Positions 1-64,000 of a stretch of DNA of 64,000 nucleotides are shown here, piece after piece. The notes below the pieces were generated by a model. That model searched no databases. It saw only the letters and a list, made by a program, of their open reading frames with translations, and was not told the DNA's origin. The stretch is from assembly GCF_053078305.1 (NCBI RefSeq), contig NZ_CP166879.1; one strand, given 5' to 3'. How positions within the stretch are numbered: position 1 is the first letter of the stretch; every line of letters starts with the position of its first letter. Both the position numbers and the translations under genes were made by a program.

Positions 1-389
1 AAATGGGGATCCGTCTTGAGAATGCCCGAGGGAAAGATCTGTATCAATTCTGGGGAGATATCATCACCAACAAGCTGAACGAGGCGCTCGCAGCACAAGG
101 CGATAATGTGGTGATTAATCTGGCGTCAGATGAGTATTTTAAATCGGTGAAGCCGAAGAAATTGAATGCCGAGATTATCAAGCCGGTGTTCCTCGATGAG
201 AAGAACGGCAAATTTAAGATAATCAGCTTCTACGCTAAGAAAGCACGCGGTCTGATGAGTCGTTTCATTATTGAAAATCGGCTGACCAAACCAGAGCAAC
301 TGACTGGTTTTAATAGCGAAGGTTACTTCTTTGATGAAGCTTCCTCCAGCAATGACGAACTGGTGTTTAAACGCTACGAGCAGCGTTAA
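1..389 (+). CDS. yaaA: YaaA peroxide stress resistance protein (DUF328), 3' portion only; 5' end is outside the window
   Basis: ORF 3..389 is open from the window edge and its translation matches the YaaA C-terminus; stop at 387-389. Confidence 0.9.
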
Positions 390-399
390 GTTTGTAGTC

Positions 400-528
400 A
401 ATGCCGGATGCGGCGTGAACGCCTTATCCGGCCTACAAAAGCATGCAGATTCAATATATTGCAGAATTCACGTAGGCCTGATAAGACGCGCCAGCGTCGC
501 ATCAGGCGCTGAATGCCGGATTGTTACC
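400..528. repeat. REP/BIME-type palindromic repeats (GCCGGATGCGGCGTGAACGCCTTATCCGGCCTAC-like units)
   Basis: Imperfect palindromic units typical of enterobacterial REP elements, in the yaaA-yaaX intergenic region. Confidence 0.8.
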
Positions 529-541
529 CGGCATTTGTCAT

Positions 542-838
542 TTAGCGGTGATGTTTGCCTGGACCATGACCGCCGTGATGATCATGATGAGCTTTCTTAT
601 GGTGACGCGGCGGTGGCAGCGGTCCGTGTGGGTGCCAGCGATTGCCTCGCCATTCATAATGTTGTTTCCACCAGCCGTGGTCGCGCCAGTGACCGCCATC
701 CCAGTAATAACCGCGATTATCACGATCGCCTATCTGTAATTTTACTGACGGGACTAACGTAATTTCCGCAGCCTGCGCTGCCATGGGAGCGACCAGAACC
801 AGGGAAAGTGCGAGTACGATAGATTGCATCTTTTTCAC
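542..838 (-). CDS. yaaX: YaaX, DUF2502 family secreted His/Trp-rich protein
   Basis: 98-aa ORF with N-terminal signal peptide and HGW-rich repeats; recognised as YaaX; synteny next to thrC. Confidence 0.85.
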
Positions 839-1051
839 AGGTTACTCCTTTTATCATTGCCCGTTATGGGTCGATATCCGGAGATTACGCGATGAGAACG
901 GCGGTTGTTATTCTCCGCAATCCTAATCTCTAAGTTACCGCATTTATTGAGAATTTCTCCTTTTTCCCTGTCGTTTCTCTCCATATTTTCTTCACAAAAA
1001 AGCCGGGCTGCATAAAAGCAAATCCGGCCTGATTGAGATAATGAATAGATG

Positions 1052-2338
1052 TTACTGATGATTCATCATCAATTTACGCAACGCAGCAAAATCGGCGGGC
1101 AGATTATGCGAAAGCAAGGGTAAATCGGCACGTTCTGCCAGCTCTTTTGGCAGATCCAACGTTTCACCGAGAATCGCTTCCACGCTCTCTTTAAATTTCG
1201 CCGGATGCGCGGTGCCGAGGAACAAGCCATATTCGCCTGGATTCAACTGGTCACGCAGCGCACGATACGCTACGGCAGCGTGCGGCTCCGAGGTGTAGCC
1301 CAGTTCTTTTAACTCACGCATTGTCTGTTGCGTGGTTTCATCATCCACGGCTGCATAACCCAGCTCTTTCAGTTGCCAGATTTTGCGGCGGAACAACTCT
1401 TCCACACGCGGCCAGTTGTTCGGCTGACTCACGTCCATCGCGTTGGATAACGTCGCCTGAGTCGCTTTGGGTGACCACTGACCGTCGTGCAGGAAACGTG
1501 GCACGGTATCGTTCACGTTGGTCGCAGCAATAAAACGTTTCACCGGCAGACCGAGTGACTTCGCCAGCAGACCCGCCGTCAAATCGCCGAAGTTTCCGCT
1601 TGGCACCGAGACAACCAGCTGGTTGCGCGCTTCCTGCGGCAGCTGCGCAACTGCTTCAAAGTAGTAGCAAATCTGCGCCAGCAACCGGCTGATGTTAATC
1701 GAGTTAGCTGAGTTTAACCCCAGCGCCACTTTCAGCTCTTCATCATCAAACGCCTGCTTCACCAGCGCCTGACAGGCATCGAAATCGCCGTCGATGGCAA
1801 CAGTTTCGATATTGCCGCCCAATGTACAGAACAGTTTTTCTTGCAGTGGACTGATTTTGCCTCGTGGATAGAGGATAACCACTTTCACATTCGGTAAACC
1901 GTAGAAAGCATGAGCCACTGCCGCTCCGGTATCACCGGAGGTCGCGGTCAGAATGGTCACTGGCTTATCGCCCGCAATATGGGTCAGCATTTGTGCCATA
2001 AAGCGACCGCCGAAATCTTTAAATGCCAGCGTTGGCCCGTGGAACAATTCCAGACAACCGACATCGCTTTCAACATTGGCGACCGGAGCCGGGAAGGCAA
2101 ACGCCGCGCGCACGCGCTCTTCCAGGATTTCCTGCGGGATTTCATCACCAATAAACGCCGAGAGGATCTTCGCACTGCGGGTGACAAAATCCAGCTTCAG
2201 CATCTCATCAATTTCAGTCAGGCTGAATTCCGGCAGGTCGTGCGGAAAAAACAGCCCCTGATTTTTGCCCAACCCCTGGGTTACGGCTTGCGCAAAGCTG
2301 ACCTGCTCATTGTGATCTTTCAGATTGTAGAGTTTCAT
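1052..2338 (-). CDS. thrC: Threonine synthase
   Basis: 428-aa ORF recognised as ThrC (MKLYNLKDHNEQVSFAQAV...); operon synteny. Confidence 0.97.
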   Translation of the reverse strand: MKLYNLKDHNEQVSFAQAVTQGLGKNQGLFFPHDLPEFSLTEIDEMLKLDFVTRSAKILSAFIGDEIPQEILEERVRAAFAFPAPVANVESDVGCLELFHGPTLAFKDFGGRFMAQMLTHIAGDKPVTILTATSGDTGAAVAHAFYGLPNVKVVILYPRGKISPLQEKLFCTLGGNIETVAIDGDFDACQALVKQAFDDEELKVALGLNSANSINISRLLAQICYYFEAVAQLPQEARNQLVVSVPSGNFGDLTAGLLAKSLGLPVKRFIAATNVNDTVPRFLHDGQWSPKATQATLSNAMDVSQPNNWPRVEELFRRKIWQLKELGYAAVDDETTQQTMRELKELGYTSEPHAAVAYRALRDQLNPGEYGLFLGTAHPAKFKESVEAILGETLDLPKELAERADLPLLSHNLPADFAALRKLMMNHQ

Positions 2339-3271
2339 TTAGTTTTCCAGTACTCGTGCGCCCGCCGTATCCAGCCGGCAAATATGAACAAAACCTTCCT
2401 GATTTTGCAGGTAGTTCTTACCCAACCAGTCGGCAACGCGCTGGGCGGTATCCGGCTTGTCACACAGAGCGAACAAGGTCGGGCCGGAGCCGGAGATACC
2501 GCTCGCTACCGCGCCGATTTCCGCGACCGCCTGCCGCGCCTGCCGGAAGCCAGGCAGTAACCGTTCACGGTAGGGTTCTGCGATAACATCTTTCATCAGC
2601 TTCGCGGCAAGCTCAGGCTGACGGGAATAGCAGGCGTGAATGAAGCCTGCCAGATGTCGCCCGTGCGCAATGCAATCCTGGCGGCGATACTGCGCCGGTA
2701 AAATAGCCCGGGCTTCTGCCGTCGAGACTTTAATCCCCGGATACGCCAGCACCCACAGCCACTCATCAAACCCTGGCACTTGCTGGCTGATGATGTCGTT
2801 TTCTTCGATCATCAACTGCATACCACCAAGAAAACACGGTGCCACGTTGTCGTAATGAATGCTGCCGGAGATTCGTCCTTCCAGCTCGCCCATCAAAGCC
2901 AGCAAACGAGTGTCATTAAGCGGCTTGCCACAGTGTTCATTCATCGCCATCAGCGCCGCGACCACCGAACAGGCGCTGGAGCCTAAGCCCGAACCGATCG
3001 GCATATTCTTTTCCAGAGTCATCGCCACTGGAATTTGCTTCCCAAGCTCCTGGCAAAAACGCTCCCAGCACTGATAAACGATATTTTCCCGTGGTTCTGA
3101 CGGCAGCTTATCGGCAAAGCGTCCGAGGTTGTTGAGACTGAATGTCTCTGCCGCCTCAACCGTTACTACATCTCCGAGCAATGCACCATCAACGGGTGTC
3201 ACCGCCGCCCCGAGCACATCAAACCCGACGCTCATATTGGCACTGGAAGCCGGGGCATAAACTTTAACCAT
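2339..3271 (-). CDS. thrB: Homoserine kinase
   Basis: 310-aa ORF recognised as ThrB ([21 protein letters not shown]...); directly follows thrA. Confidence 0.97.
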
Positions 3272-3272
3272 G

Positions 3273-5735
3273 TCAGACTCCTAACTTCCATGAGAGGGTA
3301 CGCAGCAGATCGGCAAAGACACCGGCAGCTGTAACGTCATTGCCCGCACCATATCCGCGCAGCACCAACGGCAGCGGCTGATAATAGTGGCTATAAAAGG
3401 CCAGGGCGTTTTCGCCATTTTTCACTTTGAACAGCGGATCATTACCATCCACTTCGGCAATCTTCACGCGGCAGACACCATCTTCATCAATATTGCCAAC
3501 ATAGCGCAAAACTTTTCCTTCATCACGGGCCTTCGCCACGCGCGCGGCAAAGAGATCGTCGAGCTGTGACAGATTCGCCATAAAAGCGGCAACATCACCC
3601 TCGGCGTTAAACTCTGCGGGCAGCACAGGTTCAATTTCAATATCCGCCAGCTCCAGTTCACGTCCCGTTTCACGAGCGAGGATCAATAGTTTACGCGCCA
3701 CATCCATACCAGAAAGATCATCTCGCGGGTCCGGTTCGGTATAACCCATTTCCCGCGCCAGCGTAGTCGCCTCGGAGAAACTCATGCCTTCGTCTAACTT
3801 GCCGAAGATATAAGAAAGCGAACCTGAAAGAATGCCGGAGAACTTCATCAATTCATCACCTGCATTGAGCAGATTTTGCAGGTTCTCAATAACCGGTAAT
3901 CCAGCCCCAACGTTGGTGTCATAGAGGAATTTACGTCGCGATTTTTCCGCCGCATAACGCAACTGATGGTAGTAATCCATCGACGAGGTGTTGGCCTTTT
4001 TATTCGGCGTGACAACGTGGAAACCTTCGCGCAGGAAGTCGGCATATTGATCCGCCACTGCCTGGCTGGAGGTGCAGTCAACAATGACCGGGTTCAGCAG
4101 ATGATATTCTTTCACGAGGCGAATTAAGCGCCCGAGATTAAACGGCTCTTTGGCTTGTGCAAGTTCTTCCTGCCAGTTTTCCAGGTTTAGGCCATGCACA
4201 TTGGTGAGCAGAGCCTTCGAGTTGGCAACGCCGCAGACACGTAAGTCGATATGTTTATTCTTCAACCAGCTTTGCTGACGCTTCAGTTGCTCCAGCAGCG
4301 CACCGCCAACGCCACCGACGCCAATCACAAACACTTCGATAACCTGATCGGTATTGAACAGCATCTGATGAGTAACGCGCACGCCAGTGGTCGCATCATC
4401 GTTATTTACCACGACAGAGATTGAGCGTTCAGAAGATCCCTGAGCAATGGCGACAATGTTGATATTGGCGCGGGCCAGCGCGGCAAAGAATTTCGCCGAG
4501 ATCCCACGCAAGGTGCGCATACCATCACCTACCACCGAGATAATGGCCAGCCGTTCCGTCACCGCCAGCGGCTCCAGTAAGCCTTCTTTCAGTTCCAGGT
4601 AGAACTCTTCCTGCATTGCCCGTTCAGCTCGCACACAGTCGCTTTGCGGAACGCAGAAACTGATACTGTATTCGGAAGATGATTGCGTAATCAGCACCAC
4701 GGAAATACGGGCGCGTGACATTGCAGCAAAGACGCGCGCCGCCATGCCGACCATTCCTTTCATCCCCGGGCCGGAAACGCTGAACATTGCCATGTTATTC
4801 AGATTGGAAATGCCCTTGACCGGTAATTCGTCTTCATCACGGCTGGCACCAATGAGCGTACCTGGAGCTTGAGGATTTCCGGTATTTTTAATCAGGCAAG
4901 GGATCTGGAACTGGGCGATGGGGGTAATGGTGCGGGGGTGAAGAACTTTAGCGCCGAAGTAGGAAAGCTCCATCGCTTCCTGGTAGGACATCGACTTCAA
5001 CAACCTCGCATCGGGCACCTGACGCGGGTCGCAGGTATAAACCCCGTCAACGTCCGTCCAAATCTCGCAACAATCGGCGCGTAAACAGGCAGCCAGAACC
5101 GCCGCGGAGTAGTCGGAACCGTTGCGTCCAAGCACCACCAGTTCGCCTTTTTCATTACCGGCGGTGAAACCTGCCATCAGCACCATGTGATCAGCCGGAA
5201 TACGACTTGCCGCAATACGGCGGGTGGACTCAGCAATATCGACGGTAGATTCGAGGTAATGCCCCACTGCCAGTAGTTTTTCGACCGGATCGATAACGGT
5301 AACGTTGTGACCACGCGCTTCTAACACGCCGGCCATAATGGCGATCGACATTTTCTCGCCACGGCAAATCAGCGCAGCGTTAATGCTATCCGGGCACTGC
5401 CCTAACAAACTAATGCCATGCAGGACATGTTTTATTTGGGCAAATTCCTGGTCGACGAAAGTTTTCAATTGCGCCAGCGGGAATCCCGGCTGGGCGGCGG
5501 CGAGTCCCGTCAGAAGTTCGGCAAAAATACGTTCGGCATCGCTGATATTGGGTAAAGCATCCTGGCCGCTAATGGTTTTTTCAATCATCGCCACCAGGTG
5601 GTTGGTTATTTTGGCGGGGGCAGAGAGGACGGTGGCCACCTGCCCCTGCCTGGCATTGCTTTCCAGAATATCGGCAACCCGCAGAAAACGTTCTGCATTT
5701 GCCACTGATGTACCGCCGAACTTCAACACTCGCAT
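3273..5735 (-). CDS. thrA: Bifunctional aspartokinase I / homoserine dehydrogenase I
   Basis: ORF 3273..5777; start placed at the internal Met giving [17 protein letters not shown] (820 aa). Confidence 0.96.
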
Positions 5736-5761
5736 GGTTGTTACCTCGTTACCTTTGGTCG

Positions 5762-5800
5762 AAAAAAAAGCCCGCACTGTCAGGTGCGGGCTTTTTTCTG
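5762..5800 (-). terminator. thr operon attenuator (rho-independent terminator hairpin with U-tract)
   Basis: On the minus strand AAGCCCGCACCTGACAGTGCGGGCTTTTTTTT lies between thrL and thrA. Confidence 0.85.
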
Positions 5801-5815
5801 TGTTTCCTGTACGCG

Positions 5816-5884
<69 letters not shown>

Positions 5885-5919
5885 TGTTGTGTACTCTGTA
5901 ATTTTTATCTGTCTGTGCG

Positions 5920-5962
5920 CTATGCCTATATTGGTTAAAGTATTTAGTGACCTAAGTCAATA
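5920..5962 (-). promoter_or_regulatory. Probable thr operon promoter
   Basis: Minus-strand TTGACT hexamer (complement of 5955-5960) with an AT-rich -10 region upstream of thrL; exact -10 not resolved. Confidence 0.45.
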
Positions 5963-6094
5963 AAATTTTAATTTACTCACGGCAGGTAACCAGTTCAGAA
6001 GCTGCTGTCAGAGACTCTTTTTTTAATCCACACAGAGACATATTGCCCGTTGCAGTCAGAATGAAAAGCTGAAAAATACTTACTAAGGCGTTTT

Positions 6095-6781
6095 TTATTT
6101 GGTGATATTTTTTTCAATATCATGCAGCAAACGGTGCAACATTGCCGTGTCTCGTTGCTCTAAAAGCCCCAGGCGTTGTTGTAACCAGTCGACCAGTTTT
6201 ATGTCATCTGCCACTGCCAGAGTCGTCAGCAATGCCATGGCTCGTTCGCGTAAAGCTTGCAGTTGATGTTGGTCTGCCGTTGTGTCACTTTTCGTCGGTT
6301 GTTGTATTAATGTTGCTAATTGATAGCAATAGACCATCACCGCCTGCCCAAGATTGAGCGAAGGATAATCCGCCACCATCGGCACACCAGTAAGAACGTC
6401 AGCCAACGCTAACTCTTCGTTAGTCAGCCCGGAATCTTCGCGACCAAACACCAGCGCGGCATGGCTCATCCATGAAGATTTTTCCTCTAACAGCGGCACC
6501 AGTTCTACTGGCGTGGCGTAGTAATGATATTTCGCCCGACTGCGTGCAGTGGTGGCGACAGTGAAATCGACATCGTGTAACGATTCAGCCAGCGTCGGGA
6601 AAACTTTAATATTATCAATAATATCACCAGATCCATGTGCGACCCAGCGAGTGGCTGGCTCCAGATGTGCCTGACTATCGACAATCCGCAGTTCGCTAAA
6701 CCCCATCGTTTTCATTGCCCGCGCCGCTGCCCCAATATTTTCTGCTCTGGCGGGTGCGACCAGAATAATCGTTATACGCAT
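6095..6781 (-). CDS. lasT: SpoU-family tRNA/rRNA methyltransferase
   Basis: ORF 6095..6802; start placed at the internal Met giving MRITIILVAPARAENIGAAARAMKTMGF (228 aa). Confidence 0.9.
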   Translation of the reverse strand: MRITIILVAPARAENIGAAARAMKTMGFSELRIVDSQAHLEPATRWVAHGSGDIIDNIKVFPTLAESLHDVDFTVATTARSRAKYHYYATPVELVPLLEEKSSWMSHAALVFGREDSGLTNEELALADVLTGVPMVADYPSLNLGQAVMVYCYQLATLIQQPTKSDTTADQHQLQALRERAMALLTTLAVADDIKLVDWLQQRLGLLEQRDTAMLHRLLHDIEKNITK

Positions 6782-7180
6782 ATTGCCACTCTTCTTGACC
6801 AAATGACCGCGAACAGGGTGATCACTGTCAACTTATTACGCGGTGCGAATTTACAAATCCTTAACGTAAGTCGCAGAAAAAGCCCTTTACTTAGCTTAAA
6901 AAAGGCTAAACTATTTCCTGACTGTACTAACGGTTGAATTGTTAAAAAATGCTACATATCCTTCTGTTTACTTAGGATAATTTTATAAAAAATAAATCTC
7001 GACAATTGGATTCACCACGTTTATTAGTTGTATGATGCAACTAGTTGGATTATTAAAATAATGTGACGAAAGCTAGCATTTAGATACGATGATTTCATCA
7101 AACTGTTAACGTGCTACAATTGAACTTGATATATGTCAACGAAGCGTAGTTTTATTGGGTGTCCGGCCCCTCTTAGCCTG

Positions 7181-7321
7181 TTATGTTGCTGTTAAAATGG
7201 TTAGGATGACAGCCGTTTTTGACACTGTCGGGTCCTGAGGGAAAGTACCCACGACCAAGCTAATGATGTTGTTGACGTTGATGGAAAGTGCATCAAGAAC
7301 GCAATTACGTACTTTAGTCAT
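7181..7321 (-). CDS. yjjY: Small protein YjjY (46 aa)
   Basis: Hand translation of the minus strand: MTKVRNCVLDALSINVNNIISLVVGTFPQDPTVSKTAVILTILTAT; below the 60-aa ORF-track cutoff; sits between arcA and lasT. Confidence 0.7.
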   Translation of the reverse strand: MTKVRNCVLDALSINVNNIISLVVGTFPQDPTVSKTAVILTILTAT

Positions 7322-7416
7322 GTTACGCCGATCATGTTAATTTGCAGCATGCATCAGGCAGGTCAGGGACTTTTGTACTTCCTGTTTCGATTTAGTTGGC
7401 AATTTAGGTAGCAAAC

Positions 7417-8133
7417 ATGCAGACCCCGCACATTCTTATCGTTGAAGACGAGTTGGTAACACGCAACACGTTGAAAAGTATTTTCGAAGCGGAAGGCTAT
7501 GATGTTTTCGAAGCGACAGATGGCGCGGAAATGCATCAGATCCTCTCTGAATATGACATCAACCTGGTGATCATGGATATCAATCTGCCGGGTAAGAACG
7601 GTCTTCTGTTAGCGCGTGAACTGCGCGAGCAGGCGAATGTTGCGTTGATGTTCCTGACTGGCCGTGACAACGAAGTCGATAAAATTCTCGGCCTCGAAAT
7701 CGGTGCAGATGACTACATCACCAAACCGTTCAACCCGCGTGAACTGACGATTCGTGCACGCAACCTGCTGTCCCGTACCATGAATCTGGGTACTGTCAGC
7801 GAAGAACGTCGTAGCGTTGAAAGCTACAAGTTCAATGGTTGGGAACTGGACATCAACAGCCGTTCGTTGATCGGCCCTGATGGCGAGCAGTACAAGCTGC
7901 CGCGCAGCGAGTTCCGCGCCATGCTTCACTTCTGTGAAAACCCAGGCAAAATTCAGTCCCGTGCTGAACTGCTGAAGAAAATGACCGGCCGTGAGCTGAA
8001 ACCACACGACCGTACTGTAGACGTGACGATCCGCCGTATTCGTAAACATTTCGAATCTACGCCGGATACGCCGGAAATCATCGCCACCATTCACGGTGAA
8101 GGTTATCGCTTCTGCGGTGATCTGGAAGATTAA
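7417..8133 (+). CDS. arcA: Aerobic respiration control response regulator ArcA
   Basis: 238-aa ORF recognised as ArcA ([41 protein letters not shown]...). Confidence 0.97.
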
Positions 8134-8149
8134 TCGGCTTTACCACCGT

Positions 8150-8188
8150 CAAAAAAAACGGCGCTTTTTAGCGCCGTTTTTATTTTTC
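8150..8188. terminator. Bidirectional rho-independent terminator between convergent arcA and creD
   Basis: Hairpin AACGGCGC-TTTTTA-GCGCCGTT flanked by an A-tract upstream and a T-tract downstream. Confidence 0.75.
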
Positions 8189-8192
8189 AAAC

Positions 8193-9545
8193 TTATTTCC
8201 AGATACGTAATTCATCGTCCGTTGTAACGTCTTTACTGGCTTTCATTTTCGGCAGTGAAAACGCATACCAGTCGATATTACGAGTCACAAACATCATGCC
8301 GGCCAGCGCCACCACCAGCACACTGGTTCCCAACAACAGCGCGCTATCGGCAGAGTTGAGCAGTCCCCACATCACACCATCCAGCAACAACAGCGCGAGG
8401 GTAAACAACATGCTGTTGCGCCAGCCTTTCAATACCGCCTGCAAATAAATACCGTTCATTAACGCCCCAATCAGACTGGCGATTATCCATGCCACGGTAA
8501 AACCGGTATGTTCAGAAAGCGCCAGCAAGAGCAAATAAAACATCACCAATGAAAGCCCCACCAGCAAATATTGCATTGGGTGTAAACGTTGCGCGGTGAG
8601 CGTTTCAAAAACAAAGAACGCCATAAAAGTCAGCGCAATCAGCAGAATGGCATACTTAGTCGCCCGGTCAGTTAATTGGTATTGATCGGCTGGCGTCGTC
8701 ACTGCGACGCTAAACGCGGGGAAGTTTTCCCAGCCGGTATCATTGCCTGAAGCAAAACGCTCACCGAGATTATTAGCAAACCAGCTGCTTTGCCATTGCG
8801 CCTGAAAACCTGACTCACTAACTTCCCGTTTGGCTGGTAGAAAATCACCTAAAAAACTGGGATGCGACCAGTTGCTGGTTAAGGTCATTTCGCTATTACG
8901 CCCCGCAGGCACCACAGAAAGATCGCCGGTACCGCTTAAATTCAGGGCCATATTCAGCTTCAGGTTCTGCTTGCGCCAGTCCCCTTCGGGTAAAGGGATA
9001 TGCACGCCCTGCCCGCCTTGCTCTAACCCGGTGCCGGGTTCAATGGTCAGCGCCGTTCCGTTAACTTCAGGCGCTTTCACCACACCAATACCACGCGCAT
9101 CCCCGACGCTAATCACAATAAATGGCTTGCCTAAGGTGATATTTGGCGCGTCGAGTTCGCTAAGACGCGAAACATCGAAATCGGCTTTTAGCGTTAAATC
9201 ACTGTGCCAGACCTGACCGGTATAAATCCCTATCTTGCGTTCTTCCACGTTCTGATTGCCATCAACCATCAATGACTCAGGTAACCAAAAATGGATAAAA
9301 CTTCGTTTCCGCTCCACGGTTTTATCCTCTTCCTGCACCGTATAAAGCTCGGTCACAGGAATAGCGATAAGCGGCCCAACGAGTTTTTGCGGCCCGCTGG
9401 TACTTTGGCGAATCGCATCTTCCACATCGCTACGGTAATCGGCACGTTCGACAATCACCTGCCGAATCAGCATTATCGGAATCAACAACAGCAATACTGC
9501 ACCAAACAGGGTGGTCATTTTCCAGAACAGGGGGGATTTCAACAT
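8193..9545 (-). CDS. creD: Inner membrane protein CreD
   Basis: 450-aa ORF; multi-pass membrane protein; synteny creABCD. Confidence 0.93.
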   Translation of the reverse strand: MLKSPLFWKMTTLFGAVLLLLIPIMLIRQVIVERADYRSDVEDAIRQSTSGPQKLVGPLIAIPVTELYTVQEEDKTVERKRSFIHFWLPESLMVDGNQNVEERKIGIYTGQVWHSDLTLKADFDVSRLSELDAPNITLGKPFIVISVGDARGIGVVKAPEVNGTALTIEPGTGLEQGGQGVHIPLPEGDWRKQNLKLNMALNLSGTGDLSVVPAGRNSEMTLTSNWSHPSFLGDFLPAKREVSESGFQAQWQSSWFANNLGERFASGNDTGWENFPAFSVAVTTPADQYQLTDRATKYAILLIALTFMAFFVFETLTAQRLHPMQYLLVGLSLVMFYLLLLALSEHTGFTVAWIIASLIGALMNGIYLQAVLKGWRNSMLFTLALLLLDGVMWGLLNSADSALLLGTSVLVVALAGMMFVTRNIDWYAFSLPKMKASKDVTTDDELRIWK

Positions 9546-9602
9546 AGTCTTCTCCTTTGCAATGGCAGCAGGATACGAAGGCTATGTGGTAAGAATTTGA
9601 AG

Positions 9603-11027
9603 CTATGTGAAGTGACGGTGAAGTCGAAGCGAGGCCAGCACGCCACCTTCCTGCACGTTGCGCAGAGTGACTTCGCCGTTAAACAAACGGGCGACCTCAC
9701 TGACAAACGCCAACCCCAGACCGCTGCTTTTTTGCCCATTAGCACGCGGCAAAGAGTAAAAGCGTTCAAAAATACGTGACAGCGCGTAGTCAGGAATACC
9801 ACTACCGGTATCCAGCACCTTAAGCGTGACGTGTTCATGATCCACTTCGGCGCTTAGCGTTATGCGACCGCTCTCAGGGGTAAAATCGATGGCGTTATCC
9901 AGTAAATTCCCCAGCGCCTGCTCCAGTAACGCCGGTTCAGCAGCAACGTTAACCTCAGTAGGCATAACATGCAAAGTGATGTTTTTTTCTGCCAACTGCA
10001 CGGTGCGCGCTTCGCTGACGCGGCGAAATAATGCCGCCACATCAACAGCAGTCAGAACTACTTCCTGACGATTCTCCAGTCTTGCCTGGCGTAGTAACGT
10101 TTCTACCAATGCCTGCATACGCGCATTTTGGGTCAGAATGTTGTTGGTAAAACGAGCCACCACTTCCGGTGGCGGACCTTCGCGTAAAATTTCCGCCGCG
10201 CCACGAATCGCCGCCAGTGGGCTTTTTAGCTCATGGGTTAACGCATAAACATACTGCTCAATATAGTTTTTCCCTTCCAGCTTCACGCGCATACTTTCCA
10301 GCGCCTGCGCAAGCTTACGCAACTCGCTACTGCCGAGTTCAGGAAGAGGAACGGGCTTATTGTCAGTGACGGAATCGGCATAGCGAGTGAGCCGGGCAAT
10401 GGAGCGGTTGATCCACCAAACCATGCCTGCGCCAATCACCAGTGCAATCCCCAGCAAAATGGCGCTGGCCCATAAAATTCGCCGCTCGCTGCGCTTAATG
10501 ACCGGAGCCATCGCCGCGTTCGGTTTGCCTACGCTCAAAACGCCAATAAGCCGCGAGCCGTCCATAATCGGCGCGGCAACATACATCACCGAACTTTCGG
10601 GATCGGCAGGATTTTGCAACGTGCTGCGCGCACCATACTGACCACGCAACGTTAGCCAGACGTCATTCCAGCGCGAATAATCCTGTCCAACGGCTTTATT
10701 TGCCGAATCGAACAATACTTTGCCCTGCGCATCGGTCATATAGACATGATATTCATTGCGCACTTTGTTAATGCCACCGATATTGGCGCGAAACGGGCGA
10801 TATTGTAGCTGATTAAACGCCTGCGCCAGTTGCCCATGCGTTGGGTCCCCAGAGAGCAAATCGGGACGCGCCAGCTCCGCCAGCAACGTTGCGGTATCGA
10901 TTAACGTCCCCTCCGTTGCTCTTCGCACGCCCGGTTTAACTTCTTTGACAAAAATAGCCAGTACGAACCAGGCCGCCACCGCCACCAGTAAAAAATAGCC
11001 CAGCAGCAACCGCATGCCGATACGCAT
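9603..11027 (-). CDS. creC: Sensor histidine kinase CreC
   Basis: 474-aa ORF with HisKA/HATPase features; overlaps the creB stop. Confidence 0.95.
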   Translation of the reverse strand: MRIGMRLLLGYFLLVAVAAWFVLAIFVKEVKPGVRRATEGTLIDTATLLAELARPDLLSGDPTHGQLAQAFNQLQYRPFRANIGGINKVRNEYHVYMTDAQGKVLFDSANKAVGQDYSRWNDVWLTLRGQYGARSTLQNPADPESSVMYVAAPIMDGSRLIGVLSVGKPNAAMAPVIKRSERRILWASAILLGIALVIGAGMVWWINRSIARLTRYADSVTDNKPVPLPELGSSELRKLAQALESMRVKLEGKNYIEQYVYALTHELKSPLAAIRGAAEILREGPPPEVVARFTNNILTQNARMQALVETLLRQARLENRQEVVLTAVDVAALFRRVSEARTVQLAEKNITLHVMPTEVNVAAEPALLEQALGNLLDNAIDFTPESGRITLSAEVDHEHVTLKVLDTGSGIPDYALSRIFERFYSLPRANGQKSSGLGLAFVSEVARLFNGEVTLRNVQEGGVLASLRLHRHFT

Positions 11028-11716
11028 TACAGGCCCCTCAGGCTATATCCCATGCCGCGATGAGTATTAATCGGAGAAAGATCGGGGTTGATGGCGCGCA
11101 GCTTGGCACGCAACGTTTTAATGTGGGTATCGACGGTGCGATCGTAGGTGTCCTGCGCATCTTCCCACACGCTATCCATTAGTTGCTGGCGGGACCAGAC
11201 GCGGCCTGGCGACTTGAGTAACGTCTTCAGCAATAAAAACTCATACCGCGTCAGCGTTAATGGCGTGTCAAACCAGCTGATCTGCGCCGCGGGTTCATTC
11301 AATTCAAAATGACCAATACGGATGACGGGAGACGGCGACGAGAACTTCTTCACCCGACGCAGTAAGGTGCGCACCCTGGCGCACACTTCGCGGGGTGAAA
11401 ACGGTTTAGCCACATAGTCGTCAGCGCCAATTTCCAGCCCAAGCAGGCGATCGACCTCTTCACTTCGGGCCGTCAGGAACAGTACAGGTAACGCCGGATG
11501 GAGCGCCAGTAACTGGCGGCACAATTCAAAGCCGCTGATATCAGGCAAACCAACATCGAGAATCATGACGTCGGGAACCTGCTGGCGAGCTTTATCCAGC
11601 ACCGGCAAGCCTCGCTCAAAGACCTCGACGGCAAAACCTTCCTGCTGCAACATGTAGACCAGCGTGTCGGCTATCCCTTGCTCATCTTCCACTAACCAGA
11701 CCGTTTCCCGTTGCAT
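11027..11716 (-). CDS. creB: Response regulator CreB
   Basis: 229-aa OmpR-family ORF (MQRETVWLVEDEQGIADTLVYMLQQEGF...). Confidence 0.95.
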   Translation of the reverse strand: MQRETVWLVEDEQGIADTLVYMLQQEGFAVEVFERGLPVLDKARQQVPDVMILDVGLPDISGFELCRQLLALHPALPVLFLTARSEEVDRLLGLEIGADDYVAKPFSPREVCARVRTLLRRVKKFSSPSPVIRIGHFELNEPAAQISWFDTPLTLTRYEFLLLKTLLKSPGRVWSRQQLMDSVWEDAQDTYDRTVDTHIKTLRAKLRAINPDLSPINTHRGMGYSLRGL

Positions 11717-11728
11717 AAATCGCCTCTG

Positions 11729-12202
11729 TTATTGCCGCCACGGCATGACAGGAACCGCGCTAATCGCGTTTTTCGGCGAACCTTCTACAACTTTGTCGGA
11801 GTAAGCCAGATAAGCGAGCGCGTTGCGTTTGGCGTCATAAAAGCGCACGACCTGTAACGACTTAAAGACCAGGGACGTGCGTTTTTTGAATACTACCTCG
11901 CCCTGAGCTTTGCCGTTTTTAATACGATCCGACAGTTCAATCGGCCCGACTTGCTGACAAGAAATAGCCGCATCGGAGGTATCTTCCGCCAGACCCAATC
12001 CCCCTTTAATACCACCTGTTTTCGCCCGGCTCACATAACAGGTGACATTTTTCACATCGGGATCGTCAAAGGCTTCCACAACAATTTTGTGATCCGGGCC
12101 GATCATTTTAAATACGGTGTCGACCGAACCAATCTCTTCTGCATGAGCCAATGGCCCCAGCATTATCAGGCTTAAAGACAGGATCAAATGCTTGTATTTC
12201 AT
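11729..12202 (-). CDS. creA: CreA periplasmic protein
   Basis: 157-aa ORF with signal peptide ([21 protein letters not shown]...). Confidence 0.93.
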
Positions 12203-12412
12203 ATTGTTACCATTTTTATCTATTACACGAGCAATTAGTTCGTCACGGTAAATAACATATTGATTAAGAACAAAATCTCAATACTTTTATTTCCGTCAAG
12301 ACCTAAAACATACTCTACTAAGAAAAAAACACTGAATGCTAAAACAGCAAAAAATGCTATTATCCAATTACCTGATGTCAGGTGCTCGTTGTTGAAAGGA
12401 TGAGGATATTTT

Positions 12413-13282
12413 ATGGATCAGGCCGGCATTATTCGCGACCTTTTAATCTGGCTGGAAGGTCATCTGGATCAGCCCCTGTCGCTCGACAATGTAGCGGCGA
12501 AAGCAGGTTATTCCAAGTGGCACTTACAGAGAATGTTTAAAGATGTCACTGGCCATGCTATTGGCGCGTATATTCGTGCTCGTCGTTTGTCGAAATCGGC
12601 GGTCGCACTACGCCTGACTGCGCGTCCGATTCTGGACATCGCGCTGCAATACCGCTTCGACTCTCAACAGACATTTACCCGCGCATTCAAGAAGCAGTTT
12701 GCCCAGACTCCTGCACTTTACCGCCGTTCTCCTGAATGGAGCGCCTTTGGTATTCGCCCGCCGCTGCGTCTGGGTGAATTCACCATGCCAGAGCATAAAT
12801 TTGTCACCCTGGAAGATACGCCGCTGATTGGTGTTACCCAGAGCTACTCCTGTTCGCTGGAGCAAATCTCTGATTTCCGCCATGAAATGCGTTATCAGTT
12901 CTGGCACGATTTTCTCGGCAACGCGCCGACCATTCCGCCAGTGCTCTACGGCCTGAATGAAACGCGTCCGAGTCAGGATAAAGACGACGAACAAGAGGTA
13001 TTCTATACCACCGCGTTAGCCCAGGATCAGGCAGATGGCTATGTACTGACGGGGCATCCGGTGATGCTGCAGGGCGGCGAATATGTGATGTTTACCTATG
13101 AAGGTCTGGGAACCGGCGTGCAGGAGTTTATCCTGACGGTATACGGAACGTGCATGCCAATGCTCAACCTGACGCGCCGTAAAGGTCAGGATATTGAGCG
13201 ATACTACCCGGCAGAAGACGCCAAAGCGGGAGATCGCCCAATTAATCTGCGCTGTGAACTGCTGATTCCGATCCGTCGTTAA
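12413..13282 (+). CDS. rob: AraC/XylS-family right-origin-binding protein Rob
   Basis: 289-aa ORF recognised as Rob (MDQAGIIRDLLIWLEGHLDQPLSLDNVAAKAGYSKWHLQRMFK...). Confidence 0.96.
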   Translation: MDQAGIIRDLLIWLEGHLDQPLSLDNVAAKAGYSKWHLQRMFKDVTGHAIGAYIRARRLSKSAVALRLTARPILDIALQYRFDSQQTFTRAFKKQFAQTPALYRRSPEWSAFGIRPPLRLGEFTMPEHKFVTLEDTPLIGVTQSYSCSLEQISDFRHEMRYQFWHDFLGNAPTIPPVLYGLNETRPSQDKDDEQEVFYTTALAQDQADGYVLTGHPVMLQGGEYVMFTYEGLGTGVQEFILTVYGTCMPMLNLTRRKGQDIERYYPAEDAKAGDRPINLRCELLIPIRR

Positions 13283-13926
13283 CGCTGCAGCTCATCTAAT
13301 GCAGGGGCGTCCAGATGCGAGATGTCCCCTGCGGTTTCAACGACCCAGCCAGACGCCAGCCACAGGCTTTCCTGATAATCCACGCGCGAAATAGAACAGT
13401 TACGCAGACGTAAGCGGCGCTCTGCCCATGCTGGTAATCCGAGAATCGTACTCACCAGGCATCCCAGTGCAATACCATGGCTCACCAGCAGCGGTCGGCT
13501 TCCCTGCGGTAAGTCCCGGCAAGATTCCAGAGCCGCATTGACGCGATCGCTGAGCTCCTGCATTGACTCGCCTTCAGGAATACGCCCGTCAACGGTGCCA
13601 TTGACCAGCTGCCGACGCCAGTTCTCTTCTTCTTCGGTCAGAGAATCGATATGTCTTTTTTCCAGCACACCCATGTTTAATTCACGCAGGCGAGAATCAA
13701 AGATGATGTCACAGCCGCAGGCCTGGGCGATGATTTCCGCCGTACGCCGGGTGCGTCCTAAATCGCTACTGATGATATGCGTAATGCCAAGCTCTTTGGC
13801 ACGGGTTGCCACCTGCATCGCCTGTTGCTCACCTTTGGCGGTCAGCGGGCTGTCAGACTGGCCCTGAATACGTCGCTCGGCGTTCCACTGCGTTTCACCG
13901 TGGCGGACAAGGTATACCTGTAACAT
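13279..13926 (-). CDS. gpmB: Probable phosphoglycerate mutase GpmB
   Basis: 215-aa ORF (MLQVYLVRHGETQWNAERRIQGQSDSPLT...), histidine phosphatase motif RHGE; its stop overlaps the rob stop on the opposite strand. Confidence 0.95.
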   Translation of the reverse strand: MLQVYLVRHGETQWNAERRIQGQSDSPLTAKGEQQAMQVATRAKELGITHIISSDLGRTRRTAEIIAQACGCDIIFDSRLRELNMGVLEKRHIDSLTEEEENWRRQLVNGTVDGRIPEGESMQELSDRVNAALESCRDLPQGSRPLLVSHGIALGCLVSTILGLPAWAERRLRLRNCSISRVDYQESLWLASGWVVETAGDISHLDAPALDELQR

Positions 13927-13965
13927 GCTTTTTTTCCGTATACTGCTGTAACGTTAATTTTCTGA

Positions 13966-14490
<525 letters not shown>

Positions 14491-14494
14491 GCGC

Positions 14495-14978
<484 letters not shown>

Positions 14979-15052
14979 TTAGCGGGGGAAGCAAAATGCC
15001 TCCCCCGGTTGTACTCGCTAAAGAGTACGATAGCATATCATAAACGTGCGGA

Positions 15053-16990
15053 TCAGTAACGACGTCCCCATTCCGTGGCACTCATCAACGTCGGTTTATC
15101 CCCCATGAAATAGCGGTAGTAAGCGTCATAAGCCAGCACGTTCTTCACATAACCGCGCGTCTCGGAGAATGGAATACTCTCGACAAATGCCACTGCGTCG
15201 ATACGCCCGGCGCTGTTGCCAAGCCAGGTTCGCACCCGCCCTGGTCCGGCGTTATAAGCTGCTGAGGAGAAAATACGATTATTGCCAAACTGCTGATAAA
15301 CATATTGCAGGTAACTGGTGCCAATGTTGATATTCGTTTCCGGATCCAGCAATTGCCCAAGACTGCTATAACCGGGAATAGAGAACATCTTCACCGTATG
15401 GGTCGCTGTACCAGGCATAATCTGCATCAGGCCGCTGGCCCCTACCGGTGATTTCACTTTCGGATTCCAGGCGCTCTCCTGACGAGCAATCGCCATCGCA
15501 TAGCTTTGCGGGATCTCCTTACCGCTGGTGTAGCGTTTGAAAAGATCGTTGTAAGCCAGCGGGAATCGCTCTTCCAGATGATCCCACAGCTTCCCGGCGA
15601 TCGTTGCCTGAACGCTAAGATCCCACCATTGGTTGTTGAAAGCATACCGCGCCAGTTGAGCTTGCTCTGTTTTTGACTTGCTCTTCACCAGATTGGCCCA
15701 CTCGCTACGCGCGGTGTTATCGAGATTCCAGTACATCAACTCGCGCACGCGCGCCATCTCCGGCCCCTCAGTCAGGGCGCTGTCAACATTCTGCGGCGCT
15801 TTATCAATCTTCAGCTCATACTCTTCGCCGATGCGTTGTGCTGCAACCATCGGGTAGAAACCACGCTGTTGCATGAGTTGATGCAAAATCTCTTTCGCTT
15901 CAGCTTCACGTCCGCGTTCCAGCAATAAATCCGCCTGCCAGTAACGCCATTCATCTTTCTCTTTCGCCTCCATCGGCAAACGCGCCAGCCAGGTATTCAG
16001 GCCGCGACGATCACCGGTGCCAAGCGCCATTCGCACACGGCGTTCAATCAACGACGTGGATTGCGAGCGCATAATGGCGTCATCGCGCCATTTCGCCTGC
16101 TCGTCGGTGACATCGTTGCCCATCAAACGCCAGGCGACGATATCGCGCAGCTCCTGAATCTGATCTTCATTAAGCTGCTGCGCCTGGGCAAGCGATGGGA
16201 TCATCAGCCGTGCACTCTCAGCATCCTGCCGCGCCACACTGGCAAACGCCACCGCCGCCATTTGACGGGTAAAATCGGTCGCTCCGGTTGTACGCGCGAA
16301 GGTCAGTACCGTATTAGGGTTGTTCGCCAGTGAAATGATTGCCGAGGCGATAGTCTGGTAATCGGCAGGCATCTGCCCTGCCAGCACTGTTACCAGGCCA
16401 GTGTTACCCGCTTTCATCGCCAGACGGATACGCTCTAAATACGCCAGCGGATCTTGTTTACCTGACGCACGCCAGACACTAAATAACTTGTCACAGGCGT
16501 TAGGCTGGCTCTTGCCGGTTAGCCACAGCTCTTTCGCCCCTTGCCAGGCTTCTTCACTCTGCCCGGTGTTCCATTTCGCATAGTAGTAATTACATTGTGC
16601 TTCGGTAGCTCCGGGCTTTTCCGGGCTAAAGGCTAACAGGCCACGCCAGTCTTCACGCCGCGCCAGTTCATTGACGAAACGAGATTGCAGCGTGCGAGCG
16701 GGAGGAAGCGTGGGGTTAGCGCGAACAAAGTTAGTGACCGTCACCGCCGGTTGATTCATCAGGTCATCGGTGATCTGGCGGTATTCCAGGTAGGGATAAA
16801 GCGGATAATCCTTCAGTCCAGGCATCATTTGTTCGACCACATCCATTTGTCGATTATCCCAGGCCTGCTTGATTTGCGCGTAACGACTACGCTGCTCATC
16901 CAGTGAGTCGGCTCGCGCCACGCTGCTGACCGTCAGCAGACAGACACCGGCAGCCAACAGCCGCCAGGTAACTTGTTTGGCTTTTTCCAC
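15053..16990 (-). CDS. slt: Soluble lytic murein transglycosylase Slt70
   Basis: ORF 15053..17020; start placed at the in-frame GTG giving MEKAKQVTWRLLAAGVCLLTVSSVARA (645 aa). Confidence 0.95.
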   Translation of the reverse strand: MEKAKQVTWRLLAAGVCLLTVSSVARADSLDEQRSRYAQIKQAWDNRQMDVVEQMMPGLKDYPLYPYLEYRQITDDLMNQPAVTVTNFVRANPTLPPARTLQSRFVNELARREDWRGLLAFSPEKPGATEAQCNYYYAKWNTGQSEEAWQGAKELWLTGKSQPNACDKLFSVWRASGKQDPLAYLERIRLAMKAGNTGLVTVLAGQMPADYQTIASAIISLANNPNTVLTFARTTGATDFTRQMAAVAFASVARQDAESARLMIPSLAQAQQLNEDQIQELRDIVAWRLMGNDVTDEQAKWRDDAIMRSQSTSLIERRVRMALGTGDRRGLNTWLARLPMEAKEKDEWRYWQADLLLERGREAEAKEILHQLMQQRGFYPMVAAQRIGEEYELKIDKAPQNVDSALTEGPEMARVRELMYWNLDNTARSEWANLVKSKSKTEQAQLARYAFNNQWWDLSVQATIAGKLWDHLEERFPLAYNDLFKRYTSGKEIPQSYAMAIARQESAWNPKVKSPVGASGLMQIMPGTATHTVKMFSIPGYSSLGQLLDPETNINIGTSYLQYVYQQFGNNRIFSSAAYNAGPGRVRTWLGNSAGRIDAVAFVESIPFSETRGYVKNVLAYDAYYRYFMGDKPTLMSATEWGRRY

Positions 16991-17200
16991 AAGCGCATCC
17001 TCTAAGTGTAAATACATCAATGCAGCGTCATGCCGCGTAATAGATTTATGCTAACCAGTCATTGCCGTTTACGCCACGTTACGGACACTTTTTTACTTTT
17101 ACTGCGAAGGTGATCGACCAACTGGGATTAGGCGGGGAAAAAGGCTACACTTCGCCTTTGAAAACTCATCATCACGATAAACATAGAGGCGAAGTCCAAC

Positions 17201-18868
17201 GTGGCTCAATTCGTTTATACCATGCATCGTGTCGGCAAAGTTGTTCCGCCGAAACGTCATATTTTGAAAAACATCTCTCTGAGTTTCTTCCCTGGGGCAA
17301 AAATTGGTGTCCTGGGTCTGAATGGCGCGGGTAAGTCCACCCTGCTGCGCATTATGGCGGGCATTGATAAAGACATCGAAGGTGAAGCGCGTCCGCAGCC
17401 AGACATCAAGATTGGTTATCTGCCGCAGGAACCGCAGCTGAACCCGGAACACACCGTGCGTGAGTCCATTGAAGAAGCGGTTTCAGAAGTGGTTAACGCC
17501 CTGAAACGCCTGGATGAAGTGTATGCGCTGTACGCCGATCCGGATGCCGATTTTGACAAGCTGGCCGCTGAACAAGGCCGTCTGGAAGAGATCATTCAGG
17601 CTCACGACGGTCATAATCTGAACGTACAGCTGGAGCGTGCGGCGGATGCGCTACGTCTGCCGGACTGGGACGCGAAAATCGCTAACCTCTCCGGTGGTGA
17701 GCGTCGTCGCGTGGCGTTGTGCCGCCTGCTGCTGGAAAAACCAGACATGCTGCTGCTCGACGAACCGACCAACCACCTGGATGCCGAATCCGTGGCCTGG
17801 CTGGAACGCTTCCTGCACGACTTCGAAGGCACCGTGGTGGCGATTACCCACGACCGTTACTTCCTCGATAACGTTGCGGGCTGGATCCTCGAACTTGACC
17901 GCGGTGAAGGTATTCCGTGGGAAGGTAACTACTCCTCCTGGCTGGAGCAGAAAGATCAGCGTCTGGCGCAGGAAGCTTCACAAGAAGCGGCGCGTCGTAA
18001 GTCGATCGAGAAAGAGCTGGAGTGGGTACGTCAGGGAACTAAAGGCCGCCAGTCGAAAGGTAAAGCACGTCTGGCACGCTTTGAAGAGCTGAACAGCACC
18101 GAATACCAGAAACGTAACGAAACCAACGAACTGTTTATTCCACCTGGACCGCGTCTGGGCGATAAAGTGCTGGAAGTCAGCAACCTGCGTAAATCCTACG
18201 GCGATCGCCTGCTGATTGATGACCTGAGCTTCTCGATCCCGAAAGGGGCGATCGTCGGGATCATCGGTCCGAACGGCGCGGGTAAATCGACCCTGTTCCG
18301 TATGATCTCCGGTCAGGAACAGCCGGACAGCGGCACCATCACTTTGGGTGAAACGGTGAAACTGGCATCGGTTGATCAGTTCCGTGACTCAATGGATAAC
18401 AGCAAAACCGTTTGGGAAGAAGTTTCAGGCGGGCTGGATATTATGAAGATCGGCAACACCGAGATGCCAAGCCGCGCCTACGTTGGCCGCTTTAACTTTA
18501 AAGGGGTTGATCAGGGTAAACGCGTTGGTGAACTCTCCGGTGGTGAGCGCGGTCGTCTGCATCTGGCGAAGCTGCTGCAGGTTGGCGGCAACATGCTGCT
18601 GCTAGACGAACCAACCAACGACCTGGATATCGAAACCCTGCGCGCGCTGGAAAACGCCCTGCTGGAGTTCCCGGGCTGTGCGATGGTTATCTCGCACGAC
18701 CGTTGGTTCCTCGACCGTATCGCCACGCACATTCTGGATTACCAGGATGAAGGTAAAGTTGAGTTCTTCGAAGGTAACTTTACCGAGTACGAAGAGTACA
18801 AGAAACGCACGCTGGGCGCAGACGCGCTGGAGCCGAAGCGTATCAAGTACAAGCGTATTGCGAAGTAA
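17201..18868 (+). CDS. ettA: Energy-dependent translational throttle ABC-F ATPase EttA
   Basis: 555-aa ORF with two ABC cassettes (Walker A GLNGAGKST and GPNGAGKST; signature LSGGERRR and LSGGERGR). Confidence 0.97.
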   Translation: MAQFVYTMHRVGKVVPPKRHILKNISLSFFPGAKIGVLGLNGAGKSTLLRIMAGIDKDIEGEARPQPDIKIGYLPQEPQLNPEHTVRESIEEAVSEVVNALKRLDEVYALYADPDADFDKLAAEQGRLEEIIQAHDGHNLNVQLERAADALRLPDWDAKIANLSGGERRRVALCRLLLEKPDMLLLDEPTNHLDAESVAWLERFLHDFEGTVVAITHDRYFLDNVAGWILELDRGEGIPWEGNYSSWLEQKDQRLAQEASQEAARRKSIEKELEWVRQGTKGRQSKGKARLARFEELNSTEYQKRNETNELFIPPGPRLGDKVLEVSNLRKSYGDRLLIDDLSFSIPKGAIVGIIGPNGAGKSTLFRMISGQEQPDSGTITLGETVKLASVDQFRDSMDNSKTVWEEVSGGLDIMKIGNTEMPSRAYVGRFNFKGVDQGKRVGELSGGERGRLHLAKLLQVGGNMLLLDEPTNDLDIETLRALENALLEFPGCAMVISHDRWFLDRIATHILDYQDEGKVEFFEGNFTEYEEYKKRTLGADALEPKRIKYKRIAK

Positions 18869-18877
18869 TGCGTAAAA

Positions 18878-18915
18878 TGCCGGATGCGGCGCGCCAGCAC
18901 CGCATCCGGTATTAG
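18878..18915. repeat. REP-like palindrome, probable ettA terminator
   Basis: GCCGGATGCGGCG...CCGCATCCGGT hairpin 10 bp after the ettA stop. Confidence 0.7.
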
Positions 18916-19023
18916 TTAAATGATTAGTCCCCGGAAAAAGGCAGAATTTTCTTTTAGTGTATTAGCTCAGATGCGGACTGACATCTCAAATCAAGCGGGA
19001 ACTCATGATTCCCGCTTAACGTT

Positions 19024-19911
19024 CTATTCACCGCGCAGAATCTGGCGGAAATGGGAAACCAACGGACGTTGGTTGGCTTTATGCCAGGCTGCCCATAATT
19101 GCGTTGAATAATTCATCCACGGCAATTCACGTAATACCACCCCTTCCGGCGCATTATGACGCAGACTATGTTGAATTAAGGCCAGACCTAATCCCGCAGC
19201 GACCAGACCTAATGCCGTGAGGGGTTCACCCGCTTCCAGGCGAATATCAGGATTAAACCCGGCGTTAACACAGGCGGCGACAAAATGATCGCGAGAATGC
19301 GCATCGTCGTTATGAATCACCGCAATCCACTGCTCATCGCCAAGTTGTGACGCGACAAGGTTTTCCTCCTGCGCCAGAGGATGATTTTGCGGTAAGGCCA
19401 ACAACATTCGATCATCCAGAACCTGAATATATTCCAGATCCTGCTCGCTGTCGGTGGGCGGCGTATCGACCAGAGAAAAATCGAGACTGCGCTGGCGCAG
19501 GCCTTCAATCTGGGTAGCCGGTGGTTGGCTGTAAAGTGCGATATGCACATTCGGACGCGATACACGTAACGTACGTAGCGCCGTAGAAAGCACACCGGAA
19601 TGCATGGCGTTTTCGATATAGCCAATACACAAGCCACCATCTTCCCCCCGTCCCAGGCGTTTGCCTAACGACTCCAGGCGGTTGGCGTGTGTCAGCAACG
19701 AACGTGTTTCGGCAAGGAATGTCTGTCCATCAGCGGTCAGGCGAATGCGCTGCTGATTACGCTCAAACAGCGTCAGCCCCAGTCGTTCTTCCAGTTGTGC
19801 AATCTGGCGGCTCAGCGGCGATTGCGAGATATGTAATCGCTCGGCTGCGCGTCCCACGTGCTCTTCTTCTGCGACCACCACGAAGTACTTCAGTTGGCGT
19901 AAATCAATCAT
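19024..19911 (-). CDS. LysR-family transcriptional regulator (accessory island)
   Basis: ORF 19024..20004; start placed at the Met giving MIDLRQLKYFVVVAEEEHVGRAAERLHISQSPLSRQIAQLEE (LysR HTH); divergent from the AKR-SDR-SRPBCC operon. Confidence 0.85.
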   Translation of the reverse strand: MIDLRQLKYFVVVAEEEHVGRAAERLHISQSPLSRQIAQLEERLGLTLFERNQQRIRLTADGQTFLAETRSLLTHANRLESLGKRLGRGEDGGLCIGYIENAMHSGVLSTALRTLRVSRPNVHIALYSQPPATQIEGLRQRSLDFSLVDTPPTDSEQDLEYIQVLDDRMLLALPQNHPLAQEENLVASQLGDEQWIAVIHNDDAHSRDHFVAACVNAGFNPDIRLEAGEPLTALGLVAAGLGLALIQHSLRHNAPEGVVLRELPWMNYSTQLWAAWHKANQRPLVSHFRQILRGE

Positions 19912-19976
19912 GTTAGACCTCAAAGGACTTAAGTCAGACGAATTATGTCCTATCAAGTCACAACCTCGCAAGGTAT

Positions 19977-19992
19977 TGTGATCCACGTCACA
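19977..19992. promoter_or_regulatory. Perfect TGTGA-N6-TCACA palindrome (CRP-like core or regulator operator) in the divergent promoter region
   Basis: TGTGATCCACGTCACA read directly from the sequence between the LysR start (19911) and the AKR start (20045). Confidence 0.35.
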
Positions 19993-20044
19993 GGGCGATA
20001 GCAAAAAAACGCCCTAACCCAAACCGAATAATTGAGGACATCTT

Positions 20045-21055
20045 ATGAGCATTAAAAATTTACTCCCCGGCAAAATTGGCTTAGGCGGCGCACCACTTGG
20101 CAACATGTTCCGTGCCATTCCGGAAGAAGAGGCCCACGCCACCGTGAGCGAAGCCTGGAACCTGGGTGTGCGTTACTTTGATACCGCGCCGCTGTACGGC
20201 TCTGGCCTTTCTGAAATCCGCATGGGTGAAGCGCTGTCTCAGTATCCACGCGATGAATACGTTCTGAGTAGCAAAGTCGGTCGCATCATGCTGGACGAAA
20301 TGGAAGATCCGGCAAAACGGGATTTCGGTGAAAAAGGTGGCCTGTTCGAACACGGCCTGAAAAACAAAATTCTGAATGACTACTCTGCTGACGCCACTCT
20401 GCGCTCGATTGAAGACAGCCTGAAACGCCTGAAAACAGACCGTCTGGATATTGTCTGGATCCACGACCCGGCGCAGGACTTCTACGGTGACAGCTGGCTG
20501 GAGCAGTTCAACATTGCCCGTACCGGTGCATTTCGTGCGCTGACGCGTTTGCGTGACGAAGGTGTGATTAAAGCCTGGGGACTGGGTGTGAACCGCGTCG
20601 AACCTTGCGAACTGACGCTGGCGCTGGACGAACCGAAGCCGGATGCGTTCCTGCTGGCGGGGCGTTATTCCCTGCTGGATCACGAACGTGCGCTGCAACG
20701 CCTGATGCCAGAAGCACTGGAACAGAACGTGGATATCGTTGTGGGCGGTCCATACAGCTCTGGCGTACTGGCAGGCGGCGAGCACTTTGAATATCAGAAA
20801 GCCTCTGCGGCCATCCAGCAGAAAGTGGCGCAAATTAACGCCATTGCCACACGTTTCAATGTGAACGTTAAAGCGGCTGCGCTGCAGTTCGCGCTGGCAA
20901 ACCCGGCCGTTGCAGCGGTTATTCCTGGCTCCAGCCGTCCTGGTCGTATGGCAGAAGATCTGGCTGCACTGAATGCGCCTGTTCCGGCTGAATTCTGGGC
21001 AGAAATGCGCCGTCAAAATCTGGTTGCGGAAAACGCTCCGCTGCCGACCCGTTAA
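20045..21055 (+). CDS. Aldo-keto reductase family oxidoreductase (accessory island)
   Basis: 336-aa ORF with AKR-like N-terminus (GLGGAPLGNMF...YFDTAPLYGSG...); RBS GAGGA upstream. Confidence 0.85.
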   Translation: MSIKNLLPGKIGLGGAPLGNMFRAIPEEEAHATVSEAWNLGVRYFDTAPLYGSGLSEIRMGEALSQYPRDEYVLSSKVGRIMLDEMEDPAKRDFGEKGGLFEHGLKNKILNDYSADATLRSIEDSLKRLKTDRLDIVWIHDPAQDFYGDSWLEQFNIARTGAFRALTRLRDEGVIKAWGLGVNRVEPCELTLALDEPKPDAFLLAGRYSLLDHERALQRLMPEALEQNVDIVVGGPYSSGVLAGGEHFEYQKASAAIQQKVAQINAIATRFNVNVKAAALQFALANPAVAAVIPGSSRPGRMAEDLAALNAPVPAEFWAEMRRQNLVAENAPLPTR

Positions 21056-21074
21056 TCAACCAGGTGAGAAAACG

Positions 21075-21872
21075 ATGAAACTGGATCTGACAGGTAAAGT
21101 CGCGGTGGTCAGCGGCTCAACCTCCGGCATTGGGCAGGGTATCGCCGCCGGACTGGCAAAAGCAGGCGCAACGGTGGTTGTCGTCGGCCGTAAACAGAGC
21201 GGCGTTGATGACGCCATGGCTGCGATTGCGGCACAAACTCCCACAGCGTCACTGCGCGGCGTGGTGGCCGATCTCAGCACCGAAGACGGCGTGGCTGCGC
21301 TGATCGCTGCAGTCCCAACGGCTGATGTGCTGGTCAATAATCTGGGCATTTTTAACGATAAAGATTTCTTTAGCGTTCCGGATGATGAGTGGATGCACTT
21401 CTATAACGTCAACGTCCTCTCCGGCGTTCGTCTGGCGCGTCACTATGCGCCAGGCATGACGGAACAGGGCTGGGGGCGGATTATCTTTGTCTCGTCCGAA
21501 TCCGGCGTGGCAATCCCTGGCGACATGATCAACTACGGCGTCACCAAAGCCGCGAATCTGGCGGTTTCTCATGGTCTGGCGAAACGACTGGCGGGGACCG
21601 GTGTGACCGTCAACGCCATTCTGCCAGGGCCAACCTTTACCGATGGCCTGAAAGAGATGCTGGCGGATGCCGCTGCACAATCGGGACGCAGTGCGCGTGA
21701 ACAGGCCGATGAATTTGTTAAAACCTCGCGTCCGAGCTCCATCATCCAGCGTGCGGCAGATGTGGAAGAAGTGGCGAATCTGGCGGTTTATCTCGCGTCA
21801 CCGCTTTCCTCGGCAACCACAGGGGCAGCCCTGCGCGTCGATGGCGGCGTCGTCGACACCCTGACAATGTAA
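21075..21872 (+). CDS. Short-chain dehydrogenase/reductase (accessory island)
   Basis: ORF 20973..21872; start at MKLDLTGKVAVVSGSTSGIGQGIA (Rossmann TGxxxGIG) with a YxxxK catalytic motif (YGVTK); 19 bp after the AKR gene. Confidence 0.85.
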   Translation: MKLDLTGKVAVVSGSTSGIGQGIAAGLAKAGATVVVVGRKQSGVDDAMAAIAAQTPTASLRGVVADLSTEDGVAALIAAVPTADVLVNNLGIFNDKDFFSVPDDEWMHFYNVNVLSGVRLARHYAPGMTEQGWGRIIFVSSESGVAIPGDMINYGVTKAANLAVSHGLAKRLAGTGVTVNAILPGPTFTDGLKEMLADAAAQSGRSAREQADEFVKTSRPSSIIQRAADVEEVANLAVYLASPLSSATTGAALRVDGGVVDTLTM

Positions 21873-21897
21873 CCCTATAAATTAAGAGAAAATTATC

Positions 21898-22314
21898 ATG
21901 GCTAAAACAACTGTATCGATCGAAATTCCGGCTTCTGGCGACGCCGTATGGCAATTGATGGGCGGCTTTGATGCGCTGCCAGACTGGCTACCATTCATCC
22001 CGAAAAGCGTGGTGACAGAAGGCGGTCGCGTTCGTTCGCTGACAACCTCTGACGGCGGCACTGTGGTTGAACGTCTGGAAGCGTTTGATAACCGTCAACG
22101 CAGTTATACCTATTCCATTATTCAGGCACCGTTCCCGGTGGTGGATTACCTCTCCACCATTACCGTTCATGAAACCGCCGACAGCCAGGTTTCCCGTGTG
22201 GAATGGTTCGGTGAATTCACCCCGGTGAATGTGACGAACGAAGAGGCCGAGGCGCTGTTTACCGGCATCTATCGGGATGGACTCAAGGCGCTTAAGGACA
22301 ACTTTGTTGCCTGA
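21898..22314 (+). CDS. SRPBCC / Bet v1-like (polyketide cyclase-type) small protein
   Basis: 138-aa ORF 25 bp after the SDR gene; size and composition fit SRPBCC ligand-binding proteins; assignment is by resemblance only. Confidence 0.6.
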   Translation: MAKTTVSIEIPASGDAVWQLMGGFDALPDWLPFIPKSVVTEGGRVRSLTTSDGGTVVERLEAFDNRQRSYTYSIIQAPFPVVDYLSTITVHETADSQVSRVEWFGEFTPVNVTNEEAEALFTGIYRDGLKALKDNFVA

Positions 22315-22471
22315 TGCGATCGACAGGCGTCGGCACGTCCGGCGTCTGATTATTAACAAAAACAGAATAGTCTATTGTCATTTGTATCATTTATGTTATC
22401 AGACAGCAGGCGTATTCTCTCCCCATCGCGTTAATAAACGCCAAACAATTAAGACACTCTGGAATATAAAC

Positions 22472-22684
22472 ATGAAAACGATCATCGCAATTTTTACCGC
22501 TTCTCTTTTCTCTGTCGCGGCGTTTAACGCATCGGCGCAAAGCGTGACAGCAACCGGTACAACACTGGATTCCGCTGAAGCGGTTATTGCGCAGAAAGCG
22601 AAAGAGATGAACGCCTCTGAATACAAAATTACCAGCGCTCGCATGGGCAATACCGTCACCATGAGTGCCGAACTGTATAAATAA
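22472..22684 (+). CDS. DUF1471 (YhcN/YdgH-like) small periplasmic stress protein
   Basis: 70-aa ORF with signal peptide MKTIIAIFTASLFSVAAFNASA and the conserved C-terminal motif of the family (...KITSARMGNTVTMSAELYK). Confidence 0.75.
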   Translation: MKTIIAIFTASLFSVAAFNASAQSVTATGTTLDSAEAVIAQKAKEMNASEYKITSARMGNTVTMSAELYK

Positions 22685-22708
22685 TCGCGCGAGGAACCCA
22701 TTACGTAA

Positions 22709-23039
22709 TTTGCTAAATATGCGCTGAATGCGTTGCCATTAATAAACCGTATTGTACTGCCACCGATGACGCGTTCCCGCGCCGGTGCGGGTGACGTTGC
22801 GATTGGCATGATGGCGGAGTATTACGCGCAGCGCGCCAGTGCTGGACTTATCATCAGCGAAGGTACGCAAATCAGCAGAATCGCTGCGCATAATTTTCCA
22901 CGGCACGCTGATTTACTCCGGTAAATACACCAAAGCGCGCGCCGAACAGGCGCTGGCTAACGGCTGGTCGGATCTGATTGGTTTTGGTCGTCCGTATAGT
23001 GCCAGGAGCGGAAGTTGTCGAAGGGTCATAAAGAGCTAA
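22709..23039 (+). pseudogene. Decayed Old Yellow Enzyme (NemA-like) flavin oxidoreductase: N- and C-terminal fragments with an internal deletion and frameshift
   Basis: Frame A reads ...NRIVLPPMTRSRAGAGDVAIGMMAEYYAQRASAGLIISEGTQIS (like the NemA N-terminus); frame B reads ...HGTLIYSGKYTKARAEQALANGWSDLIGFGRPY (like the NemA C-terminal region); no ATG start; the middle two-thirds of the protein is missing. Confidence 0.7.
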
Positions 23040-23355
23040 ACCCCGGCATTGCTTCTCAGCTGTTTATAGCCGTTCCTGGGTACAAGTGAGCACTAAGGCG
23101 AGCATTGTTATAATCACCAACCAATCACTAGTTGTGTACAAATTCTGACCGCAAAGCGAACTCTCCGGCATGCAGGTTGGAGAAAGCACAGTTGACCTAA
23201 AATGCTCCTCCAGCCAGAAACAAAAGGTGGCCGATAATTCGAAAGCAAAAAAAGATAAAGCAGGGAATGTGCCCGCAAATTCTTAATCATATAGCCAAAC
23301 CGAGCAGCGTATGATATCCAGCCCTGATACGGGCTGGATATTAAATTTTCGCCGG

Positions 23356-23823
23356 TCAGTTATCGCAATGACCTGGCACTGCTAACTTAACTTCAGGTTT
23401 AGAAACGACGCGGATACCTTCGCTTTCGGATACCTGTTCAAGTCCAGCCCCACCAACAAAAACGCCCATTTTGATGTACTGGCGAACAAAGTAGTTTTTC
23501 CCGGACGTGACATTGAGTGTCAGATTATTAGGTGAAAACTCGGATTCAGTTCCCAGCGTATGTGGTTGGCTGGTCGATATTTGCTGATAGAAAAAGACTC
23601 TGTCAGCCGTTTCACCAAGACAACGGCCGTCAAGATAAACATCCTTTTTTAACGCTTTACCAACAAAGCTGTCTCTGTAAACGTATAGACCGGCTTTGCC
23701 ATTTTCCGGGACCGGGAAAGACTTAGCTGTCTCGTTTTCAGCATTACTGCCCAGAGGAACCGACGCACACCCCCCCAGAAGCACTGAGGAAATAATGACT
23801 GCGCCAAATAAAATTTTATTCAT
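23356..23823 (-). CDS. Lipoprotein (DUF2846-like)
   Basis: 155-aa ORF with lipobox (MNKILFGAVIISSVLLGGC-ASVP). Confidence 0.8.
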   Translation of the reverse strand: MNKILFGAVIISSVLLGGCASVPLGSNAENETAKSFPVPENGKAGLYVYRDSFVGKALKKDVYLDGRCLGETADRVFFYQQISTSQPHTLGTESEFSPNNLTLNVTSGKNYFVRQYIKMGVFVGGAGLEQVSESEGIRVVSKPEVKLAVPGHCDN

Positions 23824-23949
23824 TGAATTCTCATGGAGTTAAGAAAATCGCCAAATGAGAATAAACTTATTTTACACTTATGTCATTAAAGGAGGCATTG
23901 CTTCACAACAACATCAATGTTCATCCCGGAACCGTCCACTTCCGCTTCT

Positions 23950-24128
23950 CGCTCAAAACGGACTGTCATATTTGATTGCATTCTGGCTACGCAACCGGTC
24001 GGTTGGAGTATGAAGTTGCTCACGAATAGCCTTAGCATCCGCAATTTCGTAGCGGGTCACCCGTACAGGTTCTTTCTAATCTCGACAGCCTCTTCCAGAG
24101 AGGTTTTCAACTCATCAAAAAAACTCAT
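23950..24128 (-). pseudogene. Remnant of a small XRE-family antitoxin-like gene (N-terminal fragment, frameshifted)
   Basis: Minus-strand ATG at 24128 gives MSFFDELKTSLEEAVEIRKNLYG then a stop; a shifted frame continues RVTRYEIADAKAIREQL...; resembles the N-terminal region of COG2944-type HTH antitoxins; it sits 33 bp from the nadR stop. Confidence 0.4.
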
Positions 24129-24161
24129 TTTATACCTCGCCTTTGAGCAGTTTCATCACGG

Positions 24162-25394
24162 TTATCTCTGCTCCCCCATCATCTCCCGCACCAGCTCCAC
24201 GCAGCGCAGGAAACGGCTGTCGTAATCTTCCTCTTCAACCCGCACAAATTCGATATTGTTCTCTTCCAGCATCTCCACCAGCAGATTCTGGAACTCTTTA
24301 CGATCCACCGAACTGCCGAGGCTGCGTAAACCATCCGCCACCCACGGCGTGTTGTTCTCCAGCAGGATCACCAGATCGAAACGGTATTCATCAATCAGCG
24401 CCTGCACGAACGGATGTTCCCGCCCTTCGTACTTTTTGCAGAACGCCTGAGTGGTGACAAAATCGGTATCGATAAATGCCACTTTATTGGCATATTTCAC
24501 CGCAAAATCAATGTATTGAGCGTGGCCCAGCGCGATTTTATCGTAGTCAGAATACTGCAATGCGATCTCATCACCGCCGAGGTGTGAAAAGACATAATCG
24601 CGGCCATATTCCCACGCACTGGTGGTGTTGAAGATATTGGCAAGTTTGTTTACCAGGGTGGATTTACCGCTCGACTCGCCGCCAAGGATCGCCACGGTAC
24701 GCACAAAAAACGGCTTCACTTCGGTAGGAATATATTCCCAGTAGCGGAACGGGTTTTCGCGGATCTGCGCACCGCTGATACTCATAAAGGTACGTTTCGG
24801 ATCGACCAGCACCGTCTCGATCCCCAGATGTTCCATATACTGTGGCGCATCGGCTTCTTCCGAGGTGTAGATCAGATCCGGCTGGATCCCTTTTTCAGCC
24901 ATAAACTTTTTGATACCGTTGCTCCACACATCCCAGCCGTGCGGATACGGCTCCATGCCCTCTTCGTTGAAAGCATGAATGCGAATATTTTTCTGATATT
25001 TAAAAGTTTGCAATAACCAGCGCAGACGATCCGGCACGGTCGGCTGCTGCGACATGGCACTGTCTTCGAACAACGCGCGGTCACGGGTATCGTCAAAACC
25101 CATAATGATATGCAGCTCGTCAACCTGGCTACAGGCGCGCTGGATAAGGTAGATATGTCCGGTATGCAGTGGGTAGAACTTACCGAATACGACACCGATC
25201 GTTTTCTTCTGCCGGGGAAACTCAAGCCCCAAAAAACGGTGCAACGCCTCCAGCTTTTGCGCGCTGGGGCTTTTAATTTTGGCATTCAGTAACTGGCTTA
25301 AATACCCTTTGGTCATACCGCTGGCATCAGCTACCTGCTGTAGCGTGCAGCCCTGTTGCTTGATGGCAGTTTTCAGGTAATCAAATGACGACAT
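24162..25394 (-). CDS. nadR: Trifunctional NAD biosynthesis regulator NadR (NMN adenylyltransferase / ribosylnicotinamide kinase / repressor)
   Basis: ORF 24162..25415; start placed at MSSFDYLKTAIKQQGCTLQQVADASGMTKGYLSQLLN (410 aa). Confidence 0.96.
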   Translation of the reverse strand: MSSFDYLKTAIKQQGCTLQQVADASGMTKGYLSQLLNAKIKSPSAQKLEALHRFLGLEFPRQKKTIGVVFGKFYPLHTGHIYLIQRACSQVDELHIIMGFDDTRDRALFEDSAMSQQPTVPDRLRWLLQTFKYQKNIRIHAFNEEGMEPYPHGWDVWSNGIKKFMAEKGIQPDLIYTSEEADAPQYMEHLGIETVLVDPKRTFMSISGAQIRENPFRYWEYIPTEVKPFFVRTVAILGGESSGKSTLVNKLANIFNTTSAWEYGRDYVFSHLGGDEIALQYSDYDKIALGHAQYIDFAVKYANKVAFIDTDFVTTQAFCKKYEGREHPFVQALIDEYRFDLVILLENNTPWVADGLRSLGSSVDRKEFQNLLVEMLEENNIEFVRVEEEDYDSRFLRCVELVREMMGEQR

Positions 25395-25414
25395 ATCTCC
25401 CTCCGTATTTCTCA

Positions 25415-26797
25415 TTATAAGTCGTCGAACACGCTAAGCGCGTCGGAGAGTTTTTTAACGCCAAAAATCTGCATCCCTTCCGGCGCTTTTTTCGGTACGT
25501 TAGCCGCCGGAACAATCGCCCGACGAAAACCGTGTTTCGCCGCTTCAGAGATTCGTTCCTGACCGCTGGGCACCGGGCGGATCTCCCCTGCCAGCCCGAC
25601 TTCACCAAACACCACCAGATCCTGCGGTAGCGGTCTGTCACGCAGGCTGGAAACCATCGCCAGCAGTAACGCTAAGTCGGCGCTGGTTTCGGTTACCTTC
25701 ACGCCGCCGACCACGTTCACAAACACATCCTGATCGGCCATTTGCAGACCACCGTGACGGTGCAAGACAGCCAGCAGGATTGCCAGACGGTTTTGTTCCA
25801 GCCCCACTGCCACGCGGCGCGGATTCGCCATCATCGAGTGATCGACCAGCGCCTGGATCTCCACCAGCAGTGGACGCGTTCCTTCCCATACCACCATCAC
25901 TGAACTACCAGAGGTCACTTCATCGCCACGGCTTAAAAAGATTGCCGAAGGATTGCTGACTTCACGCAGCCCCTGTTCGGTCATCGCGAAGACGCCCAGC
26001 TCATTCACCGCGCCGAAGCGGTTTTTATGGCTGCGCAAGGTGCGAAAACGGGAGTCGGCATCGCCATCCAAAAGCACCGAACAGTCGATACAGTGTTCCA
26101 GCACTTTCGGGCCAGCCAGCGAACCATCTTTGGTTACGTGCCCCACCATGACAATCGCCACACCGCGCGTTTTGGCGAAGCGTGTCAAATAAGCCGCCGT
26201 TTCACGCACCTGCGCCACGCTACCAGGCGATGACTGTACATCCGCCATATGCATCACCTGGATCGAGTCAATTACCATCAGCTTCGGTTGCTCTTCTTCG
26301 GCAATCAGGCAGATCTGCTCGATGCTGGTTTCCGACAACATATTGAGATTGTCAGTCGGCAGGCCAAGGCGATGAGCGCGCATTGCCACCTGTTGCAGCG
26401 ACTCTTCGCCGGTGACATACAGCGTTTTCATCTGCTGCGCCAGTTTGCACAGCGTTTGCAGCAACAGCGTGGATTTCCCCGCACCAGGGTTACCGCCAAT
26501 CAGAATGGCACTTCCTGGCACCACGCCGCCGCCTAGTACGCGGTCGAACTCTTTAAATCCGGTGGAAAAACGCGGCAGCTCTTCAAGGCTGATATCGGAG
26601 AGTTTCTGGACTTTTGCCACCCCGGCGCTACCGGCATAGCCGCTGAGACGCTCGTTACGCGCCACCGTTGGCGACGCAGCAAGACGCACCTCGGTGATGG
26701 TGTTCCAGGCATGACAGGCACTGCACTGCCCCTGCCAGCGCGGATAATCGGCCCCGCATTCATTACAAACAAAGGCGCGTTTTGGAGCTTTTGCCAC
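25415..26797 (-). CDS. radA: DNA repair protein RadA/Sms
   Basis: ORF 25415..26845; start placed at the in-frame GTG giving (M)AKAPKRAFVCNECGADYPRWQGQC (zinc finger), with Walker A GNPGAGKST. Confidence 0.95.
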   Translation of the reverse strand: MAKAPKRAFVCNECGADYPRWQGQCSACHAWNTITEVRLAASPTVARNERLSGYAGSAGVAKVQKLSDISLEELPRFSTGFKEFDRVLGGGVVPGSAILIGGNPGAGKSTLLLQTLCKLAQQMKTLYVTGEESLQQVAMRAHRLGLPTDNLNMLSETSIEQICLIAEEEQPKLMVIDSIQVMHMADVQSSPGSVAQVRETAAYLTRFAKTRGVAIVMVGHVTKDGSLAGPKVLEHCIDCSVLLDGDADSRFRTLRSHKNRFGAVNELGVFAMTEQGLREVSNPSAIFLSRGDEVTSGSSVMVVWEGTRPLLVEIQALVDHSMMANPRRVAVGLEQNRLAILLAVLHRHGGLQMADQDVFVNVVGGVKVTETSADLALLLAMVSSLRDRPLPQDLVVFGEVGLAGEIRPVPSGQERISEAAKHGFRRAIVPAANVPKKAPEGMQIFGVKKLSDALSVFDDL

Positions 26798-26845
26798 GGT
26801 GTACCTCGTTAATGCTGTGCCGCCCGCAGGATGGCGGGCGAGCAA

Positions 26846-27814
26846 TTACTTCTGATTCAGGCTGCCTGAGAGGATGCAGAATACCCCCATCAGGTCAGCG
26901 TGACGGATGGTGACTTCCGCCTTTTCATTCACTTTTGGCTTGGCATGGTAGGCAATCCCCAGCCCTGCCGCTTTGATCATCGGCAGGTCATTGGCTCCAT
27001 CGCCAATCGCCACGGTCTGCGCCAGCGGGATTTCATACTCCTGCGCGAGGCGAGTCAGAGTTTTCGCTTTGTACTGCGCGTCTACGATGTCGCCGATCAC
27101 ATTGCCGGTAAATTTACCGTCCATGATCTCCAGTTCATTGGCTACCACGGCTGTCAGGCGCAGCTTCTCGCGCAGGTATTCAGCAAAGAAAGTAAAGCCG
27201 CCGGAGGCAATCGCCACTTTCCAGCCCAGCGTTTCCAGCTTGAGCACCAGTTGCGTTAAGCCTGGCATCAGCGGCAGATTTTCACGCACCTGTTGCAGAA
27301 TATTGGCGTCAGCGCCTTTCAGCGTCGCCACGCGGCTGCGCAGGCTGGCGGTAAAATCGAGTTCGCCGCGCATCGCCCGTTCGGTTACTTCCGCCACCAT
27401 CTCGCCCGTTCCGGCCAGTTTGGCAATTTCATCAATACATTCAATCTGGATGGCGGTGGAATCCATGTCCATCACCAGCAAACCCGGCGTGCGCAGGTGC
27501 GGGATTTTCCCCAGCGGGGCGACATCCAGCTGCGCTTCGTGGGCCAGGCGTGTAGCCCGTGCGGTGAGTGAACCTGCCAGACGAATCACCTGATAATCTT
27601 CCACGCACCAGGCGGCAACAATCACCATCGCCGCACCCAGTTTGCTCTGGTATTGGGTCAGACGTTGTTTATCCAGCCCACGACCATACAGCAGCCAGCC
27701 GCTACGACCTGCGTGGTAATCCAGTGGCATCACTTCATCACCACTTAATGAAAGAGGCAGACCCGGCCATAAAGAGACATCTTCAGGCAGGTCGCACCAG
27801 GTAATGTTAGGCAT
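26846..27814 (-). CDS. serB: Phosphoserine phosphatase
   Basis: ORF 26846..27901; start placed at MPNITWCDLPEDVSLWPGLPLSL (322 aa); HAD motif DMDST. Confidence 0.96.
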   Translation of the reverse strand: MPNITWCDLPEDVSLWPGLPLSLSGDEVMPLDYHAGRSGWLLYGRGLDKQRLTQYQSKLGAAMVIVAAWCVEDYQVIRLAGSLTARATRLAHEAQLDVAPLGKIPHLRTPGLLVMDMDSTAIQIECIDEIAKLAGTGEMVAEVTERAMRGELDFTASLRSRVATLKGADANILQQVRENLPLMPGLTQLVLKLETLGWKVAIASGGFTFFAEYLREKLRLTAVVANELEIMDGKFTGNVIGDIVDAQYKAKTLTRLAQEYEIPLAQTVAIGDGANDLPMIKAAGLGIAYHAKPKVNEKAEVTIRHADLMGVFCILSGSLNQK

Positions 27815-27919
27815 TAAGGCTCCTGTAAAATCGTTCGAAGCAGGGAAAATAACGCATGAGGCTACCTTGTATCCATTGCTTCTGGCAACATTAAGTCTCA
27901 AATTTTCAAAGGGTGGAAG

Positions 27920-28564
27920 ATGGCTCGCACAAAACTGAAATTCCGGCTACATCGGGCAGTGATTGTCCTGTTCTGTCTTGCCTTGTTAGTGGCACTGATG
28001 CAGGGGGCGTCATGGTTTAGTCAAAACCACCAGCGACAGCGTAATCCACAGCTGGAAGAACTGGCCCGCACCCTGGCGCGTCAGGTGACGCTGAACGTTG
28101 CACCGCTGATGCGTACCGACTCACCGGATGAAAAACGCATTCAGGCGATCCTCGATCAGTTAACGGATGAAAGCCGTATCCTCGACGCGGGTGTGTATGA
28201 CGAACAAGGCGATCTTATCGCACGTTCTGGCGAAAGCGTCGAAGTGCGCGATCGGCTGGCGCTCGACGGTAAAAAAGCAGGCGGCTATTTTAACCAGCAG
28301 ATTGTCGAGCCAATTGCGGGTAAAAACGGACCGCTCGGCTATCTGCGCCTGACGCTCGACACCCATACGCTCGCCACCGAAGCCCAACAGGTGGATAACA
28401 CCACTAACATTTTACGCCTGATGTTGCTGCTCTCACTGGCAATCGGCGTAGTGCTGACCCGCACGCTGCTACAGGGTAAACGCACCCGCTGGCAGCAATC
28501 GCCCTTCCTGTTAACCGCCAGCAAACCGGTGCCGGAAGAGGAAGAAAGCGAGAAAAAAGAGTGA
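27920..28564 (+). CDS. ytjB: Inner membrane protein YtjB (Smp)
   Basis: 214-aa ORF; divergent from serB as in K-12. Confidence 0.9.
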   Translation: MARTKLKFRLHRAVIVLFCLALLVALMQGASWFSQNHQRQRNPQLEELARTLARQVTLNVAPLMRTDSPDEKRIQAILDQLTDESRILDAGVYDEQGDLIARSGESVEVRDRLALDGKKAGGYFNQQIVEPIAGKNGPLGYLRLTLDTHTLATEAQQVDNTTNILRLMLLLSLAIGVVLTRTLLQGKRTRWQQSPFLLTASKPVPEEEESEKKE

Positions 28565-28591
28565 CCCATTACTACAAGAAAGGAAATCGTT

Positions 28592-29608
28592 ATGTCCACA
28601 TTACGCCTGCTCATCTCTGACTCTTACGACCCGTGGTTTAACCTGGCGGTGGAAGAGTGTATTTTTCGCCAAATGCCCGCCACGCAGCGCGTTCTGTTTC
28701 TCTGGCGCAATGCCGACACGGTAGTAATTGGTCGCGCGCAGAACCCGTGGAAAGAGTGTAATACCCGGCGGATGGAAGAAGATAACGTCCGCCTGGCGCG
28801 GCGCAGTAGCGGTGGCGGCGCGGTGTTCCACGATCTCGGCAATACCTGCTTTACCTTTATGGCTGGCAAGCCGGAGTACGATAAAACCATCTCCACGTCG
28901 ATTGTGCTCAATGCGCTGAACGCGCTTGGCGTCAGCGCCGAAGCGTCTGGACGTAACGATCTGGTGGTGAAAACCGCCGAAGGCGACCGCAAAGTCTCAG
29001 GCTCAGCCTATCGCGAAACCAAAGATCGCGGCTTCCACCACGGCACCTTGCTGCTCAATGCCGACCTCAGCCGCCTGGCAAACTATCTCAATCCGGATAA
29101 AAAGAAACTGGCGGCGAAAGGCATTACGTCGGTACGTTCCCGCGTGACCAACCTCACCGAGCTGTTGCCGGGGATCACCCATGAGCAGGTTTGCGAGGCC
29201 ATAACCGAGGCCTTTTTCGCCCATTATGGCGAGCGCGTGGAAGCGGAAATCATCTCCCCGGACAAAACGCCAGACTTGCCAAACTTCGCCGAAACCTTTG
29301 CCCGCCAGAGTAGCTGGGAGTGGAACTTCGGTCAGGCTCCGGCATTCTCGCATCTGCTGGATGAACGCTTTAGCTGGGGCGGCGTGGAACTGCATTTCGA
29401 CGTTGAAAAAGGCCATATCACCCGCGCCCAGGTGTTTACCGACAGCCTCAACCCCGCGCCGCTGGAAGCCCTCGCCGGGCGACTGCAAGGCTGCCTGTAC
29501 CGCGCGGATATGCTGCAACAAGAGTGCGAAGCGCTGTTGGTTGACTTCCCGGACCAGGAAAAAGAGCTACGGGAGTTGTCGGCATGGATGGCAGGGGCGG
29601 TACGGTAA
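28592..29608 (+). CDS. lplA: Lipoate-protein ligase A
   Basis: 338-aa ORF recognised as LplA ([57 protein letters not shown]...). Confidence 0.97.
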
Positions 29609-29639
29609 CTCGCTGATTAAAATATCCAGGGAAGGAAAT

Positions 29640-29903
29640 ATGATCGATCTGGAAAACCAGGAACGGGAGATTATCAATTTAATGTTCAGCCAGCGTATTT
29701 CCTGGCTAGCCGCCGTGCGTATCAGGCATAAATTATCGCTTGCTGAAGTAAGTAAAATGTTAGGTATCTCCATTAATTCTCTAAAACAGATCGAAAAGAC
29801 GGAACGGCTTAGCTCAAACATCAAAAGCAAAATGGCAGAAATTTATGGTTGTCCACCAGAGTTGCTGATATGCCCTTCCTGGATGACGGCTGAACATAAA
29901 TGA
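29640..29903 (+). CDS. Small XRE-family helix-turn-helix protein (87 aa), low GC
   Basis: ATG at 29640 with RBS GGAAGGA 5-11 nt upstream; HTH-like segment LSLAEVSKMLGISINSLKQIEKTER; occupies the lplA-deoD gap. Confidence 0.6.
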   Translation: MIDLENQEREIINLMFSQRISWLAAVRIRHKLSLAEVSKMLGISINSLKQIEKTERLSSNIKSKMAEIYGCPPELLICPSWMTAEHK

Positions 29904-29998
29904 ATAGATTCGTGAATAGATACTTGAATGGATTTTATTATCTATCCATATGAAAAATAATAGTAAATCTATAAATCAGTTGCTATTGATGAATAGAT
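29901..29998. repeat. Iterated 9-mer TGAATAGAT (three exact direct copies, one variant TGAATGGAT, one inverted ATCTATCCA) in an AT-rich spacer
   Basis: Copies read directly at 29901-29909, 29913-29921, 29926-29934 (variant), 29940-29948 (inverted) and 29990-29998. Confidence 0.7.
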
Positions 29999-30000
29999 AC

Positions 30001-30030
30001 TAAAAAGCCGGAGCAGTCTCCCGCTCCGGC
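30001..30030 (-). terminator. Rho-independent terminator downstream of deoD
   Basis: Hairpin GCCGGAGC-N8-GCTCCGGC followed on the minus strand by TTTTTA. Confidence 0.8.
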
Positions 30031-30063
30031 TTAACACAACAATCGCCTTTCAGCGAAACGCAA

Positions 30064-30783
30064 TTACTCTTTATCGCCCAGCAGAACGGATTCCAGTGCG
30101 ATTTTAATCATGTCGTTGAAGGTGGTCTGACGTTCAGCGGCAGTGGTCTGCTCGTGAGTGCGGATGTGGTCAGACACGGTGCAGATGGTCAGGGCTTTCG
30201 CGCCAAATTCTGCAGCGACGCCGTAGATACCAGCCGCTTCCATTTCCACGCCGAGGATGCCGTATTTTTCCATCACGTCGAACATTTCGCCGTCTGGAGA
30301 GTAGAACAGGTCAGCGGAGAACAGGTTACCCACGCGAGCATCAACGCCCAGTGCTTTAGCTGCATCTACTGCGTTACGCACCATGTCAAAGTCAGCGATA
30401 GCGGCAAAGTCATGGTCTTTAAAACGGATGCGGTTAACTTTGGAATCGGTGCAGGCACCCATACCGATAACGACGTCGCGCAGTTTTACGTGCGGCAGAA
30501 CTGCGCCACAGGAACCCACGCGGATAATTTTCTTCACGCCGAAATCGGTGATCAGTTCTTTGGTGTAGATGGAGCAGGACGGGATACCCATACCGTGACC
30601 CATTACGGAAATTTTGCGGCCTTTGTAAGTACCGGTGAAGCCCAGCATACCGCGAACGTTGTTCACTTCACGGGCATCTTCAAGGAAAGTTTCAGCAATA
30701 TACTTCGCACGCAGCGGGTCGCCTGGCATCAAAACTACGTCAGCGAAATCGCCCATTTCTGCATTAATGTGTGGGGTAGCCAT
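30064..30783 (-). CDS. deoD: Purine nucleoside phosphorylase DeoD
   Basis: ORF 30064..30840; start placed at [33 protein letters not shown] (239 aa). Confidence 0.97.
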
Positions 30784-30839
30784 TGTTTTATCCTTTTTGT
30801 GACATAACAAAGGCGGAGTCAACGCTCCGCCCAAATCCA

Positions 30840-32084
<1,245 letters not shown>

Positions 32085-32114
32085 TCAAATTTAAATGATC
32101 AGATCAGTATACCG

Positions 32115-33437
32115 TTATTCGCTGATACGGCGATAGACAGTTGGTGTGCTTTCCGGTGCTTTATCGGCAAGTTTAATTGCCGCTTTCACCGCTTTCGCTG
32201 CTTCCTGCCAGCTGTTTTCGTCTTTCGCGTGGATAACCGCCAGCGGACGCTGACCGTCTACCTGGTCGCCCAGACGCGCCATATCAGTAAAGCCGACGCT
32301 GTAATCGATGGTGTCAGATGCCTGACGGCGACCGCCGCCCATTGCAACCACTGCCATCCCCAGCGCGCGGGTATCCATTTCACTGACAAAACCTTCGGTA
32401 TCAGCATAGACTGCTTTCGTCAGCATCGCTGTCGGCAGATACTTCGCGTAGTTCTCAACGAAGTCGGTCGGGCCTTTTTGTGCCGCTACCATACGACCAA
32501 AGACTTCTGCCGCTTTACCGTTGTCCAGCACCGCCTGCAGTTTAGCGCGCGCTTCGGCGTCATCTTGCGCCAGTTTGCCGGAAATCAGCATCTCCACACA
32601 CAGCGCCATCGTGACATCAAACAGACGCGGGTTACGATACTCACCCGTCAGGAACTGCACCGCTTCACGAACTTCAACCGCGTTACCTGCACTGGAGGCC
32701 AGTACCTGATTCATGTCGGTGAGCAGCGCGGTGGTGCGCACGCCAGCGCCGTTAGCCACGCCAACAATCGCTTCGGCAAGGGCTTCAGAGAGTTCGTAGG
32801 TCGGCATAAACGCGCCGCTACCCACTTTCACGTCCATCACCAGCGCATCCAGACCTTCCGCCAGTTTCTTCGCCAGAATAGAGGCGGTGATCAGCGGGAT
32901 GGAGTCCACGGTTGCGGTAATATCGCGGGTCGCGTAGAAACGTTTATCCGCCGGAGCCAGTGAGCTGGTCTGGCCGATAATTGCCACGCCGACGTCTTTA
33001 ATAATTTCGCGGAAACGGTTGTCATCCGGGAAAATGTCGAAGCCAGGGATGGATTCCAGTTTGTCGAGCGTACCGCCAGTATGACCGAGGCCACGACCGG
33101 AGATCATCGGAATATAGCCGCCGCAGGCTGCGACCATCGGCCCCAACATCAGCGAAGTCACATCGCCGACACCGCCGGTGGAGTGTTTATCAACAATCGG
33201 GCCATTCAGATGCAGGCTTTTCCAGTCGAGAACGGTTCCTGAATCTCGCATCGCCATGGTCAGCGAGACACGCTCAGGCATTGTCATATCGTGGAAGAAA
33301 ATGGTCATCGCGAGGGCGGCAATCTGCCCTTCGGAGATAGTGTTGTCGCGAATACCGTTGATAAAGAAACGAATTTCTTCATCGCTCAGCGCATGACCAT
33401 CACGTTTTTTACGAATAATTTCTTGTGCGAGAAACAA
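32115..33437 (-). CDS. deoA: Thymidine phosphorylase DeoA
   Basis: 440-aa ORF recognised as DeoA ([44 protein letters not shown]...). Confidence 0.97.
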
Positions 33438-33471
33438 GGTAACCTCCCGTGGAAAAGAGTATGAGGCGGCT

Positions 33472-33550
33472 TTTGCCGGATGCGTCTACGCCTTATCCGG
33501 CCTACGGGTAGATACGTCTCGTAGGCCTGATAAGCGCAGCGCATCAGGCG
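33472..33550. repeat. REP palindromic repeat pair
   Basis: GCCGGATGCG...CTTATCCGGCCTAC and TAGGCCTGATAAGCG...GCATCAGGCG units between deoC and deoA. Confidence 0.75.
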
Positions 33551-33563
33551 TAAAGCATCTTAC

Positions 33564-34343
33564 TTAGTAGCTGCTGGCGCTCTTACCGTCGCCGTGACCC
33601 AGCGCTTTCAGCAGGCTTGCCAGCAGGCTGGAAGCACCAAAGCGGTAGTGACGCGCATCAGCCCAGTCAGCACCGAACAGTTCATCTGCGATGGCGAGAT
33701 ATTTCTGCGCATCTTCCGCAGTACGCACGCCGCCCGCCGGTTTGAAACCAACGGTTTTTTCTACGCCCATATCACGGATCACTTCCATCATGATGCGCGC
33801 GCTTTCCGGCGTCGCGTTCACAGCCACTTTACCGGTAGAGGTTTTGATGAAGTCCGCACCCGCTTTGATGGAGATTTCAGACGCTTTACGGATCAGCGCT
33901 TCGTCTTTCAGTTCGCCGGTTTCGATGATCACTTTCAGCAGTACATTCGCTGCCGCGCAAGCCTCTTTACAGGCTTTCACAAGGTCAAAACCAACCTGCT
34001 CGTTACCCGCCATCAGCGCGCGGTACGGGAACACAACGTCAACTTCATCAGCACCGTAGGCGATTGCCGCACGGGTTTCTGCCAGCGCGATTTCGATGTC
34101 GTCGTTACCGTGTGGGAAGTTGGTTACCGTAGCAATACGGATTTCCGGGGTGCCCTGCTCTTTCAGTGTTTTGCGAGCAATCGGGATAAAGCGAGGATAG
34201 ATACAGATAGCGGCGGTATTGCCGACCGGGGTTTTGGCCTGATGACACAGAGCAATTACTTTCTCGTCGGTGTCGTCGTCATTCAGGGTGGTCAGGTCCA
34301 TCAATTTCAGTGCACGCAGGCTGCTTGCTTTCAGATCAGTCAT
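33564..34343 (-). CDS. deoC: Deoxyribose-phosphate aldolase DeoC
   Basis: ORF 33564..34367; start placed at [29 protein letters not shown] (259 aa). Confidence 0.97.
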
Positions 34344-34387
34344 TTCATTCTCCTGGCTTGTCGCCAATAAAATTCACCTTGCGAGTT

Positions 34388-34403
34388 TGTTAGTATTCTA
34401 ACA
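34388..34403. promoter_or_regulatory. DeoR operator, promoter-proximal (O2-like, at deoP2)
   Basis: Palindrome TGTTAGTATTCTAACA about 45 bp upstream of the deoC start; one position off the exact TGTTAGAATTCTAACA palindrome. Confidence 0.7.
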
Positions 34404-34600
34404 TCTACTCCGCAACACACTTCGATATACATCACAATTAAGGAAATCTACTTACAAGTTTGCATCACTGTAATGCGATCTGGTTCAAATAATTCACTTT
34501 CAAATGAATGCGTCAGTGGTGGCAAACGCATCAGGATCAAAGTGAACATCACGAAACTTCTTACAATGGCGCATCACCTTCGGCATAAAAGGAAAAGAAG

Positions 34601-36151
34601 ATGCCCACTTCTCATGAAAATGCACTGCAACAACGTTGCCAGCAAATTGTCACCAGCCCAGTGCTTAGCCCGGAGCAGAAGCGCCATTTTCTGGCACTGG
34701 AAGCAGAAAACAATCTGCCTTACCCACAGCTTCCTGCCGAAGCCCGCCGCGCGCTGGATGAAGGTGTAATCTGCGATATGTTTGAAGGTCATGCGCCGTA
34801 CAAACCGCGCTATGTCTTACCCGATTACGCCCGTTTTCTGGCGAACGGTTCCGAATGGCTGGAGCTGGAAGGCGCGAAAGATCTTGATGACGCACTCTCT
34901 CTGCTGACCATTCTTTACCACCACGTACCGTCGGTCACATCGATGCCGGTCTACCTGGGGCAACTGGATGCGTTGTTGCAACCGTATGTTAGAATTCTAA
35001 CACAAGACGAGATCGATGTTCGAATAAAACGTTTCTGGCGTTACCTCGACAGAACCCTGCCAGACGCCTTTATGCACGCCAATATCGGCCCGTCTGATTC
35101 GCCCATTACCCGCGCGATCTTACGTGCAGACGCAGAGTTGAAGCAGGTTTCACCGAACCTGACTTTTATCTACGATCCTGAAATCACCCCTGATGACCTG
35201 CTGCTGGAAGTGGCGAAGAACATCTGTGAATGTAGCAAACCGCACATCGCCAACGGTCCGGTGCATGATAAAATTTTCACAAAAGGGGGCTACGGGATTG
35301 TGAGCTGTTACAACTCACTGCCGCTGGCGGGTGGTGGCAGCACGCTGGTACGCCTTAACCTGAAAGCCATTGTCGAGCGCAGCGAATCGCTGGATGACTT
35401 CTTTACGCGCACTCTACCGCACTACTGCCAGCAGCAGATCGCCATCATCGATGCGCGGTGTGAATTCCTCTATCAACAATCACACTTCTTTGAGAATAGC
35501 TTCCTGGTGAAAGAAGGGCTGATTAACCCTGAACGTTTTGTGCCAATGTTTGGCATGTATGGGCTGGCGGAAGCGGTTAACTTGCTGTGTGAGAAAGAAG
35601 GGATTGCCGCGCGCTACGGTAAAGAAGCCGCCGCAAATGAAGTGGGTTATCGCATCAGCGCGCAACTGGCGGAGTTTGTCGCCAATACCCCCGTGAAATA
35701 TGGCTGGCAAAAACGCGCCATGTTACACGCACAGTCGGGGATCAGTTCCGATATCGGCACCACGCCGGGCGCGCGTTTGCCGTATGGCGATGAGCCAGAT
35801 CCGATCACCCATCTGCAAACTGTCGCCCCGCATCATGCTTATTATTATTCCGGCATCAGCGACATTCTGACGCTCGACGAAACCATCAAACGTAACCCGC
35901 AGGCACTGGTACAGCTTTGCCTCGGTGCCTTTAAAGCCGGAATGCGTGAATTTACCGCCAATGTCAGCGGTAACGATCTGGTTCGCGTTACCGGTTATAT
36001 GGTGCGTTTGTCGGATTTAGAAAAATATCGCGCCGAAGGTTCACGCACCAACACCACCTGGCTGGGCGAAGAAGCCGCACGCAACACTCGTATTCTGGAA
36101 CGCCAGCCGCGCGTGATAAGCCATGAACAGCAGATGCGCTTTAGTCAGTAA
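34601..36151 (+). CDS. yjjI: YjjI, predicted glycyl-radical enzyme-like protein (DUF3029)
   Basis: 516-aa ORF with a C-terminal RVTGY glycyl-radical-type motif; divergent from deoC; followed by an activase gene. Confidence 0.9.
34987..35002. promoter_or_regulatory. DeoR operator, distal (O1-like, at deoP1), lying inside the yjjI coding sequence
   Basis: Exact palindrome TGTTAGAATTCTAACA; centre is 599 bp from the centre of the 34388-34403 site. Confidence 0.75.
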
Positions 36152-36986
36152 GATTATCCCCTTCTCCTGCGTTGACGGGCCAGGCAGTCGTCTGGCTCTG
36201 TTTTTGCAGGGCTGCAATCTGCGCTGCAAAAACTGTCACAATCCGTGGACGATGGGACGTTGCAATGACTGTGGGGAGTGCGTGCCACAGTGTCCGCATC
36301 AGGCGTTGCAGATTGTTGACGGCAAAGTGGTGTGGAACGCTGTGGTCTGCGAGCAATGTGATACCTGCCTGAAGAGGTGTCCGCAACATGCCACGCCAAT
36401 GGCGCAATCCATGAGCGTGGATGAGGTGCTTAGCCATATCCGCAAAGCGGTGCTGTTTATTGAAGGGATAACGGTAAGCGGCGGCGAAGCCACGACCCAA
36501 CTGCCGTTTGTAGTGGCGCTGTTTACTGCCATCAAAAACGATCCGCAACTGTGCCATCTCACCTGCCTCGTGGACAGTAACGGTATGTTGAGCGAAACCG
36601 GCTGGGAAAAATTGCTCCCGGTGTGCGACGGCGCAATGCTCGATCTCAAAGCGTGGGGGAGCGAATGTCATCAACAATTAACCGGACGCGATAATCAGCA
36701 GATTAAGCGCAGCATCTGTTTGCTGGCAGAGCGCGGCAAGCTGGCGGAACTGCGTTTGCTGGTAATCCCTGGCCAGGTGGATTATTTGCAACACATCGAA
36801 GAACTGGCGGTGTTTATCAAGGGACTTGGCGATGTTCCGGTACGCCTGAACGCGTTTCATGCCCACGGCGTGTATGGCGAGGCGCAAAGCTGGGCGAGCG
36901 CCACGCCGGAAGACGTTGAGCCGTTGGCTGATGCGTTACGGGAGCGCGGGGTGAGCCGGTTAATATTTCCGGCGCTGTATTTGTGA
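36123..36986 (+). CDS. yjjW: YjjW, glycyl-radical enzyme activating protein (radical SAM)
   Basis: 287-aa ORF with CNLRCKNC radical-SAM cysteine triad and additional Cys clusters; overlaps the yjjI 3' end by 29 bp. Confidence 0.9.
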
Positions 36987-36989
36987 CAT

Positions 36990-37195
36990 GCCGGATACGG
37001 CCTACGGTTCGGCACAGACTTGTAGGCCTGATAAGACGCGTCAAGCGTCGCATCAGGCATTGTGCGCCAACTGCCGGATGCGGCGTGAACGCCTTATCCG
37101 GCCTACGGTTCGGCACAAACCTGTAGGCATGATAAGACGCGTTAAGCGTCGCATCAGGCATTATGCGCCGACTGCCGGATGCTGCCTACGAAGGG
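36990..37195. repeat. BIME/REP array (two near-identical ~100-bp units each containing paired REPs)
   Basis: GCCGGATACGGCCTACGGTTCGGCAC...TGTAGGCCTGATAAGACGCG...CGCATCAGGC repeated twice between yjjW and yjjV. Confidence 0.85.
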
Positions 37196-37199
37196 CAAA

Positions 37200-37982
37200 C
37201 TACCCACTAACGCTAAACACCGCATACGTATTATTAAGCAACACTTCGGCAATCTCATCTTCTGGTTCCGGGCGCAACTCGCAAAGCACGTCAAACACCC
37301 GCGCAGCCTGTTCCGGGCGGTTAGGCTGCCCCTGAAAGCCGTTGAGCGGCATATCCGGCGCGTCGGTTTCCAGCAACAACGATGCCAGCGGTAATTTTGC
37401 GATGACATCGCGGGTTTTACTGGCGCGTGGATAGGTGATAGTACCGCCTACGCCGATTTTGTAGCCCAGCTGTACAAACCGTTCAGCCTGTTGCTGGCTG
37501 CCAGAAAATCCGTGGACAACACCAGCACGCGGCAAATCGTGGCGTTTAAGATGCATCGCCAGTTTGTCGTGTGTGCGCCGTGAATGCAGGATCACCGGCA
37601 GATCGTAGCGTTTCGCCAGTTTCAGTTGTTCGTCGAGCAACCACTGCTGCCTCTCAAATTGCGGATCGTCGCCGAAGAGATCCAGACCGATCTCCCCCAC
37701 CGCCACCACCTTCGCCGGACGCCTTTCCAGCGCCTGCTGTAGCTGCTCAAGAGACACATCGCTATGTTTTTCCAACATACCAGGATGCAAGCCCAATGCG
37801 GCATACAGCGGCTGAAAATTTTCCGCTAACGCCTGCACGCGGGCAAAATTTGCCGCCTCGGTTGCCGGAACAATGATCTTGCCTACGCCCGCTTGTGCCG
37901 CGCGTTGCAGGCTAGCCTCTTCATCACCGCTAAACGGCGGAAAATCAAAATGGCAGTGGGTGTCGATAAAACGGCAAATCAA
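37200..37982 (-). CDS. yjjV: TatD-family metal-dependent DNase YjjV
   Basis: 260-aa ORF (MICRFIDTHCHFDFPPF...), TatD-type HxH motif; the start codon appears to be TTG. Confidence 0.9.
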   Translation of the reverse strand: MICRFIDTHCHFDFPPFSGDEEASLQRAAQAGVGKIIVPATEAANFARVQALAENFQPLYAALGLHPGMLEKHSDVSLEQLQQALERRPAKVVAVGEIGLDLFGDDPQFERQQWLLDEQLKLAKRYDLPVILHSRRTHDKLAMHLKRHDLPRAGVVHGFSGSQQQAERFVQLGYKIGVGGTITYPRASKTRDVIAKLPLASLLLETDAPDMPLNGFQGQPNRPEQAARVFDVLCELRPEPEDEIAEVLLNNTYAVFSVSG

Positions 37983-39052
37983 GCCAGATCCTCATTGTTA
38001 AATGTCGGGTCGTTCGCCTGCGGAGCGTCGCTCACTTCGGCAACCAGCGTATCGTTGGCGACTGGCGCAGGCGGAATAACGATCGATTCCGGCGTCACCA
38101 CCGGCACCAGATGGCGGGTAAGCGGCGCTTTTTCAGTTAATAGCTTACCAACCGTTGCCAGAAAATAACGACCGCATAAACGTCCAAGTTTATAGTCTTC
38201 ACGCAGCGCCGGAAGCCGACTGCCGAGCGCGATACTATGCAACGGCTTCGGCGGATAAATTTCGAATATCCGCAGCTTGCCCGGTGGTTTCTCAATAAAT
38301 TGCTGAATGTCACGATAGCTGGTTTCATGATGCTGTACCAGATTGACCAGCGGTTGCAGGCTACTGTCGCCCAGCCAGCGTTCCATGCGTTTAAACCACT
38401 GCGGCGTATAGTACATTTGCGACGGCACAGTGCGGATGACGACCAACGTTTTTGCTCCCTGCCTTGCCGCCTCTTTAACCGGAATCGCATCACTGATCCC
38501 ACCATCCAGGTAGTTAATGCCTTCCAGCGACACTCCGCTACGATAAAAACCAGGTATCGCACTGGAGGCGCGAATCACATCCAGCCAGTTTTGTTTGGTC
38601 GGTAAAAAGTAATTCGGCGCGTAGTCATCCTGACGACAGGCGCACATATAAAACGATTTGCCGCTGTCAAACAACCGCGCGGCGGTATCCATTTGCAACG
38701 GCATCTGGCTTGCGGTGGCCTCCACCAGCCAGTCGAGATCGATAAGATTTCCTCCACGGACAAAGCGCAATGGATCGAAAAATTCGCGTTTTGTGGTATA
38801 GCGCATGATGACTTTGCGCGCGTAACCGGGCTGATTGCAGATAAACGCCGAGAGGTTCTGCGCCCCGGCAGATGTGCCGAGATAAAGATCGAAAGGATTA
38901 AACTGCGCGCGCATAAACTCATCCAGCACGCCAGCCGTGAAAATTCCACGCTGCCCGCCGCCTTCGCACACCAGAGCTATTCGTCCAGGCTGGAACGGCC
39001 TTAGCGACAACGGCGCAATATTACCAAGCGTTACAGGTATTCGCTGCCCCAC
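37979..39052 (-). CDS. yjjU: Patatin-like phospholipase YjjU
   Basis: ORF 37979..39088; start placed at the in-frame GTG giving (M)GQRIPVTLGNIAPLSL...GGGQRG...GTSAG (patatin motifs); 357 aa. Confidence 0.9.
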   Translation of the reverse strand: MGQRIPVTLGNIAPLSLRPFQPGRIALVCEGGGQRGIFTAGVLDEFMRAQFNPFDLYLGTSAGAQNLSAFICNQPGYARKVIMRYTTKREFFDPLRFVRGGNLIDLDWLVEATASQMPLQMDTAARLFDSGKSFYMCACRQDDYAPNYFLPTKQNWLDVIRASSAIPGFYRSGVSLEGINYLDGGISDAIPVKEAARQGAKTLVVIRTVPSQMYYTPQWFKRMERWLGDSSLQPLVNLVQHHETSYRDIQQFIEKPPGKLRIFEIYPPKPLHSIALGSRLPALREDYKLGRLCGRYFLATVGKLLTEKAPLTRHLVPVVTPESIVIPPAPVANDTLVAEVSDAPQANDPTFNNEDLA

Positions 39053-39173
39053 CTCTGCCTTCCTGTTTTTGTTGTGAAAGAATGACAAAGTAACGCAATT
39101 TATTATTCGCTAAAACCGCAAAAGCCAGTCCGCTGGACTGGCTTTGGATAAAATTTTCTTAATGGTCTGAAAT

Positions 39174-39335
39174 CTAGGGTCGTTTTCGGCCCATGAACAA
39201 ACTCACCAGGAACAGAATAATCCCGACGACAAAGACAATTTTAGCTGCGCCTGCAGCGGTACCGGCCAGACCACCAAACCCAAGTGCGGCGGCGATTAAC
39301 GCGATAACCAGAAATATGATGCCCCAACGAAACAT
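39174..39335 (-). CDS. ytjA: Small membrane protein YtjA (53 aa)
   Basis: ORF 39174..39365; start placed at [53 protein letters not shown]. Confidence 0.8.
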
Positions 39336-39461
39336 AAGCGTCTCCTTTACCATAGTTAATGTCACCGCTTGATATGAGCGTGAAAATCACTCAATGCGAT
39401 ATTTTTAGTGTGGTGCACATCGCGCCTCCCGACAAAGTTCGGGAGGACGAATTACGACGAA

Positions 39462-40067
39462 TTACTTAGTTTTCAGATCATTTTTAACGCTTTTCACACC
39501 ATCTACCGCTTTGGCGATACTTTCAGCACGGTCACTTTGTGCCTGAGAATCGACGGTACCGGAGAGCTGAACCACGCCGTCGGTGGTTTCAACTTTCACA
39601 TGACGGGAAGGGACGATATCGTCCGCCAGCAGTTTGGCTTTGATTTCACTGGTGGTGGCGGTGTCACCCGCGTAGCCCTTCACCGAGCCTTCTTTAGCGT
39701 CGCGAACGTGCAGTTTGTCGCTGACAGAGGTCACCCCTTCAACGCCTTTCGCCACTTTCACTGCCTCTTCGGCCTGAGCCTGGCTTTCAACGAAACCGCT
39801 CAGGGTCACGACTTTTTGATCGGTTTTGACAGAGATATCGGTGCTCTTGATGTTGTCATGATCCACCAGCGCCGCCTTCACTTTCGCGGTGATGGCGCTG
39901 TCATCCATGAAATTACCGACTTTATTCATAGAGCTATCGACTTTTTGCCCTGCGCTTTCATTGGTAGTTTGTGCGTTGTTTTCCGCGTAGGCAGAGCCGG
40001 TCGCGACGGCAGAGGTCAACATTACAGCCAGCAGAGTTTTCGAAATCTTCAGTCTTGTCATAGTCAT
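39462..40067 (-). CDS. osmY: Osmotically inducible periplasmic protein OsmY (two BON domains)
   Basis: ORF 39462..40145; start placed at [28 protein letters not shown] (201 aa). Confidence 0.95.
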
Positions 40068-40459
40068 CGATTTATTCCTGTATGTTTGCTCGTAATTTGA
40101 GCCTGGCAACACGAGGTTGCATTGCTGAATAGGGAGAGACTTCACCCTCTACAGAAGTCAATGGTCGCCATCACAAAAGCGATGAGTGATGAATAACGAC
40201 CATTACAGCCTCTGAATCAGTTATTAATATCGGTAGAATGACAATCGACGGCTTTAGATACTGATATCTACGCATTGAACGGTATTTAACGCCGTCAGAA
40301 ATGTCATCACTTTGTTAAATATAGATCACAATTTTGAAACCGCTCGGGATATCAGCGAAAACATAAGCAAAAGTGAATGTTTTAAGAACATTCCGTAAGC
40401 GGCTAATAAGGAAGGGAAATTGACAGGGCGCAGCGGCTACCGCGCCCTGGAGGCAAGAA

Positions 40460-42049
40460 TTAATGCTCGCGGGTCTGGTGGAACTGAACGTCCGGATAAC
40501 GTTCCTGTGCCAGGCGCAGGTTGACCATGCTGGTAGCGATGTAAGCGAGGTTATCGCCGCCATCAAGCGCCAGTTGGCTTTCGTTCTTACGCTTGAACTC
40601 TTCGAATTTCTTCGCGTCTGCACATTCTACCCAGCGGGCAGTGGCAACGTTGACTGACTCATACACTGCTTCAACGTTGTATTCGCTCTTCAGGCGCGCT
40701 ACCACCACATCAAACTGCAGCACACCAACTGCACCAACGATCAGATCGTTGTTGGAGATTGGACGGAACACCTGCACCGCGCCCTCTTCGGAAAGCTGTA
40801 CCAGCCCTTTGAGCAGCTGTTTTTGCTTCAGCGGATCTTTCAGGCGGATACGACGGAACAGTTCTGGTGCGAAGTTCGGAATACCGGTGAACTTCATCAT
40901 CTCACCCTGGGTAAAGGTGTCGCCGATCTGAATGGTGCCGTGGTTGTGCAGGCCGAGGATATCGCCCGGATACGCTTCTTCAACGTGCGAACGGTCACCC
41001 GCCATAAAGGTCAGCGCGTCGGAGATCACCACATCTTTCGCAGTGCGCACCTGGCGCAGTTTCATGCCTTTTTCATATTTACCGGACACCACACGCATAA
41101 ACGCCACGCGGTCGCGGTGTTTCGGGTCCATGTTGGCCTGAATTTTAAATACGAAGCCGGTAAATTTATCTTCGCTCGCTTCTACGGTACGGGTATCGGT
41201 CTGACGCGGCATCGGCGCAGGCGCCCACTCCACCAGGCCATCCAGCATATGATCAACGCCGAAGTTACCCAGCGCAGTACCGAAGAATACCGGAGTGATT
41301 TCGCCCGCAAGGAACAGCTCTTTGTCGAACTCGTTAGACGCGCCTTTAACCAGTTCCAGTTCGTCACGCAGCTGCTGTGCCAGATCTTCACCAACCGCAG
41401 CATCGAGATCCGGGTTATTCAGCCCTTTAACAATGCGGACTTCCTGAATGGTGTGCCCTTTACCGCTCTGATAGAGATAGGTTTCATCTTTATAAAGATG
41501 GTAAACGCCTTTAAACAGCTTGCCGCAGCCAATCGGCCAGGTGATCGGCGCACAGCCGATTTTCAGCTCGTTCTCAACTTCATCGAGCAGCTCCATCGGG
41601 TCGCGGATATCACGGTCAAGTTTGTTCATAAAGGTGAGGATCGGCGTGTCGCGCAGACGGGTAACTTCCATCAGCTTGCGGGTACGATCTTCAACACCTT
41701 TTGCGGCGTCGATAACCATCAGGCAGCAGTCCACCGCCGTCAGGGTACGATAGGTATCTTCCGAGAAGTCTTCGTGCCCCGGGGTGTCGAGCAGGTTAAC
41801 CAGGCAATCGTGATACGGAAACTGCATCACAGACGTAGTAATGGAGATCCCACGCTGCTTTTCCATCTCCATCCAGTCCGACTTAGCGTGCTGGTTGGAA
41901 CCACGGCCTTTTACTGTACCGGCGGTCTGAATGGCCTGTCCGAACAGCAGCACCTTCTCGGTGATGGTAGTCTTACCGGCGTCCGGGTGAGAAATAATGG
42001 CAAAAGTGCGGCGCTTCGCCACCTCTTGCAAATAAGGAGACAACGTCAT
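40460..42049 (-). CDS. prfC: Peptide chain release factor 3 (RF3)
   Basis: ORF 40460..42076; start placed at [28 protein letters not shown] (GTPase P-loop); 529 aa. Confidence 0.96.
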
Positions 42050-42139
42050 AATTCTTTCTTCTTGAGTAAGCGGCATCGCGCCGCGCTTGTTGAAAACGAA
42101 AAATTGCGGCTATTTTACCCATCAACGGGGGGGAGGCAA

Positions 42140-42817
42140 TCAGTGTTTACACAGGAGCTGCTCCAGTTCGTGCAACGAAGAAACGGTCCAGGTGGGCGCG
42201 ATGCCTTCTGGTTGCTCGCGATGGTGTGCATTCAGCCAGCAGGTCGCAAGCCCGGCGTTGATGCCACCGAGAATATCGGACTCGGCAGTGTCGCCAACCA
42301 TCAGCACGCGTGAACGGTCAGGATTGCCCGCCTGTTCCAGCGCATAATCGAAAATTTTCTTATTTGGTTTGGCAACGCCAACTTCTTCGGAAATCACCAG
42401 CAAATCGAAGTAATCACGCAGGCCCGTGCGTTCCAGACGCACCTGTTGCAAGGCACTAAAGCCGTTGGTGATGATGCCGATTTTGGCGTTGCCACGAATG
42501 GCGTTAAGCAGAGAAACCGCGCCCGGCAGCGGCGTGCAGATTTCCGCCATCGCATTAATAAAGGCTTCGTTGAGTTTACCCGGCTCGACGTTCAGCCGTT
42601 CGGCCCAGCTCTCAAACCGCCCGTGCTGAAGCTGTAATGAAGTGATCGCGCCGTTTTGATAATCCACCCACAGTGGCTTGTTAACGGCCTGATAGTCCTG
42701 AAAATCTTCAGCGGTAAAGGTGACGCTGTAATCAAGAAACATCCGCTGCAGGCCGGTGAATGAGTCAAAGGTAAACAGCGTTTCATCGGCATCAAAGAAA
42801 ATCCAGTCCCACTTCAT
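42140..42817 (-). CDS. yjjG: Pyrimidine 5'-nucleotidase YjjG (HAD family)
   Basis: 225-aa ORF ([17 protein letters not shown]...) with HAD motif I. Confidence 0.93.
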
Positions 42818-42831
42818 TATTCCACCTTGTC

Positions 42832-43278
42832 TTACATACTGATTGGCAACGCCATGATGATGGCGTCTTCGCGACCGTCCGTGGTGGGGTAGTAATTGCG
42901 GCGAATCGTCGCCTCGTTAAAGCCTAAACTTTCGTACAGGGCAATGGCGGCAGCGTTTGAAGCACGGACTTCCAGCCATAGTGTCGCCACGCCGCGTTTT
43001 TCCAGTTCGTCGATCAGATGTTCCAGCAGCGCCCTTCCCAATCCCTGACGCTGATATTCAGGATCGACCGCAATATTGAACAATGTAGCTTCATCCAGCA
43101 CCACTTGCGTAATCGCAAACGCCGCCATTTTGCCGTTTTGCGTTAACTGAAAGTTGAGATAACGCTCGCCCTGGTTGCTGGCAAAGGTTTTTTCACTCCA
43201 CGGAAAGGCGTGGGCGCGTTGTTCAATGTGGTAAGCCGCTGGTAAATCAGTCGTTTCGAGGGAAGAAATCGTGTTCAT
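42832..43278 (-). CDS. rimI: Ribosomal protein S18 alanine N-acetyltransferase RimI
   Basis: 148-aa GNAT-family ORF; synteny holD-rimI-yjjG. Confidence 0.93.
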
Positions 43279-43660
43279 ATGTGCAAATTTGTTGCCATAA
43301 CGCGGCGCGTGCCGTTGGGTTTGCCCGTAATTCGGTGAGCGCCGGTGATGCCACCTGAGCGCCTTCCAGTGATAGCGGTTCGTCAGTACCCAACCGCCAG
43401 CTGTTGCAGCGACTGCCTTGCGGCAGCATCGCGATTTTTTCTGGCGTCAGTTGCAGCACTTGATCGGGGCTGACGGTTAATGCACGCAGAACATCGCTCA
43501 CTAAAGGATCAGTCAGGGCGGGAAGATCGTTTGCCACCATCACCAGACGGACGTGTGCCGGGATCGCAATGGCAATCTCCCCCTGCAACGCGCCAGGGCG
43601 ACGCAGCGACCACTGGGTAATGCCCAGTTGCTGTAACTGCCAGTCTCGTCGGGATGTCAT
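43247..43660 (-). CDS. holD: DNA polymerase III psi subunit
   Basis: 137-aa ORF (MTSRRDWQLQQLGITQWSLRRPGALQGEIAIAIP...); overlaps the rimI start. Confidence 0.93.
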   Translation of the reverse strand: MTSRRDWQLQQLGITQWSLRRPGALQGEIAIAIPAHVRLVMVANDLPALTDPLVSDVLRALTVSPDQVLQLTPEKIAMLPQGSRCNSWRLGTDEPLSLEGAQVASPALTELRANPTARAALWQQICTYEHDFFPRND

Positions 43661-43762
43661 AGCGAATCGCTCCTGTTGTCAGGGGCGCAAATATAGCAAA
43701 TTCGTCGATACCGCGCCAACATATGGCTATAATCGCCGCCAGTATCAATTGAGGAGCATTCC

Positions 43763-44794
43763 ATGTCTGCATTTACCCCGGCAAGTGAAGTCTTGCTGCG
43801 TCACAGTGATGATTTCGAACAAAGCCGTATTCTGTTTGCCGGAGACTTACAGGATGACCTGCCCGCGCGTTTAGATACCGCGACCAGCCGTGCTCATACC
43901 CAGCAATTCCATCACTGGCAGGTGTTAAGCCGCCAGATGGGTGATAACGCCCGTTTTAGTCTGGTCGCCACGGCGGATGACGTCGCAGATTGCGATACGC
44001 TGATTTACTACTGGCCGAAGAACAAACCGGAAGCCCAGTTCCAGTTGATGAATTTACTTTCTCTGCTGCCGGTGGGCACGGATATTTTTGTCGTTGGCGA
44101 GAACCGCAGCGGCGTGCGCAGCGCAGAGCAGATACTGGCAGATTATGCGCCGTTGAATAAAGTCGACAGCGCCCGTCGCTGTGGCCTCTATTTTGGTCGT
44201 CTGGAAAAGCAGCCGGTGTTTGATGCCGATAAATTCTGGGGCGAATACAGCGTCGATGGCCTGACGGTCAAAACGCTGCCGGGCGTGTTTAGCCGCGACG
44301 GTCTGGATGTCGGTAGCCAGTTGCTGCTCTCGACGTTAACTCCGCACACGAAAGGTAAAGTGCTGGATGTCGGCTGTGGCGCGGGTGTGCTTTCAGTTGC
44401 CTTTGCGCGCCATTCGCCGAAAATTCGTCTCACCTTGTGCGATGTCTCTGCCCCGGCGGTAGAAGCCAGCCGCGCAACACTTGCGGCCAACGGTGTTGAA
44501 GGTGAAGTCTTTGCCAGCAACGTCTTTTCCGAGGTGAAAGGTCGTTTTGATATGATCATCTCCAACCCGCCGTTCCACGATGGGATGCAAACCAGCCTGG
44601 ATGCGGCGCAAACGCTGATTCGCGGCGCGGTGCGTCATCTTAATAGCGGCGGCGAGCTGCGAATTGTAGCGAACGCCTTCCTGCCTTACCCGGACGTGCT
44701 GGATGAGACATTTGGCTTCCATGAAGTTATCGCGCAAACCGGGCGCTTCAAGGTGTATCGCGCCATTATGACCCGCCAGGCGAAGAAAGGTTAA
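43763..44794 (+). CDS. rsmC: 16S rRNA m2G1207 methyltransferase RsmC
   Basis: 343-aa ORF with SAM-binding motif ([11 protein letters not shown]) and NPPFH motif. Confidence 0.95.
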
Positions 44795-44804
44795 TTATCT
44801 CGCC

Positions 44805-44940
<136 letters not shown>

Positions 44941-44992
44941 GTTTCCTGATGGACATTTTTCCAGCAATTACACCTCCGGCGATAATTAACTA

Positions 44993-45020
44993 TTGACGAA
45001 AAGCTGAAAACCACTAGAAT
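44993..45020 (+). promoter_or_regulatory. Probable sigma70 promoter of the leuQPV tRNA operon
   Basis: TTGACG (-35) - 16 bp - TAGAAT (-10), followed by a GC-rich discriminator GCGCCTCC; about 40 bp upstream of the first tRNA. Confidence 0.6.
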
Positions 45021-45061
45021 GCGCCTCCGTGGTAGCAATTCTTTTTAAGAATTGATGGTAT

Positions 45062-45148
45062 GCGAAGGTGGCGGAATTGGTAGACGCGCTAGCTTCAGGT
45101 GTTAGTGTCCTTACGGACGTGGGGGTTCAAGTCCCCCCCCTCGCACCA
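45062..45148 (+). tRNA. leuQ: tRNA-Leu (anticodon CAG)
   Basis: 87-nt sequence GCGAAGGTGGCGGAATTGGTAGACGCGCTAGCTTCAGGTG...CTCGCACCA; anticodon loop CTTCAGGTG; long variable arm; encoded CCA. Confidence 0.95.
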
Positions 45149-45176
45149 AAAACCACGTTGATATTGCTCGCACTGG

Positions 45177-45263
45177 GCGAAGGTGGCGGAATTGGTAGAC
45201 GCGCTAGCTTCAGGTGTTAGTGTTCTTACGGACGTGGGGGTTCAAGTCCCCCCCCTCGCACCA
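45177..45263 (+). tRNA. leuP: tRNA-Leu (anticodon CAG), one-base variant in the variable arm
   Basis: Same 87-nt tRNA except TGTTCTT where the other copies have TGTCCTT. Confidence 0.95.
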
Positions 45264-45297
45264 AACGAGGCGATATCAAAAAAAGTAAGATGACTGT

Positions 45298-45384
45298 GCG
45301 AAGGTGGCGGAATTGGTAGACGCGCTAGCTTCAGGTGTTAGTGTCCTTACGGACGTGGGGGTTCAAGTCCCCCCCCTCGCACCA
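45298..45384 (+). tRNA. leuV: tRNA-Leu (anticodon CAG)
   Basis: Third tandem copy, identical to the first. Confidence 0.95.
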
Positions 45385-45422
45385 ATTATCTTTACTTCCT
45401 TTCTTGTTTCTTCCCTGTTTTA

Positions 45423-45659
45423 TCATCCCTGATTCAAATTCATTATCATCAGCATGATGCCAGCAATAAGCGCCAGGCACGATGGTAGCAAAACGTAATG
45501 CCGCAACTGTTTGTGATACAGCATCATCGGCGTCAATACTAATCCCATCAGAATGATAATCCGCCATTGATCCGGCGATAAATCCGCATACATCAGCCCT
45601 GCAATCAGCAATCCCGGTAGCAACACTCCCCAGCCACTGCCCAGCGTACGTTGCAACAT
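45423..45659 (-). CDS. yjjZ: Small inner membrane protein YjjZ (78 aa)
   Basis: ORF 45423..45770; start placed at MLQRTLGSGWGVLLPGLLIAGLMYADLSPDQWRIIILMGLV...; the upstream in-frame extension is judged non-coding. Confidence 0.7.
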   Translation of the reverse strand: MLQRTLGSGWGVLLPGLLIAGLMYADLSPDQWRIIILMGLVLTPMMLYHKQLRHYVLLPSCLALIAGIMLMIMNLNQG

Positions 45660-45675
45660 GGTTTCATCTCTTTCA

Positions 45676-45716
45676 TTGATAATGATAACCAATATCATAT
45701 GATAATTTTTATCATT
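45676..45716. promoter_or_regulatory. Fur-box-like sequences (GATAATGATAACC... and GATAATTTTTATCATT)
   Basis: Matches to the Fur consensus GATAATGATAATCATTATC in the yjjZ-fhuF divergent region. Confidence 0.55.
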
Positions 45717-45765
45717 TGCAAGCCAGAGAAATCCCTTGCTATCGGGTAAACCTATCGCTAGGATT

Positions 45766-45786
45766 AGCAATCATTATCATTTAGAT
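45766..45786. promoter_or_regulatory. Fur-box-like sequence immediately upstream of fhuF (AATCATTATCATT)
   Basis: Fur-consensus-like 13-mer about 20 bp upstream of the fhuF start; fhuF is a known Fur-regulated gene. Confidence 0.55.
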
Positions 45787-45799
45787 TACTATCCCGATT

Positions 45800-46588
45800 A
45801 TGGCCTATCGTTCCGCACCGCTCTATGAAGATGTTATCTGGCGAACACATCTCCAGCCGCAGGATGCTGGGCTTGCACAAGCCGTACGGGCGATGATCGC
45901 CAAACATCGTGAACATTTGCTGGAGTTTATCCGCCTGGATGAACCCGCTCCGCTTAACGCCATGACGCTGGCGCAATGGTCATCACCGAATGCGCTAAGT
46001 TCTCTACTCGCGGTCTATTCCGATCATATCTACCGCAACCAACCAACGATGATCCGCGAGAACAAACCGCTGATCTCACTGTGGGCGCAGTGGTATATCG
46101 GCCTGATGGTGCCACCATTAATGCTGGCGCTACTGACGCAGGAAAAGGCATTAGATGTGTCGCCGGAACATTTCCATGCTGAGTTTCACGAAACCGGACG
46201 CGTCGCCTGTTTCTGGGTCGATGTGTGTGAAGATAAAAACGCAACACCACATTCGCCGCAGCATCGAATGGAAACGTTAATCAGCCAGGCGCTGGTTCCG
46301 GTTGTGCAAGCACTAGAAGCGACCGGAGAGATCAACGGCAAACTTATCTGGAGTAATACCGGTTATTTGATCAACTGGTATCTCACTGAGATGAAGCAAC
46401 TGCTCGGCGAGGCTACTGTTGAATCGCTGCGTCATGCCCTCTTTTTTGAGAAAACGCTCACGAACGGTGAAGATAATCCACTCTGGCGTACCGTGGTGCT
46501 ACGCGACGGCCTGCTGGTGCGCCGCACTTGCTGCCAGCGTTATCGCTTACCAGATGTGCAGCAATGTGGCGATTGTACGCTGAAATGA
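45800..46588 (+). CDS. fhuF: Ferric-siderophore reductase FhuF (2Fe-2S)
   Basis: 262-aa ORF ending with the C-C-x10-C-x2-C cluster motif (CCQRYRLPDVQQCGDC). Confidence 0.95.
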   Translation: MAYRSAPLYEDVIWRTHLQPQDAGLAQAVRAMIAKHREHLLEFIRLDEPAPLNAMTLAQWSSPNALSSLLAVYSDHIYRNQPTMIRENKPLISLWAQWYIGLMVPPLMLALLTQEKALDVSPEHFHAEFHETGRVACFWVDVCEDKNATPHSPQHRMETLISQALVPVVQALEATGEINGKLIWSNTGYLINWYLTEMKQLLGEATVESLRHALFFEKTLTNGEDNPLWRTVVLRDGLLVRRTCCQRYRLPDVQQCGDCTLK

Positions 46589-46625
46589 AAGCACTGCCGG
46601 GGAAGTAAACCCGGCATCATGCGGA

Positions 46626-47303
46626 TTAATAGGGATGCAACACATTACTTGTTTCGCAATGCCGCATACATAACAGAATATCTGCGGCCTCCAACAACCC
46701 TGCGTCAGAACTGACGCCCAGTTTCGACATCACATTAAATTTATGTGCACGGATCGTTTTGATATTGCGTTTAAGCTGCTCGGCAATTTGTGTCATTGAG
46801 TAGCCACGCGACATAAAGCGCAATATTTCTCTCTCCGTCGGGCTTAACGTCCGGCTTTGGTTAATGTACCACTGATTGTTCAGTCGGTCGGTCGCCTGAC
46901 GTACACCATTTAATGACAAAAAGAGTTCCTGATGAAAAATCTCCAGCGTTGACGCTTTACTTAATACACCGTCCAGCGGTGATGGCGACAATGAACCAAT
47001 CAGCCGAGCTTCAATATCATCATCCGCAATAACTAAACGCCGGGTACGCGGAAACTTAATCGCCAGTTCAGTCAGGCAAGATAATCCCTCTCTGCGCTCA
47101 CTTCTCATGGCAGAAAAAGAAAAAATGACCGCCGCAAACGAGATCCGCGACATGGCATCCTGAAATGACTCCTGACTGGTATAGGTATGGAGCTTATAAG
47201 GGTTGCCCGCAAACTTTCTGAATAAACTCTCAATACCGATACTACTCATGACGCATTTTTCTATGAGTGCGACATTTCTCTTCTTAATTCGGCTGTGTTC
47301 CAT
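46626..47303 (-). CDS. bglJ: LuxR-family transcriptional activator BglJ
   Basis: 225-aa ORF with C-terminal LuxR-type HTH; overlaps the yjjQ 3' end. Confidence 0.93.
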
Positions 47304-47986
47304 TCTGCGGCATCTCCATAAACAGAAGGCAAGTTAAGTTCTCTTGCACCCTGCGCGCTATTTATCCATGCATACATTTCAGCGTTGCTGTGAATTGCCA
47401 GTCGACGCATCGCACTGTTTTTTTGGGCGCTGATAGTTTTATTACTTTTCTTAAGCAATGAAGCTATCTGGTTGATGCCCCATCCTTTACCTAATAGCCG
47501 CAGTACCTTGCGCTCTGAAAGAGTGAGAATGACGGAGCGATAGCTAAAATCATGAGTTTCAGTCATTGCCGGGGAGGTCAGCATGGCGCTGATACGCTCT
47601 GCGTGCGTATTGCCGGAACGTACGGTCTTAACCAGATTCTCAATGGGTTCAACATCAGACAATAACGTCGCCGTAGGGCACATGAGTAATTCTACTGCCT
47701 GGGAATACCAGGAGCGTGACACCATGAAAACCCAGTGAATTTCCCGATATTGTGAGATTAAAGAATAATAATGTTCACAAACAGAACGTGGATCTTCACT
47801 TTCACCGGCTAAATCAGCAATGACTAATCCGGAACGACGTAATTGTAATAAGGTAAGGTCCTCCGCAGAGGCGCTGGATATTATTTCATATTCAGGGAAG
47901 TGAGTCCTCATGACCTCTTTTAACCCTGCTTGCATAACAGGTATTTTACTGATAACAATTCCATTTTTGCAGCATCCTGGCAACAT
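47261..47986 (-). CDS. yjjQ: LuxR-family regulator YjjQ
   Basis: 241-aa ORF ([26 protein letters not shown]...), C-terminal LuxR-type HTH. Confidence 0.92.
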
Positions 47987-48606
47987 ATTTCCTCCACATC
48001 CACTGTCTAAAAATTATGATGGTTTATTCAGGATATTCATTCCTTAAATGTTTCCAGCAAATTAATAGATTAAGCGAATAAATTATCCTTAGCATTCACT
48101 TTCATATCAGCATACTCCTGCTGCACAACAACTCCACTGCATGTGTCAGAAGGTTAGCATCAAATGATAACCTGGTGAAATAGCCTGGAGACATTTAAAA
48201 TATCTACATTAAGTTGTTAGAAATACTTAATGAAAAACAGAAATCTCATTCATTTAATTTATAATTAAATGATATCTCTTCCCGCAGAATGCGGGAATCA
48301 CACAATCAATATTTATTCAATAAAATCTGATGATTTTAACTTGTTAACACTAAAAAACGCGCCCAGCTATCTATTATCCTGACCCGTAAAGGCTAAAACA
48401 ATAAATTCATTATAGTGATAATATTCATGTGATAGTTTGTTTGCGGCGAGAGATAATTCGCTTTTTATCACCGAGCTTGTCCCGATAACCAGGATTAATC
48501 AGCGCAATTTTGATCTTAACCTACCGCAAAACAACCTTGCTTCATGATACAAATGGATTCTCATTATCTGAACAATACGCAGCACGTCTATGACAAAGGG
48601 CGAGTT

Positions 48607-49377
48607 ATGCAAACTGAGCAACAGCGAGCCGTAACACGGCTTTGTATCCAGTGTGGATTATTTCTTTTGCAACATGGTGCGGAAAGCGCGTTGGTTGATG
48701 AGCTTTCCTCACGACTGGGTCGGGCGCTGGGAATGGACAGCGTAGAAAGTTCTATCTCTTCGAACGCCATAGTGCTGACAACTATTAAAGATGGGCAATG
48801 CCTGACATCGACACGTAAAAATCACGATCGCGGCATTAATATGCATGTGGTGACTGAAGTCCAGCACATTGTGATTCTTGCGGAGCATCATCTGCTGGAT
48901 TACAAAGGCGTAGAGAAACGATTTAGCCAAATTCAGCCATTACGTTACCCAAGATGGCTGGTAGCCTTAATGGTTGGCCTTTCTTGCGCCTGTTTCTGTA
49001 AACTCAATAACGGTGGCTGGGATGGTGCCGTCATCACCTTCTTTGCCAGTACGGCCGCGATGTATATCCGCCAGCTGCTGGCACAACGTCATCTTCATCC
49101 ACAAATCAACTTTTGCCTCACCGCTTTCGCCGCCACCACCATTTCCGGATTGCTTTTGCAACTCCCCACTTTCAGCAATACCCCCACCATTGCGATGGCC
49201 GCCAGCGTTCTGCTGCTGGTTCCGGGCTTTCCGTTGATTAATGCCGTCGCCGATATGTTTAAAGGCCACATCAATACCGGACTGGCACGCTGGGCGATCG
49301 CCAGTCTGCTGACACTGGCTACCTGCGTCGGCGTGGTGATGGCACTGACGATTTGGGGGCTACGCGGATGGGTGTGA
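48607..49377 (+). CDS. yjjP: Inner membrane protein YjjP (ThrE-family exporter subunit)
   Basis: ORF 48544..49377; start placed at [30 protein letters not shown] (256 aa). Confidence 0.9.
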
Positions 49378-49841
49378 TCGAATTTCTGTTTGCATTGGCG
49401 CAGGATATGATCCTCGCCGCCATTCCAGCGGTCGGCTTTGCGATGGTGTTCAACGTTCCCGTGCGGGCGTTACGCTGGTGTGCGCTGCTTGGCTCGATAG
49501 GTCATGGTTCCCGAATGATCTTGATGACCAGCGGGTTGAATATTGAGTGGTCAACCTTTATGGCTTCTATGCTGGTCGGCACCATTGGTATTCAATGGTC
49601 GCGCTGGTATCTGGCGCATCCGAAAGTGTTTACCGTGGCGGCCGTTATCCCTATGTTCCCGGGCATATCGGCTTATACCGCAATGATTTCGGCGGTAAAA
49701 ATCAGCCAGCTAGGTTACAGCGAACCGTTGATGATTACCCTGTTAACCAACTTTCTTACAGCTTCATCGATTGTTGGTGCGTTATCTATCGGTCTTTCCA
49801 TTCCTGGATTATGGTTGTACCGCAAGCGCCCTCGCGTATAA
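49368..49841 (+). CDS. yjjB: Inner membrane protein YjjB (partner of YjjP)
   Basis: ORF 49353..49841; start placed at [31 protein letters not shown] (157 aa); overlaps the yjjP stop. Confidence 0.9.
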
Positions 49842-49948
49842 AATTGCCTCGCTTAAAGCACGCGGATGAGAGACAGCCTCCTCTCCTCCGTGTGTTACTA
49901 TAAAAGTTATCTCCCTTCTCGTTCATCGTTCCATATTTGAGAAACAGT

Positions 49949-50488
49949 ATGTCTTCCAGAGTTTTGACCCCGGACGTCGTTGGTATTGACGCCCTGGTAC
50001 ACGATCACCAAACCGTTCTGGCAAAAGCTGAAGGCGGTGTGGTTGCCGTATTTGCTAACAATGCCCCGGCGTTTTATGCCGTCACGCCTGCACGCCTGGC
50101 TGAACTGCTGGCGCTGGAAGAAAAGCTGGCGCGTCCGGGAAGCGATGTCGCTCTGGACGATCAACTCTATCAGGAACCGCAAGCCGCTCCCGTTGCTGTA
50201 CCCATGGGGAAATTCGCCATGTATCCGGACTGGCAACCCGATGCCGATTTTATCCGCCTGGCGGCGCTATGGGGCGTGGCGCTAAGAGAGCCGGTAACCA
50301 CCGAAGAACTGGCCTCATTCATTGCCTACTGGCAGGCGGAAGGTAAAGTCTTTCACCATGTGCAGTGGCAACAAAAACTGGCGCGCAGCCTGCAAATCGG
50401 TCGTGCCAGCAACGGCGGACTGCCGAAACGAGATGTGAATACGGTCAGTGAACCTGACAGCCAAATTCCACCAGGATTCAGAGGGTAA
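49949..50488 (+). CDS. dnaT: Primosomal protein DnaT
   Basis: ORF 49937..50488; start placed at [30 protein letters not shown] (179 aa). Confidence 0.95.
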
Positions 50489-50490
50489 CG

Positions 50491-51228
50491 ATGAAAAACG
50501 TTGGCGACCTGATGCAACGCCTGCAAAAAATGATGCCTGCCCATATCAAACCTGCATTCAAAACGGGTGAAGAGCTACTGGCCTGGCAGAAAGAACAAGG
50601 GGCGATCCGCTCCGCCGCTCTCGAACGTGAAAATCGGGCGATGAAAATGCAGCGCACCTTTAACCGCTCCGGTATTCGTCCACTGCATCAGAACTGCTCC
50701 TTTGAGAACTATCGCGTTGAGTGTGAAGGGCAGATGAATGCGTTAAGCAAAGCGCGCCAGTATGTCGAAGAGTTTGACGGCAACATCGCCAGCTTCATCT
50801 TTTCTGGTAAGCCAGGAACCGGCAAAAACCATCTGGCGGCGGCAATCTGCAACGAGCTGCTGCTACGCGGTAAATCCGTATTGATCATCACCGTGGCCGA
50901 TATTATGTCGGCGATGAAAGATACCTTCAGGAATAGCGGTACCAGCGAAGAACAACTGCTTAACGATCTGAGCAACGTTGATCTGCTGGTGATCGATGAG
51001 ATCGGCGTGCAGACCGAATCGAAATACGAAAAAGTGATCATCAACCAGATCGTCGATCGCCGCTCTTCTTCCAAACGCCCAACCGGGATGCTGACCAACA
51101 GTAATATGGAAGAGATGACCAAGTTGCTGGGCGAACGCGTGATGGACCGTATGCGCCTGGGTAACAGTTTGTGGGTGATCTTCAACTGGGATAGCTACCG
51201 TAGCCGTGTAACAGGTAAAGAGTATTAA
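50491..51228 (+). CDS. dnaC: Helicase loader DnaC
   Basis: 245-aa ORF with Walker A GKPGTGKNHLAAAI; immediately after dnaT. Confidence 0.96.
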   Translation: MKNVGDLMQRLQKMMPAHIKPAFKTGEELLAWQKEQGAIRSAALERENRAMKMQRTFNRSGIRPLHQNCSFENYRVECEGQMNALSKARQYVEEFDGNIASFIFSGKPGTGKNHLAAAICNELLLRGKSVLIITVADIMSAMKDTFRNSGTSEEQLLNDLSNVDLLVIDEIGVQTESKYEKVIINQIVDRRSSSKRPTGMLTNSNMEEMTKLLGERVMDRMRLGNSLWVIFNWDSYRSRVTGKEY

Positions 51229-51273
51229 TCCCCGTTTCTGGCGGTATACTGCGACACAATTCCACCTTGAGTA

Positions 51274-51771
51274 ATGATGATGAAAACTGTTAAACATCTT
51301 CTGTGCTGTGCCATTGCCGCCAGCGCATTAATTTCCACCGGGGTGCATGCTGCGTCCTGGAAAGATGCGCTCTCCAGCGCCGCCAGCGAACTTGGCAACC
51401 AAAACAGCACGACACAGGAAGGCGGTTGGTCGCTCGCGTCATTAACTAACTTGCTTAGCAGCGGGAACCAGGCCTTAAGCGCAGATAACATGAACAATGC
51501 CGCAGGCATTCTGCAATACTGCGCGAAGCAAAAGCTGGCGTCGGTAACCGATGCCGAAAACATCAAGAATCAGGTGCTGGAAAAGCTGGGCCTGAACAGT
51601 GAAGAGCAAAAAGAAGACACCAACTATCTGGACGGTATTCAGGGTTTGCTGAAAACCAAAGATGGTCAGCAACTCAATCTGGATAACATCGGAACGACTC
51701 CGCTGGCAGAAAAGGTTAAAACCAAAGCCTGCGATCTGGTGTTAAAGCAGGGGCTGAACTTCATTTCCTGA
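51274..51771 (+). CDS. yjjA: YjjA, DUF2501 secreted protein
   Basis: 165-aa ORF with signal peptide (MMKTVKHLLCCAIAASALISTGVHA). Confidence 0.88.
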   Translation: MMMKTVKHLLCCAIAASALISTGVHAASWKDALSSAASELGNQNSTTQEGGWSLASLTNLLSSGNQALSADNMNNAAGILQYCAKQKLASVTDAENIKNQVLEKLGLNSEEQKEDTNYLDGIQGLLKTKDGQQLNLDNIGTTPLAEKVKTKACDLVLKQGLNFIS

Positions 51772-52024
51772 ACCGCGAAACGCCGCGTTTTAGCTGTTAC
51801 CCGGCTGACGCGGCTCTCTCCTGCCCTTTTCCCTGCTCCTGGACAGTTTTCCCCCTGTTACACGGGAAGCGACCGCGATCAAAAAAGTCTGTTTATAAAC
51901 TAATTCCTAACAACATCGCATTTTTTTGACACTAGAATTGCAGCAATATGGCGACGCCATTACATTGTGCTTCTCAAAAAGCTTAAACGTTGGCTAAACG
52001 GCCCGGTTTAGTGAGGATCGCCCG

Positions 52025-54316
52025 TTGTCAGAACTACTCTCTTTCGCCCTTTTTCTCGCCTCTGTGCTGATTTACGCATGGAAAGCGGGACGTAACACCT
52101 GGTGGTTTGCAGCCACGTTAACGGTGCTGGGGCTATTTGTCGTTTTAAATATCACCCTGTTTGCCAGCGACTATTTTACTGGCGATGGTATTAACGACGC
52201 GGTTCTCTATACCTTAACCAACAGCCTGACCGGTGCTGGCGTCAGCAAATACATTTTGCCGGGTATCGGCATTGTGCTGGGGCTGACGGCGGTGTTCGGT
52301 GCGCTGGGCTGGATCCTGCGCCGTCGTCGCCATCATCCGCACCATTTTGGTTACAGCCTGCTGGCGCTCTTACTGGCGCTGGGTTCGGTGGACGCCAGCC
52401 CGGCATTTCGTCAGATAACGGAACTGGTGAAATCCCAGTCACGCGATGGCGACCCGGACTTTGCGGCTTATTATAAAGAGCCGTCGAAAACTATCCCTGA
52501 CCCGAAACTCAACCTGGTTTATATCTACGGCGAAAGTCTCGAGCGGACCTATTTTGATAACGAAGCTTTCCCGGATCTCACGCCTGAACTGGGCGCGTTG
52601 AAAAATGAAGGCCTGGATTTCAGCCACACGCAGCAGCTGCCAGGAACGGATTACACGATTGCGGGCATGGTGGCTTCTCAGTGCGGCATACCGCTGTTTG
52701 CCCCCTTTGAAGGCAACGCCTCCGCTTCTGTTTCCAGCTTCTTCCCGCAGAACATCTGTCTGGGCGATATCCTGAAAAACTCGGGTTATCAGAACTATTT
52801 CGTGCAGGGCGCGAATCTGCGTTTTGCCGGTAAAGATGTGTTCCTGAAGTCGCATGGCTTCGACCACTTATACGGCTCAGAAGAGCTGAAAAGCGTGGTA
52901 GCCGACCCGCACTATCGCAACGACTGGGGATTCTACGACGATACCGTTCTCGATGAAGCGTGGAAAAAGTTTGAAGAGCTTTCCCGTTCTGGTCAGCGAT
53001 TCTCACTGTTTACCCTGACAGTCGATACCCATCACCCGGATGGTTTTATCTCGCGCACCTGTAACCGCAAAAAATATGATTTTGACGGTAAGCCGAATCA
53101 GTCATTCAGCGCGGTAAGTTGCAGCCAGGAGAACATCGCGACGTTTATCAACAAAATCAAAGCGTCACCGTGGTTTAAAGATACTGTCATCGTCGTCTCT
53201 TCTGACCATTTAGCGATGAACAACACGGCGTGGAAATACCTCAATAAGCAGGATCGCAATAACCTGTTTTTTGTCATTCGTGGCGACAAGCCGCAGCAAG
53301 AGACGCTGGCAGTGAAGCGTAACACGATGGATAACGGCGCGACGGTGCTGGACATTCTCGGTGGCGATAACTATCTCGGACTTGGTCGTAGCAGTTTATC
53401 CGGGCAGTCGATGTCGGAAATCTTCCTCAATATCAAAGAGAAAACATTGGCGTGGAAGCCAGATATCATCCGCCTGTGGAAATTCCCTAAAGAGATGAAA
53501 GAGTTCACCATCGACCAGCAGAAAAACATGATTGCCTTCTCGGGTAGCCATTTCCGTTTGCCGCTGCTGTTGCGGGTTTCAGACAAACGCGTGGAACCGC
53601 TGCCGGAAAGCGAATACTCAGCACCGCTGCGTTTCCAGCTGGCCGATTTCGCTCCACGCGACAATTTCGTCTGGGTTGACCGTTGCTACAAGATGGCACA
53701 ACTCTGGGCTCCGGAACTGGCACTTTCCACCGACTGGTGTGTCTCGCAGGGGCAACTTGGCGGTCAGCAAATTGTTCAGCATGTTGACAAAACAACATGG
53801 AAGAGCAAGACGGCATTTAAAGATACGGTCATCGACATGGCGCGTTACAAAGGCAATGTCGATACGCTGAAGATTGTTGATAACGATATTCGCTACAAAG
53901 CCGACAGTTTCATCTTTAACGTCGCCGGTGCGCCAGAAGAGGTGAAACAGTTTAGCGGGATTTCCCGTCCGGAGTCGTGGGGCCGCTGGTCCAACGCGCA
54001 GCTGGGCGATGAAGTAAAAATCGAGTACAAGCATCCGCTGCCGAAGAAATTTGACCTGGTGATTACCGCCAAAGCATACGGCAATAACGCCAGCCGTCCT
54101 ATTCCGGTACGCGTAGGCAATGAAGAACAAACTCTTGTGCTGGGCAATGAAGTGACCACCACCACACTGCATTTCGATAACCCAACCGATGCCGACACAC
54201 TGGTAATTGTGCCGCCGGAACCTGTCTCAACCAACGAAGGGAATATCCTCGGACACTCGCCGCGTAAGCTCGGGATCGGCATGGTAGAAATTAAAGTGGT
54301 AGAACGTGAAGGGTAA
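52025..54316 (+). CDS. opgB: Phosphoglycerol transferase I (OPG biosynthesis)
   Basis: 763-aa ORF with N-terminal TM segments and a sulfatase-like domain; the start codon appears to be TTG. Confidence 0.93.
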
Positions 54317-54328
54317 TTCCTGACTGAT

Positions 54329-54357
54329 GTGTAGGTCGCATAAGGTGCGACCTACAC
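54329..54357. terminator. Palindromic hairpin between convergent opgB and lgoD (likely bidirectional terminator)
   Basis: GTAGGTCGCA-TAAGGT-GCGACCTAC perfect stem. Confidence 0.6.
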
Positions 54358-54453
54358 GCCTTCTACGGCTTACAACACATTATTAAGAAACAAAAAAAAC
54401 AGCGCCCAACACTTCCCCGGACGCTGCATGGCAACTTTAATAATCTCGCCTTA

Positions 54454-55476
54454 TCAGAAAGTAATTACGCCTTTAATTAACTCACGATTGTTAATCACAT
54501 CGCGCTCGTAGGTTTCTGCCAGCGTGGCGAACGGGTAGCGATGGGTTAACATCATGTCGGCAGTGATTTTTCCTTCCGCCATCAGTCGACCGACTTTAGC
54601 GAAATCTTCCGGCGTGGCGTTGCGGCTGCCCATCATCGTCGTTTCTTTTTTATGGAATTCAGGATCGGAGAACTGCAACTCTCCTTTAAACAGGCCGACA
54701 AATACCACCGTGCCGCCGTGACGAATCAGATTCACGGTGTTATTCATCGCATGTTGATTGCCTGTCGCGTCGATCACTTTCTGCGCCAGCGAACCACCAA
54801 ACTGCGCCCGCAGCTGCGCGTCAAAATCTTCGGCTGACGGGTCCAGCACGGGCAACTCCAGACGCGTTGCCACATGTTCACGGCGCGCCGGACTGGTATC
54901 CGCCACCACCACCTGTGCGCCATCGGCTTTAGCGATTGCCGCCGCGCCCAGACCGATTGGCCCCGCCCCGACCACCAGCACCTGCTCGCCGGGAGCAATG
55001 GCTGCGCGACGCACCGCATGAGCGCTAATAGCGAAAGGTTCAATCAATGCGGCCGCCTGCGGGTCAATACCGTCTGCGGGCAAAATGTTCGCCACCGGCA
55101 CGCTCAAATACTCACTAAAACCGCCATCCTGATGCACGCCAATGACTGAAATTTTTTCACAGCAATTGGTACGCCCGCTTTTACACGCCGGGCATTGCTG
55201 ACAGGCAACATAAGGGATCACAGCAACTTGCTGACCATTTTTAAGATCAGCAATATTTTTACCCAGCCCAACAATCTCCCCACATATTTCATGGCCTAAA
55301 ACCCGTGGATAACTAAAAAATGGTTGATTACCACCCCAGGCATGAATATCGGTACCGCAAATCCCGACAGACTTAATTTTTATTAATGCTTCATTGTCAC
55401 CCGGAATAGGTATCTCACGTTGTTTCCAGACTAATGCTTTCGGCTGCTGGCAAATTAAAACATTCATCGTAGACAT
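54454..55476 (-). CDS. lgoD: L-galactonate oxidoreductase (Zn-dependent alcohol dehydrogenase family)
   Basis: ORF 54454..55491; start placed at MSTMNVLICQQPK...; GHE and Cys-x2-Cys-x2-Cys zinc motifs. Confidence 0.93.
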   Translation of the reverse strand: MSTMNVLICQQPKALVWKQREIPIPGDNEALIKIKSVGICGTDIHAWGGNQPFFSYPRVLGHEICGEIVGLGKNIADLKNGQQVAVIPYVACQQCPACKSGRTNCCEKISVIGVHQDGGFSEYLSVPVANILPADGIDPQAAALIEPFAISAHAVRRAAIAPGEQVLVVGAGPIGLGAAAIAKADGAQVVVADTSPARREHVATRLELPVLDPSAEDFDAQLRAQFGGSLAQKVIDATGNQHAMNNTVNLIRHGGTVVFVGLFKGELQFSDPEFHKKETTMMGSRNATPEDFAKVGRLMAEGKITADMMLTHRYPFATLAETYERDVINNRELIKGVITF

Positions 55477-55614
55477 GATTCGGCTCTCCATTTTTTGTTG
55501 CCTTAGATATCAATGAAAATGAAAAATGGCAGCGGAACGGAAAATCTGTTTTGTGAAAACACACGCATAAAAATGTTTTAAATCGGGTTTTAATGGACTC
55601 ACAAGGAGGAAAAT

Positions 55615-56529
55615 ATGAGTCGTTCACAAAATTTACGCCACAATGTGATTAACCAGGTCATTGATGATATGGCGCGGGGTCATATCCCTTCCCCACTTCC
55701 ATCGCAAAGTGCGCTGGCGGAAATGTACAACATCAGCCGCACTACAGTGCGTCATATTCTCAGCCACTTACGCGAATGCGGCGTCTTAACGCAGGTTGGA
55801 AACGACTATGTTATTGCGCGTAAACCTGACCATGATGACGGTTTCGCCTGTACTACCGCTTCAATGAGTGAACAAAACAAAGTGTTTGAGCAGGCTTTTT
55901 TCACGATGATAAACCAGCGTCAGTTACGCCCTGGGGAAACTTTTTCTGAACTGCAACTGGCTCGGGCCGCGGGTGTCAGCCCGGTAGTTGTAAGAGAATA
56001 TCTTTTAAAATTCGGCCGTTATAATCTTATTCAAAGCGAAAAGCGCGGCCAGTGGAGCATGAAGCAATTCGATCAATCCTACGCTGAGCAGCTGTTTGAG
56101 CTACGCGAAATGCTCGAAACACATTCACTTCAGCACTTTCTCAACCTGCCTGATCATGATCCCCGCTGGCTGCAGGCGAAAACCATGCTAGAACGTCATC
56201 GGCTACTGCGTGACAACATCGGCAATAGCTTTCGCATGTTCTCGCAACTTGACAGAGATTTTCACTCCTTACTGCTTTCAGCTGCCGACAATATCTTTTT
56301 TGATCAATCGCTTGAGATCATCTCAGTCATCTTTCATTTTCACTATCAATGGGACGAAAGCGATCTTAAACAGCGCAATATCATTGCCGTCGATGAGCAT
56401 ATGACCATTCTCAGCGCTCTGATTTGCCGCAGTGACCTTGATGCCACCCTTGCGCTCCGTAACCATTTGAATTCAGCGAAACAATCAATGATTCGATCCA
56501 TTAATGAGAACACGCGTTATGCTCATTAA
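55615..56529 (+). CDS. lgoR: GntR-family regulator of L-galactonate catabolism
   Basis: 304-aa ORF with N-terminal GntR HTH (LPSQSALAEMYNISRTTVRHIL). Confidence 0.92.
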   Translation: MSRSQNLRHNVINQVIDDMARGHIPSPLPSQSALAEMYNISRTTVRHILSHLRECGVLTQVGNDYVIARKPDHDDGFACTTASMSEQNKVFEQAFFTMINQRQLRPGETFSELQLARAAGVSPVVVREYLLKFGRYNLIQSEKRGQWSMKQFDQSYAEQLFELREMLETHSLQHFLNLPDHDPRWLQAKTMLERHRLLRDNIGNSFRMFSQLDRDFHSLLLSAADNIFFDQSLEIISVIFHFHYQWDESDLKQRNIIAVDEHMTILSALICRSDLDATLALRNHLNSAKQSMIRSINENTRYAH

Positions 56530-56743
56530 GTACGGATTAAAAACAGCAAACTATTAGCGGGTGCACGGTTTTATCAAAAGATAAATACCGGGAAATTCCC
56601 GCTTACCTATGCTCACAATCAGTCGACTAAAAATGTTTTTGTGAGCGGTAGTAAAGTCCTAAAACTTTAACCTGCCGTTAATGTCAACCTTGCGTAATGC
56701 ACAATTACGTAAACAATTAAAATTATAAATACAGGAGTCCGGC

Positions 56744-58105
56744 GTGGAAAAAGAAAATATCACCCTCGATCCGCGTTCTTCATTTACTCCATCTTCGTCG
56801 GCAGATATTCCCGTGCCACCAGATGGATTAGTTCAACGCAGTACCCGAATTAAACGCATTCAAACCACCGCCATGTTGTTATTATTTTTTGCGGCGGTAA
56901 TCAATTATCTCGACCGCAGTTCGCTGTCGGTAGCAAATTTGACGATTCGTGAAGAATTGGGCTTAAGTGCCACCGAAATCGGCGCTTTGCTCTCCGTGTT
57001 TTCACTCGCTTACGGCATTGCGCAACTTCCTTGCGGCCCACTATTGGATCGTAAAGGCCCACGCCTGATGCTGGGACTGGGGATGTTCTTCTGGTCACTG
57101 TTCCAGGCCATGTCTGGCATGGTGCACAGCTTTACGCAGTTCGTGTTGGTGCGTATCGGTATGGGGATTGGTGAAGCGCCGATGAACCCATGCGGTGTAA
57201 AAGTCATTAACGACTGGTTCAACATCAAAGAGCGCGGACGCCCGATGGGCTTCTTCAACGCAGCTTCTACCATTGGCGTTGCCGTAAGCCCACCGATTCT
57301 GGCGGCGATGATGCTGGTGATGGGCTGGCGCGGGATGTTTATTACCATTGGTGTACTGGGGATTTTTCTCGCCATCGGCTGGTATATGCTCTATCGCAAC
57401 CGCGAGCACGTAGAACTGACTGCCGTTGAACAAACTTATCTCAATGCAGGTAGCGTCAATGCCCGCCGAGATCCGCTCAGTTTTGCCGAATGGCGCAGCC
57501 TGTTCCGTAACCGCACAATGTGGGGAATGATGCTCGGATTCAGTGGCATCAACTACACTGCGTGGCTGTATCTGGCCTGGCTTCCTGGTTACCTGCAAAC
57601 AGCCTATAACCTGGATTTAAAAAGCACAGGGTTGATGGCGGCTATCCCTTTCCTGTTTGGGGCTGCCGGGATGCTGGTCAACGGTTACGTTACTGACTGG
57701 CTGGTCAAAGGGGGAATGGCTCCGATTAAAAGCCGTAAGATCTGCATTATTGCCGGGATGTTCTGTTCTGCCGCCTTTACGCTGATAGTACCACAAGCGA
57801 CAACATCCATGATGGCGGTTCTGCTGATTGGCATGGCACTGTTCTGTATTCACTTTGCCGGAACATCCTGCTGGGGCTTGATCCACGTCGCAGTTGCTTC
57901 TCGCATGACTGCGTCGGTGGGCAGTATCCAGAACTTTGCCAGCTTCATCTGCGCCTCTTTCGCGCCGATCATTACTGGTTTTATTGTTGATACAACCCAC
58001 TCATTCCGTCTGGCACTAATCATTTGCGGTTGCGTCACCGCAGCGGGAGCACTGGCGTACATCTTCCTGGTTCGTCAGCCGATCAACGACCCGCGTAAAG
58101 ATTAA
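56744..58105 (+). CDS. lgoT: L-galactonate:H+ symporter (MFS)
   Basis: 453-aa ORF, 12-TM MFS profile. Confidence 0.92.
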   Translation: MEKENITLDPRSSFTPSSSADIPVPPDGLVQRSTRIKRIQTTAMLLLFFAAVINYLDRSSLSVANLTIREELGLSATEIGALLSVFSLAYGIAQLPCGPLLDRKGPRLMLGLGMFFWSLFQAMSGMVHSFTQFVLVRIGMGIGEAPMNPCGVKVINDWFNIKERGRPMGFFNAASTIGVAVSPPILAAMMLVMGWRGMFITIGVLGIFLAIGWYMLYRNREHVELTAVEQTYLNAGSVNARRDPLSFAEWRSLFRNRTMWGMMLGFSGINYTAWLYLAWLPGYLQTAYNLDLKSTGLMAAIPFLFGAAGMLVNGYVTDWLVKGGMAPIKSRKICIIAGMFCSAAFTLIVPQATTSMMAVLLIGMALFCIHFAGTSCWGLIHVAVASRMTASVGSIQNFASFICASFAPIITGFIVDTTHSFRLALIICGCVTAAGALAYIFLVRQPINDPRKD

Positions 58106-58153
58106 ACTCCCTATGCCCGATAACATTTTGCTTATCGGGCATTTTTATGGCGA

Positions 58154-59818
58154 TTAAAACGTTTCCCAGTTCTCCCCGCTATCTGCCACTGCCATTTTAC
58201 GCGGCGTAGCTGGCGTCACGGTTTTTACCACAGCCGATGTTTCACGCTGCTGTTGCTGCTGTTGCTGAATCCGGAACACTGCCACAGCTTCGGTCAGGCG
58301 ACTGGCCTGCTCTTCCAGCGCGGCGGCGGCAGCGGCAGATTCTTCCACCAGCGCGGCGTTCTGTTGAGTTACCCGGTCCATCTCAGCAACCGCTAAGCCA
58401 ACCTGATCGATACCACGGCTCTGCTCATCAGAAGCAGAAGCTATTTCGCCCATAATGTCCGTCACGCGGGTCACAGCACTGACAATCTCCGCCATTGTTT
58501 CCCCGGCGCTTTCGACCAGCGTAGAGCCAACATCCACTTTCCCCACCGAGTCTTCAATCAGGCTTTTAATTTCACGAGCCGCCTGGGCGCTACGCTGGGC
58601 CAGATTACGCACTTCTCCCGCAACCACCGCAAAACCACGTCCTTGCTCACCCGCACGCGCTGCTTCAACCGCCGCGTTCAAAGCCAGAATATTGGTCTGG
58701 AAAGCAATGCCGTCAATTACGCTGATAATATCGGCGATTTTCTGCGAACTGGTGGAGATATCACGCATAGTCTGCACCACGTTATCTACCACTTTGCCGC
58801 CGCGTTGCGCCGTTTCAGAAGCACTTAACGCCAGGTGGCTGGCCTGGCGCGCATTCTCGGCGTTCTGTTTCACCGTTGCGGTCAGTTGCTCCATGCTGGC
58901 TGCCGTCTCTTCCAGCGAAGCGGCCTGTTGCTCGGTGCGCGAAGAGAGATCATTATTGCCGGTAGCGATTTCGCTGGCACCGCTATAGATGGCATTGGCC
59001 CCGTTGCGCACATCACCGACGGTACGCATCAGTTCTCCCTGCATATGGCGCAAACTCTCTGCCAGTTGCCCCATCTCATTAGAGCCATCCACCTCAATCG
59101 GTTTCACCAGATCGCCGCCTGCAATATGACGAATGCTGTCAATCAGGCGATTCATTGGCGCTACCAACGAGGCTTTAATACCGAACCAGACGGCGAAGAT
59201 GACCGCCAGTACGACGATCATCACGCCCAACAGAATCCACATCGCCTGGCTGTAGGAGGCATTGTTATCGCTGACGGCGATATCATAGAGCCGATCGTTT
59301 TGCTCCATGTAAGCCACATACTGCTTCTCGAAACCGTCCTGATATCCCTGGGTCGGCTGATCAAAGAACTCGTTGATTTTGCCTGCACCTAACAGTTGGA
59401 TCAGCTCCGCCAGCGCATTGTGATAAATATCGTAATTACGTTTGATCTCTGCCGCTGCGGCGGTGCTCTGACGCGGGTCACGCGGCAACGCTTCGTAATC
59501 CGCCCAGTTTTTTTCCGCCTGTTTCAGCGAAATACTGGCACTCTGCATCAGCTCAGCAACGGTTGAACCGCTACCAATATTATTCTGATCCATCATGTAG
59601 CGGATACCCGCGCGGTTGAGGGTGTTACGCGTCTGCAACAACGCGACCCAGCTGCCATTCAGCGTGGATTGCTGCTGACGAATGGTTTGTAAAACAGTGA
59701 AATTTTCTTTGTCATTCTTTAAGGCATTAAAGAACAGACCGCCTGATGTCAGTTGTAAAAGGCCAAAAACGGCCAAAACCAGCAGTAAGCTGGTCACGAT
59801 CTTGATACGTTTTAACAT
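58154..59818 (-). CDS. tsr: Methyl-accepting chemotaxis protein I (serine chemoreceptor)
   Basis: 554-aa ORF with two TM segments, HAMP, methylation sites, C-terminal NWETF pentapeptide; contains a 7-Gln tract. Confidence 0.96.
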
Positions 59819-59848
59819 GGTTTCTCTTTCCTGTGGACCGATGCAAGA

Positions 59849-59875
59849 TTTTCGGCCTGAAATGAGAAAACTTTA
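59849..59875 (-). promoter_or_regulatory. Sigma28 (FliA) class III flagellar promoter of tsr
   Basis: Minus strand reads TAAAGTTT - 11 bp - GCCGAAAA (consensus TAAAGTTT-N11-GCCGATAA) about 30-60 bp upstream of the tsr start. Confidence 0.65.
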
Positions 59876-60045
59876 TAGGTAGCGACTTGAAACTGGTTAA
59901 TTTTACCTCACTTTTTTAATTTTTGTTCAAAAATACAATAACCACTTATTGATACATTTTCTGTTCTTATTTTTTTCACACGAATTGTATCTATTTTGAA
60001 CGAAATATTTTATAGAGTGTGGAATTTTAAGAAAGGACATCTGAA

Positions 60046-60588
60046 ATGTTAAACCGTGACTTCGATCATCTCTCAACGCTATTACATCTCTTTTTTGAAC
60101 GTGAGGATATTTGCCAAAAGCTTAATATTATTGACCAAAACAATATCACCGGTTGGGAAGTGTGGTTCCAGGTAGAGTTTGCTAATATGCTCTGCTCAAC
60201 AGACCATGAATGGTGGCGTGAACAAGCACTTTCCTGTGATATGCGCAAAAAACCTGAGCGCCCGACACTACGCACAGATTTCTTACTACGTAAAAAAGGC
60301 TGGGCACAAGATAGCTATATCGCGCTTGAAATAAAACAAAACAGAGACGCGACCAGTTGTGTTAAAAATATGATCGCAGACTTAGAAAAAAGCGCAAAAA
60401 TAAAACGTTCCGAACTCGATTTACGCAGTTTCTGGACCTTGGGTATCACCCCTATGATAGACAGGGAAAGGCTGGACTCTCTCATCGATTGCTATTTAGA
60501 TGAGAAATTTTATCTTACTAAATCTCGTAAAAAACACGTTTTACTTAAAGAAATAAATAACACACCATATTGCTATATTGTTATTTAA
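60046..60588 (+). CDS. Hypothetical protein (180 aa), low GC, with PD-(D/E)xK nuclease-like motif
   Basis: ATG with RBS AAGGA 8 nt upstream; motif ...RTDFLL (D78) ... YIALEIK (E95, K97) with a preceding Glu-rich helix (E38/E44); AT-rich relative to its neighbours. Confidence 0.65.
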   Translation: MLNRDFDHLSTLLHLFFEREDICQKLNIIDQNNITGWEVWFQVEFANMLCSTDHEWWREQALSCDMRKKPERPTLRTDFLLRKKGWAQDSYIALEIKQNRDATSCVKNMIADLEKSAKIKRSELDLRSFWTLGITPMIDRERLDSLIDCYLDEKFYLTKSRKKHVLLKEINNTPYCYIVI

Positions 60589-60685
60589 TATTTATAGCAT
60601 GAATATAATTTTTAAATGAGTTACACAACCGAGGGCTAAAAATCGCTTCGGTTGTGATCATCATCACATAAATAACCTTCATAAA

Positions 60686-60713
60686 CCTTGCTCAAAACCG
60701 CTCAACCGCAAAA
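60686..60713 (+). promoter_or_regulatory. Probable BtsR (YehT) binding site in the btsT promoter
   Basis: Direct repeats ACCGCTCA ... ACCGCTTA (plus ACCGCAAA between them), resembling the ACC(G/A)CT(C/T)A repeat recognised by YehT; about 170-195 bp upstream of btsT. Confidence 0.45.
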
Positions 60714-60880
60714 CTGACCGCTTACGTCCCTAAAATAACCACTCAGTTATTTACCTTACTTTACGCGCGCGTAACTCTGGCAGCATCACTGCAGGATAGC
60801 GGTCAATTTACCTCCTCAAACGCAACGCAAACCTAGAACGGCTTCGGCCAACTATTAATCAATACATGCCAGGTTTTACT

Positions 60881-63031
60881 ATGGATACGAAAAAACTATT
60901 CAAGCACATACCCTGGGTGATTCTCGGAATCATCGGTGCATTCTGCCTCGCGGTAGTTGCATTACGTCGGGGGGAGCACGTCAGTGCCCTGTGGATCGTG
61001 GTCGCCTCTGTGTCGGTGTATCTGGTGGCGTATCGCTACTACAGTCTGTACATCGCCCAGAAGGTGATGAAACTCGACCCTACGCGCGCGACGCCTGCGG
61101 TTATTAACAACGACGGTCTGAACTATGTTCCGACCAACCGTTACGTGTTGTTTGGTCACCACTTCGCCGCTATCGCCGGTGCCGGTCCGCTGGTTGGTCC
61201 GGTGCTCGCCGCGCAGATGGGCTACCTGCCTGGCACGCTGTGGCTGCTGGCGGGGGTAGTGCTGGCCGGTGCGGTACAGGACTTTATGGTGCTGTTTATC
61301 TCCTCTCGCCGTAACGGCGCATCTCTCGGTGAGATGATCAAAGAAGAGATGGGGCCAGTACCGGGGACTATCGCGCTGTTTGGCTGTTTCTTAATCATGA
61401 TCATCATCCTAGCCGTCCTGGCGCTGATTGTGGTTAAAGCCCTGGCCGAAAGTCCGTGGGGTGTCTTCACCGTTTGCTCAACCGTACCGATTGCGCTGTT
61501 TATGGGTATCTACATGCGCTTTATCCGTCCGGGGCGTGTGGGTGAAGTCTCTGTTATTGGTATCGTGCTGCTGGTTGCCTCTATCTACTTCGGTGGCGTG
61601 ATTGCTCACGATCCGTACTGGGGTCCGGCACTGACCTTTAAAGACACCACCATTACCTTCGCGCTGATTGGCTATGCGTTTGTTTCCGCACTGCTGCCGG
61701 TGTGGCTGATCCTCGCACCGCGCGACTATCTGGCAACCTTCCTGAAAATCGGCGTTATCGTCGGCCTGGCGCTGGGTATCGTGGTGCTGAACCCGGAACT
61801 GAAAATGCCTGCGATGACCCAGTACATTGACGGTACTGGCCCGCTGTGGAAAGGCGCTCTGTTCCCGTTCCTGTTCATCACCATCGCCTGTGGTGCGGTA
61901 TCTGGCTTCCACGCGCTGATCTCTTCCGGTACGACGCCGAAACTGCTGGCTAACGAAACCGACGCGCGTTTCATCGGCTACGGCGCAATGCTGATGGAGT
62001 CCTTCGTGGCGATTATGGCGCTGGTTGCAGCGTCCATCATCGAACCGGGTCTTTACTTCGCGATGAACACTCCGCCTGCTGGCCTTGGCATCACCATGCC
62101 TAACCTGCATGAAATGGGTGGCGAGAACGCGCCGATCATCATGGCGCAGCTGAAAGACGTTACCGCACACGCGGCAGCGACCGTCAGCTCCTGGGGCTTC
62201 GTGATTTCGCCAGAGCAGATCCTGCAAACCGCGAAAGACATTGGTGAGCCTTCTGTCCTGAACCGTGCAGGTGGTGCGCCGACGCTGGCGGTAGGTATCG
62301 CTCATGTGTTCCACAAAGTGCTACCGATGGCTGACATGGGCTTCTGGTATCACTTCGGTATTCTGTTCGAAGCCCTGTTCATCCTGACCGCGCTGGATGC
62401 GGGTACCCGTTCTGGCCGCTTTATGCTGCAAGATCTGCTGGGTAACTTCATCCCGTTCCTGAAAAAAACCGACTCTCTGGTTGCCGGTATCATCGGTACT
62501 GCGGGCTGTGTGGGTCTGTGGGGCTACCTGCTGTATCAGGGCGTGGTCGATCCGCTGGGCGGCGTTAAGAGCCTGTGGCCGCTGTTCGGTATCTCCAACC
62601 AGATGCTGGCAGCCGTAGCGCTGGTACTGGGCACCGTTGTGCTGATTAAGATGAAGCGCACCCAATACATCTGGGTAACTGTTGTTCCGGCTGTATGGCT
62701 GCTTATCTGCACCACCTGGGCGCTGGGCCTGAAACTGTTCAGCACCAACCCGCAGATGGAAGGCTTCTTCTACATGGCAAGCCAGTACAAAGAGAAGATT
62801 GCTAACGGTACTGACCTGACGGCGCAGCAGATTGCCAACATGAACCACATCGTTGTGAACAACTACACCAACGCGGGCCTGAGTATTCTGTTCCTGATTG
62901 TGGTGTACAGCATCATCTTCTACGGTTTCAAAACCTGGCTTGCGGTGCGTAACAGCGACAAACGTACTGACAAAGAAACACCGTACGTTCCAATCCCGGA
63001 AGGCGGCGTGAAGATCTCTTCGCACCACTAA
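60881..63031 (+). CDS. btsT: Pyruvate/H+ symporter BtsT (CstA family)
   Basis: ORF 60866..63031; start placed at MDTKKLFKHIPWVILGIIGAFCLAVVALRRGEH (716 aa); polytopic membrane protein. Confidence 0.95.
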   Translation: MDTKKLFKHIPWVILGIIGAFCLAVVALRRGEHVSALWIVVASVSVYLVAYRYYSLYIAQKVMKLDPTRATPAVINNDGLNYVPTNRYVLFGHHFAAIAGAGPLVGPVLAAQMGYLPGTLWLLAGVVLAGAVQDFMVLFISSRRNGASLGEMIKEEMGPVPGTIALFGCFLIMIIILAVLALIVVKALAESPWGVFTVCSTVPIALFMGIYMRFIRPGRVGEVSVIGIVLLVASIYFGGVIAHDPYWGPALTFKDTTITFALIGYAFVSALLPVWLILAPRDYLATFLKIGVIVGLALGIVVLNPELKMPAMTQYIDGTGPLWKGALFPFLFITIACGAVSGFHALISSGTTPKLLANETDARFIGYGAMLMESFVAIMALVAASIIEPGLYFAMNTPPAGLGITMPNLHEMGGENAPIIMAQLKDVTAHAAATVSSWGFVISPEQILQTAKDIGEPSVLNRAGGAPTLAVGIAHVFHKVLPMADMGFWYHFGILFEALFILTALDAGTRSGRFMLQDLLGNFIPFLKKTDSLVAGIIGTAGCVGLWGYLLYQGVVDPLGGVKSLWPLFGISNQMLAAVALVLGTVVLIKMKRTQYIWVTVVPAVWLLICTTWALGLKLFSTNPQMEGFFYMASQYKEKIANGTDLTAQQIANMNHIVVNNYTNAGLSILFLIVVYSIIFYGFKTWLAVRNSDKRTDKETPYVPIPEGGVKISSHH

Positions 63032-63080
63032 CCGTGTTTAGCCCCGCTTCGGCGGGGCTTTGTTCTTATCAGAGTGAACT

Positions 63081-63284
63081 ATGTTTGGTAACTTAGGACA
63101 GGCAAAAAAATATCTCGGCCAGGCGGCGAAGATGTTGATTGGTATTCCAGACTACGACAACTACGTCGAGCATATGAAGACCAACCATCCCGACAAGCCG
63201 TACATGAGCTATGAAGAATTCTTCCGCGAACGCCAGAACGCGCGCTACGGCGGCGATGGTAAAGGCGGTATGCGCTGTTGTTAA
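63081..63284 (+). CDS. yjiX: YjiX, DUF466 small protein
   Basis: 67-aa ORF immediately downstream of btsT ([67 protein letters not shown]). Confidence 0.9.
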
Positions 63285-63294
63285 TGGAGAGAGC

Positions 63295-64000
63295 ATGAAC
63301 CCGATTGCAGTAACCCTACTCACCGGTTTTTTAGGCGCGGGAAAAACCACCCTGCTGCGCCATATTCTTAACGAACAACACGGCTACAAGATTGCCGTGA
63401 TTGAAAACGAATTCGGCGAAGTCTCCGTTGATGATCAATTGATTGGCGACCGCGCCACGCAGATCAAAACGCTGACCAACGGCTGCATCTGCTGTTCGCG
63501 CTCCAACGAGCTGGAGGACGCGCTACTCGACCTGCTGGATAATCTCGACAAGGGCAATATTCAGTTCGATCGTCTGGTCATTGAATGCACCGGCATGGCC
63601 GATCCCGGCCCGATTATTCAGACCTTTTTCTCCCATGAGATTTTATGCCAGCGTTACCTGCTGGACGGCGTGATTGCGCTGGTGGATGCGGTACATGCCG
63701 ATGAGCAGATGAACCAGTTCACCATCGCCCAGTCCCAGGTTGGCTACGCCGACCGTATTCTGCTGACCAAAACCGACGTCGCAGGCGAAGCAGAAAAACT
63801 GCGCGAACGCCTGGCGCGCATCAACGCCCGTGCACCGGTCTACACCGTTACCCACGGCGACATCGACCTGGGCCTGCTGTTCAACACCAACGGTTTTATG
63901 CTGGAAGAAAACGTCGTCAGCACCAAACCGCGTTTCCACTTTATCGCGGATAAACAAAACGATATTTCGTCGATTGTGGTAGAACTGGATTACCCGGTAG
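63295..64000 (+). CDS. yjiA: CobW/YjiA-family P-loop GTPase, 5' portion; continues beyond the window end
   Basis: ATG at 63295; translation MNPIAVTLLTGFLGAGKTTLLRHILNEQHGYKIAVIENEFGEV... with Walker A GFLGAGKTT and GCICCS motif. Confidence 0.9.
   Translation, partial: MNPIAVTLLTGFLGAGKTTLLRHILNEQHGYKIAVIENEFGEVSVDDQLIGDRATQIKTLTNGCICCSRSNELEDALLDLLDNLDKGNIQFDRLVIECTGMADPGPIIQTFFSHEILCQRYLLDGVIALVDAVHADEQMNQFTIAQSQVGYADRILLTKTDVAGEAEKLRERLARINARAPVYTVTHGDIDLGLLFNTNGFMLEENVVSTKPRFHFIADKQNDISSIVVELDYPV

Follow-up and report, generated by a model that had tools for sequence, protein, structure and literature searches.

What occupies the junction between lplA and deoD in an Escherichia coli chromosome without the yjjJ gene of K-12, and how did this occupant arise? 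Work on HipH (YjjJ), the product of yjjJ (hipH), has treated it as a K-12 toxin with links to persistence, c-di-GMP and cell division. The DNA analysed here, a stretch of 64,000 nucleotides hereafter called the window, is of E. coli/Shigella type, its best match over 24 kb being E. coli chromosomes at 99.0% identity, and carries genes in the order serB, ytjB, lplA (+ strand), gap, deoD (- strand), deoB and deoA. An earlier sequence-only reading of the window stated that a 443-aa HipA-like kinase gene, yjjJ, lies between deoD and lplA in K-12, and gave the whole gap here as 455 bp. Both points were confirmed. The gap extends from 29609 to 30063, between the end of lplA at 29608 and that of deoD at 30064, and a K-12-type chromosome, different from the window at this junction, carries lplA, then yjjJ (443 aa, on the strand opposite to lplA and the same as deoD), then 166 bp and deoD, with the yjjJ stop codon abutting that of lplA. 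We propose, with a probability of about 0.6, that the hipH coding sequence was anciently and cleanly swapped for a solo XRE domain, which would be a dispensable, partnerless small dimeric repressor with no tie to HipH. The features of the locus are as follows.

28592-29608, + strand: lplA (lipoate-protein ligase A), left flank, homologous in both alleles up to 29607 (ORF list, RefSeq annotation of matching loci, blastn against the K-12-type locus)
29608-29894, + strand: allele-specific low-GC segment of 287 bp (GC 41.8%) in place of yjjJ codon 2 to stop, 1330 bp in K-12 (blastn breakpoints, genome counts)
29630-29636, + strand: Shine-Dalgarno-like GGAAGGA, 3 nt 5' of the ATG (sequence; kept in other HTH alleles)
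29640-29903, + strand: intact 87-aa XRE-family helix-turn-helix (HTH) ORF, same as RefSeq WP_000566150.1, from ATG at 29640 to TGA at 29901-29903 (ORF list, Pfam, RefSeq, AlphaFold2 and Foldseek)
29706-29867, + strand: predicted XRE/Cro DNA-binding domain of five helices, codons 23-76 (Pfam HTH_3, phrog_7241, AlphaFold2 model with Foldseek)
29814-29897, - strand: 27-aa antisense ORF (MFSRHPGRAYQQLWWTTINFCHFAFDV) opened by the retained hipH ATG, probably incidental (ORF reading)
29895-29897, - strand: start codon of yjjJ/hipH, still present and reading CAT on the + strand, where it is also codon 86 (His) of the HTH ORF; from here on the right flank is homologous to the yjjJ allele (allele alignment)
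29901-29933, - strand: three tandem ATCTATTCA boxes of 12-bp period at -12, -24 and -36 from the hipH ATG (allele alignment and cross-genus comparison)
29934-29989, - strand: AT-rich spacer, the putative hipH promoter region (alignment of window and K-12 allele)
29990-29998, - strand: distal ATCTATTCA box, about -100 from the hipH ATG, adjoining the deoD terminator (allele alignment and cross-genus comparison)
30005-30032, - strand: intrinsic terminator of deoD (deo operon), hairpin followed by a T-run (terminator scan)
30064-30783, - strand: deoD (purine nucleoside phosphorylase), right flank (ORF list, RefSeq annotation)

The window was compared by blastn with a K-12-type locus (L001), and two collinear blocks were obtained, one up to 29607 (L001 1670) and the other from 29895 (L001 3001). 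In the window 287 bp (29608-29894) take the place of 1330 bp in K-12, which correspond exactly to yjjJ from codon 2 to the stop, while the yjjJ start codon, its promoter region and the deoD terminator are left in place. The HTH gene is on the strand opposite to that of the replaced yjjJ. No blastn match (word size 7) was detected between the 287-bp segment and the K-12-type locus between the breakpoints, and a tblastn search of the HTH ORF against six yjjJ loci from six genera gave nothing better than E=0.24. An inverted or scrambled piece of yjjJ was ruled out by the lack of DNA or six-frame similarity, and the HTH ORF showed no yjjJ-derived sequence (blastn, tblastn) that would identify it as a remnant of yjjJ/hipH. 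The presence of 287 bp without yjjJ counterpart indicates replacement and not deletion. A true yjjJ deletion scar was found for comparison in strain WB61, in which 64 N-terminal yjjJ codons stand against lplA; scars of this type are rare among E. coli genomes and are unlike the window junction. The lplA-deoD junction is, as judged from the alignment, a clean gene replacement and not a deletion scar. The proposal of "a replacement or deletion scar at a toxin-like locus" thus stood for the replacement of yjjJ, given by the blastn breakpoints, but not for the deletion scar, as WB61 differs and the window form is the majority allele, present also in other Escherichia species and in another genus. 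The exact breakpoints are newly determined here.

The two alleles share the same chromosomal slot, and have the start codon, box array, spacer and deoD terminator in common. The genes within the slot are different: yjjJ/hipH of K-12 encodes a Ser/Thr kinase of the HipA family that has an HTH at its N-terminus (Gerdes et al. 2021, PMC8262856), whereas the HTH gene is unrelated in sequence, lies on the opposite strand, encodes 87 instead of 443 aa and is without a kinase domain. The classes of HTH also differ, that of the 87-aa protein being XRE and the N-terminus of YjjJ looking winged-helix-like in our reading of the YjjJ alignment.

The low GC content and the ribosome-binding site noted before were both found, the former as 41.7% for the HTH ORF against 58.3% for lplA and 52.5% for deoD, the latter as GGAAGGA at 29630-29636. 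The GC content of the ORF, 41.7% against 52-58% in the neighbours, fits a foreign origin. On the + strand between lplA and the HTH ORF, no terminator was detected by terminator scan, and promoter prediction and repeat search 5' of the ORF gave no promoter, no operator-like repeat and nothing convincing. As neither terminator nor convincing promoter was found in this interval, co-transcription with lplA is the simplest interpretation, and the HTH ORF is likely to be expressed in this way. The AT-rich repeat block and the deoD terminator described earlier were also recognised. The AT-rich stretch in the gap has 22.7% GC and contains repeated TGAATAGAT (at 29901, 29913 and 29990) and TGAATGGAT (at 29925); of all matches to TGAATAGAT with at most one mismatch in the whole 64-kb window, five of 13 fall within 98 bp. 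The stop codon of the HTH ORF sits inside box 1 (the first TGAATAGAT copy), and the copy at -36 reads ATCCATTCA in the window. A small RNA in the AT-rich block was considered and rejected, the Rfam match being only at chance level (E=0.79). Elsewhere in the window a single isolated copy of ATCTATTCA is located at 1042, as chance predicts. A resemblance of the boxes to the "tor box" of TorR (CTGTTCATAT) is possible, and nothing is claimed from it.

The 87-aa ORF had been described as carrying an XRE-like HTH, and the motif LSLAEVSKMLGISINSLKQIEKTER is indeed present. Pfam HTH_3 (PF01381) matched residues 23-76 with E=1.2e-6, covering the full model (1-55), and further profile matches were observed for Pfam HTH_19, HTH_31 and HTH_25 and for PADLOC HTH_VI (3.2e-6). 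The AlphaFold2 model (pLDDT 87.7) placed helices at residues 22-29, 34-41, 45-54, 59-69 and 73-76, corresponding to the Cro/C1-type fold, with an extra N-terminal helix (residues 4-18) ahead of this five-helix domain. In a Foldseek comparison with solved structures, the leading matches were all of XRE/Cro type (CylR2, SinR-N, C.BclI/C.AhdI, P22 c2, 434 Cro, DdrO-N and CapH-N). Region 4 of Sigma-70 was rejected as an alternative assignment, because Pfam Sigma70_r4 (E=1.8e-5) was weaker than HTH_3, the structural neighbours are all of XRE type, and NCBIfam TIGR02937 scored 18 bits against a cut-off of 42.9. The 87-aa protein is, by profile and predicted structure, a member of the XRE/Cro-C1 HTH family.

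With small repressors of this family, such as CylR2, the restriction-modification C-proteins, 434 Cro, the P22 c2 N-domain and the SinR N-domain, the 87-aa protein shares the five-helix fold and a similar size (TM to target 0.62-0.78, rmsd 1.5-2 A over 53-60 residues). It differs from them in the low identity of only 16-30%, the extra N-terminal helix, the Cys/Pro-rich tail CPPELLICPSW, and in being without an operator found or a partner gene under obvious control. By analogy with these repressors, the most likely mode of action would be binding as a dimer to a repeated operator.

The origin of the domain was indicated by its relatives. The 87-aa protein matched phrog_7241 (E=3.4e-10) at profile positions 54-121 of 122, and the two relatives scanned, P0081 and P0102, matched this profile end to end; phmmer matches of the 87-aa protein were P0081, P0093, P0097 and P0102. 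A search in which every one of 1.84 billion representative proteins was scored yielded the Escherichia cluster and P0079, a singleton, as the only full-length relative outside Escherichia; the remaining relatives are of 95-133 aa, and their C-terminal part aligns with the whole 87-aa protein. Related viral loci numbered 14. The full-length relatives of 121-133 aa, on prophage or viral contigs and one metagenome contig, are each encoded directly after a RelE/ParE-type toxin gene of about 86-88 aa, and for one relative the toxin was checked against precomputed Pfam matches, giving ParE_toxin. These phrog_7241 HTH antitoxins belong to toxin-first, HigA-like RelE/ParE modules. Their HTH domain and preceding helix are homologous to the 87-aa protein (32-43% identity), the motifs V/ISxLxAxR and AE-I/V-Y-G/N-C are common to both, and the low GC and mobile-element-like nature point to a similar origin. 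Unlike these antitoxins, the 87-aa protein is without the N-terminal, presumably toxin-binding, half of about 55 aa according to the alignment, and has no toxin gene 5', lplA ending 31 bp ahead; the hipH control region and deoD follow on its 3' side. The antitoxin promoters carry TATAAG/CTTATA repeats and not ATCTATTCA, and a shared operator motif was rejected, as such repeats are not present at the window locus. The 87-aa protein thus corresponds to the DNA-binding portion of a type II antitoxin from a toxin-first module, without N-terminal half or toxin. This origin from an antitoxin domain has not been described before.

HipB, the XRE antitoxin of HipA, is of similar size (88 aa), belongs to the same broad XRE superfamily as the 87-aa protein and offers a thematic link to HipH. 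BLASTP against HipB, with a hand-entered HipB sequence, gave no alignment, and the NCBIfam HipB models PRK09726 and TIGR03070 gave no match at E<=0.01; a HipB-like identity was ruled out by this lack of BLASTP and NCBIfam similarity. There is no kinase gene in the gap, and the HTH gene never adjoins a Hip kinase. The earlier suggestion of an "orphan regulator" is therefore a fair description, and that of an "antitoxin-like survivor" was correct as to homology with the HTH half of antitoxins; these belong, however, to RelE/ParE modules and not to HipA/HipH, and together with the lack of similarity to yjjJ this means that the HTH protein is not a survivor of the hipH locus.

Alternative occupants of the junction, for which a survey across E. 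coli genomes had been suggested, were found. Of the complete E. coli genomes searched, 5426 in number, 4073 contain the 287-bp HTH segment, 1348 contain yjjJ and 5424 contain both flanks. As these species-wide totals, which are not genome-by-genome co-occurrence, add up to 5421 of 5426, the HTH segment and yjjJ are considered to be alternatives for a single slot. Most E. coli genomes thus have the HTH form, and the allele split of 75/25 is a new observation. Differential loss from an ancestor with both genes was rejected, as these species-wide totals are complementary and the two genes were not encountered together in any genome or species. The HTH allele is present in O157:H7, O104:H4, O111, O103, a B-strain derivative, Nissle 1917 and ATCC 25922, among others, and yjjJ in K-12 derivatives, JJ1887 and NRG857c. 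Some of this was already on record: the HTH ORF is annotated in RefSeq as "helix-turn-helix domain-containing protein", and the presence or absence of yjjJ between K-12 and B was remarked upon earlier, yjjJ being "present only in K-12" relative to B (PMC5379014). As some three quarters of the complete E. coli genomes lack hipH, findings made in K-12 are not generalisable to the species; hipH is absent from O157:H7, B strains, Nissle and ATCC 25922. The locus represents a fairly ordinary gene-replacement polymorphism that alters no general principle, and is of concern mainly to workers on HipH.

Which occupant came first was examined across genera. The gene yjjJ is located directly 3' of deoD, followed by lplA, in Citrobacter freundii, Salmonella enterica, Kosakonia cowanii, Cedecea davisae and one further genus, and in Erwinia it is directly 3' of deoD with lplA not at that position. 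This deoD-yjjJ neighbourhood, extending from Erwinia to Salmonella, indicates that yjjJ downstream of deoD is, by conserved gene order, the ancestral state in Enterobacterales, which had not been established before. The HTH gene was found in E. coli/Shigella, E. marmotae and Escherichia spp. E1130 and E1V33, and a scan of GTDB species representatives for the HTH locus gave two Escherichia loci only. An 87-aa protein of 44% identity is encoded between lplA and deoD on one Logan contig (L003; DRR526040_81833), and the link between L003 and the Escherichia HTH allele rests on this single short contig of 1371 bp. The lplA of L003 is only about 79.5% identical at the DNA level to that of Escherichia, Citrobacter or Kosakonia, which points to a separate genus, so that the replacement allele may be old or have moved between genera. 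Between the window and L005, synonymous divergence was 0.078 for the HTH ORF and 0.26-0.28 for the flanks. Such lower divergence of the HTH ORF between Escherichia lineages fits later horizontal spread over simple vertical descent, and this spread would complicate the reading of a single ancient event.

The history that we propose would start from an ancestor with a monocistronic toxin-kinase gene, hipH, 3' of deoD, preceded by one distal and three tandem ATCTATTCA boxes. In one ancient event, a low-GC foreign fragment of 287 bp would have supplanted hipH from codon 2 to stop. The incoming fragment would have brought, on the opposite strand, coding sequence for no more than the DNA-binding part (XRE HTH) of an antitoxin of RelE/ParE type, while the hipH start codon, its promoter/operator and the deoD terminator would have stayed behind as the "AT-rich repeat block". 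The 87-aa product, made from the lplA transcript, is predicted to be a small dimeric XRE-type DNA-binding protein and may act as a solo repressor, with neither a toxin partner nor a functional tie to HipH. The gene is dispensable, nearly half of the HTH-allele E. coli genomes carrying a nonsense or frameshift version.

This last point was analysed by the pattern of substitution and decay. Seven intact Escherichia alleles contain 12 synonymous and 17 non-synonymous segregating sites, giving omega of about 0.37, and the deficit of non-synonymous changes against neutrality is significant (P=0.009); for comparison, omega is 0.09 for lplA and 0.04 for deoD. At the base composition of this DNA, an open frame of 87 codons is expected by chance with a probability of 0.003. 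By exact-word search, 1690 genomes carry the same nonsense allele, Q50*, in which a CAG codon of the recognition helix has become TAG, and a further 141 carry an allele with a deletion of 1 nt, so that at least 1831 of the 4073 carriers, or at least 45%, hold a nonsense or frameshift copy. In a systematic sample of carriers six of 12 copies are annotated as pseudogenes, and in strain MB22 the gene is disrupted by IS5, while the window copy is intact and identical to WP_000566150.1. The dead copies go beyond what the sequence-only reading had noted, and the high frequency of Q50* is new. With about 45% of broken copies among carriers, any function must be weak or conditional. We conclude that the HTH ORF codes, or once coded, for a genuine protein under weak purifying selection, and that it is dispensable in E. 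coli.

The same observations may be taken as signs of a functionless relic, that is, a fragment of a foreign antitoxin gene that by chance is still open in some lineages and is decaying, the locus being an insertion scar only. We consider this possible but doubtful. It is favoured by the 1831 or more broken alleles and the IS insertions, by an omega far above those of lplA and deoD, by the small size of the family, essentially confined to Escherichia, by the absence of the N-terminal half and toxin partner of its relatives, and by a literature search for the HTH ORF (RefSeq accession and locus tags), which found nothing relevant, including on its expression. Against a relic stand the significant under-representation of non-synonymous changes and the L003 counterpart, in which, at only 44% identity, the length of exactly 87 codons, the start context and the core residues of the HTH are all preserved. 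The Shine-Dalgarno sequence is likewise conserved in other HTH alleles, and the broken copies are mostly of one nonsense haplotype, which may represent a single event in one large clade. Under the preferred reading of a dispensable repressor, the HTH gene would be an example of a solo, truncated DNA-binding domain of antitoxin type that has long been kept on the chromosome and is now fading in a large part of the species.

The AT-rich block beside the gene was found to belong to hipH. In comparison of the window with the K-12 allele, the three tandem boxes by the yjjJ ATG are nearly identical, the third copy of the window differing at one base, and the fourth box beside the deoD terminator is identical, while the spacer in between (about 53 bp) is only about 50% identical. 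At seven yjjJ loci, from six genera and one further lineage and including those of Citrobacter, Salmonella, Kosakonia, Cedecea and Erwinia, the region 5' of yjjJ contains an exact 9-mer ATCTATTCA at about -100 and two or three tandem copies of 12-bp period at -36, -24 and -12, and nothing else in the spacer is conserved. We read the segment 29895-30004 as the orphaned hipH promoter/operator, an identity that the earlier description as an AT-rich repeat block did not include; the conserved ATCTATTCA array 5' of hipH is also new. The retained hipH promoter now points antisense into the HTH gene. The -10 element TCTATT of the published RpoD promoter of yjjJ (TTTTCA-18-TCTATT, H-NS-bound; PMC3946193) falls inside the -36 box. 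At the same promoter Reg-Seq indicated MarA and an unidentified repressor, and regulation of hipH by c-di-GMP acts through the promoter region (PMC11452175).

A candidate for recognition of the boxes is HipH itself. The residues L22-L32 and G43-L52 of the YjjJ N-terminal HTH are almost invariant over ten genera, while the whole protein is only 49-69% identical. Such near-invariance, together with the invariant boxes, fits recognition of the DNA motif by HipH, and we infer that its N-terminal HTH could be the natural binder of the ATCTATTCA boxes. On the other hand, ChIP-exo of tagged YjjJ detected no DNA binding (PMC8464067), which argues against this assignment. The ATCTATTCA array, conserved from Erwinia to Escherichia, is a candidate site for the "unknown repressor" of Reg-Seq and for autoregulation by HipH. 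In HTH alleles the array shows signs of erosion: most have a mutated -36 box, four (L004, L005, L018 and L050) are short of one 12-bp box unit, and in L003 the boxes are essentially gone.

A tie of the small HTH protein to the hipH system was also considered, in which it would bind the retained ATCTATTCA boxes and control the orphan hipH promoter, or neutralise HipH in trans as HipB does, with both alleles under balancing selection. From one Escherichia lineage to another the spacer diverges, and the boxes beside the HTH gene are kept. Both alleles are deeply diverse within E. coli, and strains of several lineages carry them. Toxicity of YjjJ is relieved in trans by the XRE antitoxin HipB (PMC9948734), the repressor detected by Reg-Seq acts at the yjjJ promoter, and the lack of ChIP-exo signal for YjjJ leaves room for another binder. 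Such a tie is nevertheless improbable, since the complementary genome counts indicate that the two genes are never needed together, and genera with yjjJ but no HTH gene keep the boxes, so that the binder there cannot be the 87-aa protein. In addition, the boxes erode in HTH alleles up to their near loss in L003, the related antitoxin promoters carry repeats other than ATCTATTCA, neither BLASTP (hand-entered HipB sequence) nor NCBIfam relates the protein to HipB, and half of the carriers hold a dead HTH copy yet keep the boxes. A stronger form, which we regard as likewise improbable, would take hipH and the HTH gene as alternative cassettes on one control region, the 87-aa protein recognising the ATCTATTCA operator or counteracting HipH-type kinases, with balancing selection in Escherichia and at least one other genus; instead of a neutral gene replacement, the locus would then represent a dimorphism of toxin versus anti-toxin on the chromosome.

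A simple deletion of yjjJ, with the ORF arising by chance from the remaining sequence, would agree with the short gap and with the yjjJ start codon and upstream region still in place, but is refuted by the 287 bp without counterpart in yjjJ loci at either DNA or six-frame level, by the genuine homologues of the HTH ORF elsewhere, and by the different form and rarity of the true scar in WB61.

Strain EC28 carries the HTH gene together with a K-12-type spacer, indicating that the spacer type is separable from gene content by recombination within the boxes.

Exact ATCTATTCA boxes were found to precede yjjJ (hipH), the gene for a HipA-family kinase, from Erwinia to Escherichia, in the K-12-type locus L001 as well as in six yjjJ loci outside Escherichia (L009, L011, L012, L022, L023 and L024). 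The same array was detected in the window, where the yjjJ position between lplA and deoD is occupied by an 87-aa XRE-type HTH ORF:

window 29901-29998, minus strand: ATCTATTCA box array
L001 3007-3104: ATCTATTCA box array upstream of yjjJ

Counted from the yjjJ ATG, one copy of the box lies near −100, and as many as three more follow in tandem at −36, −24 and −12, repeating every 12 bp; the remaining upstream spacer was unconserved across the compared loci. The literature consulted contained no description of the array. Candidate roles for it are binding of the unidentified repressor reported by Reg-Seq, or else autoregulation by HipH. The boxes also remained intact in L012, of another enterobacterial lineage, downstream of an additional ORF that, judged by its sequence, looks like a REP-associated tyrosine transposase:

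L012 3332-3823: 163-aa ORF separating deoD from the yjjJ control region

The hipH start codon itself is retained in the window, and opens a short antisense ORF that covers the HTH gene's 3′ end:

window 29814-29897, minus strand: 27-aa antisense ORF

If the orphan hipH promoter were still active, antisense transcription would run across the HTH gene and the 3′ end of lplA.

Strain EC28 of E. coli carries the yjjJ-type promoter spacer of K-12 together with the HTH gene (L017, around 2005-2100), and this recombinant haplotype shows that crossover took place inside the tandem boxes. A third, rare state of the lplA-deoD junction is the true yjjJ deletion scar of E. coli WB61 (L014 2449-2640), in which only 64 N-terminal codons are left and the remnant overlaps the 3′ end of lplA.

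Between Escherichia lineages, synonymous divergence of the HTH ORF was several-fold below that of the flanking genes (dS of 0.04-0.08 against 0.17-0.28 in adjacent lplA and deoD, for the window compared with L005 and L004). This low dS suggests either that the cassette spread horizontally at a later time or that the ORF is under nucleotide-level constraint. Among 5426 complete E. coli genomes, 1690 carried one and the same nonsense haplotype, Q50* (CAG to TAG), with F16L and L57F linked on it:

HTH ORF codon 50 in L044-L047, L049 and L020, corresponding to window 29787-29789: Q50* site

A second, distinct allele with a 1-nt deletion was present in 141 genomes of this set. Three matches of the HTH segment in the E. 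coli genome set were on plasmid-labelled records, all with the Q50* word; these may be misassigned chromosomal contigs or plasmid-captured chromosome fragments.

Within the window itself, no element was repeated. Window 18000-42000, used as a 24-kb query, matched a median of 25 places per E. coli genome, with a maximum coverage of 96% in the best genomes; this region therefore contains at least one multicopy (IS-like) element. The lplA-deoD junction was a target of IS elements in two strains:

XJ5.2, L015 1069-2357: IS1 and IS200C within the deoD-yjjJ spacer
MB22, L016 2804-3784: ISKpn26 (IS5-family) inside the HTH ORF

Follow-up and report, generated by a model that had tools for sequence, protein, structure and literature searches.

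An 87-codon helix-turn-helix (HTH) gene in an Escherichia chromosome is followed directly by a cluster of 9-bp repeats, and the question that this locus raises is which protein reads them. An earlier note on this DNA had named the product of the adjacent HTH gene as the obvious binder. We found the array to be homologous to the DNA immediately upstream of hipH (yjjJ), a gene that has been replaced at this locus, and we consider it probable that the array is the promoter–operator module of hipH, with the winged-helix domain of HipH as its autorepressing binder.

The repeat array and its neighbours

The window (the whole 64-kb stretch of DNA that was analysed) is a segment of an Escherichia chromosome that contains serB, ytjB, lplA (28592–29608, plus strand), the 87-aa open reading frame (ORF; 29640–29903, plus strand), and deoD, deoB, and deoA on the minus strand. 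All five copies described earlier (three exact, one variant, and one inverted) were located at 29901–29998. Exact copies of TGAATAGAT lie at 29901–29909, 29913–29921, and 29990–29998, while copies with one mismatch lie at 29925–29933 (TGAATGGAT, plus strand) and at 29940–29948 (TGGATAGAT on the minus strand, which is ATCTATCCA on the plus strand). Counting a further exact copy at 1042, the window holds four where 0.38 would be expected, a number that 100 shuffles did not once reach, in agreement with the claim that the density is above chance. Matches with one mismatch are not enriched over the whole window (13 vs 10.6 expected), and five of the 13 fall within the 98 bp of the array. The earlier note would have regarded a similar motif density in much AT-rich intergenic DNA as speaking against its reading; the cluster is unique in the window. 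The fourth exact copy (1042–1050) is alone, with no copies nearby, and appears unrelated and consistent with chance.

Read in the sense of hipH (i.e., on the minus strand of the window), the 9-mer becomes ATCTATTCA, and we refer to the copies as boxes counted away from the former hipH start. Box 1 (29901–29909, minus strand), which reads TGAATAGAT on the plus strand, is nearest to that start. Box 2 (29913–29921, minus strand) is an exact copy 12 bp from box 1, and box 3 (29925–29933, minus strand) is the variant TGAATGGAT, or ATCCATTCA in the hipH sense, another 12 bp from box 2. Tandem Repeats Finder recovers the first three boxes as a single tract (29901–29934) with a period of 12 and 2.8 copies. 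Beyond a 56-bp spacer (29934–29989, minus strand) stands the distal box (29990–29998, minus strand), an exact copy of TGAATAGAT 89 bp from box 1 that has an 11-mer, TGAATAGATAC, in common with box 2. The intrinsic terminator of deoD (30005–30032, minus strand) follows, its T-run leading into the distal box.

The 87-aa ORF is labelled 'helix-turn-helix domain-containing protein' in RefSeq and matches Pfam HTH_3 (E = 1.2e-6), so that its description as an HTH gene stands, with an Xre/Cro-type domain. Its TGA stop codon forms the first three bases of box 1, the overlap that had likewise been pointed out before. PADLOC and NCBIfam returned generic HTH models for the protein and no specific family. 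The GC content of the gene is 41.7%, compared to 51.9% for the window. Given a dN/dS of 0.1–0.25 among intact alleles, the ORF is a real gene under purifying selection; in some E. coli it is broken by an internal stop (H14), a frameshift (strain 550), or an internal deletion (L004). In E. coli TBE6 (L003, 4371–6180), an IS5-family element splits the gene and an IS200C transposase gene lies in the intergenic DNA on the deoD side, indicating that the slot tolerates insertions.

A replication or partition site, also offered in the earlier note, finds no support in this setting. No rep or par genes and no origin context occur near the array, and the neighbours (serB, ytjB, lplA, deoD, deoB, and deoA) form a chromosomal housekeeping stretch, which speaks against both iterons and a centromere. 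An RNA element was set aside as well, given that Rfam holds no family match for the array region and the minus-strand leader is unstructured (z = −0.36). The plus-strand fold (z = −6.1) includes the deoD terminator hairpin and probably owes much of its value to it.

The same boxes upstream of hipH

In E. coli MG1655, the slot between deoD and lplA is occupied by hipH (yjjJ, b4385; 1332 bp), encoded on the opposite strand. Written in the orientation of the window, the K-12 sequence runs ...CAT TAATGAATAGATTCGTGAATAGATACTTGAATAGATTT...AAATGAATAGATAC, then the deoD terminator, which places the boxes immediately ahead of the hipH ATG, in whose sense they read ATCTATTCA. The terminator is common to both alleles, and the swap runs exactly from the start codon of hipH to its stop codon (window 29609–29900 vs K-12, L002, 2270–3601). 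By alignment with hipH alleles, an ATG is kept at the position of the hipH start codon (29895–29897, minus strand; CAT on the plus strand), and the DNA beyond it is unrelated to hipH.

This ATG opens a frame of only 26 codons, antisense to the end of the 87-aa gene, which is probably not a gene (the frame differs in L250, a homologous locus described below). We also considered 29609–29900 as a degraded hipH and rejected this, as neither nucleotide nor translated similarity rose above that of shuffles. Nor does any other part of the window code for a HipH homologue.

Of 5426 complete E. coli genomes, 4057 contain 80% or more of the lplA–ORF–deoD junction seen in the window, and 1347 contain 80% or more of hipH together with its K-12 intergenic region; the two counts come from separate searches, not cross-checked per genome, and their sum amounts to nearly all genomes, which suggests that hipH and the 87-aa gene are mutually exclusive alleles. 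Approximately 75% of complete E. coli genomes, with O157:H7, O145:H28, and B REL606 as examples, have the 87-aa gene instead of hipH and have kept the orphan array. hipH is not a core gene of E. coli, and caution is warranted in extending the HipH phenotypes of K-12 or UPEC to other strains. Homologues of the 87-aa protein (41–54% identical) sit in the same lplA–X–deoD slot of other genus-level enterobacterial lineages (one of them labelled Salmonella enterica), with lplA genes that are ~79–83% identical to all others. The replacement is thus old or has spread, and both alleles seem to persist or move across genera.

The order deoD–hipH–lplA was observed in E. coli K-12, Salmonella enterica, Citrobacter freundii, Klebsiella sp. 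RIT-PI-d (as labelled), Kosakonia cowanii, Cedecea, and one further species (HipH 69% identical), and in Erwinia tasmaniensis, deoD and hipH are followed by ytjB, lplA not being there. With E. albertii counted in the series (the flanking genes of its hipH are not listed), the comparison covers nine genus-level lineages from Escherichia to Erwinia, over which HipH identity falls as low as 49%. All nine lineages and the window share the same arrangement of boxes at approximately −36, −24, and −12, and a distal box at −99 to −101, relative to the hipH ATG. Box 1 of the window is homologous to the −12 box of hipH in K-12, E. albertii, Salmonella, and others, box 2 corresponds to the −24 box, box 3 to the −36 box, and the distal box to that at −99 to −101. 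In the window, the three direct ATCTATTCA-type boxes recur every 12 bp, and the single mismatch in box 3 gives the ATCCATTCA variant that the Salmonella hipH locus also has there. The last proximal box ends 1–4 nt short of the hipH ATG. The distal box, (A/T)ATCTATTCA, follows the deoD terminator on the hipH-sense strand and in 10 loci begins 64–66 bp ahead of where box 3 begins, the spacer sequence itself not being conserved between genera or alleles. In the window it is found in the same orientation just past the terminator, 65 bp from 29925. In one hipH locus (L009, 1355–2400), a 163-aa ORF and four GC-rich, REP-like repeats separate deoD from the distal box; this insertion is upstream of the distal box, with the 3+1 geometry unbroken.

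In hipH alleles, the spacer is the probable site of the promoter. In Salmonella, with the promoter assigned by eye, it contains TTGACA-17-TTAAAT with the −10 element abutting box 3, so the proximal boxes would cover the −10 region, the transcription start, and a short leader lacking a Shine–Dalgarno sequence, while the distal box falls upstream of the −35 element. Judged from the sequence, proximal and distal boxes so placed are arranged as in a repressor operator. The proximal boxes are invariant in six hipH alleles, the spacers of which differ strongly between E. coli and E. albertii.

Could the repeats be functionless, a 12-bp tandem made by chance or slippage in AT-rich intergenic DNA? Tandem pairs of AT-rich 9-mers at this spacing are indeed common in large collections: ATCTATTCA-N3-ATCTATTCA has 89 exact matches in IMG/VR viral contigs (L025–L104; 42 independent contexts), compared to 48 stretches (35 contexts) for a shuffled 9-mer and 46 for the reversed 9-mer, seven of which are in the real set too. 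At the hipH locus, however, the box sequence is conserved across all lineages between Escherichia and Erwinia, but the 3-nt linkers vary, as does the 56-bp spacer; slippage would produce the opposite, and the box positions are fixed relative to the hipH ATG. Together with the shuffles of the window, none of which reached the observed count, this makes chance or slippage an extremely improbable source of the array, effectively refuted already by the cross-genus conservation.

The viral matches themselves do not amount to a phage-wide motif and, given the controls, represent a background of 12-bp tandem duplications (spacings of 11 and 13 bp gave 19 and 4 matches, respectively). A hipH homologue is near only four of them, a HipH-like HTH domain is encoded in those four contigs only, and no neighbouring gene common to the viral matches was seen. 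Many of the matches are beside gene starts, and some comprise 3–7 tandem units. The real matches were intergenic in 27 of 42 contexts, vs 5 of 35 for the shuffled 9-mer, and more often than the latter they were in higher-GC contigs.

HipH and its relatives as candidate binders

The HTH domain of HipH 'may function to bind DNA', and the control of the HipH/YjjJ toxin kinase has been stated to be unknown (PMC8262856). A 2024 study noted that c-di-GMP-dependent control acts 'at the promoter region' of hipH, with the site not named (PMC11452175). In K-12, ChIP-exo with myc-tagged YjjJ gave zero binding sites (PMC8464067), which could be due to low native expression or to the tag, yet is a real negative. 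Our search of the literature for the box sequence or a HipH operator returned nothing relevant. HipH has no antitoxin gene, and its HTH domain is without a known target.

Residues 1–55 of HipH are confidently predicted to form a winged helix of the ArsR/SmtB type (pLDDT 94). The nearest solved folds are ArsR/SmtB-type repressors, with an rmsd of ~1.6 Å over 53 residues and weak E-values of ~0.1. Pfam does not recognise the domain (top match MarR_2, E = 0.05), and HipH has no sequence relative in the PDB.

The boxes also accompany relatives of HipH away from the deoD–lplA slot. Those found by protein homology alone in unlinked contexts, namely on an E. coli phage-plasmid, a Comamonas megaplasmid, and viral contigs L188, L195, and L205, have 3–4 CTATTCA repeats spaced by 11–12 bp just upstream of the start codon. 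The phage-plasmid relative is preceded by ATTCA-tga-ATCTATTCA-tta-ATCTATTCA, and GC-rich DNA upstream of the Comamonas relative contains (G)CTATTCA four times, spaced by 11, 12, and 12 bp. When repeated 7-mers were sought de novo, the one occurring most often upstream of several relatives was a sub-word of the box, with 12-bp spacing. An Aeromonas plasmid relative has one or two boxes at most. Upstream ATCTATTCA boxes were noted at a hipH relative (35% identical) on plasmid pE2-2 (L184, 1280–1486) and on viral contigs L067, L070, L073, and L077; these replicons are E. coli phage-plasmid-like and ~90–100 kb in size. Cross-talk between the hipH relatives of phage-plasmids and the chromosomal boxes is conceivable.

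The relatives on the phage-plasmid, the Comamonas megaplasmid, and contigs L188, L195, and L205 all share the recognition helix S-Q-(A/P)-T-x-S-R. Relatives with an (S/T/N)-R-x-T helix have other repeats, such as AATCGTTTCA in Polaromonas and ACGTAAC..TAATT in viral contigs L196–L200, some of which are 12-bp phased. This covariation of helix and box, seen across a handful of lineages, and the co-occurrence of boxes with HipH relatives suggest that HipH is the binder and that its binding would be repressive. Given the same repeats at unlinked relatives, the link between helix and repeat, and the predicted winged helix, we regard autorepression by HipH as the most likely function of the module.

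[quoted passage not shown] In the mechanism that we envisage, winged-helix domains of HipH would bind the boxes head-to-tail. The candidate binding sites are the three direct ATCTATTCA boxes, which at a period of 12 bp extend from the −10 region to 1–4 nt before the start codon, and the fourth box beyond the promoter, 64–66 bp upstream of the third. Bound HipH would block the promoter, perhaps with a bridge to the distal box, and would in this way repress its own gene, as is usual for toxin–antitoxin loci. In the window, hipH has been exchanged exactly, from start codon to stop, for the unrelated 87-aa Xre-type gene on the opposite strand, and this replacement has left the putative operator orphaned.

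There seems to be no earlier description of this candidate operator, with its 3+1 direct boxes, 12-bp phase, and fixed 65-bp offset. As a precisely delimited candidate, the 3+1 box architecture makes HipH autoregulation directly testable, and it offers a rationale for the regulation of hipH 'at the promoter region' (PMC11452175). It also carries a warning for annotation, in that the HTH gene nearest to an operator need not own it.

The array in strains without hipH, and known systems

Both decay and constraint are visible where the 87-aa gene has replaced hipH. Box 3 varies among E. coli HTH alleles (GGAT, GTAT, or AGAT), and the distal box is polymorphic in some E. coli strains with either allele. 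One 12-bp repeat unit has been lost in E. coli strain 550 (L017), and E. coli TUM18780 (L018) lacks precisely the 77 bp from box 2 to the distal box, the two boxes that share TGAATAGATAC. This deletion evidently arose by recombination between repeats, and the repeats evidently act as deletion substrates. Across eight E. coli HTH-allele sequences (the window, L001, L013–L016, L019, and L020), positions 29901–30004 differ at 0.019 per site on average, against 0.054–0.055 per site in the adjacent non-coding stretches and a dS of 0.10–0.20 in the flanking genes, a comparison drawn from small, diversity-picked samples in which AT-rich DNA mutates differently. Segregating sites are absent from boxes 1 and 2 and from 29941–29989 in these eight sequences.

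Beyond E. coli, a 50% identical homologue of the 87-aa protein (L250, JGI 3300034522, 3001–3360) is followed by TGAATAGAT-acc-TGGATAGAT-atc-TGAATAGAT and, 87 bp beyond box 1, by TGAATAAAT; as in the window, the stop codon overlaps box 1. In another locus (L024, Logan DRR526040, 864–1200), an 87-aa homologue is present and the boxes are lost. A pure fossil should decay, so the slow divergence and the retention of boxes in L250 count against a pure relic and point to some remaining function of the array in hipH-less strains, which might involve an antisense promoter, another binder, or even the 87-aa protein.

We consider it rather unlikely, on the whole, that the orphan operator is selected and bound by something else in the ~75% of E. 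coli without hipH, for which the candidate binders would be the 87-aa Xre protein or the HipH homologues of phage-plasmids that carry the same boxes. Were this true, the locus would be a long-standing switch between two alleles, a toxin kinase and a small repressor, that share one cis-regulatory platform in several enterobacterial genera.

Binding by the adjacent 87-aa protein, in one version as a repressor of a relic minus-strand promoter antisense to its own gene, would accommodate some of these observations. No non-coding part of the locus is better conserved among E. coli HTH alleles than the array with its spacer, purifying selection acts on the gene, and L250 retains the boxes beside a homologue of only 50% identity, with the stop codon again over box 1. 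Yet the boxes are older than the gene, occurring with the same spacing and position upstream of hipH in genera that do not have it and accompanying hipH in many genera and in unlinked contexts. They also lie downstream of the ORF and not in its promoter, where an autoregulatory operator of an Xre-type repressor would be looked for. Recognition helices vary among homologues of the 87-aa protein (SINSLKQ, TPESLAR, and TAEALKR) while the boxes are identical in L250 or absent in L024, so the boxes do not co-vary with the protein, and strains with a broken ORF (L004 and L014) keep perfect boxes. Given the lack of tracking, the downstream position, and the greater age of the boxes, we judge the 87-aa protein quite unlikely to be the binder. 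The earlier note was in this sense right about an operator-like direct-repeat array for an HTH protein, and probably wrong about which one.

Two inverted repeats specific to the 87-aa allele belong to the same discussion, as they would suit a dimeric Xre protein. The inverted variant copy (29940–29948, plus strand; ATCTATCCA) forms ATGGAT-N10-ATCCAT (29928–29949) with box 3, and CTATTGATGAATAG (29983–29996) overlaps the distal box. The inverted copy is invariant among E. coli HTH alleles and occurs in no hipH allele of any genus compared, which places it outside the conserved architecture, and both inverted repeats are missing from hipH alleles. The inverted copies are, however, not shared with L250, and could be either sites for a dimeric protein or the product of chance in AT-rich DNA.

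A further reading is that another trans-acting protein binds the array in hipH-plus and hipH-less cells alike, or that the module has been re-used, e.g., as a regulated antisense promoter, leaving the array functional without HipH. The constraint on the array region in E. coli HTH alleles and its retention in L250 would fit, as would the negative YjjJ ChIP-exo and the c-di-GMP-dependent control that maps to the hipH promoter, for which a c-di-GMP-responsive binder was not named. Such a host factor would nevertheless have to be common to Enterobacterales, the host of the Comamonas megaplasmid, and the hosts of several phages, and its specificity would have to shift in step with the HipH helix. 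We know of no E. coli factor with a motif that matches ATCTATTCA at a 12-bp period. For re-use of the module, the spacer in the window may be a relic or possibly an antisense promoter, with a −10-like GATAAT/TAATAA at ~29935–29942 on the minus strand; a strict consensus scan of the window found no minus-strand promoter, and the Rfam result above offers no RNA alternative. The loss of boxes in L024 and the deletions in L017 and L018 also weigh against either form, and we consider this reading unlikely. Autorepression by HipH remains our preferred account of the module.

Several known systems bear comparison with a hipH operator of this kind. Short phased direct repeats over or beside a promoter are found in the operators of MraZ (at the mraZ promoter), the P2 C repressor, and OmpR/PhoB-type regulators, where they are read by monomers or head-to-tail dimers. 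The typical periods are 10–11 bp, or 22 bp in the case of P2 C, and both the sequences and the protein families differ from those considered here. To our knowledge, a 12-bp period with a fixed distal site ~65 bp away has not been described for any of these. Plasmid iterons and partition repeats are likewise clustered short direct repeats in AT-rich DNA; the unit here is shorter than in typical iterons, however, and in related genomes the repeats go together with a promoter and a start codon.

Other parallels are genes autoregulated by a cis-fused DNA-binding domain, including those of toxin–antitoxin systems, beside which the array would be the obvious candidate target of the HipH HTH domain. 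Unlike for those systems, an operator of HipH was not reported in the literature searched, and ChIP-exo of YjjJ was negative. The hipBA operators bound by HipB in E. coli K-12 are palindromes read by a separate Cro-type antitoxin dimer, whereas the array here comprises direct repeats at a 12-bp period with a distal site, no hipB–hipA pair is present at the locus, and binding is presumed to be by a winged helix that forms part of the toxin protein, with no antitoxin gene. What the array would share with hipBA is the overall design, an autoregulatory array with several sites distributed over the promoter of a HipA-family kinase toxin locus.

Follow-up and report, generated by a model that had tools for sequence, protein, structure and literature searches.

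The deo-yjjI locus raises the question of how the regulatory DNA of one operon can be accommodated within the reading frame of a divergent neighbor, and what this imposes on either. In the window (the whole 64-kb stretch of DNA analyzed here), the initial annotation had proposed that a promoter-operator of the deo operon overlies the 5' coding part of yjjI, a glycyl-radical enzyme gene, such that both are constrained. The present data uphold this proposal, as yjjI codons 2-128 are coding-like and the synonymous sites of the superimposed element are frozen. From the sequence comparisons described below, the palindromes in question can be taken with high confidence to be the classical DeoR operators of the E. 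coli deoCABD operon.

Genes of the locus

The locus is that of the E. coli chromosome: positions 34200-35400 are matched at 95% identity or more in 5423 of 5426 complete E. coli genomes, and the RefSeq annotation of a 99.8% identical locus places deoB-deoA-deoC and yjjI-yjjW on opposite strands. The genes are as follows.

33564-34343, minus strand: deoC, deoxyribose-phosphate aldolase, first gene of deoCABD, with its ATG at 34343 (ORF list, RefSeq, TIGR00126 at 294.7 bits)
34601-36151, plus strand: yjjI, YjjI-family glycine radical enzyme, 516 aa (ORF list; RefSeq call identical)
36123-36986, plus strand: yjjW, YjjW-family glycine radical enzyme activase (ORF list, RefSeq, TIGR04041)

The DeoC, YjjI, and YjjW family matches all exceed their cut-offs (TIGR00126, TIGR04040, and TIGR04041, respectively), with YjjI scoring 784 bits against a cut-off of 498.3 and YjjW 396.5 bits against a cut-off of 250.2. 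In addition to its profile match, the YjjI translation contains the glycyl-radical motif VRVTGY, and the adjacent gene encodes the YjjW activase, which together assign it to the YjjI family of glycine radical enzymes. The two genes overlap by 29 nt (36123-36151) in different frames. Across 77 species, codons 2-128 of yjjI accumulate 3.3, 2.0, and 15.5 substitution steps at codon positions 1, 2, and 3, as does the remainder of the gene, and because this segment evolves like coding sequence, the internal operator O1 does not lie within a mis-annotated leader. Public records of yjjI disagree on its length, as seen among protein hits P0004, P0011, P0076, and P0111: some E. coli entries give 402, 452, or 476 aa, and one 574-aa product joins YjjI-like and DeoC Pfam domains, presumably a mis-call spanning the divergent intergenic region.

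Two DeoR operators at the published spacing

The two palindromes listed by the initial annotation occupy the following positions.

34388-34403: DeoR operator O2, TGTTAGTATTCTAACA (deo strand: TGTTAGAATACTAACA), one mismatch to the perfect palindrome
34987-35002: DeoR operator O1, TGTTAGAATTCTAACA, perfect palindrome, exact match

The proximal palindrome had been placed about 45 bp from deoC, and the end of O2 indeed lies 45 bp upstream of the ATG; the exact distal one had been placed 599 bp away and about 390 bp into yjjI, for which the measured values are 599 bp, start to start (34987 - 34388), and 386 nt. O2 and O1 are the only matches to the palindrome with three or fewer mismatches in the 64-kb window, where shuffled sequence gives a mean of 0.23, and the chance expectation for an exact 16-mer is approximately 1.5e-5. 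O1 extends from the third base of yjjI codon 129 to codon 134, reading taT GTT AGA ATT CTA ACA.

DeoR palindromes have been published as TGTTAGAA-TACTAACA and TGTTAGAA-TTCTAACA (PMC5326754); the reverse complement of 34388-34403 is the first of these, the published O2, and 34987-35002 is the second, the published O1. The distance between deoP1 and deoP2 has been given as 599 bp, with the pair locked by DeoR looping (PMC3334521; PMC8053113), O1 and O2 have been described as lying ~600 bp apart with one operator per tandem promoter (PMC8053113), and one deoCABD promoter has been placed "in an upstream gene, yjjI" (PMC6389913, 2019). Comparison with the published deoP1/deoP2 maps, as the initial annotation had suggested, thus finds agreement in both operator sequences, in their spacing, and in the location of a promoter within yjjI. 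Its recognition of the known deoP2/deoP1 operator arrangement is borne out by these identities, with DeoR looping taken from the literature. O2 is present in all aligned deoC-yjjI intergenic regions, its promoter-distal half being variable.

Promoters superimposed on the operators

The following elements of the deo promoters can be read from the sequence.

34395-34403, minus strand: predicted extended -10 of deoP2, TGT TAGAAT, within the conserved half of O2; expected start ~34388
34994-35002, minus strand: predicted extended -10 of deoP1, TGT TAGAAT; expected start ~34987
34421-34436: CRP site 1 of deoP2, TGTGATGTATATCGAA on the minus strand, conserved in the intergenic alignment
34474-34489: putative CRP site 2 of deoP2, TTTGAACCAGATCGCA on the minus strand, centered at about -93.5, in a partly conserved intergenic block

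At both O1 and O2 the operator overlaps the -10 of its promoter in the sequence, with the starts deduced from the hexamers. P1 and P2 look like extended -10 promoters on the basis of these motifs, and a consensus promoter scan called neither of them, since both are without a good -35. The half of O1 and O2 that is invariant across species is TGTTAGAAT on the deo strand, which is this extended -10, and promoter, operator, and codons are therefore superimposed. The center of CRP site 1 falls 40.5 bp from the expected P2 start, as anticipated for deoP2, and the 34474-34489 block is what we take to be CRP-2 of the deoP2 literature. The sequence TGTGATGTATATCGAA has been reported as the CRP ChIP-seq site of the yjjI/deoC intergenic region (PMC4287617).

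A third operator within yjjI

The initial annotation listed two operators and missed a third.

35266-35281: DeoR operator OE, TGATAAAATTTTCACA, 4 mismatches, 279 bp (93 codons) beyond O1

A search allowing up to four mismatches returned five sites in 64 kb, three of them beyond O1 and O2, with OE among the three; the other two, at 3271 and 45215 (4 mismatches each), are at chance level and were set aside. OE extends from the third base of yjjI codon 222 to codon 227 (caT GAT AAA ATT TTC ACA). O1 and OE therefore occupy identical codon phase 93 codons apart, and their spacing is 279 bp in 77 of 77 yjjI genes, a distance fixed because it is set by the reading frame. We take 279 bp to be the exact offset of the classical third site. 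In the literature, OE lies ~300 bp upstream of O1, and loops among all three sites have been described (PMC8053113). The distance from OE to O2 (599 + 279 = 878 bp) fits the published limit for natural looping distances of up to ~900 bp (PMC4217526).

As read from the sequence, two of the three DeoR operators and the whole of deoP1 sit within the yjjI reading frame; O1/P1 and OE fall there because yjjI starts merely 257 bp from deoC. The constraint also runs from protein to DNA, as two of the four departures of OE from the palindrome lie in the codon for Phe226, a residue kept in all orthologues. The 4-mismatch variant of OE is itself conserved, and OE may have a second function besides that of a DeoR site. 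On the plus strand, this region (35247-35274) reads TGATAAAAT, with an extended -10 that the scan pairs with TCGCCA at 16-bp spacing. This TCGCCA-16-TAAAAT combination over OE was the promoter scan's only match, but its -35 varies across species and it was not retained as a promoter call; OE may nonetheless double as a promoter inside yjjI.

These elements allow a model of the locus to be assembled from the published mechanism. O2 would overlap the extended -10 of deoP2 and O1 that of deoP1, with the weaker third operator, OE, another 279 bp upstream. Multimeric DeoR is proposed to bind the 16-bp palindromes and loop the DNA between O1 and O2, OE and O1, or OE and O2, and looped DeoR would keep both deo promoters shut until deoxyribose-5-phosphate frees it. 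DeoR binding, loop formation, and release upon deoxyribose-5-phosphate have been published for E. coli (PMC5326754; PMC8053113).

Synonymous constraint in yjjI genes adjacent to deoC

Conservation was assessed in the best 80 of 295 matches from a genome scan for YjjI, taken as loci and including Escherichia, Salmonella, Citrobacter, Enterobacter, Lelliottia, Kosakonia, Kluyvera, Hafnia, Edwardsiella, and Proteus, among others. The divergent neighbor is deoC in all 80 loci except four from Proteus and two that are cut off upstream of yjjI. The initial annotation had conceded that a palindrome poorly conserved in other enterobacterial yjjI genes would speak against its reading; among these best 80 of 295, all 76 deoC-adjacent loci retain O1 at yjjI nt +386 with no more than two mismatches (0-2), and Proteus has none.

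Seventy-seven deoC-adjacent yjjI genes were then aligned by codon, and substitutions were counted as parsimony steps on a neighbor-joining tree; the mean steps at codon positions 1, 2, and 3 are 2.8, 1.7, and 15.6. Over the whole coding sequence the median 16-nt window takes 106 steps, and the lowest windows rank as follows.

Rank 1: OE, 6 steps
Rank 2: 35025-35040, just upstream of P1, 9 steps
Rank 3: yjjW start overlap, 17 steps
Rank 4: O1, 19 steps

The start of yjjW, as the third most constrained window in yjjI, provides the scan with a positive control inside the gene; its codons are CAT GAA CAG CAG ATG CGC, with CGC in 76 of 76. When third positions are considered, O1 takes 3 steps and OE 4, against a median of 96, and the two rank first and second of 511 six-codon windows. 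Synonymous-site conservation at the palindrome, which the initial annotation had named as the sign of dual constraint, is accordingly highest in the gene at O1. The loss of synonymous change is confined to the elements and has sharp 16-nt edges: third-position steps fall from 29 at codon 128 to 0 at codon 129, and from 16 at codon 221 to 0 at codon 222, with 15-29 such steps in the codons flanking O1 and OE.

Codon usage reflects the same constraint. In O1, GTT is found in 75 of 77 genes, ATT in 77, CTA in 75, and ACA in 77, and in OE, TTC is found in all 77. CTA is a rare leucine codon (2 of the 56 Leu codons of this yjjI), and five of the seven AGA, CTA, ATA, and CGA rare codons of the gene lie within codons 131-151. 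In this alignment, DNA-level selection on the 16-nt operators overrides codon choice and fixes V-R/K-I-L-T and D-K-I-F-T in YjjI. The O1-O2 distance varies between 567 and 675 bp among species (mode 601), which rules out strict helical phasing of the loop; the long loop is therefore not phase-locked.

Natural controls: yjjI away from deoC

Seven yjjI orthologues lack a deoC neighbor, namely four from Proteus, one from Providencia (L083), one from Moellerella (L084), and L082. The DeoR-like palindrome is absent from all seven. Their residues 130-134 read V-G-E/N/S/D-L/Q/Y-T and residues 223-227 read D/S/A-A/G-V/A-F-G/D, encoded by mixed codons (GTG/GTC/GTT, CTC/TTG/CTT, and ACC/ACG/ACT). The element is thus missing and the codons free where adjacency to deoC is lacking, in seven genes that represent one or few independent lineages because all are Morganellaceae. 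Conversely, a metagenomic yjjI orthologue with 77% identity that adjoins deoCABD (L085) has O2, O1, and OE. Since the palindrome is absent from the seven controls and present in L085, the operators track deoC adjacency and not YjjI function.

Alternative explanations for the conservation

The alternative that survives best is that the constraint is mainly that of a promoter, with TGTTAGAAT conserved as the extended -10 of P1 and P2 and DeoR adding little. In its favor, the invariant half of both O1 and O2 is the TGTTAGAAT half, which in O1 changes only in two Edwardsiella TTA variants, whereas the promoter-distal half varies in 22 of 77 genes at O1 and in more species at the non-coding O2. However, conservation of the distal O1 half remains far above background, with nearly all of its changes at one base, the second of codon 131 (R/K/G/I). 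In addition, no deo-strand promoter is known at OE, although no 16-mer of yjjI is better conserved, and this holds over the full length of the site. We therefore regard a promoter-only origin of the constraint as improbable, and the promoter contribution as refining the DeoR operator explanation rather than replacing it.

Conservation could also stem from the residue needs of YjjI (YVRILT and DKIFT), with the likeness to DeoR sites incidental. Tyr129, Val130, Thr134, and Phe226 are in fact conserved in orthologues away from deoC as well. However, the constraint lies at third positions, and the non-adjacent genes use GTG/GTC, CTC/TTG/CTT, ACC/ACG, and TTT; residue 131 is the most variable (R/K/G/I) and changes while the DNA stays near the operator; non-adjacent genes have other residues at 132, 224, 225, and 227; and the sequence recurs as O2 in non-coding DNA. 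An explanation from protein sequence is accordingly very unlikely. It is hardly credible either that the palindromes function at the RNA level, as hairpins in the yjjI mRNA or in a long deoP1 leader, and not as DNA bound by a protein. O1 would be in both transcripts, and a perfect palindrome of 16 nt could fold into a 6-bp stem closed by a 4-nt loop. However, substitutions in one arm (G6 to A, seen in 16 species; A7 to G; G6 to T) are unmatched at pairing positions 10-11 and so uncompensated in the other arm, OE, the site with the highest conservation, is only poorly palindromic, the conserved half is the one that carries the deo-strand extended -10, and DeoR binding and looping at these sites have already been published.

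Other conserved or candidate blocks in yjjI

Adjacent to deoP1, the scan recovered a further element.

35021-35038: conserved block CGAATAAAACGTTTCTGG, yjjI codons 141-146, 15 third-position steps against a median of 96

This block, which ranks second in conservation within the gene, lies at -34 to -51 of the expected deoP1 start, fixes CGA and ATA, both rare codons, and includes the palindrome AAACGTTT; in Proteus, its codons show synonymous variation. An assignment as an UP element was rejected, as the block misfits the consensus by eye and is GC-rich at -47 to -52. It may instead be a candidate factor-binding site. No resemblance to ModE, PurR, or RbsR boxes is claimed. A second block at 35486-35503, TTCTTTGAGAATAGCTTC, spans yjjI codons 296-301 and takes 24 third-position steps against the median of 96; it is not DeoR-like (at least 6 mismatches), and its codons vary in Proteus.

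A CRP ChIP-seq motif, CGTACCGTCGGTCACA, has been reported inside yjjI in ETEC (PMC4287617). It is present here at 34926-34941, yet with 15-26 third-position steps it shows no synonymous constraint and was rejected as a conserved element. The motif is probably incidental, or the ChIP peak may reflect the nearby looped complex.

A candidate yjjI promoter and possible coupling to deo

Within the yjjI-proximal half of the intergenic region, the only conserved blocks are GGATCAAAG (34534-34542) and TACAAT (34562-34567), which together suggest a promoter for yjjI.

34534-34567, plus strand: candidate yjjI promoter, GGATCAAAG (with the FNR half-site ATCAA) and a TACAAT -10

TACAAT implies a start ~41 bp downstream of the ATCAA half-site. 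It has been reported that yjjI is FNR-bound and FNR-activated, with its start site unmapped (PMC3688515), and a candidate promoter with an FNR half-site agrees with yjjI being an FNR target. If located at 34534-34567, the yjjI promoter would lie inside the O1-O2 loop. It and P1 would face each other ~410 bp apart, with deoP1 predicted to fire from ~34987 towards the FNR-type promoter at ~34534-34567; given this direction, deoP1 transcripts would be antisense to the first ~410 nt of yjjI mRNA. DeoR at O1 and OE, in turn, would block the path of RNA polymerase transcribing yjjI. Through this embedding, yjjIW may be coupled to DeoR, deoxyribose-5-phosphate, and antisense transcription from deoP1, and YjjI may act in anaerobic nucleoside or deoxyribose metabolism, a proposal that we consider rather doubtful at present.

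In Enterobacteriaceae and Hafniaceae, yjjIW adjoins deoCABD. The linkage of yjjIW with nucleoside genes hints at a role for YjjI in nucleoside or deoxyribose metabolism, and its conservation is consistent with yjjIW being coupled to deo.

The surroundings of yjjIW in other genomes hold further nucleoside genes. Directly upstream of yjjI and on the same strand, a NupC-family nucleoside transporter gene is found in Moellerella (L084, 2647-3921) and in L082 (2681-3931). In many Enterobacterales, a NupC-family gene follows shortly after yjjW on the other strand, besides the divergent deoCABD; examples are L085 (6425-7702) and, at ~6400-7700, L035, L052, L054, L055, L059, L061, L062, L064, L066, L070, L076, and L077.

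Relation to known systems

DeoR operators are to be expected at this locus, since the deo operators rank among the founding cases of DNA looping in bacteria (Dandanell and Hammer, 1985; Valentin-Hansen et al., 1986; Dandanell et al., 1987; Amouyal et al., 1989; cited via PMC5326754 and PMC8053113). The present sites belong to the same system as E. coli deo O1, O2, and OE, with identical operators, the 599-bp distance, a third site ~300 bp upstream, and the deoC locus in common. A parallel is provided by lac O2 inside lacZ, likewise an auxiliary operator in a coding sequence that loops (through LacI) with a promoter-proximal operator. However, lac O2 lies in the regulated operon's own gene, downstream of the promoter, whereas in the deo case a full promoter and two operators are found inside a divergent, separately regulated neighbor gene. 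The yjjI/yjjW overlap likewise places two selected functions on one stretch of DNA, with local synonymous loss, but there coding sequence and a translation start are laid over coding sequence, while at O1 and OE coding sequence is laid over protein-binding and promoter DNA. The classical deo work reportedly predates the annotation of yjjI and, in the sources consulted, is said to treat the region as upstream regulatory DNA and not as coding.

The arrangement is mostly already known: O1 and O2 are the textbook DeoR pair, to which OE is to be added, and the position of deoP1 in yjjI is already in print (PMC6389913). What is new here is a quantified dual constraint with natural controls, a tidy but incremental advance, along with the proposal that yjjI, too, may be governed by DeoR loops or by antisense transcription from deoP1.

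Implications

The locus provides a very clean natural experiment on dual-use DNA: across Enterobacteriaceae and Hafniaceae, 12 codons in the gene of a neighboring enzyme are frozen by two 16-bp protein-binding sites together with a promoter. These force rare codons and specific residues upon YjjI, and the same codons drift where yjjI lies away from deoC. Scans for synonymous constraint can thus recover known operators at base-pair resolution. A note of caution also follows for work on this gene, as recoding or deleting yjjI may affect deo regulation. The arrangement further offers a testable starting point for asking what the uncharacterized YjjI/YjjW glycyl-radical system does and how it is regulated.

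Follow-up and report, generated by a model that had tools for sequence, protein, structure and literature searches.

The YjjI–YjjW glycyl-radical enzyme and activase pair, its recurrent linkage to nucleoside genes and a possible ribosyl substrate

The window analysed here, a stretch of 64,000 nucleotides of contig NZ_CP166879.1 (assembly GCF_053078305.1), carries yjjI and yjjW, which almost certainly form a true pair of glycyl-radical enzyme and activase. The genes themselves are already known, as core E. coli genes and as curated orphan families (TIGR04040/TIGR04041 and PF11230). What is new here is the recurrent linkage of yjjIW to nucleoside genes across lineages, together with the presence of the DeoR operators O1 and OE within the yjjI coding sequence, where they are kept only beside deo. 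A role of YjjI linked to nucleosides or pentoses is somewhat favoured by this material. The whole explanation, namely a radical system that is induced by FNR and acts on a nucleoside-derived ribosyl substrate, is one on which our confidence is evenly balanced. The pair is laid out as follows.

34601-36151, plus strand: yjjI coding sequence, encoding a 516-aa YjjI-family glycyl-radical enzyme
36123-36986, plus strand: yjjW coding sequence, encoding a 287-aa YjjW-family radical-SAM activase
36123-36151, plus strand: 29-nt overlap of the yjjI 3' end with the yjjW 5' end

These coordinates, including the 29-bp overlap that had been noticed earlier, are given by the list of open reading frames and by the RefSeq annotation of near-identical genomes. 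The identical overlap is found in Enterobacterales loci, Proteus and Providencia included, and may imply translational coupling of the two genes. YjjI matches PF11230 at E=1e-219 (730 bits against a Pfam cut-off of 23) and TIGR04040 at 784 bits (curated cut-off 498.3, model positions 1-497 covered), and YjjW matches TIGR04041 at 396.5 bits (curated cut-off 250.2). The original prediction described the pair as orphan, conserved and uncharacterised, which agrees with the curated family models and with current RefSeq and K-12 annotation; the existing biochemical assignment that it allowed for was not found, for either protein, in the searchable literature, the PDB or 2026 annotation. YjjI is also absent from the study of RNR-less E. 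coli, which was aerobic work. A PDB sequence search with YjjI alone returned only noise, and PFL and NrdD were reached from YjjI by profile search rather than by single sequence.

The yjjIW region is present in 5,422 of the 5,426 complete E. coli genomes, and the pair also occurs in Salmonella, Haemophilus-like bacteria, Gilliamella from the bee gut and numerous anaerobes of the gut that have not been cultured. The activase gene lies immediately 3' of yjjI in nearly every lineage sampled. Shortened products of 402-476 aa are found in some E. coli records, and some Pasteurellaceae-like contigs carry yjjI with no adjoining activase. Both observations would suit a decaying or non-catalytic remnant. 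Such a state is hardly credible for a region that is so nearly universal in E. coli, whose YjjI catalytic motifs show no variation from bacteria to an archaeon, whose expression is FNR-regulated and whose protein product has been detected.

The following elements were marked in YjjI.

34805-34828, plus strand: P69-R70-Y71-V-L-P74-D75-Y76, a motif characteristic of YjjI, with R70 and Y71 unchanged in all 159 homologues
35303-35314, plus strand: Cys loop S235-C236-Y237-N238; the profile alignment places S235/C236 on PFL C418/C419
35351-35353, plus strand: codon of R251, an invariant Arg in the strand that follows the Cys loop; its aligned counterpart in PFL is R435 (vRlnl against ARANL)
35984-35998, plus strand: Gly loop R462-V463-T464-G465-Y466, aligned with PFL RVSGY; R462 and G465 are invariant (n=159)

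The RVTGY motif had been described as the end of YjjI. The motif is there, with G465 as the predicted glycyl-radical site, and only the wording was loose, as it lies about 50 residues before the C-terminus, like that of other glycyl-radical enzymes. The alignment check proposed for this loop was run and did not refute it, since the Gly loop and the Cys loop both fall on their PFL counterparts. C236 is the predicted thiyl-radical cysteine and the sole invariant cysteine of the family (n=159). Within its loop, which sits between strands 231-234 and 238-241 of the YjjI model, S235, C236 and N238 never vary, and position 237 is tyrosine in 158 of the 159 sequences. The conservation set comprised 159 distinct YjjI sequences in 29 clusters at 70% identity. 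The P69-Y76 motif also served as a search pattern for the family. E62, R70, Y71, H159, S235, C236, N238, R251, E305, H376, Q378, D384, R392, R462 and G465 are invariant throughout the set, and K213 is lysine in 158 of 159. The invariant residues were counted towards a putatively isofunctional YjjI family.

The predicted fold of YjjI is the glycyl-radical/RNR barrel, a ten-stranded alpha/beta barrel in the model, and its closest fold by two methods is that of NrdD, at 13-17% sequence identity. An hhalign comparison of YjjI with a single NrdD sequence was weak, with the Cys loop about 8 residues out of register, and its use was confined to the N-terminal loop and to the strand that follows the Cys loop. 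In it, the P69-Y76 motif falls on the NrdD Cys175 loop at low confidence (67% probability). YjjI might on this basis be a class III RNR-like reductase that converts a ribosyl compound (a nucleoside, a ribose phosphate or a non-canonical nucleotide) to its 2-deoxy form with formate as reductant, and so feeds DeoC or salvage. Formate is plentiful in the conditions under which FNR acts, and the invariant Y71, placed at the second-cysteine loop of NrdD by the low-confidence alignment, is a conceivable hydrogen donor. We nevertheless consider this reductase quite unlikely. A second Cys, or a Met, is missing from the active site of YjjI: the stretch aligned with the NrdD C175 loop reads P-R-Y-V-L-P-D-Y, and V234 stands two residues before the thiyl cysteine where NrdD has Met, in an alignment of modest confidence. 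The sequence of 516 aa contains no C-terminal zinc-type CxxC...CxxC site, as no cysteine follows C440, and E. coli YjjI has no NRDD or ATP-cone Pfam match at E<=0.01; in some distant homologues, a precomputed PF13597 match stands beside PF11230, flagged as faint in L086-L088 and without that flag in L091 and L098. YjjI also lacks the NrdD allosteric specificity region, its Cys loop reads S-C-Y-N against G-C-R in E. coli NrdD, and YjjW, with its two-cluster ferredoxin insert, resembles PflA and not NrdG. E. coli nrdD mutants are known to be unable to grow under strict anaerobiosis, so that YjjI would supply no dNTPs.

A second comparison is with PFL. PflB and YjjI are alike in the RVxGY Gly loop, in the placement of C236 on C419 and in that of R251 on the pyruvate-binding R435; the best sequence-profile matches of the Cys- and Gly-loop regions are to PFL, and HI0521 was at one time entered in EcoGene as a homologue of pflB. 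It is however very improbable that YjjI is a formate-lyase for 2-keto acids, or a different C-C lyase of the PFL type with a carboxylate as substrate. The Cys-Cys pair that such a formate-lyase requires is missing, PFL C418 being replaced by Ser235 (invariant, n=159) to leave a single cysteine. PFL R176 aligns with a variable YjjI residue and has no equivalent, no PF02901 or PF01228 match lies above threshold, and the YjjI structure is nearer to NrdD than to PFL. The glycyl-radical 1,2-eliminases (glycerol/propanediol dehydratase, CutC, HypD and IslA) share with YjjI a single-cysteine radical chemistry, and their activases, which carry ferredoxin-like inserts, are the next-best NCBIfam matches of YjjW. 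In YjjI, the eliminase motif G-C-x-E, with its catalytic general-base Glu at Cys+2, gives way to S-C-Y-N with the invariant Asn238, and the PFL-like N-terminal half is absent. As eliminase-class members, YbiW and PflD would carry G-C-x-E; they are PFL-like proteins of 760-810 aa, whereas YjjI has 516 aa, Asn at Cys+2 and no PFL-like Pfam match.

The activase shows three motifs.

36174-36191, plus strand: D18-G-P-G-S-R23, glycine-rich DGxGxR activase motif, aligned with PflA VDGPGIR
36213-36236, plus strand: C31-x3-C35-x2-C38, radical-SAM [4Fe-4S] motif, aligned with PflA CLMRCLYC
36261-36380, plus strand: two ferredoxin-type CxxCxxCxxxCP motifs, predicted to hold auxiliary [4Fe-4S] clusters (translation and Pfam Fer4)

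The CxxxCxxC triad and the extra cysteine clusters that had been recognised in YjjW are thus both in place, the latter as C47/C50/C53/C57 and C76/C79/C82/C86. Pfam finds Radical_SAM in YjjW, and Fer4_9, Fer4_7 and Fer4 across residues 44-90. PflA structures match YjjW at E=4e-19, and the two proteins share DGPGxR, the CxxxCxxC region and the barrel, whereas PflA lacks the extra two-cluster ferredoxin domain. The short activases of distant lineages are also without this insert.

In the mechanism that we propose, YjjW would bind S-adenosylmethionine at the C31/C35/C38 [4Fe-4S] cluster, as its family membership suggests, and its two further clusters would relay electrons. A 5'-deoxyadenosyl radical made by YjjW would abstract hydrogen from G465 of YjjI, the glycyl radical would hand over to C236 on the opposing finger loop inside the NrdD-like ten-stranded barrel, and the C236 thiyl radical would abstract a substrate hydrogen. 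The neighbourhoods and the fold point to a ribosyl compound from nucleoside uptake or catabolism as the putative substrate, perhaps a nucleoside, perhaps a phosphorylated pentose like ribose-1-phosphate or ribose-5-phosphate. It would be held by the invariant or near-invariant basic and polar residues R70, K213, R251, R392, H159, H376, E62, E305 and D384. Because YjjI has one invariant Cys only, and no Cys-Cys, no Cys/Met pair and no Glu at Cys+2, a redox-neutral elimination or cleavage is favoured, and we think that a ribonucleotide-type reduction is less likely. Elimination or bond cleavage rather than reduction is the weakest step of the proposal and must itself be called doubtful. A precedent is set by YbiW and PflD, E. 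coli glycyl-radical lyases whose substrates are cyclic sugar phosphates: they open the rings of 1,5-anhydroglucitol-6-phosphate and 1,5-anhydromannitol-6-phosphate and so form 1-deoxyfructose-6-phosphate. We suggest, tentatively and with slightly less than even confidence, that YjjI founds a distinct class, an RNR-shaped radical lyase/dehydratase (or an unusual formate-dependent reductase) acting on a ribosyl compound.

A link of YjjI to nucleosides is suggested by gene neighbourhoods. A nucleoside-type gene lies within 5 kb of yjjIW, in differing gene orders, in 9 of 23 assessable clusters, an enrichment to be read against a background rate of 5-10% that is our own estimate and with the clusters not fully independent. 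The density of nucleoside genes is 0.095 per kb near yjjI vs 0.032 per kb at 5-10 kb. In locus L173, yjjI-yjjW-cdd-pdp-deoC-deoB-deoD are separated by gaps of only 8-18 bp, except for 176 bp before deoC; all products score above NCBIfam cut-offs, and a divergent Bmp-ABC operon lies alongside. Further arrangements are yjjI-yjjW-nupC-deoD (L109), Bmp-yjjI-yjjW-ATPase-permease-permease (L152), yjjIW-Bmp-ABC (L175), rihC, PfkB and deoD followed by yjjIW, MFS, Bmp and ABC (L099 and L136), rbsK-yjjIW with rihC further downstream (L176), add-nucleotidase-cdd-pdp-yjjIW in Gilliamella, and deoCABD divergent from yjjIW in Enterobacteriaceae and Hafnia. In all-against-all clustering of 1,436 neighbour ORFs, the specific families that recurred most often after the activase were the Bmp binding protein with its permease, together with DeoD, Pdp and PfkB/RbsK. 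Bmp-family proteins are not all nucleoside-specific, and their best NCBIfam match is a weak 'B6' model. Look-ups of exact proteins, and metagenomes scanned with a distant YjjI subgroup as the seed, supplied the distant loci; a scan of the genome collection with a narrower alignment gave best 80 loci that were nearly all from Enterobacterales. The hint of a nucleoside- or sugar-related reaction, raised earlier from the position beside deo, gains support from this recurrence in distant lineages. As for the RNR-like reductase, the linkage of yjjI to deoC in E. coli and L173 speaks for it, but many linked clusters, of the nupC-deoD and Bmp-only types, are without deoC.

No nucleoside gene was found nearby in 14 of the 23 assessable lineages, among them an archaeon, an actinobacterium, Vibrionaceae, Providencia and Proteus, as well as a Firmicute-like group of 17 members whose yjjIW adjoins ruvAB-queA-tgt. 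Proteus has kept the chromosomal position of yjjIW, with no deo beside it. In most distant lineages yjjIW forms a cassette of just two genes among unrelated neighbours, and the adjacency to deo within Enterobacteriaceae is inherited synteny, a single arrangement that is weak evidence by itself. In addition, yjjI shares an expression cluster with narG and further targets of FNR, and its annotation places it under anaerobic respiration. YjjI could on these grounds have nothing to do with nucleosides and fill another anaerobic role, for example in nitrate/nitrite respiration or on a common central metabolite, with the deo, nupC and Bmp neighbours reflecting synteny and chance. We judge this rather unlikely, because nucleoside genes surround YjjI proteins 37-65% identical to that of E. 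coli in at least 8 different orders, the operon of L173 is uninterrupted, no other functional theme recurs in the unbiased clustering of the 1,436 neighbour ORFs, and co-expression with nar is expected of any FNR-activated gene.

For the regulation of yjjI, the following sites are relevant (no strand is assigned where none is given).

34388-34403: DeoR operator O2 at deoP2, an exact 16-mer, kept in genera with adjacent deo
34421-34436 and 34474-34489: two CRP (CytR-flanking) sites of deoP2
34475-34488: second candidate FNR site, overlapping the CRP-2 site
34527-34540, plus strand: candidate FNR site CGCATCAGGATCAA, of which only the GGATCAA part is conserved
34562-34567, plus strand: predicted -10 hexamer TACAAT of the yjjI promoter; T-A-x-A-x-T is invariant in 11 genera
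34987-35002: DeoR operator O1, the perfect palindrome TGTTAGAATTCTAACA, inside the yjjI ORF (codons V-R-I-L-T)
35266-35281: OE-like DeoR operator inside the yjjI ORF

On the minus strand, deoC begins with its ATG at 34343, at a distance of 257 bp from that of yjjI. The original prediction placed the pair divergent to, and overlapping, the deo control region; the relation is in fact closer than was stated, as two DeoR operators lie within the yjjI ORF. The operator spacing, 599 bp from O2 to O1 and 279 bp from O1 to OE, agrees with the classical deo layout. O1 is found at offset +386 with 0-1 mismatch in 16 of 16 genera with adjacent deo and is missing in 6 of 6 genera without it, and the OE-like site at offset +665 is likewise kept only where deo adjoins. 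Relative to the predicted yjjI start, the CRP sites stand 45-150 bp upstream, and O2, O1 and OE bracket yjjI or lie within it; TGTGATGTATATCGAA has been reported as a CRP ChIP site for yjjI/deoC (PMC4287617).

Activation of yjjI by FNR has been reported, with an aerobic/anaerobic ratio of 0.098 (about 10-fold), and Yersinia shows anaerobic induction likewise. In our proposal, FNR is the switch that turns on the E. coli pair anaerobically. Co-expression of yjjI with nitrate-respiration genes is seen in published data, and the 'nitrogen assimilation' reading of a bicluster study was rejected, the pattern being put down to control by FNR in common. The FNR ChIP peak near 34502-34508, about 30 bp from the GGATCAA candidate, falls between two equal 7-of-10 matches centred at 34481.5 and 34533.5, either of which may be the site. 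GGATCAA is invariant in 11 genera amid otherwise variable sequence, and TACAAT follows 21 bp downstream, implying a predicted transcription start near 34575. The yjjI promoter lies between the DeoR operators O2 and O1 and adjoins the CRP/CytR sites of deoP2, and additional control by deoxyribose-5-phosphate and cytidine is therefore predicted.

To our knowledge, YjjI is apparently the last E. coli glycyl-radical enzyme without a reaction, YbiW and PflD now being assigned, and the question is decades old in the best-studied bacterium. Linkage to nucleoside transporters, phosphorylases, hydrolases and DeoB/DeoC narrows the substrates to about 12 purchasable compounds and also predicts a regulatory phenotype involving FNR and DeoR/CytR. 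If YjjI does found a distinct class of this kind, the breakdown of nucleosides and pentoses by anaerobic bacteria of the gut and of other hosts would gain a hitherto unrecognised step that is sensitive to oxygen. If, moreover, an RNR-like fold acts on a catabolic ribosyl substrate, YjjI would connect ribonucleotide reductases with catabolic radical enzymes in evolution, with a bearing on how the two diverged.

The genes yjjI and yjjW encode a glycyl-radical enzyme and its radical-SAM activase, respectively:

34601-36151, plus strand, yjjI, encoding 516 aa
36123-36986, plus strand, yjjW, encoding 287 aa

The original prediction of an orphan enzyme/activase pair is real and was correctly interpreted. 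These coordinates agree with the predicted 29-nt gene overlap, which is kept across Enterobacterales, including Proteus and Providencia. The window is E. coli chromosome; its region 34300-37200 is present at ≥80% coverage in 5,422 of 5,426 complete E. coli genomes, where it is annotated as deoC, yjjI, yjjW, and yjjV; the K-12 counterparts of the pair are b4380 and b4379. As an object, yjjIW is already known, namely as a curated and named orphan family. The description as conserved but functionally uncharacterised still applies, since the literature searched yielded no functional study of either protein and the NCBIfam models of both (June 2026) are still typed as hypothetical equivalogs. K-12 annotation still calls YjjI a DUF3029 protein, and a computational paper guessed "nitrogen metabolism" for yjjI from co-expression with nar genes.

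In some E. coli records (protein clusters P0011, P0076, and P0111) the YjjI product is 402-476 aa long, not 516 aa, and one 452-aa form occurs on 176 contigs; these forms point to truncation or a differently called start in some lineages. Between yjjW and yjjV, which are convergent, the gap (36990-37185) is filled by two direct repeats of 95 nt each, 89% identical and 101 nt apart, that look like REP/BIME-type palindromic units.

Family assignment is strong for both proteins. YjjI matches PF11230 (E=1e-219) and TIGR04040 (784 bits, cut-off 498), and YjjW matches TIGR04041 (396 bits, cut-off 250), followed by the activases of hydroxyproline dehydratase, PFL, sulfopropanediol dehydratase, and CutC. 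The cysteine triad and the extra clusters predicted for YjjW were both found: its DGPGSR motif and C31x3C35x2C38 align to PflA structures (E=4e-19), and two CxxCxxCxxxCP ferredoxin motifs lie at C47-C57 and C76-C86. This two-cluster insert is kept in enterobacterial and many Firmicute-like activases (280-294 aa). In distant lineages the activases have 247-262 aa (L082 9557-10309, L086 9621-10364, L096 2785-3528, and L109 9160-9948, L-numbers being loci of YjjI homologues), and the Fer4 insert is absent from the Pfam calls of L082, L086, and L096, the three with calls; the auxiliary clusters are thus not universal in the YjjW family.

A PDB search with the YjjI sequence alone returned no detectable relative. 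Chains of PFL, YbiW, HPAD, and NrdD were matched with a profile of 25 diverse homologues. The resulting alignment places RVTGY of YjjI (R462 to Y466) on RVSGY of PFL, so the Gly loop claimed from the motif is present on alignment, and it sets S235-C236 on C418-C419 and R251 on the pyruvate-binding R435 of PFL. The AlphaFold model, based on 46 sequences, has high confidence (pLDDT 92.5, pTM 0.91) and shows the expected series of barrel strands, with the S-C-Y-N loop between strands 231-234 and 238-241 and the Gly loop between strands 460-462 and 467-469. Homology allows the mechanism to be predicted safely as far as the thiyl radical, and the assignment of the fold next to NrdD is part of the added value of this analysis.

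Conservation was assessed in 159 distinct full-length homologues (29 clusters at 70% identity). Invariant positions are E62, R70, Y71, G120, H159, N186, S235, C236, N238, R251, E305, H376, Q378, G380, D384, R392, R462, and G465, and K213 is lysine in 158 of 159. Because these residues are invariant, the family looks isofunctional. The predicted active site contains four conserved basic residues and is very polar overall, pointing to a substrate that is anionic or forms strong hydrogen bonds, for instance a sugar phosphate. The family is small (539 representatives at E≤1e-3 among 1.84 billion, many of them fragments), and is carried by at least 591 species genomes. Its hosts are Enterobacterales, Orbales, Vibrionaceae, and Ferrimonas, together with an Ilumatobacteraceae actinobacterium, an Oligoflexia genome, and an archaeal contig with eIF and NMD3 genes.

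YjjI lies outside all three characterised mechanistic classes. PFL chemistry requires a Cys-Cys pair, and YjjI has Ser-Cys. Eliminases and decarboxylases have Glu at Cys+2, a position held in YjjI by the invariant Asn238. NrdD depends on a second cysteine together with a methionine and a zinc site at the C terminus; in contrast, C236 is the only invariant cysteine of YjjI, and no cysteine follows C440. In an alignment of modest confidence, Val234 occupies the methionine position and the hallmark motif P-R70-Y71-V-L-P-D-Y replaces the NrdD Cys175 loop. Recent work assigned YbiW and PflD as lyases that act on anhydro-sugar phosphates.

Expression of yjjI is linked to oxygen and may also be tied to control of the deo operon. 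Published data describe yjjI as a directly FNR-activated operon with an FNR ChIP peak between yjjI and deoC and anaerobic induction of approximately 10-fold for yjjI and 3.6-fold for yjjW, and anaerobic induction is likewise seen in Yersinia. Alignment of this intergenic region from 11 genera revealed an invariant GGATCAA (34534-34540) in variable surroundings and, 21 bp downstream, a conserved TAnAnT hexamer (34562-34567), an arrangement consistent with a class II FNR promoter whose predicted start is near 34575. GGATCAA is a candidate FNR site; the ChIP peak maps approximately 30 bp upstream of it, and a second weak match overlaps CRP-2, the second CRP site of deoP2. The DeoR operators are arranged as follows:

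34388, DeoR operator O2, located by sequence match
34987-35002, DeoR operator O1, a perfect 16-bp palindrome within the yjjI reading frame, offset +386
35266-35281, OE-like DeoR operator within the yjjI reading frame, offset +665

Spacings are 599 bp (O2-O1) and 279 bp (O1-OE); Dandanell and Hammer reportedly described the same arrangement. The proposed overlap of yjjI with the control region of the divergent deo operon is borne out by O1 and OE, and deoP1 transcription must consequently run antisense through the first ~390 nt of yjjI. Both operators are kept with 0-1 mismatch at identical offsets in 16/16 genera with deoCABD adjacent and are absent in 6/6 examined genera without it. O1 is coded as GTT-AGA-ATT-CTA-ACA, using the rare codons AGA and CTA; judged by its sequence, the O1/OE region is dual-use coding sequence. 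The predicted yjjI promoter lies inside the O2-O1 loop, and the centre of CRP-2 (34474-34489) is, by arithmetic, 93.5 bp from both the deoP2 start region and the predicted yjjI start, so that one CRP/CytR complex might serve both divergent promoters. It is thus reasonable to predict that DeoR and CytR control yjjI. Inside yjjI, approximately 55 bp from O1, a CRP site from published ChIP-seq data (CGTACCGTCGGTCACA, 34924-34939) is presumably part of deoP1 control. A study of intragenic sigma-54 binding lists yjjW (b4379).

The sole universal neighbour of yjjI is the activase gene, and among the others one theme, nucleoside genes, recurs. In Enterobacteriaceae and Hafnia, deoCABD is divergent from yjjIW. 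Gilliamella carries add, a nucleotidase gene, cdd, a pyrimidine-nucleoside phosphorylase gene, yjjI, and yjjW on a single strand. In the Pasteurellaceae-like L109, yjjI-yjjW-nupC-deoD lies between pgk and fba on one side and rplKA-rpoB on the other; the YjjI of this contig is only 41% identical to that of E. coli, and the Haemophilus pair HI0520/HI0521 agrees with this contig. In L173, yjjI-yjjW-cdd-pdp-deoC-deoB-deoD are separated by gaps of 8-18 bp, except for 176 bp before deoC; all products exceed their own NCBIfam cut-offs, and a divergent Bmp-type ABC transporter adjoins. In L152, an inserted yjjIW separates the gene for a Bmp binding protein from those for the ATPase and permeases, and in L175 and L168 it lies beside Bmp genes. 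L099 and L136 combine a RihC-like hydrolase, ribokinase-like PfkB, DeoD, yjjIW, an MFS transporter, and a Bmp-ABC system, and L176 has rbsK-yjjIW plus a RihC-like gene.

Ten loci from Kluyvera, Trabulsiella, Pseudocitrobacter, and related genera (L026, L037, L039, L040, L044, L046, L049, L055, L060, and L062) contain an insertion of ~1.4 kb directly downstream of yjjW, before yjjV. In L026 (Trabulsiella) and L044 (Kluyvera), it encodes, on the opposite strand, a NupC-family nucleoside permease that groups with the Pasteurellaceae-like nupC adjoining yjjIW. Two further Pasteurellaceae-like loci (L108 7116-8663, L115 10001-11542) have an intact yjjI, but where L109 has yjjW-nupC-deoD the next gene encodes an unrelated protein of 639 aa on the opposite strand; either the enzyme is an orphan with no activase encoded nearby, or these loci are deletion variants. 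A 511-aa cytoplasmic sulfatase/phosphodiesterase-family protein (alkaline-phosphatase superfamily) is encoded directly upstream of yjjI within the nucleoside-utilisation cluster of L099 (3806-5341) and L100 (1-897).

A strict nucleoside gene was found within 5 kb of yjjI in 9 of 23 assessable clusters (each with at least 6 kb of flank), at a density threefold higher than at 5-10 kb; binomial P is 8e-6 to 2e-3 for an estimated background of 5-10% and clusters that are not fully independent. The other 14 of the 23 lack the link, among them the loci of the archaeon, the actinobacterium, Vibrionaceae, Proteus, and Providencia. When 1,436 neighbouring ORFs were clustered all against all in an unbiased way, the activase and generic ABC ATPases came first, followed by the binding protein and the permease of Bmp systems (5 clusters each), DeoD (4), Pdp/DeoA (3), and PfkB/RbsK (3); beyond these, ruvAB alone recurred as a set, in three related lineages. 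This cross-lineage result is new, and it raises the earlier hint at a nucleoside or sugar from a guess to a testable hypothesis.

To our knowledge, and by our own reckoning, YjjI is the only glycyl-radical enzyme of E. coli still to be assigned after YbiW and PflD. What is gained here is an NrdD-neighbouring fold, exclusion from three mechanistic classes, and neighbourhood evidence from multiple lineages. We consider a nucleoside or pentose fairly likely as the substrate class of YjjI. For the reaction type we favour, with low confidence, a redox-neutral step (elimination or cleavage) acting on a ribosyl compound or pentose phosphate rather than a reduction.

Follow-up and report, generated by a model that had tools for sequence, protein, structure and literature searches.

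Three tandem tRNA-Leu genes that agree at every base but one raise two questions: what the deviating base in the middle copy represents (an error, a recent mutation or an established allele of the locus), and whether a tRNA-Leu locus, as a potential integration site, carries or has carried a mobile element. We examine these genes within a window of 64,000 nucleotides, by which we mean the whole stretch of DNA that was analysed; it is a piece of E. coli chromosome that runs against the K-12 numbering, with the threonine leader at 5761-5880 on the - strand (Rfam). Our reading, of which we are very nearly certain, is that the interval is the leuQ-leuP-leuV operon of E. coli with its canonical leuP allele, served by one promoter, processed (to judge from K-12) by RNase P only, and free of any mobile element. 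The operon, its RNase P-only processing, its Rho-dependent termination and the one-base difference of leuP are already published. tRNA-Leu1 (anticodon CAG) has four genes, three of which are those of leuQPV, and the codon that it reads, CUG, is the most used codon of E. coli. The finding is thus a textbook locus correctly labelled, and it matters little, chiefly for annotation.

We begin with the genes themselves. The preliminary description claimed three tandem tRNA-Leu(CAG) genes, and ARAGORN returns exactly three tRNA genes of any kind in the 64-kb window, all of them tRNA-Leu(CAG) and on the + strand: leuQ at 45062-45148, leuP at 45177-45263 and leuV at 45298-45384, each also recovered by Rfam and by alignment. 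The Rfam tRNA model RF00005 scores 48.5 bits for each of them, against a gathering score of 29, and ARAGORN places the anticodon cag at position 35 of the 87-nt gene. The three-gene alignment has 86 invariant columns out of 87, as expected if the middle copy differs by a single base. At the remaining column, column 48 (window position 45224 in leuP), copies 1 and 3 carry C and only copy 2 carries T, so that leuQ and leuV are identical C-type genes, leuP is T-type, and the variable-arm strings are TGTCCTT and TGTTCTT just as they had been written. The CCA end said to be encoded is present as well: all three genes close with ...CGCACCA, that is, with discriminator A73 followed by the 3' CCA. A pattern made from the 26 nt of the 3' end finds three matches in the window where shuffled sequence gives an expectation of 0.00, and three 87-nt copies with this level of identity cannot be a product of chance. 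When one of the tRNAs is folded by ViennaRNA without constraints, the cloverleaf does not appear. This is common with unmodified sequences of class II tRNAs, and the covariance model and ARAGORN are the relevant tests. The products are presumably charged with leucine and used in translation, as their identity to the K-12 tRNA-Leu1 genes suggests.

The neighbourhood is that of K-12. The leuQPV genes lie on the same strand as rsmC, between rsmC and yjjZ/fhuF, and the annotation of K-12 and of the closest genomes confirms that the flanks are core genes, with rsmC upstream and yjjZ and fhuF downstream; yjjZ encodes a DUF1435 protein at 45423-45659 on the - strand, convergent with the operon. The comparison with K-12 leuQPV that had been called for is a pairwise alignment of window positions 44794-45424, where 44794 is the stop codon of rsmC. 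With respect to leuQ-leuP-leuV of K-12 MG1655 (b4370, b4369 and b4368; the tRNA-Leu1 operon), the tRNAs are the same base for base, including the T in leuP, and the 28-nt and 34-nt spacers, the leader, the -35 and -10 hexamers and the discriminator are identical too. K-12 differs by three substitutions upstream of the -35 hexamer, in a non-conserved stretch, and by a few more in the distal trailer, past about +21 counted from leuV; none of these touches a recognised element. Since the K-12 genes are transcribed in the order leuQ, leuP, leuV, the name leuP for the middle copy is also the right one. Further downstream, the divergent yjjZ-fhuF promoter region holds overlapping GATAAT/ATCATT palindromes at 45676-45721 and 45762-45786, which we take to be Fur boxes from their appearance, and which would fit an iron-regulated fhuF.

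Turning to expression, the best promoter-like site in the region consists of a -35 hexamer TTGACG at 44993-44998 and a -10 hexamer TAGAAT at 45015-45020, both on the + strand, separated by 16 nt and matching the consensus at 10 of 12 positions; the -10 hexamer is followed by a G+C-rich discriminator, GCGCCTCC, in an element that extends to 45028. The -35 hexamer is the same in K-12 and invariant in 14 genera, CTAGAATGCGCCTCCGTGGT is invariant in all of the aligned genera (again 14), and the pattern AATTAACT.TTGACG...CTAGAATGCGCCTCCGTGGT as a whole is invariant or nearly so, while the sequence further upstream is not conserved. An exception is a block about 70 nt upstream of the probable start, GGACATTTTTCCAGC at 44951-44965 (+ strand), which is kept across the 14 genera as CATTTTT.CA.C.AT, at 44954-44968, although the sequence around it is not. 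We take this block to be a candidate for FIS site I of the leuV promoter (compare Ross et al. 1999, J Bacteriol 181:3864). From the geometry of the promoter and from known stable-RNA promoters we infer a transcription start near 45028-45029, and the same stable-RNA architecture suggests that the promoter is subject to growth-rate and stringent control. In this scheme one strong sigma-70 promoter (TTGACG, 16 nt, TAGAAT and the G+C-rich discriminator), with an A+T-rich block and the FIS-site-like block upstream of it, would drive all three genes as one transcript about 360 nt long, the first 33 nt or so of which form the leader.

Between the rsmC stop codon (44794) and this promoter lie two palindromic units of REP type, a BIME-like cluster at 44814-44907, where the REP assignment is our own, made from the GCCGGATG/CTAC consensus; the cluster is context and stands outside the function of the operon. 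It is the variable part of the rsmC-leuQ intergenic region: with window positions 44600-45800 as a 1.2-kb query, only 2910 of 5425 genomes match over 80% or more of the query length, and many of the matches start at query position 204, 322 or 347. Elsewhere in the window, between yjjW and yjjV, Rfam reports matches on both strands to naRNA4 (CssrE, a REP-derived nucleoid-associated RNA) at 37025-37103.

For the fate of the transcript we draw on the K-12 literature, in which RNase P alone separates the leuQPV tRNAs, RNase E not being needed (PMC2190699; PMC7049720), and in which transcription after leuV is terminated by Rho and the tail removed by PNPase and RNase II (Mohanty & Kushner 2007, PMC2190699; PMC7049720). 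In an rnpA49 strain at 44 °C the full leuQPV precursor builds up, with a half-life of more than 32 min (PMC2190699). The processing and termination pathway for the present locus rests on these published results: RNase P would split the transcript into three tRNAs without RNase E, Rho would end transcription past leuV, and PNPase together with RNase II would trim the tail. Several features of the sequence bear on this. The spacers begin with CCAAAAACC and CCAAACGAG, with no U directly after the CCA, and a scan of the region finds no hairpin terminator on the + strand. The published Rho-dependent termination region corresponds to the trailer at 45385-45464 (+ strand), which is unstructured, C-rich and G-poor (21 C and 7 G in 80 nt, a C/G ratio of 3.0) and overlaps the 3' end of the convergent yjjZ. 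Taken together, one promoter-like site, the starts of the spacers, the missing hairpin and the C-rich trailer are consistent with a single transcript that is cut by RNase P and ended by Rho.

How constant is this arrangement within E. coli? The leuQ-leuP spacer is present in 4976 of 5425 genomes and missing from the remaining 8% or so, and leuP with both of its spacers is found in 4962 E. coli genomes. In O157:H7 the locus holds one gene, of C-type, at 1885-1971 of the retrieved locus, with the leuQ leader upstream and the leuV trailer downstream of it. This combination of outer flanks around a single gene points to recombination between the outer copies, and we read the roughly 8% of genomes without the leuP slot as probable losses by recombination between copies. 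Copy number therefore differs among E. coli lineages (one in O157:H7 as against three here), which affects tRNA gene counts and the mapping of reads. In addition, a run of eight C in these tRNA genes is a known indel hotspot in mismatch-repair-defective lines (PMC8510543).

Next we consider the variant base. Each gene has a long variable arm with its own stem-loop, which can be read from the sequence as GU(C/U)C paired with GGAC around a UUAC loop. In leuP, T45224 stands in the 5' strand of this stem (G45222-C45225 with G45230-C45233, around the same UUAC loop) and faces G45231, so that a U·G wobble takes the place of a C-G pair and the stem stays intact. To follow the two forms beyond E. coli, we scanned a collection of one genome per species with the T-type core, which gave at least 120 loci. 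The scan took in T-bearing loci only, so it does not give the frequency of C-C-C arrays, and the apparent conservation of the T form is biased upward. Among the matches listed, 46 are three-gene arrays with a T copy, and the T copy is in the middle in 38 and third in 8. The C-T-C order between rsmC and yjjZ/fhuF appears, again among the matches listed, in more than 30 species from about a dozen genera of Enterobacteriaceae, flanked by rsmC, by yjjZ and usually by fhuF: Escherichia albertii, Citrobacter, Klebsiella, Raoultella and Salmonella enterica subsp. arizonae have it, as do Kosakonia, Phytobacter, Pseudocitrobacter, Intestinirhabdus and others. The same scan finds two-gene arrays in Morganellaceae, with T in the first or the second gene, and a T-type leuT in the argX-hisR-leuT-proM cluster of at least 36 species. 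T and C forms thus coexist widely in Enterobacterales.

What do these distributions say about the origin of the lone T? Were it an artefact of sequencing or assembly, or a mutation of recent date private to this strain, in three otherwise identical genes, two of the three copies would carry C, which is what we see, and nothing more speaks for this account. The same T stands in leuP of K-12 MG1655; 4536 of the 5429 complete E. coli records contain the T-type gene without a mismatch; the leuQ-leuP spacer joined to the first 60 nt of leuP with T has an exact match in 4526 records; and arrays of many other genera carry T in their middle gene. Two papers also list leuP as one nucleotide different, one stating it outright (PMC12472396) and the other, a tRNA-seq preprint, giving (leuP) separately from the group (leuQ leuT leuV). 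Because this base recurs in K-12, in most E. coli records and in the cross-genus arrays, a sequencing error at 45224 is ruled out, and to the account as a whole we give practically no credence. The C-to-T change named in the preliminary description accordingly holds as a difference between the copies but fails in its suggestion of a recent mutation: the leuP slot carries T in most E. coli, and the recurrence of T at the same middle position in many other genera makes it an old allele, where either base may be the ancestral one. For annotation, the consequence is that the base has to be left as T and not 'corrected'.

An old allele might also be a selected one. On this account leuP would be a functionally distinct isodecoder (through different stability, modification, fragment production or synthetase kinetics, to name examples), and the middle gene would retain its U·G variant because selection opposes homogenisation with the identical genes on either side. 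The 38 middle positions among the 46 T-bearing three-gene arrays listed lend this some weight, as does the fact that from Escherichia to Kosakonia the C-T-C arrays keep both their order and their rsmC/yjjZ/fhuF neighbours, despite identical 87-nt genes about 115-120 nt away. The leuP slot of E. coli tells the same way, with its 4526 exact T records against about 108 exact C (the latter from the same spacer and leuP query with C, which matches exactly in 561 records, about 453 of which have no spacer and match the 60 tRNA bases only, leaving about 108 genomes, or about 2%, with an apparent C in the slot), and since leuT is T-type at 36 loci or more, a cell often keeps both forms. Against it, the C-G to U·G exchange preserves the stem, and the variable arm, in which it lies, is not known to be a LeuRS identity element in E. 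coli. The T form moreover looks dispensable, given the 108 or so records with C in the slot, and about 8% of E. coli genomes, among them O157:H7 with its single C-type gene, do without the slot altogether. The scan, confined to T-bearing loci, overstates the conservation, and shared ancestry with a low rate of gene conversion fits the pattern equally well. We therefore regard a selected isodecoder as improbable and assume that the U·G variant is functionally equivalent and neutral, although selection could also explain why, across genera, the middle slot has kept its T.

The second question is that of integration. The proposal would be that the locus is, or was, the attachment site of an integrative element that targets tRNA-Leu, with some trace remaining, and the general fact that tRNA genes, leuX included, serve as integration sites is all that favours it. 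leuX is a classic site of this kind and is often occupied by pathogenicity islands. At leuQPV, yjjZ ends 38 nt after leuV; directly downstream of leuV we find this core gene and no integrase or foreign genes; a search of the whole 64 kb with the 26-nt pattern, at up to 3 mismatches, finds the tRNA 3' end in these three genes and nowhere else, in full or in part; and apart from the genes themselves there are no long direct repeats around them. In the population, leuV runs on to yjjZ without a break in 5423 of 5425 complete E. coli genomes, in a test to which insertions shorter than about 700 bp are invisible. An occupied or remnant site is ruled out by the contiguous junction, the lack of a second 3' end and the lack of extra repeats, and the chance that the proposal is right seems to us very small. 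The locus is unoccupied, as had been claimed. The accompanying remark that tRNA-Leu loci are common integration sites is true of other tRNA-Leu genes and does not extend to leuQPV, whose leuV-yjjZ site is essentially never used in E. coli.

Elsewhere in the window, a segment of about 5.1 kb between ettA and nadR (18894-24024) has no counterpart in the closest genome. It carries genes for a LysR regulator, an aldo/keto reductase, an SDR oxidoreductase, an SRPBCC protein, a YdgH/BhsA-like protein and a DUF2846 lipoprotein, together with part of an Old Yellow Enzyme-type gene. The segment is found in 482 of 5426 E. coli genomes, none of which covers more than 82% of it. Beyond tsr, at 59877-64000, window and closest genome no longer agree: the closest genome continues with the hpa operon, and the window with a 180-aa open reading frame that matches nothing in Pfam (60046-60588), together with a gene for a CstA-family transporter at 60866-63031, as in the btsT/yjiY region of K-12. 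A small Rfam match, ES036, lies at 437-479.

With the reading of leuQPV as a conventional K-12-type operon in place, we return to its flanking sequences. Across 38 species the leader, the spacers and the proximal trailer are far better conserved than the neighbouring intergenic DNA, and folds of both the transcript and the alignment predict a leader hairpin and three flank helices, one around each tRNA, in the regions 45028-45054, 45149-45176, 45264-45297 and 45385-45396. It is possible, although we would sooner bet against it, that these segments are more than passive spacers and pair so that each tRNA sits inside a short flank-to-flank helix of its own. The helices and the leader hairpin are a lead and not a result, as the species are related and the alignment is short. 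The predicted hairpin, CAAUUC-UUUUUAA-GAAUUG at 45036-45054 (+ strand), lies between the start site and leuQ and appears in the single-sequence and the alignment folds alike. Across the 38 species 100% of its cells are paired, two of its pairs show compensatory changes (GC/AU and AU/UA), and its covariation score of 0.351, as against 0.195 in shuffles, is reached by 0 of 500 of them.

The putative helices would be built from segments that alternate along the transcript. In the 28-nt leuQ-leuP spacer (45149-45176, + strand; the same in K-12 and strongly conserved across genera), CCACG at 45153-45157 is complementary to CGUGG of the leader (45028-45032), enclosing leuQ, and UUGAUAUUGCUCG would pair with CGAGGCGAUAUCAA of the second spacer, enclosing leuP, in a helix that joins 45158-45170 to 45266-45279. 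The leuP-leuV spacer, 34 nt long (45264-45297, + strand) and likewise the same in K-12, meets the first spacer through CGAG-GCGAUAUCAA, while its AAGAUG pairs with UAUCUU of the trailer, enclosing leuV. The support differs from helix to helix. Around leuV 94% of cells are paired, three pairs are changed on both sides, and the covariation score is 0.302, whereas shuffles give 0.114 (none of 500 attains the score) and slid pairings give no more than 0.085. The leuP helix is 96.9% paired with one-sided changes only, at a single variable pair (UG in 20, CG in 13, UA in 3 and never C·A), and it is absent in Kosakonia oryzendophytica; the leuQ helix is 99.5% paired and invariant in the 38 species, which makes its counts uninformative either way. 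In Xenorhabdus, Morganella and Proteus, whose arrays have two genes, a leader hairpin and flank pairings recur in the same places with different sequences, examples from Morganellaceae being AUCUGAUU/AAUCAGAU, UGUCUG/CAGACA and AUUGAG/CUCAAU. When the duplex energies between upstream and downstream flanks are tested against those of shuffled sequences, the leuP helix is significant (z about -3 in five species), and so is the first helix in Xenorhabdus and Morganella (z of -4.5 and -6.0); the leuQ and leuV helices of Enterobacteriaceae, 5-6 bp long, are not significant in this test, which has low power at such lengths, and for this reason we judge them by their pair counts.

Mohanty and Kushner mention predicted stems at the RNase P sites, with data not shown (PMC2190699), and our literature search found no fuller published description of flank helices. 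If real, the helices could keep each tRNA folding locally, against mispairing with its twins, and could shape a processing that needs RNase P only and is independent of RNase E; the same story could extend to the U-type gene that the middle slot keeps from genus to genus, or its persistence could be neutral. They would then bear on a point that Mohanty and Kushner left open, namely how RNase P recognises its sites in the long leuQPV transcript when RNase E makes no cuts, a modest advance in tRNA processing and no new kind of system.

It remains to compare leuQPV with other tRNA loci. leuX shares with it that it is a leucine tRNA gene of E. coli, but it has another anticodon, being tRNA-Leu(CAA), and it is often occupied by islands, whereas the leuV end is occupied in at most 2 of 5425 genomes. 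It is also monocistronic and has a Rho-independent terminator (PMC2811032). Closer in sequence is leuT of argX-hisR-leuT-proM, the fourth tRNA-Leu(CAG) gene, whose mature sequence in E. coli equals that of leuQ and leuV (PMC12472396; preprint). It differs from leuQPV in being embedded among other tRNAs and in an initial processing that depends on RNase E (PMC2190699), and in many other Enterobacterales it is T-type, unlike the C-type leuT of E. coli K-12. In its processing leuQPV resembles valV-valW, the other tandem tRNA operon of E. coli with RNase P-only processing and Rho-dependent termination, which likewise consists of tandem, near-identical tRNAs that RNase P separates without RNase E, and likewise ends in an unstructured Rho-dependent terminator followed by trimming by PNPase and RNase II (PMC2190699); it differs in having two genes, in serving another amino acid and in lying elsewhere in the genome.

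Follow-up and report, generated by a model that had tools for sequence, protein, structure and literature searches.

Between positions 47987 and 48606 of the window, by which we mean the whole 64-kb stretch of DNA that was analysed, a segment of an E. coli chromosome, there lies a non-coding spacer of 620 bp that separates two divergent units, yjjQ-bglJ on the minus strand and yjjP-yjjB on the plus strand. On one side are yjjQ (47261-47986, minus strand), which encodes a LuxR/GerE-type regulator, and bglJ (46626-47303, minus strand), the second gene of the operon, which overlaps the 3′ end of yjjQ; on the other are yjjP (48607-49377, plus strand), which encodes a subunit of a ThrE-family exporter, and, directly after it, yjjB (49368-49841). 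These assignments come from annotation, from the open reading frames in the case of yjjQ and bglJ, and from matches to NCBIfam/Pfam, where BglJ is recovered as an equivalog at 383 bits, YjjQ carries a GerE/LuxR helix-turn-helix domain, YjjP falls in the ThrE exporter family, and YjjB is matched too. The start codon of yjjQ is read as CAT on the plus strand at 47984-47986, and that of yjjP is the ATG at 48607-48609. All 620 bases are identical (100%) in NZ_AP018488.1, E. coli O157:H7 PV15-279, in whose annotation they fill exactly the gap between the yjjQ and yjjP coding sequences, with bglJ behind yjjQ and yjjB behind yjjP, and the layout is equal in K-12 MG1655, with 618 bp separating b4364 and b4365. 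By the start codons, by both annotations, and by the family matches, the extent and divergent arrangement given to the spacer in the initial annotation are exact.

A second ATG, at 48544 and in frame with yjjP, opens a reading frame of 277 aa, and its use would shrink the spacer to 557 bp. This start is not supported, as the ATG at 48607 and the AGGG ahead of it are invariant across 34 spacers from several genera, and it is further disfavored by the stretch 48544-48606 (chiefly 48557-48590), which shows little conservation and contains indels of lengths not divisible by three. Two observations concern the neighborhood. The first is that the window holds three tandem tRNA-Leu genes (Rfam) at 45062-45381, like leuQPV of K-12, where the otherwise identical PV15-279 assembly annotates only one, a discrepancy due perhaps to copy number and perhaps to a collapsed assembly. 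The other is a term-seq 3′ end antisense within bglJ (K-12 4604742, minus strand, about window 46720), located about 130 nt past the stop of the convergent fhuF, and therefore the fhuF transcript appears to finish inside bglJ.

Of 5426 complete E. coli genomes, 5410 carry 80% or more of the spacer, at a median of one place per genome. It can be aligned end to end with its K-12 counterpart, with an overall identity of about 96.5% and about 22 differences, nearly all of them within 48236-48480: identity is 99-100% over the 249 bp next to yjjQ and the 126 bp next to yjjP, and about 92% over the centre. Thus, the experiments carried out in K-12 transfer to the spacer of the window, since the promoter-proximal parts are nearly identical.

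The composition of the spacer is exceptional within the window, with 34.2% GC vs. 51.9% for the whole, the GC minimum of the 64 kb falling inside it, and only 0.27% of all 620-bp windows of the stretch reaching a GC this low. No intergenic gap within the orthologous 50 kb of K-12 is longer than the spacer (618 bp there), the next in size being of 419, 392, and 377 bp, so that its description as unusually long and very AT-rich is borne out. The yjjQ gene, at 44.6% GC, is also under the level of the window. Curvature had been proposed as a check on the initial reading, and the spacer has an 11-bp AA/TT periodicity above 99.6% of shuffles (0.35% attain the observed value), as expected for intrinsically curved DNA; the spacer is therefore AT-rich DNA of the curved type that H-NS prefers. 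As regards coding content, six ORFs of 30-45 aa in the ORF list touch the spacer, of which the five mainly inside it are frameshifted, stopped, or start-less in K-12 or in other Escherichia lineages, while the sixth (47910-48047) is broken in one lineage only, because most of it runs antisense to the coding sequence of yjjQ. The K-12 annotation has no feature inside the spacer, and the earlier statement that it contains no credible ORF agrees with all of this.

Several works that cite Stratmann et al. (2008) state that in K-12 H-NS represses yjjQ-bglJ as well as yjjP, its divergent neighbor, and that LeuO activates yjjQ-bglJ (PMC5025477, PMC3950696, PMC4264507, PMC2646131). Genomic SELEX placed a site for the RpoD holoenzyme and one for H-NS within the yjjP/yjjQ spacer (PMC3946193, Table 1), and the hexamers in that table are CTGATA-17-GATAAT for yjjQ-bglJ and ATGAAA-17-TTTAAT for yjjP (PMC3946193). 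The RNA polymerase holoenzyme binds the spacer in vitro with no helper. In ETEC H10407, a ChIP-seq peak of MarA lies at yjjP<>yjjQ, with binding in vitro too, at the marbox gcatcaaatgataac (PMC5684230). In the mouse gut, insertions of IS1, IS2, and IS5 at -111, -185, and -256 of yjjP were beneficial and arose in independent lineages, and in the sole clone assayed, 25YFP (IS1 at -111), the expression of yjjP was up about 2-fold (PMC5094792). On the window these three sites map to about 48496, 48422, and 48350. The locus stays OFF under laboratory conditions (PMC5025477), and the tables of Kim et al. (2012), which list no transcription start entry for the yjjQ, bglJ, or yjjP genes, are consistent with this silence.

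The internal geometry of these contacts has reportedly been worked out by Stratmann, Madhusudan, and Schnetz in 2008 (J Bacteriol 190:926), who are said to have found H-NS bound away from both promoters, at the centre of a region of “555 bp”, and LeuO sites both central and distal to the yjjQ promoters, with one more overlapping the yjjP promoter; the count of 555 bp is said to come from an older, upstream start of yjjP. The initial annotation had proposed an H-NS-silenced and LeuO-activated control region for yjjQ-bglJ and yjjP, which is what the published K-12 work states and what the SELEX site of H-NS agrees with. This main reading, that of a divergent H-NS/LeuO control region, is correct but already published for K-12, and repression by H-NS, relief by LeuO, and binding of MarA would hold for the sequence of the window as properties carried over from K-12 or ETEC.

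A conservation map was drawn from 34 aligned spacers of many genera, and the functional labels on its islands are given here by inference. On the yjjQ side, the translation-initiation region of this gene (47987-48005, minus strand), with GGAGGAAAT ahead of the ATG, is conserved across genera. Farther in comes the predicted yjjQ promoter CTGATA-17-GATAAT (48082-48110, minus strand), with the hexamers of the RpoD SELEX table, whose -10 block, ATTATCC at about 48082-48090, is partly conserved between genera. The marbox gcatcaaatgataac (48157-48171, plus strand) is intact in the window as a 15-mer identical to the MarA site of ETEC H10407, and the region around it is conserved in part in the same alignment. 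A near-palindrome, TTAGAAATACTTAA (48217-48230), of the LysR-type T-N11-A form, is kept from Escherichia to Enterobacter and is identical in Enterobacter cloacae; it is a candidate regulator site. It adjoins the promoter-like ATGAAA-17-TTTAAT (48230-48258, plus strand) that the RpoD SELEX table lists for yjjP, and which is a predicted element and not a mapped start.

On the yjjP side, the sequence TTGATCT (48510-48516, plus strand), upstream of the core promoter, is a candidate activator or operator site; TTGATC is invariant in 34/34 aligned spacers and contains the sole GATC of the spacer. It is followed by TGaTACAAA (48545-48553, plus strand), conserved in the cross-genus alignment as an extended -10 (TGnTAnAA), which would predict a yjjP mRNA start near 48560, and by the Shine-Dalgarno AGGG with the ATG of yjjP (48597-48609, plus strand), invariant across genera. 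Together with 48230-48258 and with GTGATA-17-GATAAT at 48429-48457 (plus strand), a promoter-like match to the consensus, the extended -10 at 48545-48553 makes three predicted candidates for the promoter of yjjP. Promoter-like sites in the spacer number 7 vs. 4.0 ± 1.9 in shuffles, an enrichment that is not significant. An FNR/CRP-type site centred at about -42 from the predicted yjjP start, with TTGATCT for its left half, was considered and rejected, as the right half, ACCTA (CCAGA in other genera), matches ATCAA in no genus. A separate observation is that in the stretch 48510-48529 many genera show GAGCAA or GCCA some 7-8 bp past TTGATC, a weak dyad that takes the form TTGATC-N7-GAGCAA in Enterobacter, and which may be an operator for some yjjP regulator.

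With regard to the two proteins that give the region its character, the high-affinity motif of H-NS is tCGATAAATT, and a scan of the spacer for this 10-bp motif gave no strong match and four hits with 2 mismatches, the level that AT-richness alone predicts. For LeuO, a core of two 7-bp half-sites 5 bp apart is common to cas site II and leuO site I (PMC6698644), and the protein binds as a tetramer at several ATATTCA-type sites. The motif used here, ATATTCA-N5-TGAATAT, was derived by searching both of these K-12 regions, cas and leuO, for a shared element; the spacer has 15 matches to it at up to 5 mismatches vs. 5.5 in shuffles, with P about 0.001 (about 0.001-0.02 for the enrichment as a whole). 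Two exact half-sites, at 48033 and 48421 (the latter ATATTCA at 48421-48427 on the plus strand, a match to the consensus), make up 2/13 of those of the window in 1% of its length. The best match of the spacer to the full motif, with 2 mismatches, is ATATTCAttcctTAAATGT at 48033-48051, a candidate LeuO site whose lack of conservation outside Escherichia counts against it. The enrichment would be compatible with LeuO binding at multiple sites, and is not proof of it.

Of all the matches to the LeuO core palindrome in the window, the best is found elsewhere, at 60588-60606 (ATATTTATAGCATGAATAT, 1 mismatch), at the 3′ end of a low-GC ORF of 180 aa (60046-60588, plus strand) between tsr and btsT, carried on an insert that is present at a coverage of at least 80% in 362/5426 E. 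coli genomes; in GC, the surrounding stretch 59572-60911 ranks second from the bottom within the window.

The centre of the spacer (48236-48480, 245 bp, 31.8% GC) behaves very differently from its flanks. In the alignment of 34 spacers nothing outside Escherichia can be aligned with it, and it preserves no specific motif; its presence in Escherichia alone accounts for the greater length of the spacer in this genus. Between the O157-type sequence and K-12, the centre differs by 8.2-8.6% vs. 0.4-1.0% in the flanks and 0.8-2.7% at third codon positions, or, in terms of identity, 91.8% for the centre and 99.2-99.6% for the two flanks and the neighboring genes, a divergence in the top 1% of the 245-bp windows over the 46 kb aligned to K-12. 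Compared with other Escherichia species, identity is about 50% in the centre, 80-86% in the flanks, and 60-71% at third codon positions. Within the species, 66% of 5420 E. coli genomes have a centre just 90-95% identical to the allele of the window, and among nine sequences at least three haplotype groups of the centre can be told apart, with some mosaics; this sample was picked by centre identity, which inflates the contrast, although K-12, not so chosen, and the population counts still show it. The synonymous divergence typical of the E. coli genome is estimated at roughly 4%, and because the excess over this value is only about two-fold, the centre is called unconstrained, not positively selected. 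In other words, we read it as free of sequence-specific constraint while its low GC persists. Other stretches of high divergence from K-12, per 245 bp and against a median of 0.8%, are 45331-46236 (8.2%), which takes in yjjZ and the fhuF upstream region, 57921-58906 (7.8%), and 36241-38636 (up to 14%), the last near an alignment junction and perhaps partly an artefact.

Within the centre, the haplotype group of the window, and only this one, has a perfect 8-bp hairpin, TTCCCGCAgaaTGCGGGAA (48279-48297), which K-12 is without. Four changes in six bases have converted TG-CAAAA into TGCGGGAA, which pairs with the upstream TTCCCGCA, bringing the folding energy to -12.2 vs. -1.1 kcal/mol; K-12 and the other haplotype groups have TG-CAAAA or TG-AAAAA at the position of the right arm. 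This looks like the product of a quasipalindrome template switch, of which it bears the classic signature. It could be supposed that the centre is a haplotype-structured tuning module of fast turnover, at least three deep alleles of which, one of them with the hairpin that template switching apparently made, would set lineage-specific thresholds of H-NS/LeuO silencing for yjjQ-bglJ and yjjPB, and if this were true it would parallel in nature the IS insertions that were favored in the mouse gut; we regard it as an unlikely speculation.

A scan for YjjQ with one genome per species, in which the neighbors were located by tblastn, recovered 80 loci. The order yjjB-yjjP <> yjjQ-bglJ ... fhuF is found in Escherichia, Citrobacter, Salmonella, Enterobacter, Lelliottia, Leclercia, Trabulsiella, Phytobacter, and others, with spacers of 387-709 bp and 32-44% GC across these genera within loci of 47-56% GC. 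In Klebsiella, Kluyvera, Raoultella, and the C. amalonaticus group the flanking gene order holds and the gap is of about 2.6 kb, with two genes in it, an FAD-dependent monooxygenase (PF01494) and an AraC-type regulator (e.g., Klebsiella pneumoniae, locus L070, 1153-3235), and in Pseudocitrobacter it is of 1.83 kb, with the monooxygenase alone (locus L030, 1955-3145). Outside Escherichia, amino-acid identity is 55-74% for YjjQ and 39-69% for BglJ vs. 83-91% for YjjP and 78-90% for YjjB, values that show the two regulators evolving faster than the two exporter proteins. In Escherichia albertii NBRC 107761 (locus L007, 2683-3500) only the last 53 or so codons of yjjP are detectable, with the spacer present, and yjjP appears to be truncated or deleted.

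This distribution bears on the idea that the spacer, or at least its centre, was acquired horizontally and is silenced for that reason. The very low GC (31.8-34.2%, with yjjQ also below the window) is what would be expected of such DNA, as is a centre of about 245 bp that has no counterpart outside Escherichia, the spacer being of 620 bp there vs. about 390-460 bp in Enterobacter and most Citrobacter. However, both the gene order and an AT-rich spacer recur in essentially every genus of Enterobacteriaceae recovered, instead of the patchy distribution of an import, and for the whole locus this synteny refutes a foreign origin; nor do the ORF lists and annotations show any integrase, IS, or repeat boundary beside the centre, that is, any scar of insertion, and the spacer is single-copy in nearly all E. 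coli. A horizontal origin is therefore decidedly improbable, and as the arrangement and its AT-richness are conserved across genera, what we have is ancestral core DNA bound by a xenogeneic silencer and not a recent import. Where the initial annotation spoke of xenogeneic-silencing DNA, the part that stands is that H-NS, a xenogeneic silencer, binds here according to the K-12 literature; the part that falls is foreign origin, with the centre alone being specific to Escherichia.

It is very probable that the spacer is the shared control region of the divergent yjjQ-bglJ, coding for LuxR-type regulators, and yjjP-yjjB, coding for a ThrE-family exporter, under H-NS and LeuO as in K-12, with the AT-rich centre as a silencing platform. 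Its operation could be imagined as follows: (i) the core promoters would lie in the two conserved outer parts, some 250 bp toward yjjQ and some 125 bp toward yjjP; (ii) the AT-rich centre of about 245 bp would work mainly through its composition, in such a way that H-NS would nucleate there and spread or bridge over both promoters; (iii) a LeuO tetramer at several ATATTCA-type sites, together with MarA, would disturb the H-NS complex; (iv) and finally, IS insertions 111-256 bp upstream of yjjP would part the promoter from the centre, and expression would rise. The conserved flanks around an unconstrained centre are the pattern that we count in favor of this model, and the three gut-selected insertions, all upstream of the conserved yjjP core, fit with the promoter being cut off from a silencing centre.

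The same divergence could be taken to mean that the centre is functionless filler, AT-rich by mutational bias, and that silencing relies solely on promoter-adjacent sites: the centre changes at or above the rate of third codon positions in both comparisons (8.2-8.6% vs. 0.8-2.7% against K-12; identities of about 50% vs. 60-71% against other species) and keeps no specific motif. Against this, low GC is kept in every genus despite the turnover of sequence, H-NS was reportedly found bound at the centre of the region in the work of 2008, and IS insertions in the centre or at its edge have been selected repeatedly, the one assayed having raised the expression of yjjP, so we hold filler to be very unlikely. 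Even less probable, to the point of being hardly credible, is that the length of the spacer is accounted for by an unannotated gene, of a small RNA or a small protein, in place of promoter control. Its elements would be the promoter-like 48230-48258, a 37-aa ORF at 48269-48382, and a weak terminator-like hairpin with a T-run at 48445-48472 (a match to the consensus), all on the plus strand, to which the stable hairpin at 48279-48297 could be added. Nevertheless, K-12 and Escherichia sp. L003 have frameshifts in the 37-aa ORF, the other four ORFs inside the spacer are broken in relatives, the stable hairpin is missing from K-12, and the segment is the least conserved portion of the region. An Rfam search gave no hit in the spacer, even at E ≤ 1, finding only the three tRNA-Leu genes, and the term-seq table of Adams et al. 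(2021) lists neighboring sites in bglJ, fhuF, and yjjZ and no 3′ end in the spacer. The only terminator-like hairpin, with the promoter and ORF upstream of it, sits in the non-conserved centre. Nothing thus supports the possible small RNAs of the initial annotation, neither a described RNA family, nor a term-seq 3′ end or a transcription start entry, nor a conserved promoter-to-terminator unit, and this suggestion should be dropped along with the xenogeneic label. The silencing platform remains our preferred reading.

Compared with the K-12 yjjP/yjjQ-bglJ region, the locus, the flanking genes, and their orientation are the same, and the SELEX hexamers and the marbox are unchanged in the window; the differences are those already described, that is, 620 vs. 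618 bp, some 22 positions, and the perfect hairpin. The bgl, leuO, and cas/CRISPR-Cascade regions of E. coli are likewise AT-rich, silent in the laboratory, and relieved by LeuO, and the spacer shares with them its ATATTCA-type half-sites. Unlike them, it serves two divergent units; unlike cas and leuO, it is without an equally good 19-bp LeuO palindrome, 2 mismatches being its best; and when the native yjjQ-bglJ operon is activated by LeuO, BglJ is too scarce to close the proposed feedback loop (PMC5025477). The spacer also appears in the same table as the type-A divergent spacers csgD-csgB (755 bp) and nanC-fimB (about 1.46 kb) (Shimada et al., 2014), with which it has in common the RpoD-holoenzyme and H-NS sites between divergent operons, one of them encoding a transcription factor, although it is shorter and has far fewer documented regulators.

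In summary, the finding is correct but ordinary, because the region has already been characterized, and the new details are minor: conserved core elements of yjjP, candidate sites for LeuO and of LysR type, an unconstrained centre with haplotype structure, and a hairpin of the template-switch kind. The spacer controls BglJ, an activator, together with RcsB, of bgl, leuO, and other loci, YjjQ, a repressor of flhDC, and an exporter whose higher expression was selected in the mouse gut, and it is a well-documented example of H-NS silencing core, non-foreign DNA. It carries little weight beyond correct annotation; the conserved elements proximal to yjjP and the fast centre are the targets that it offers on how a silent locus turns on.
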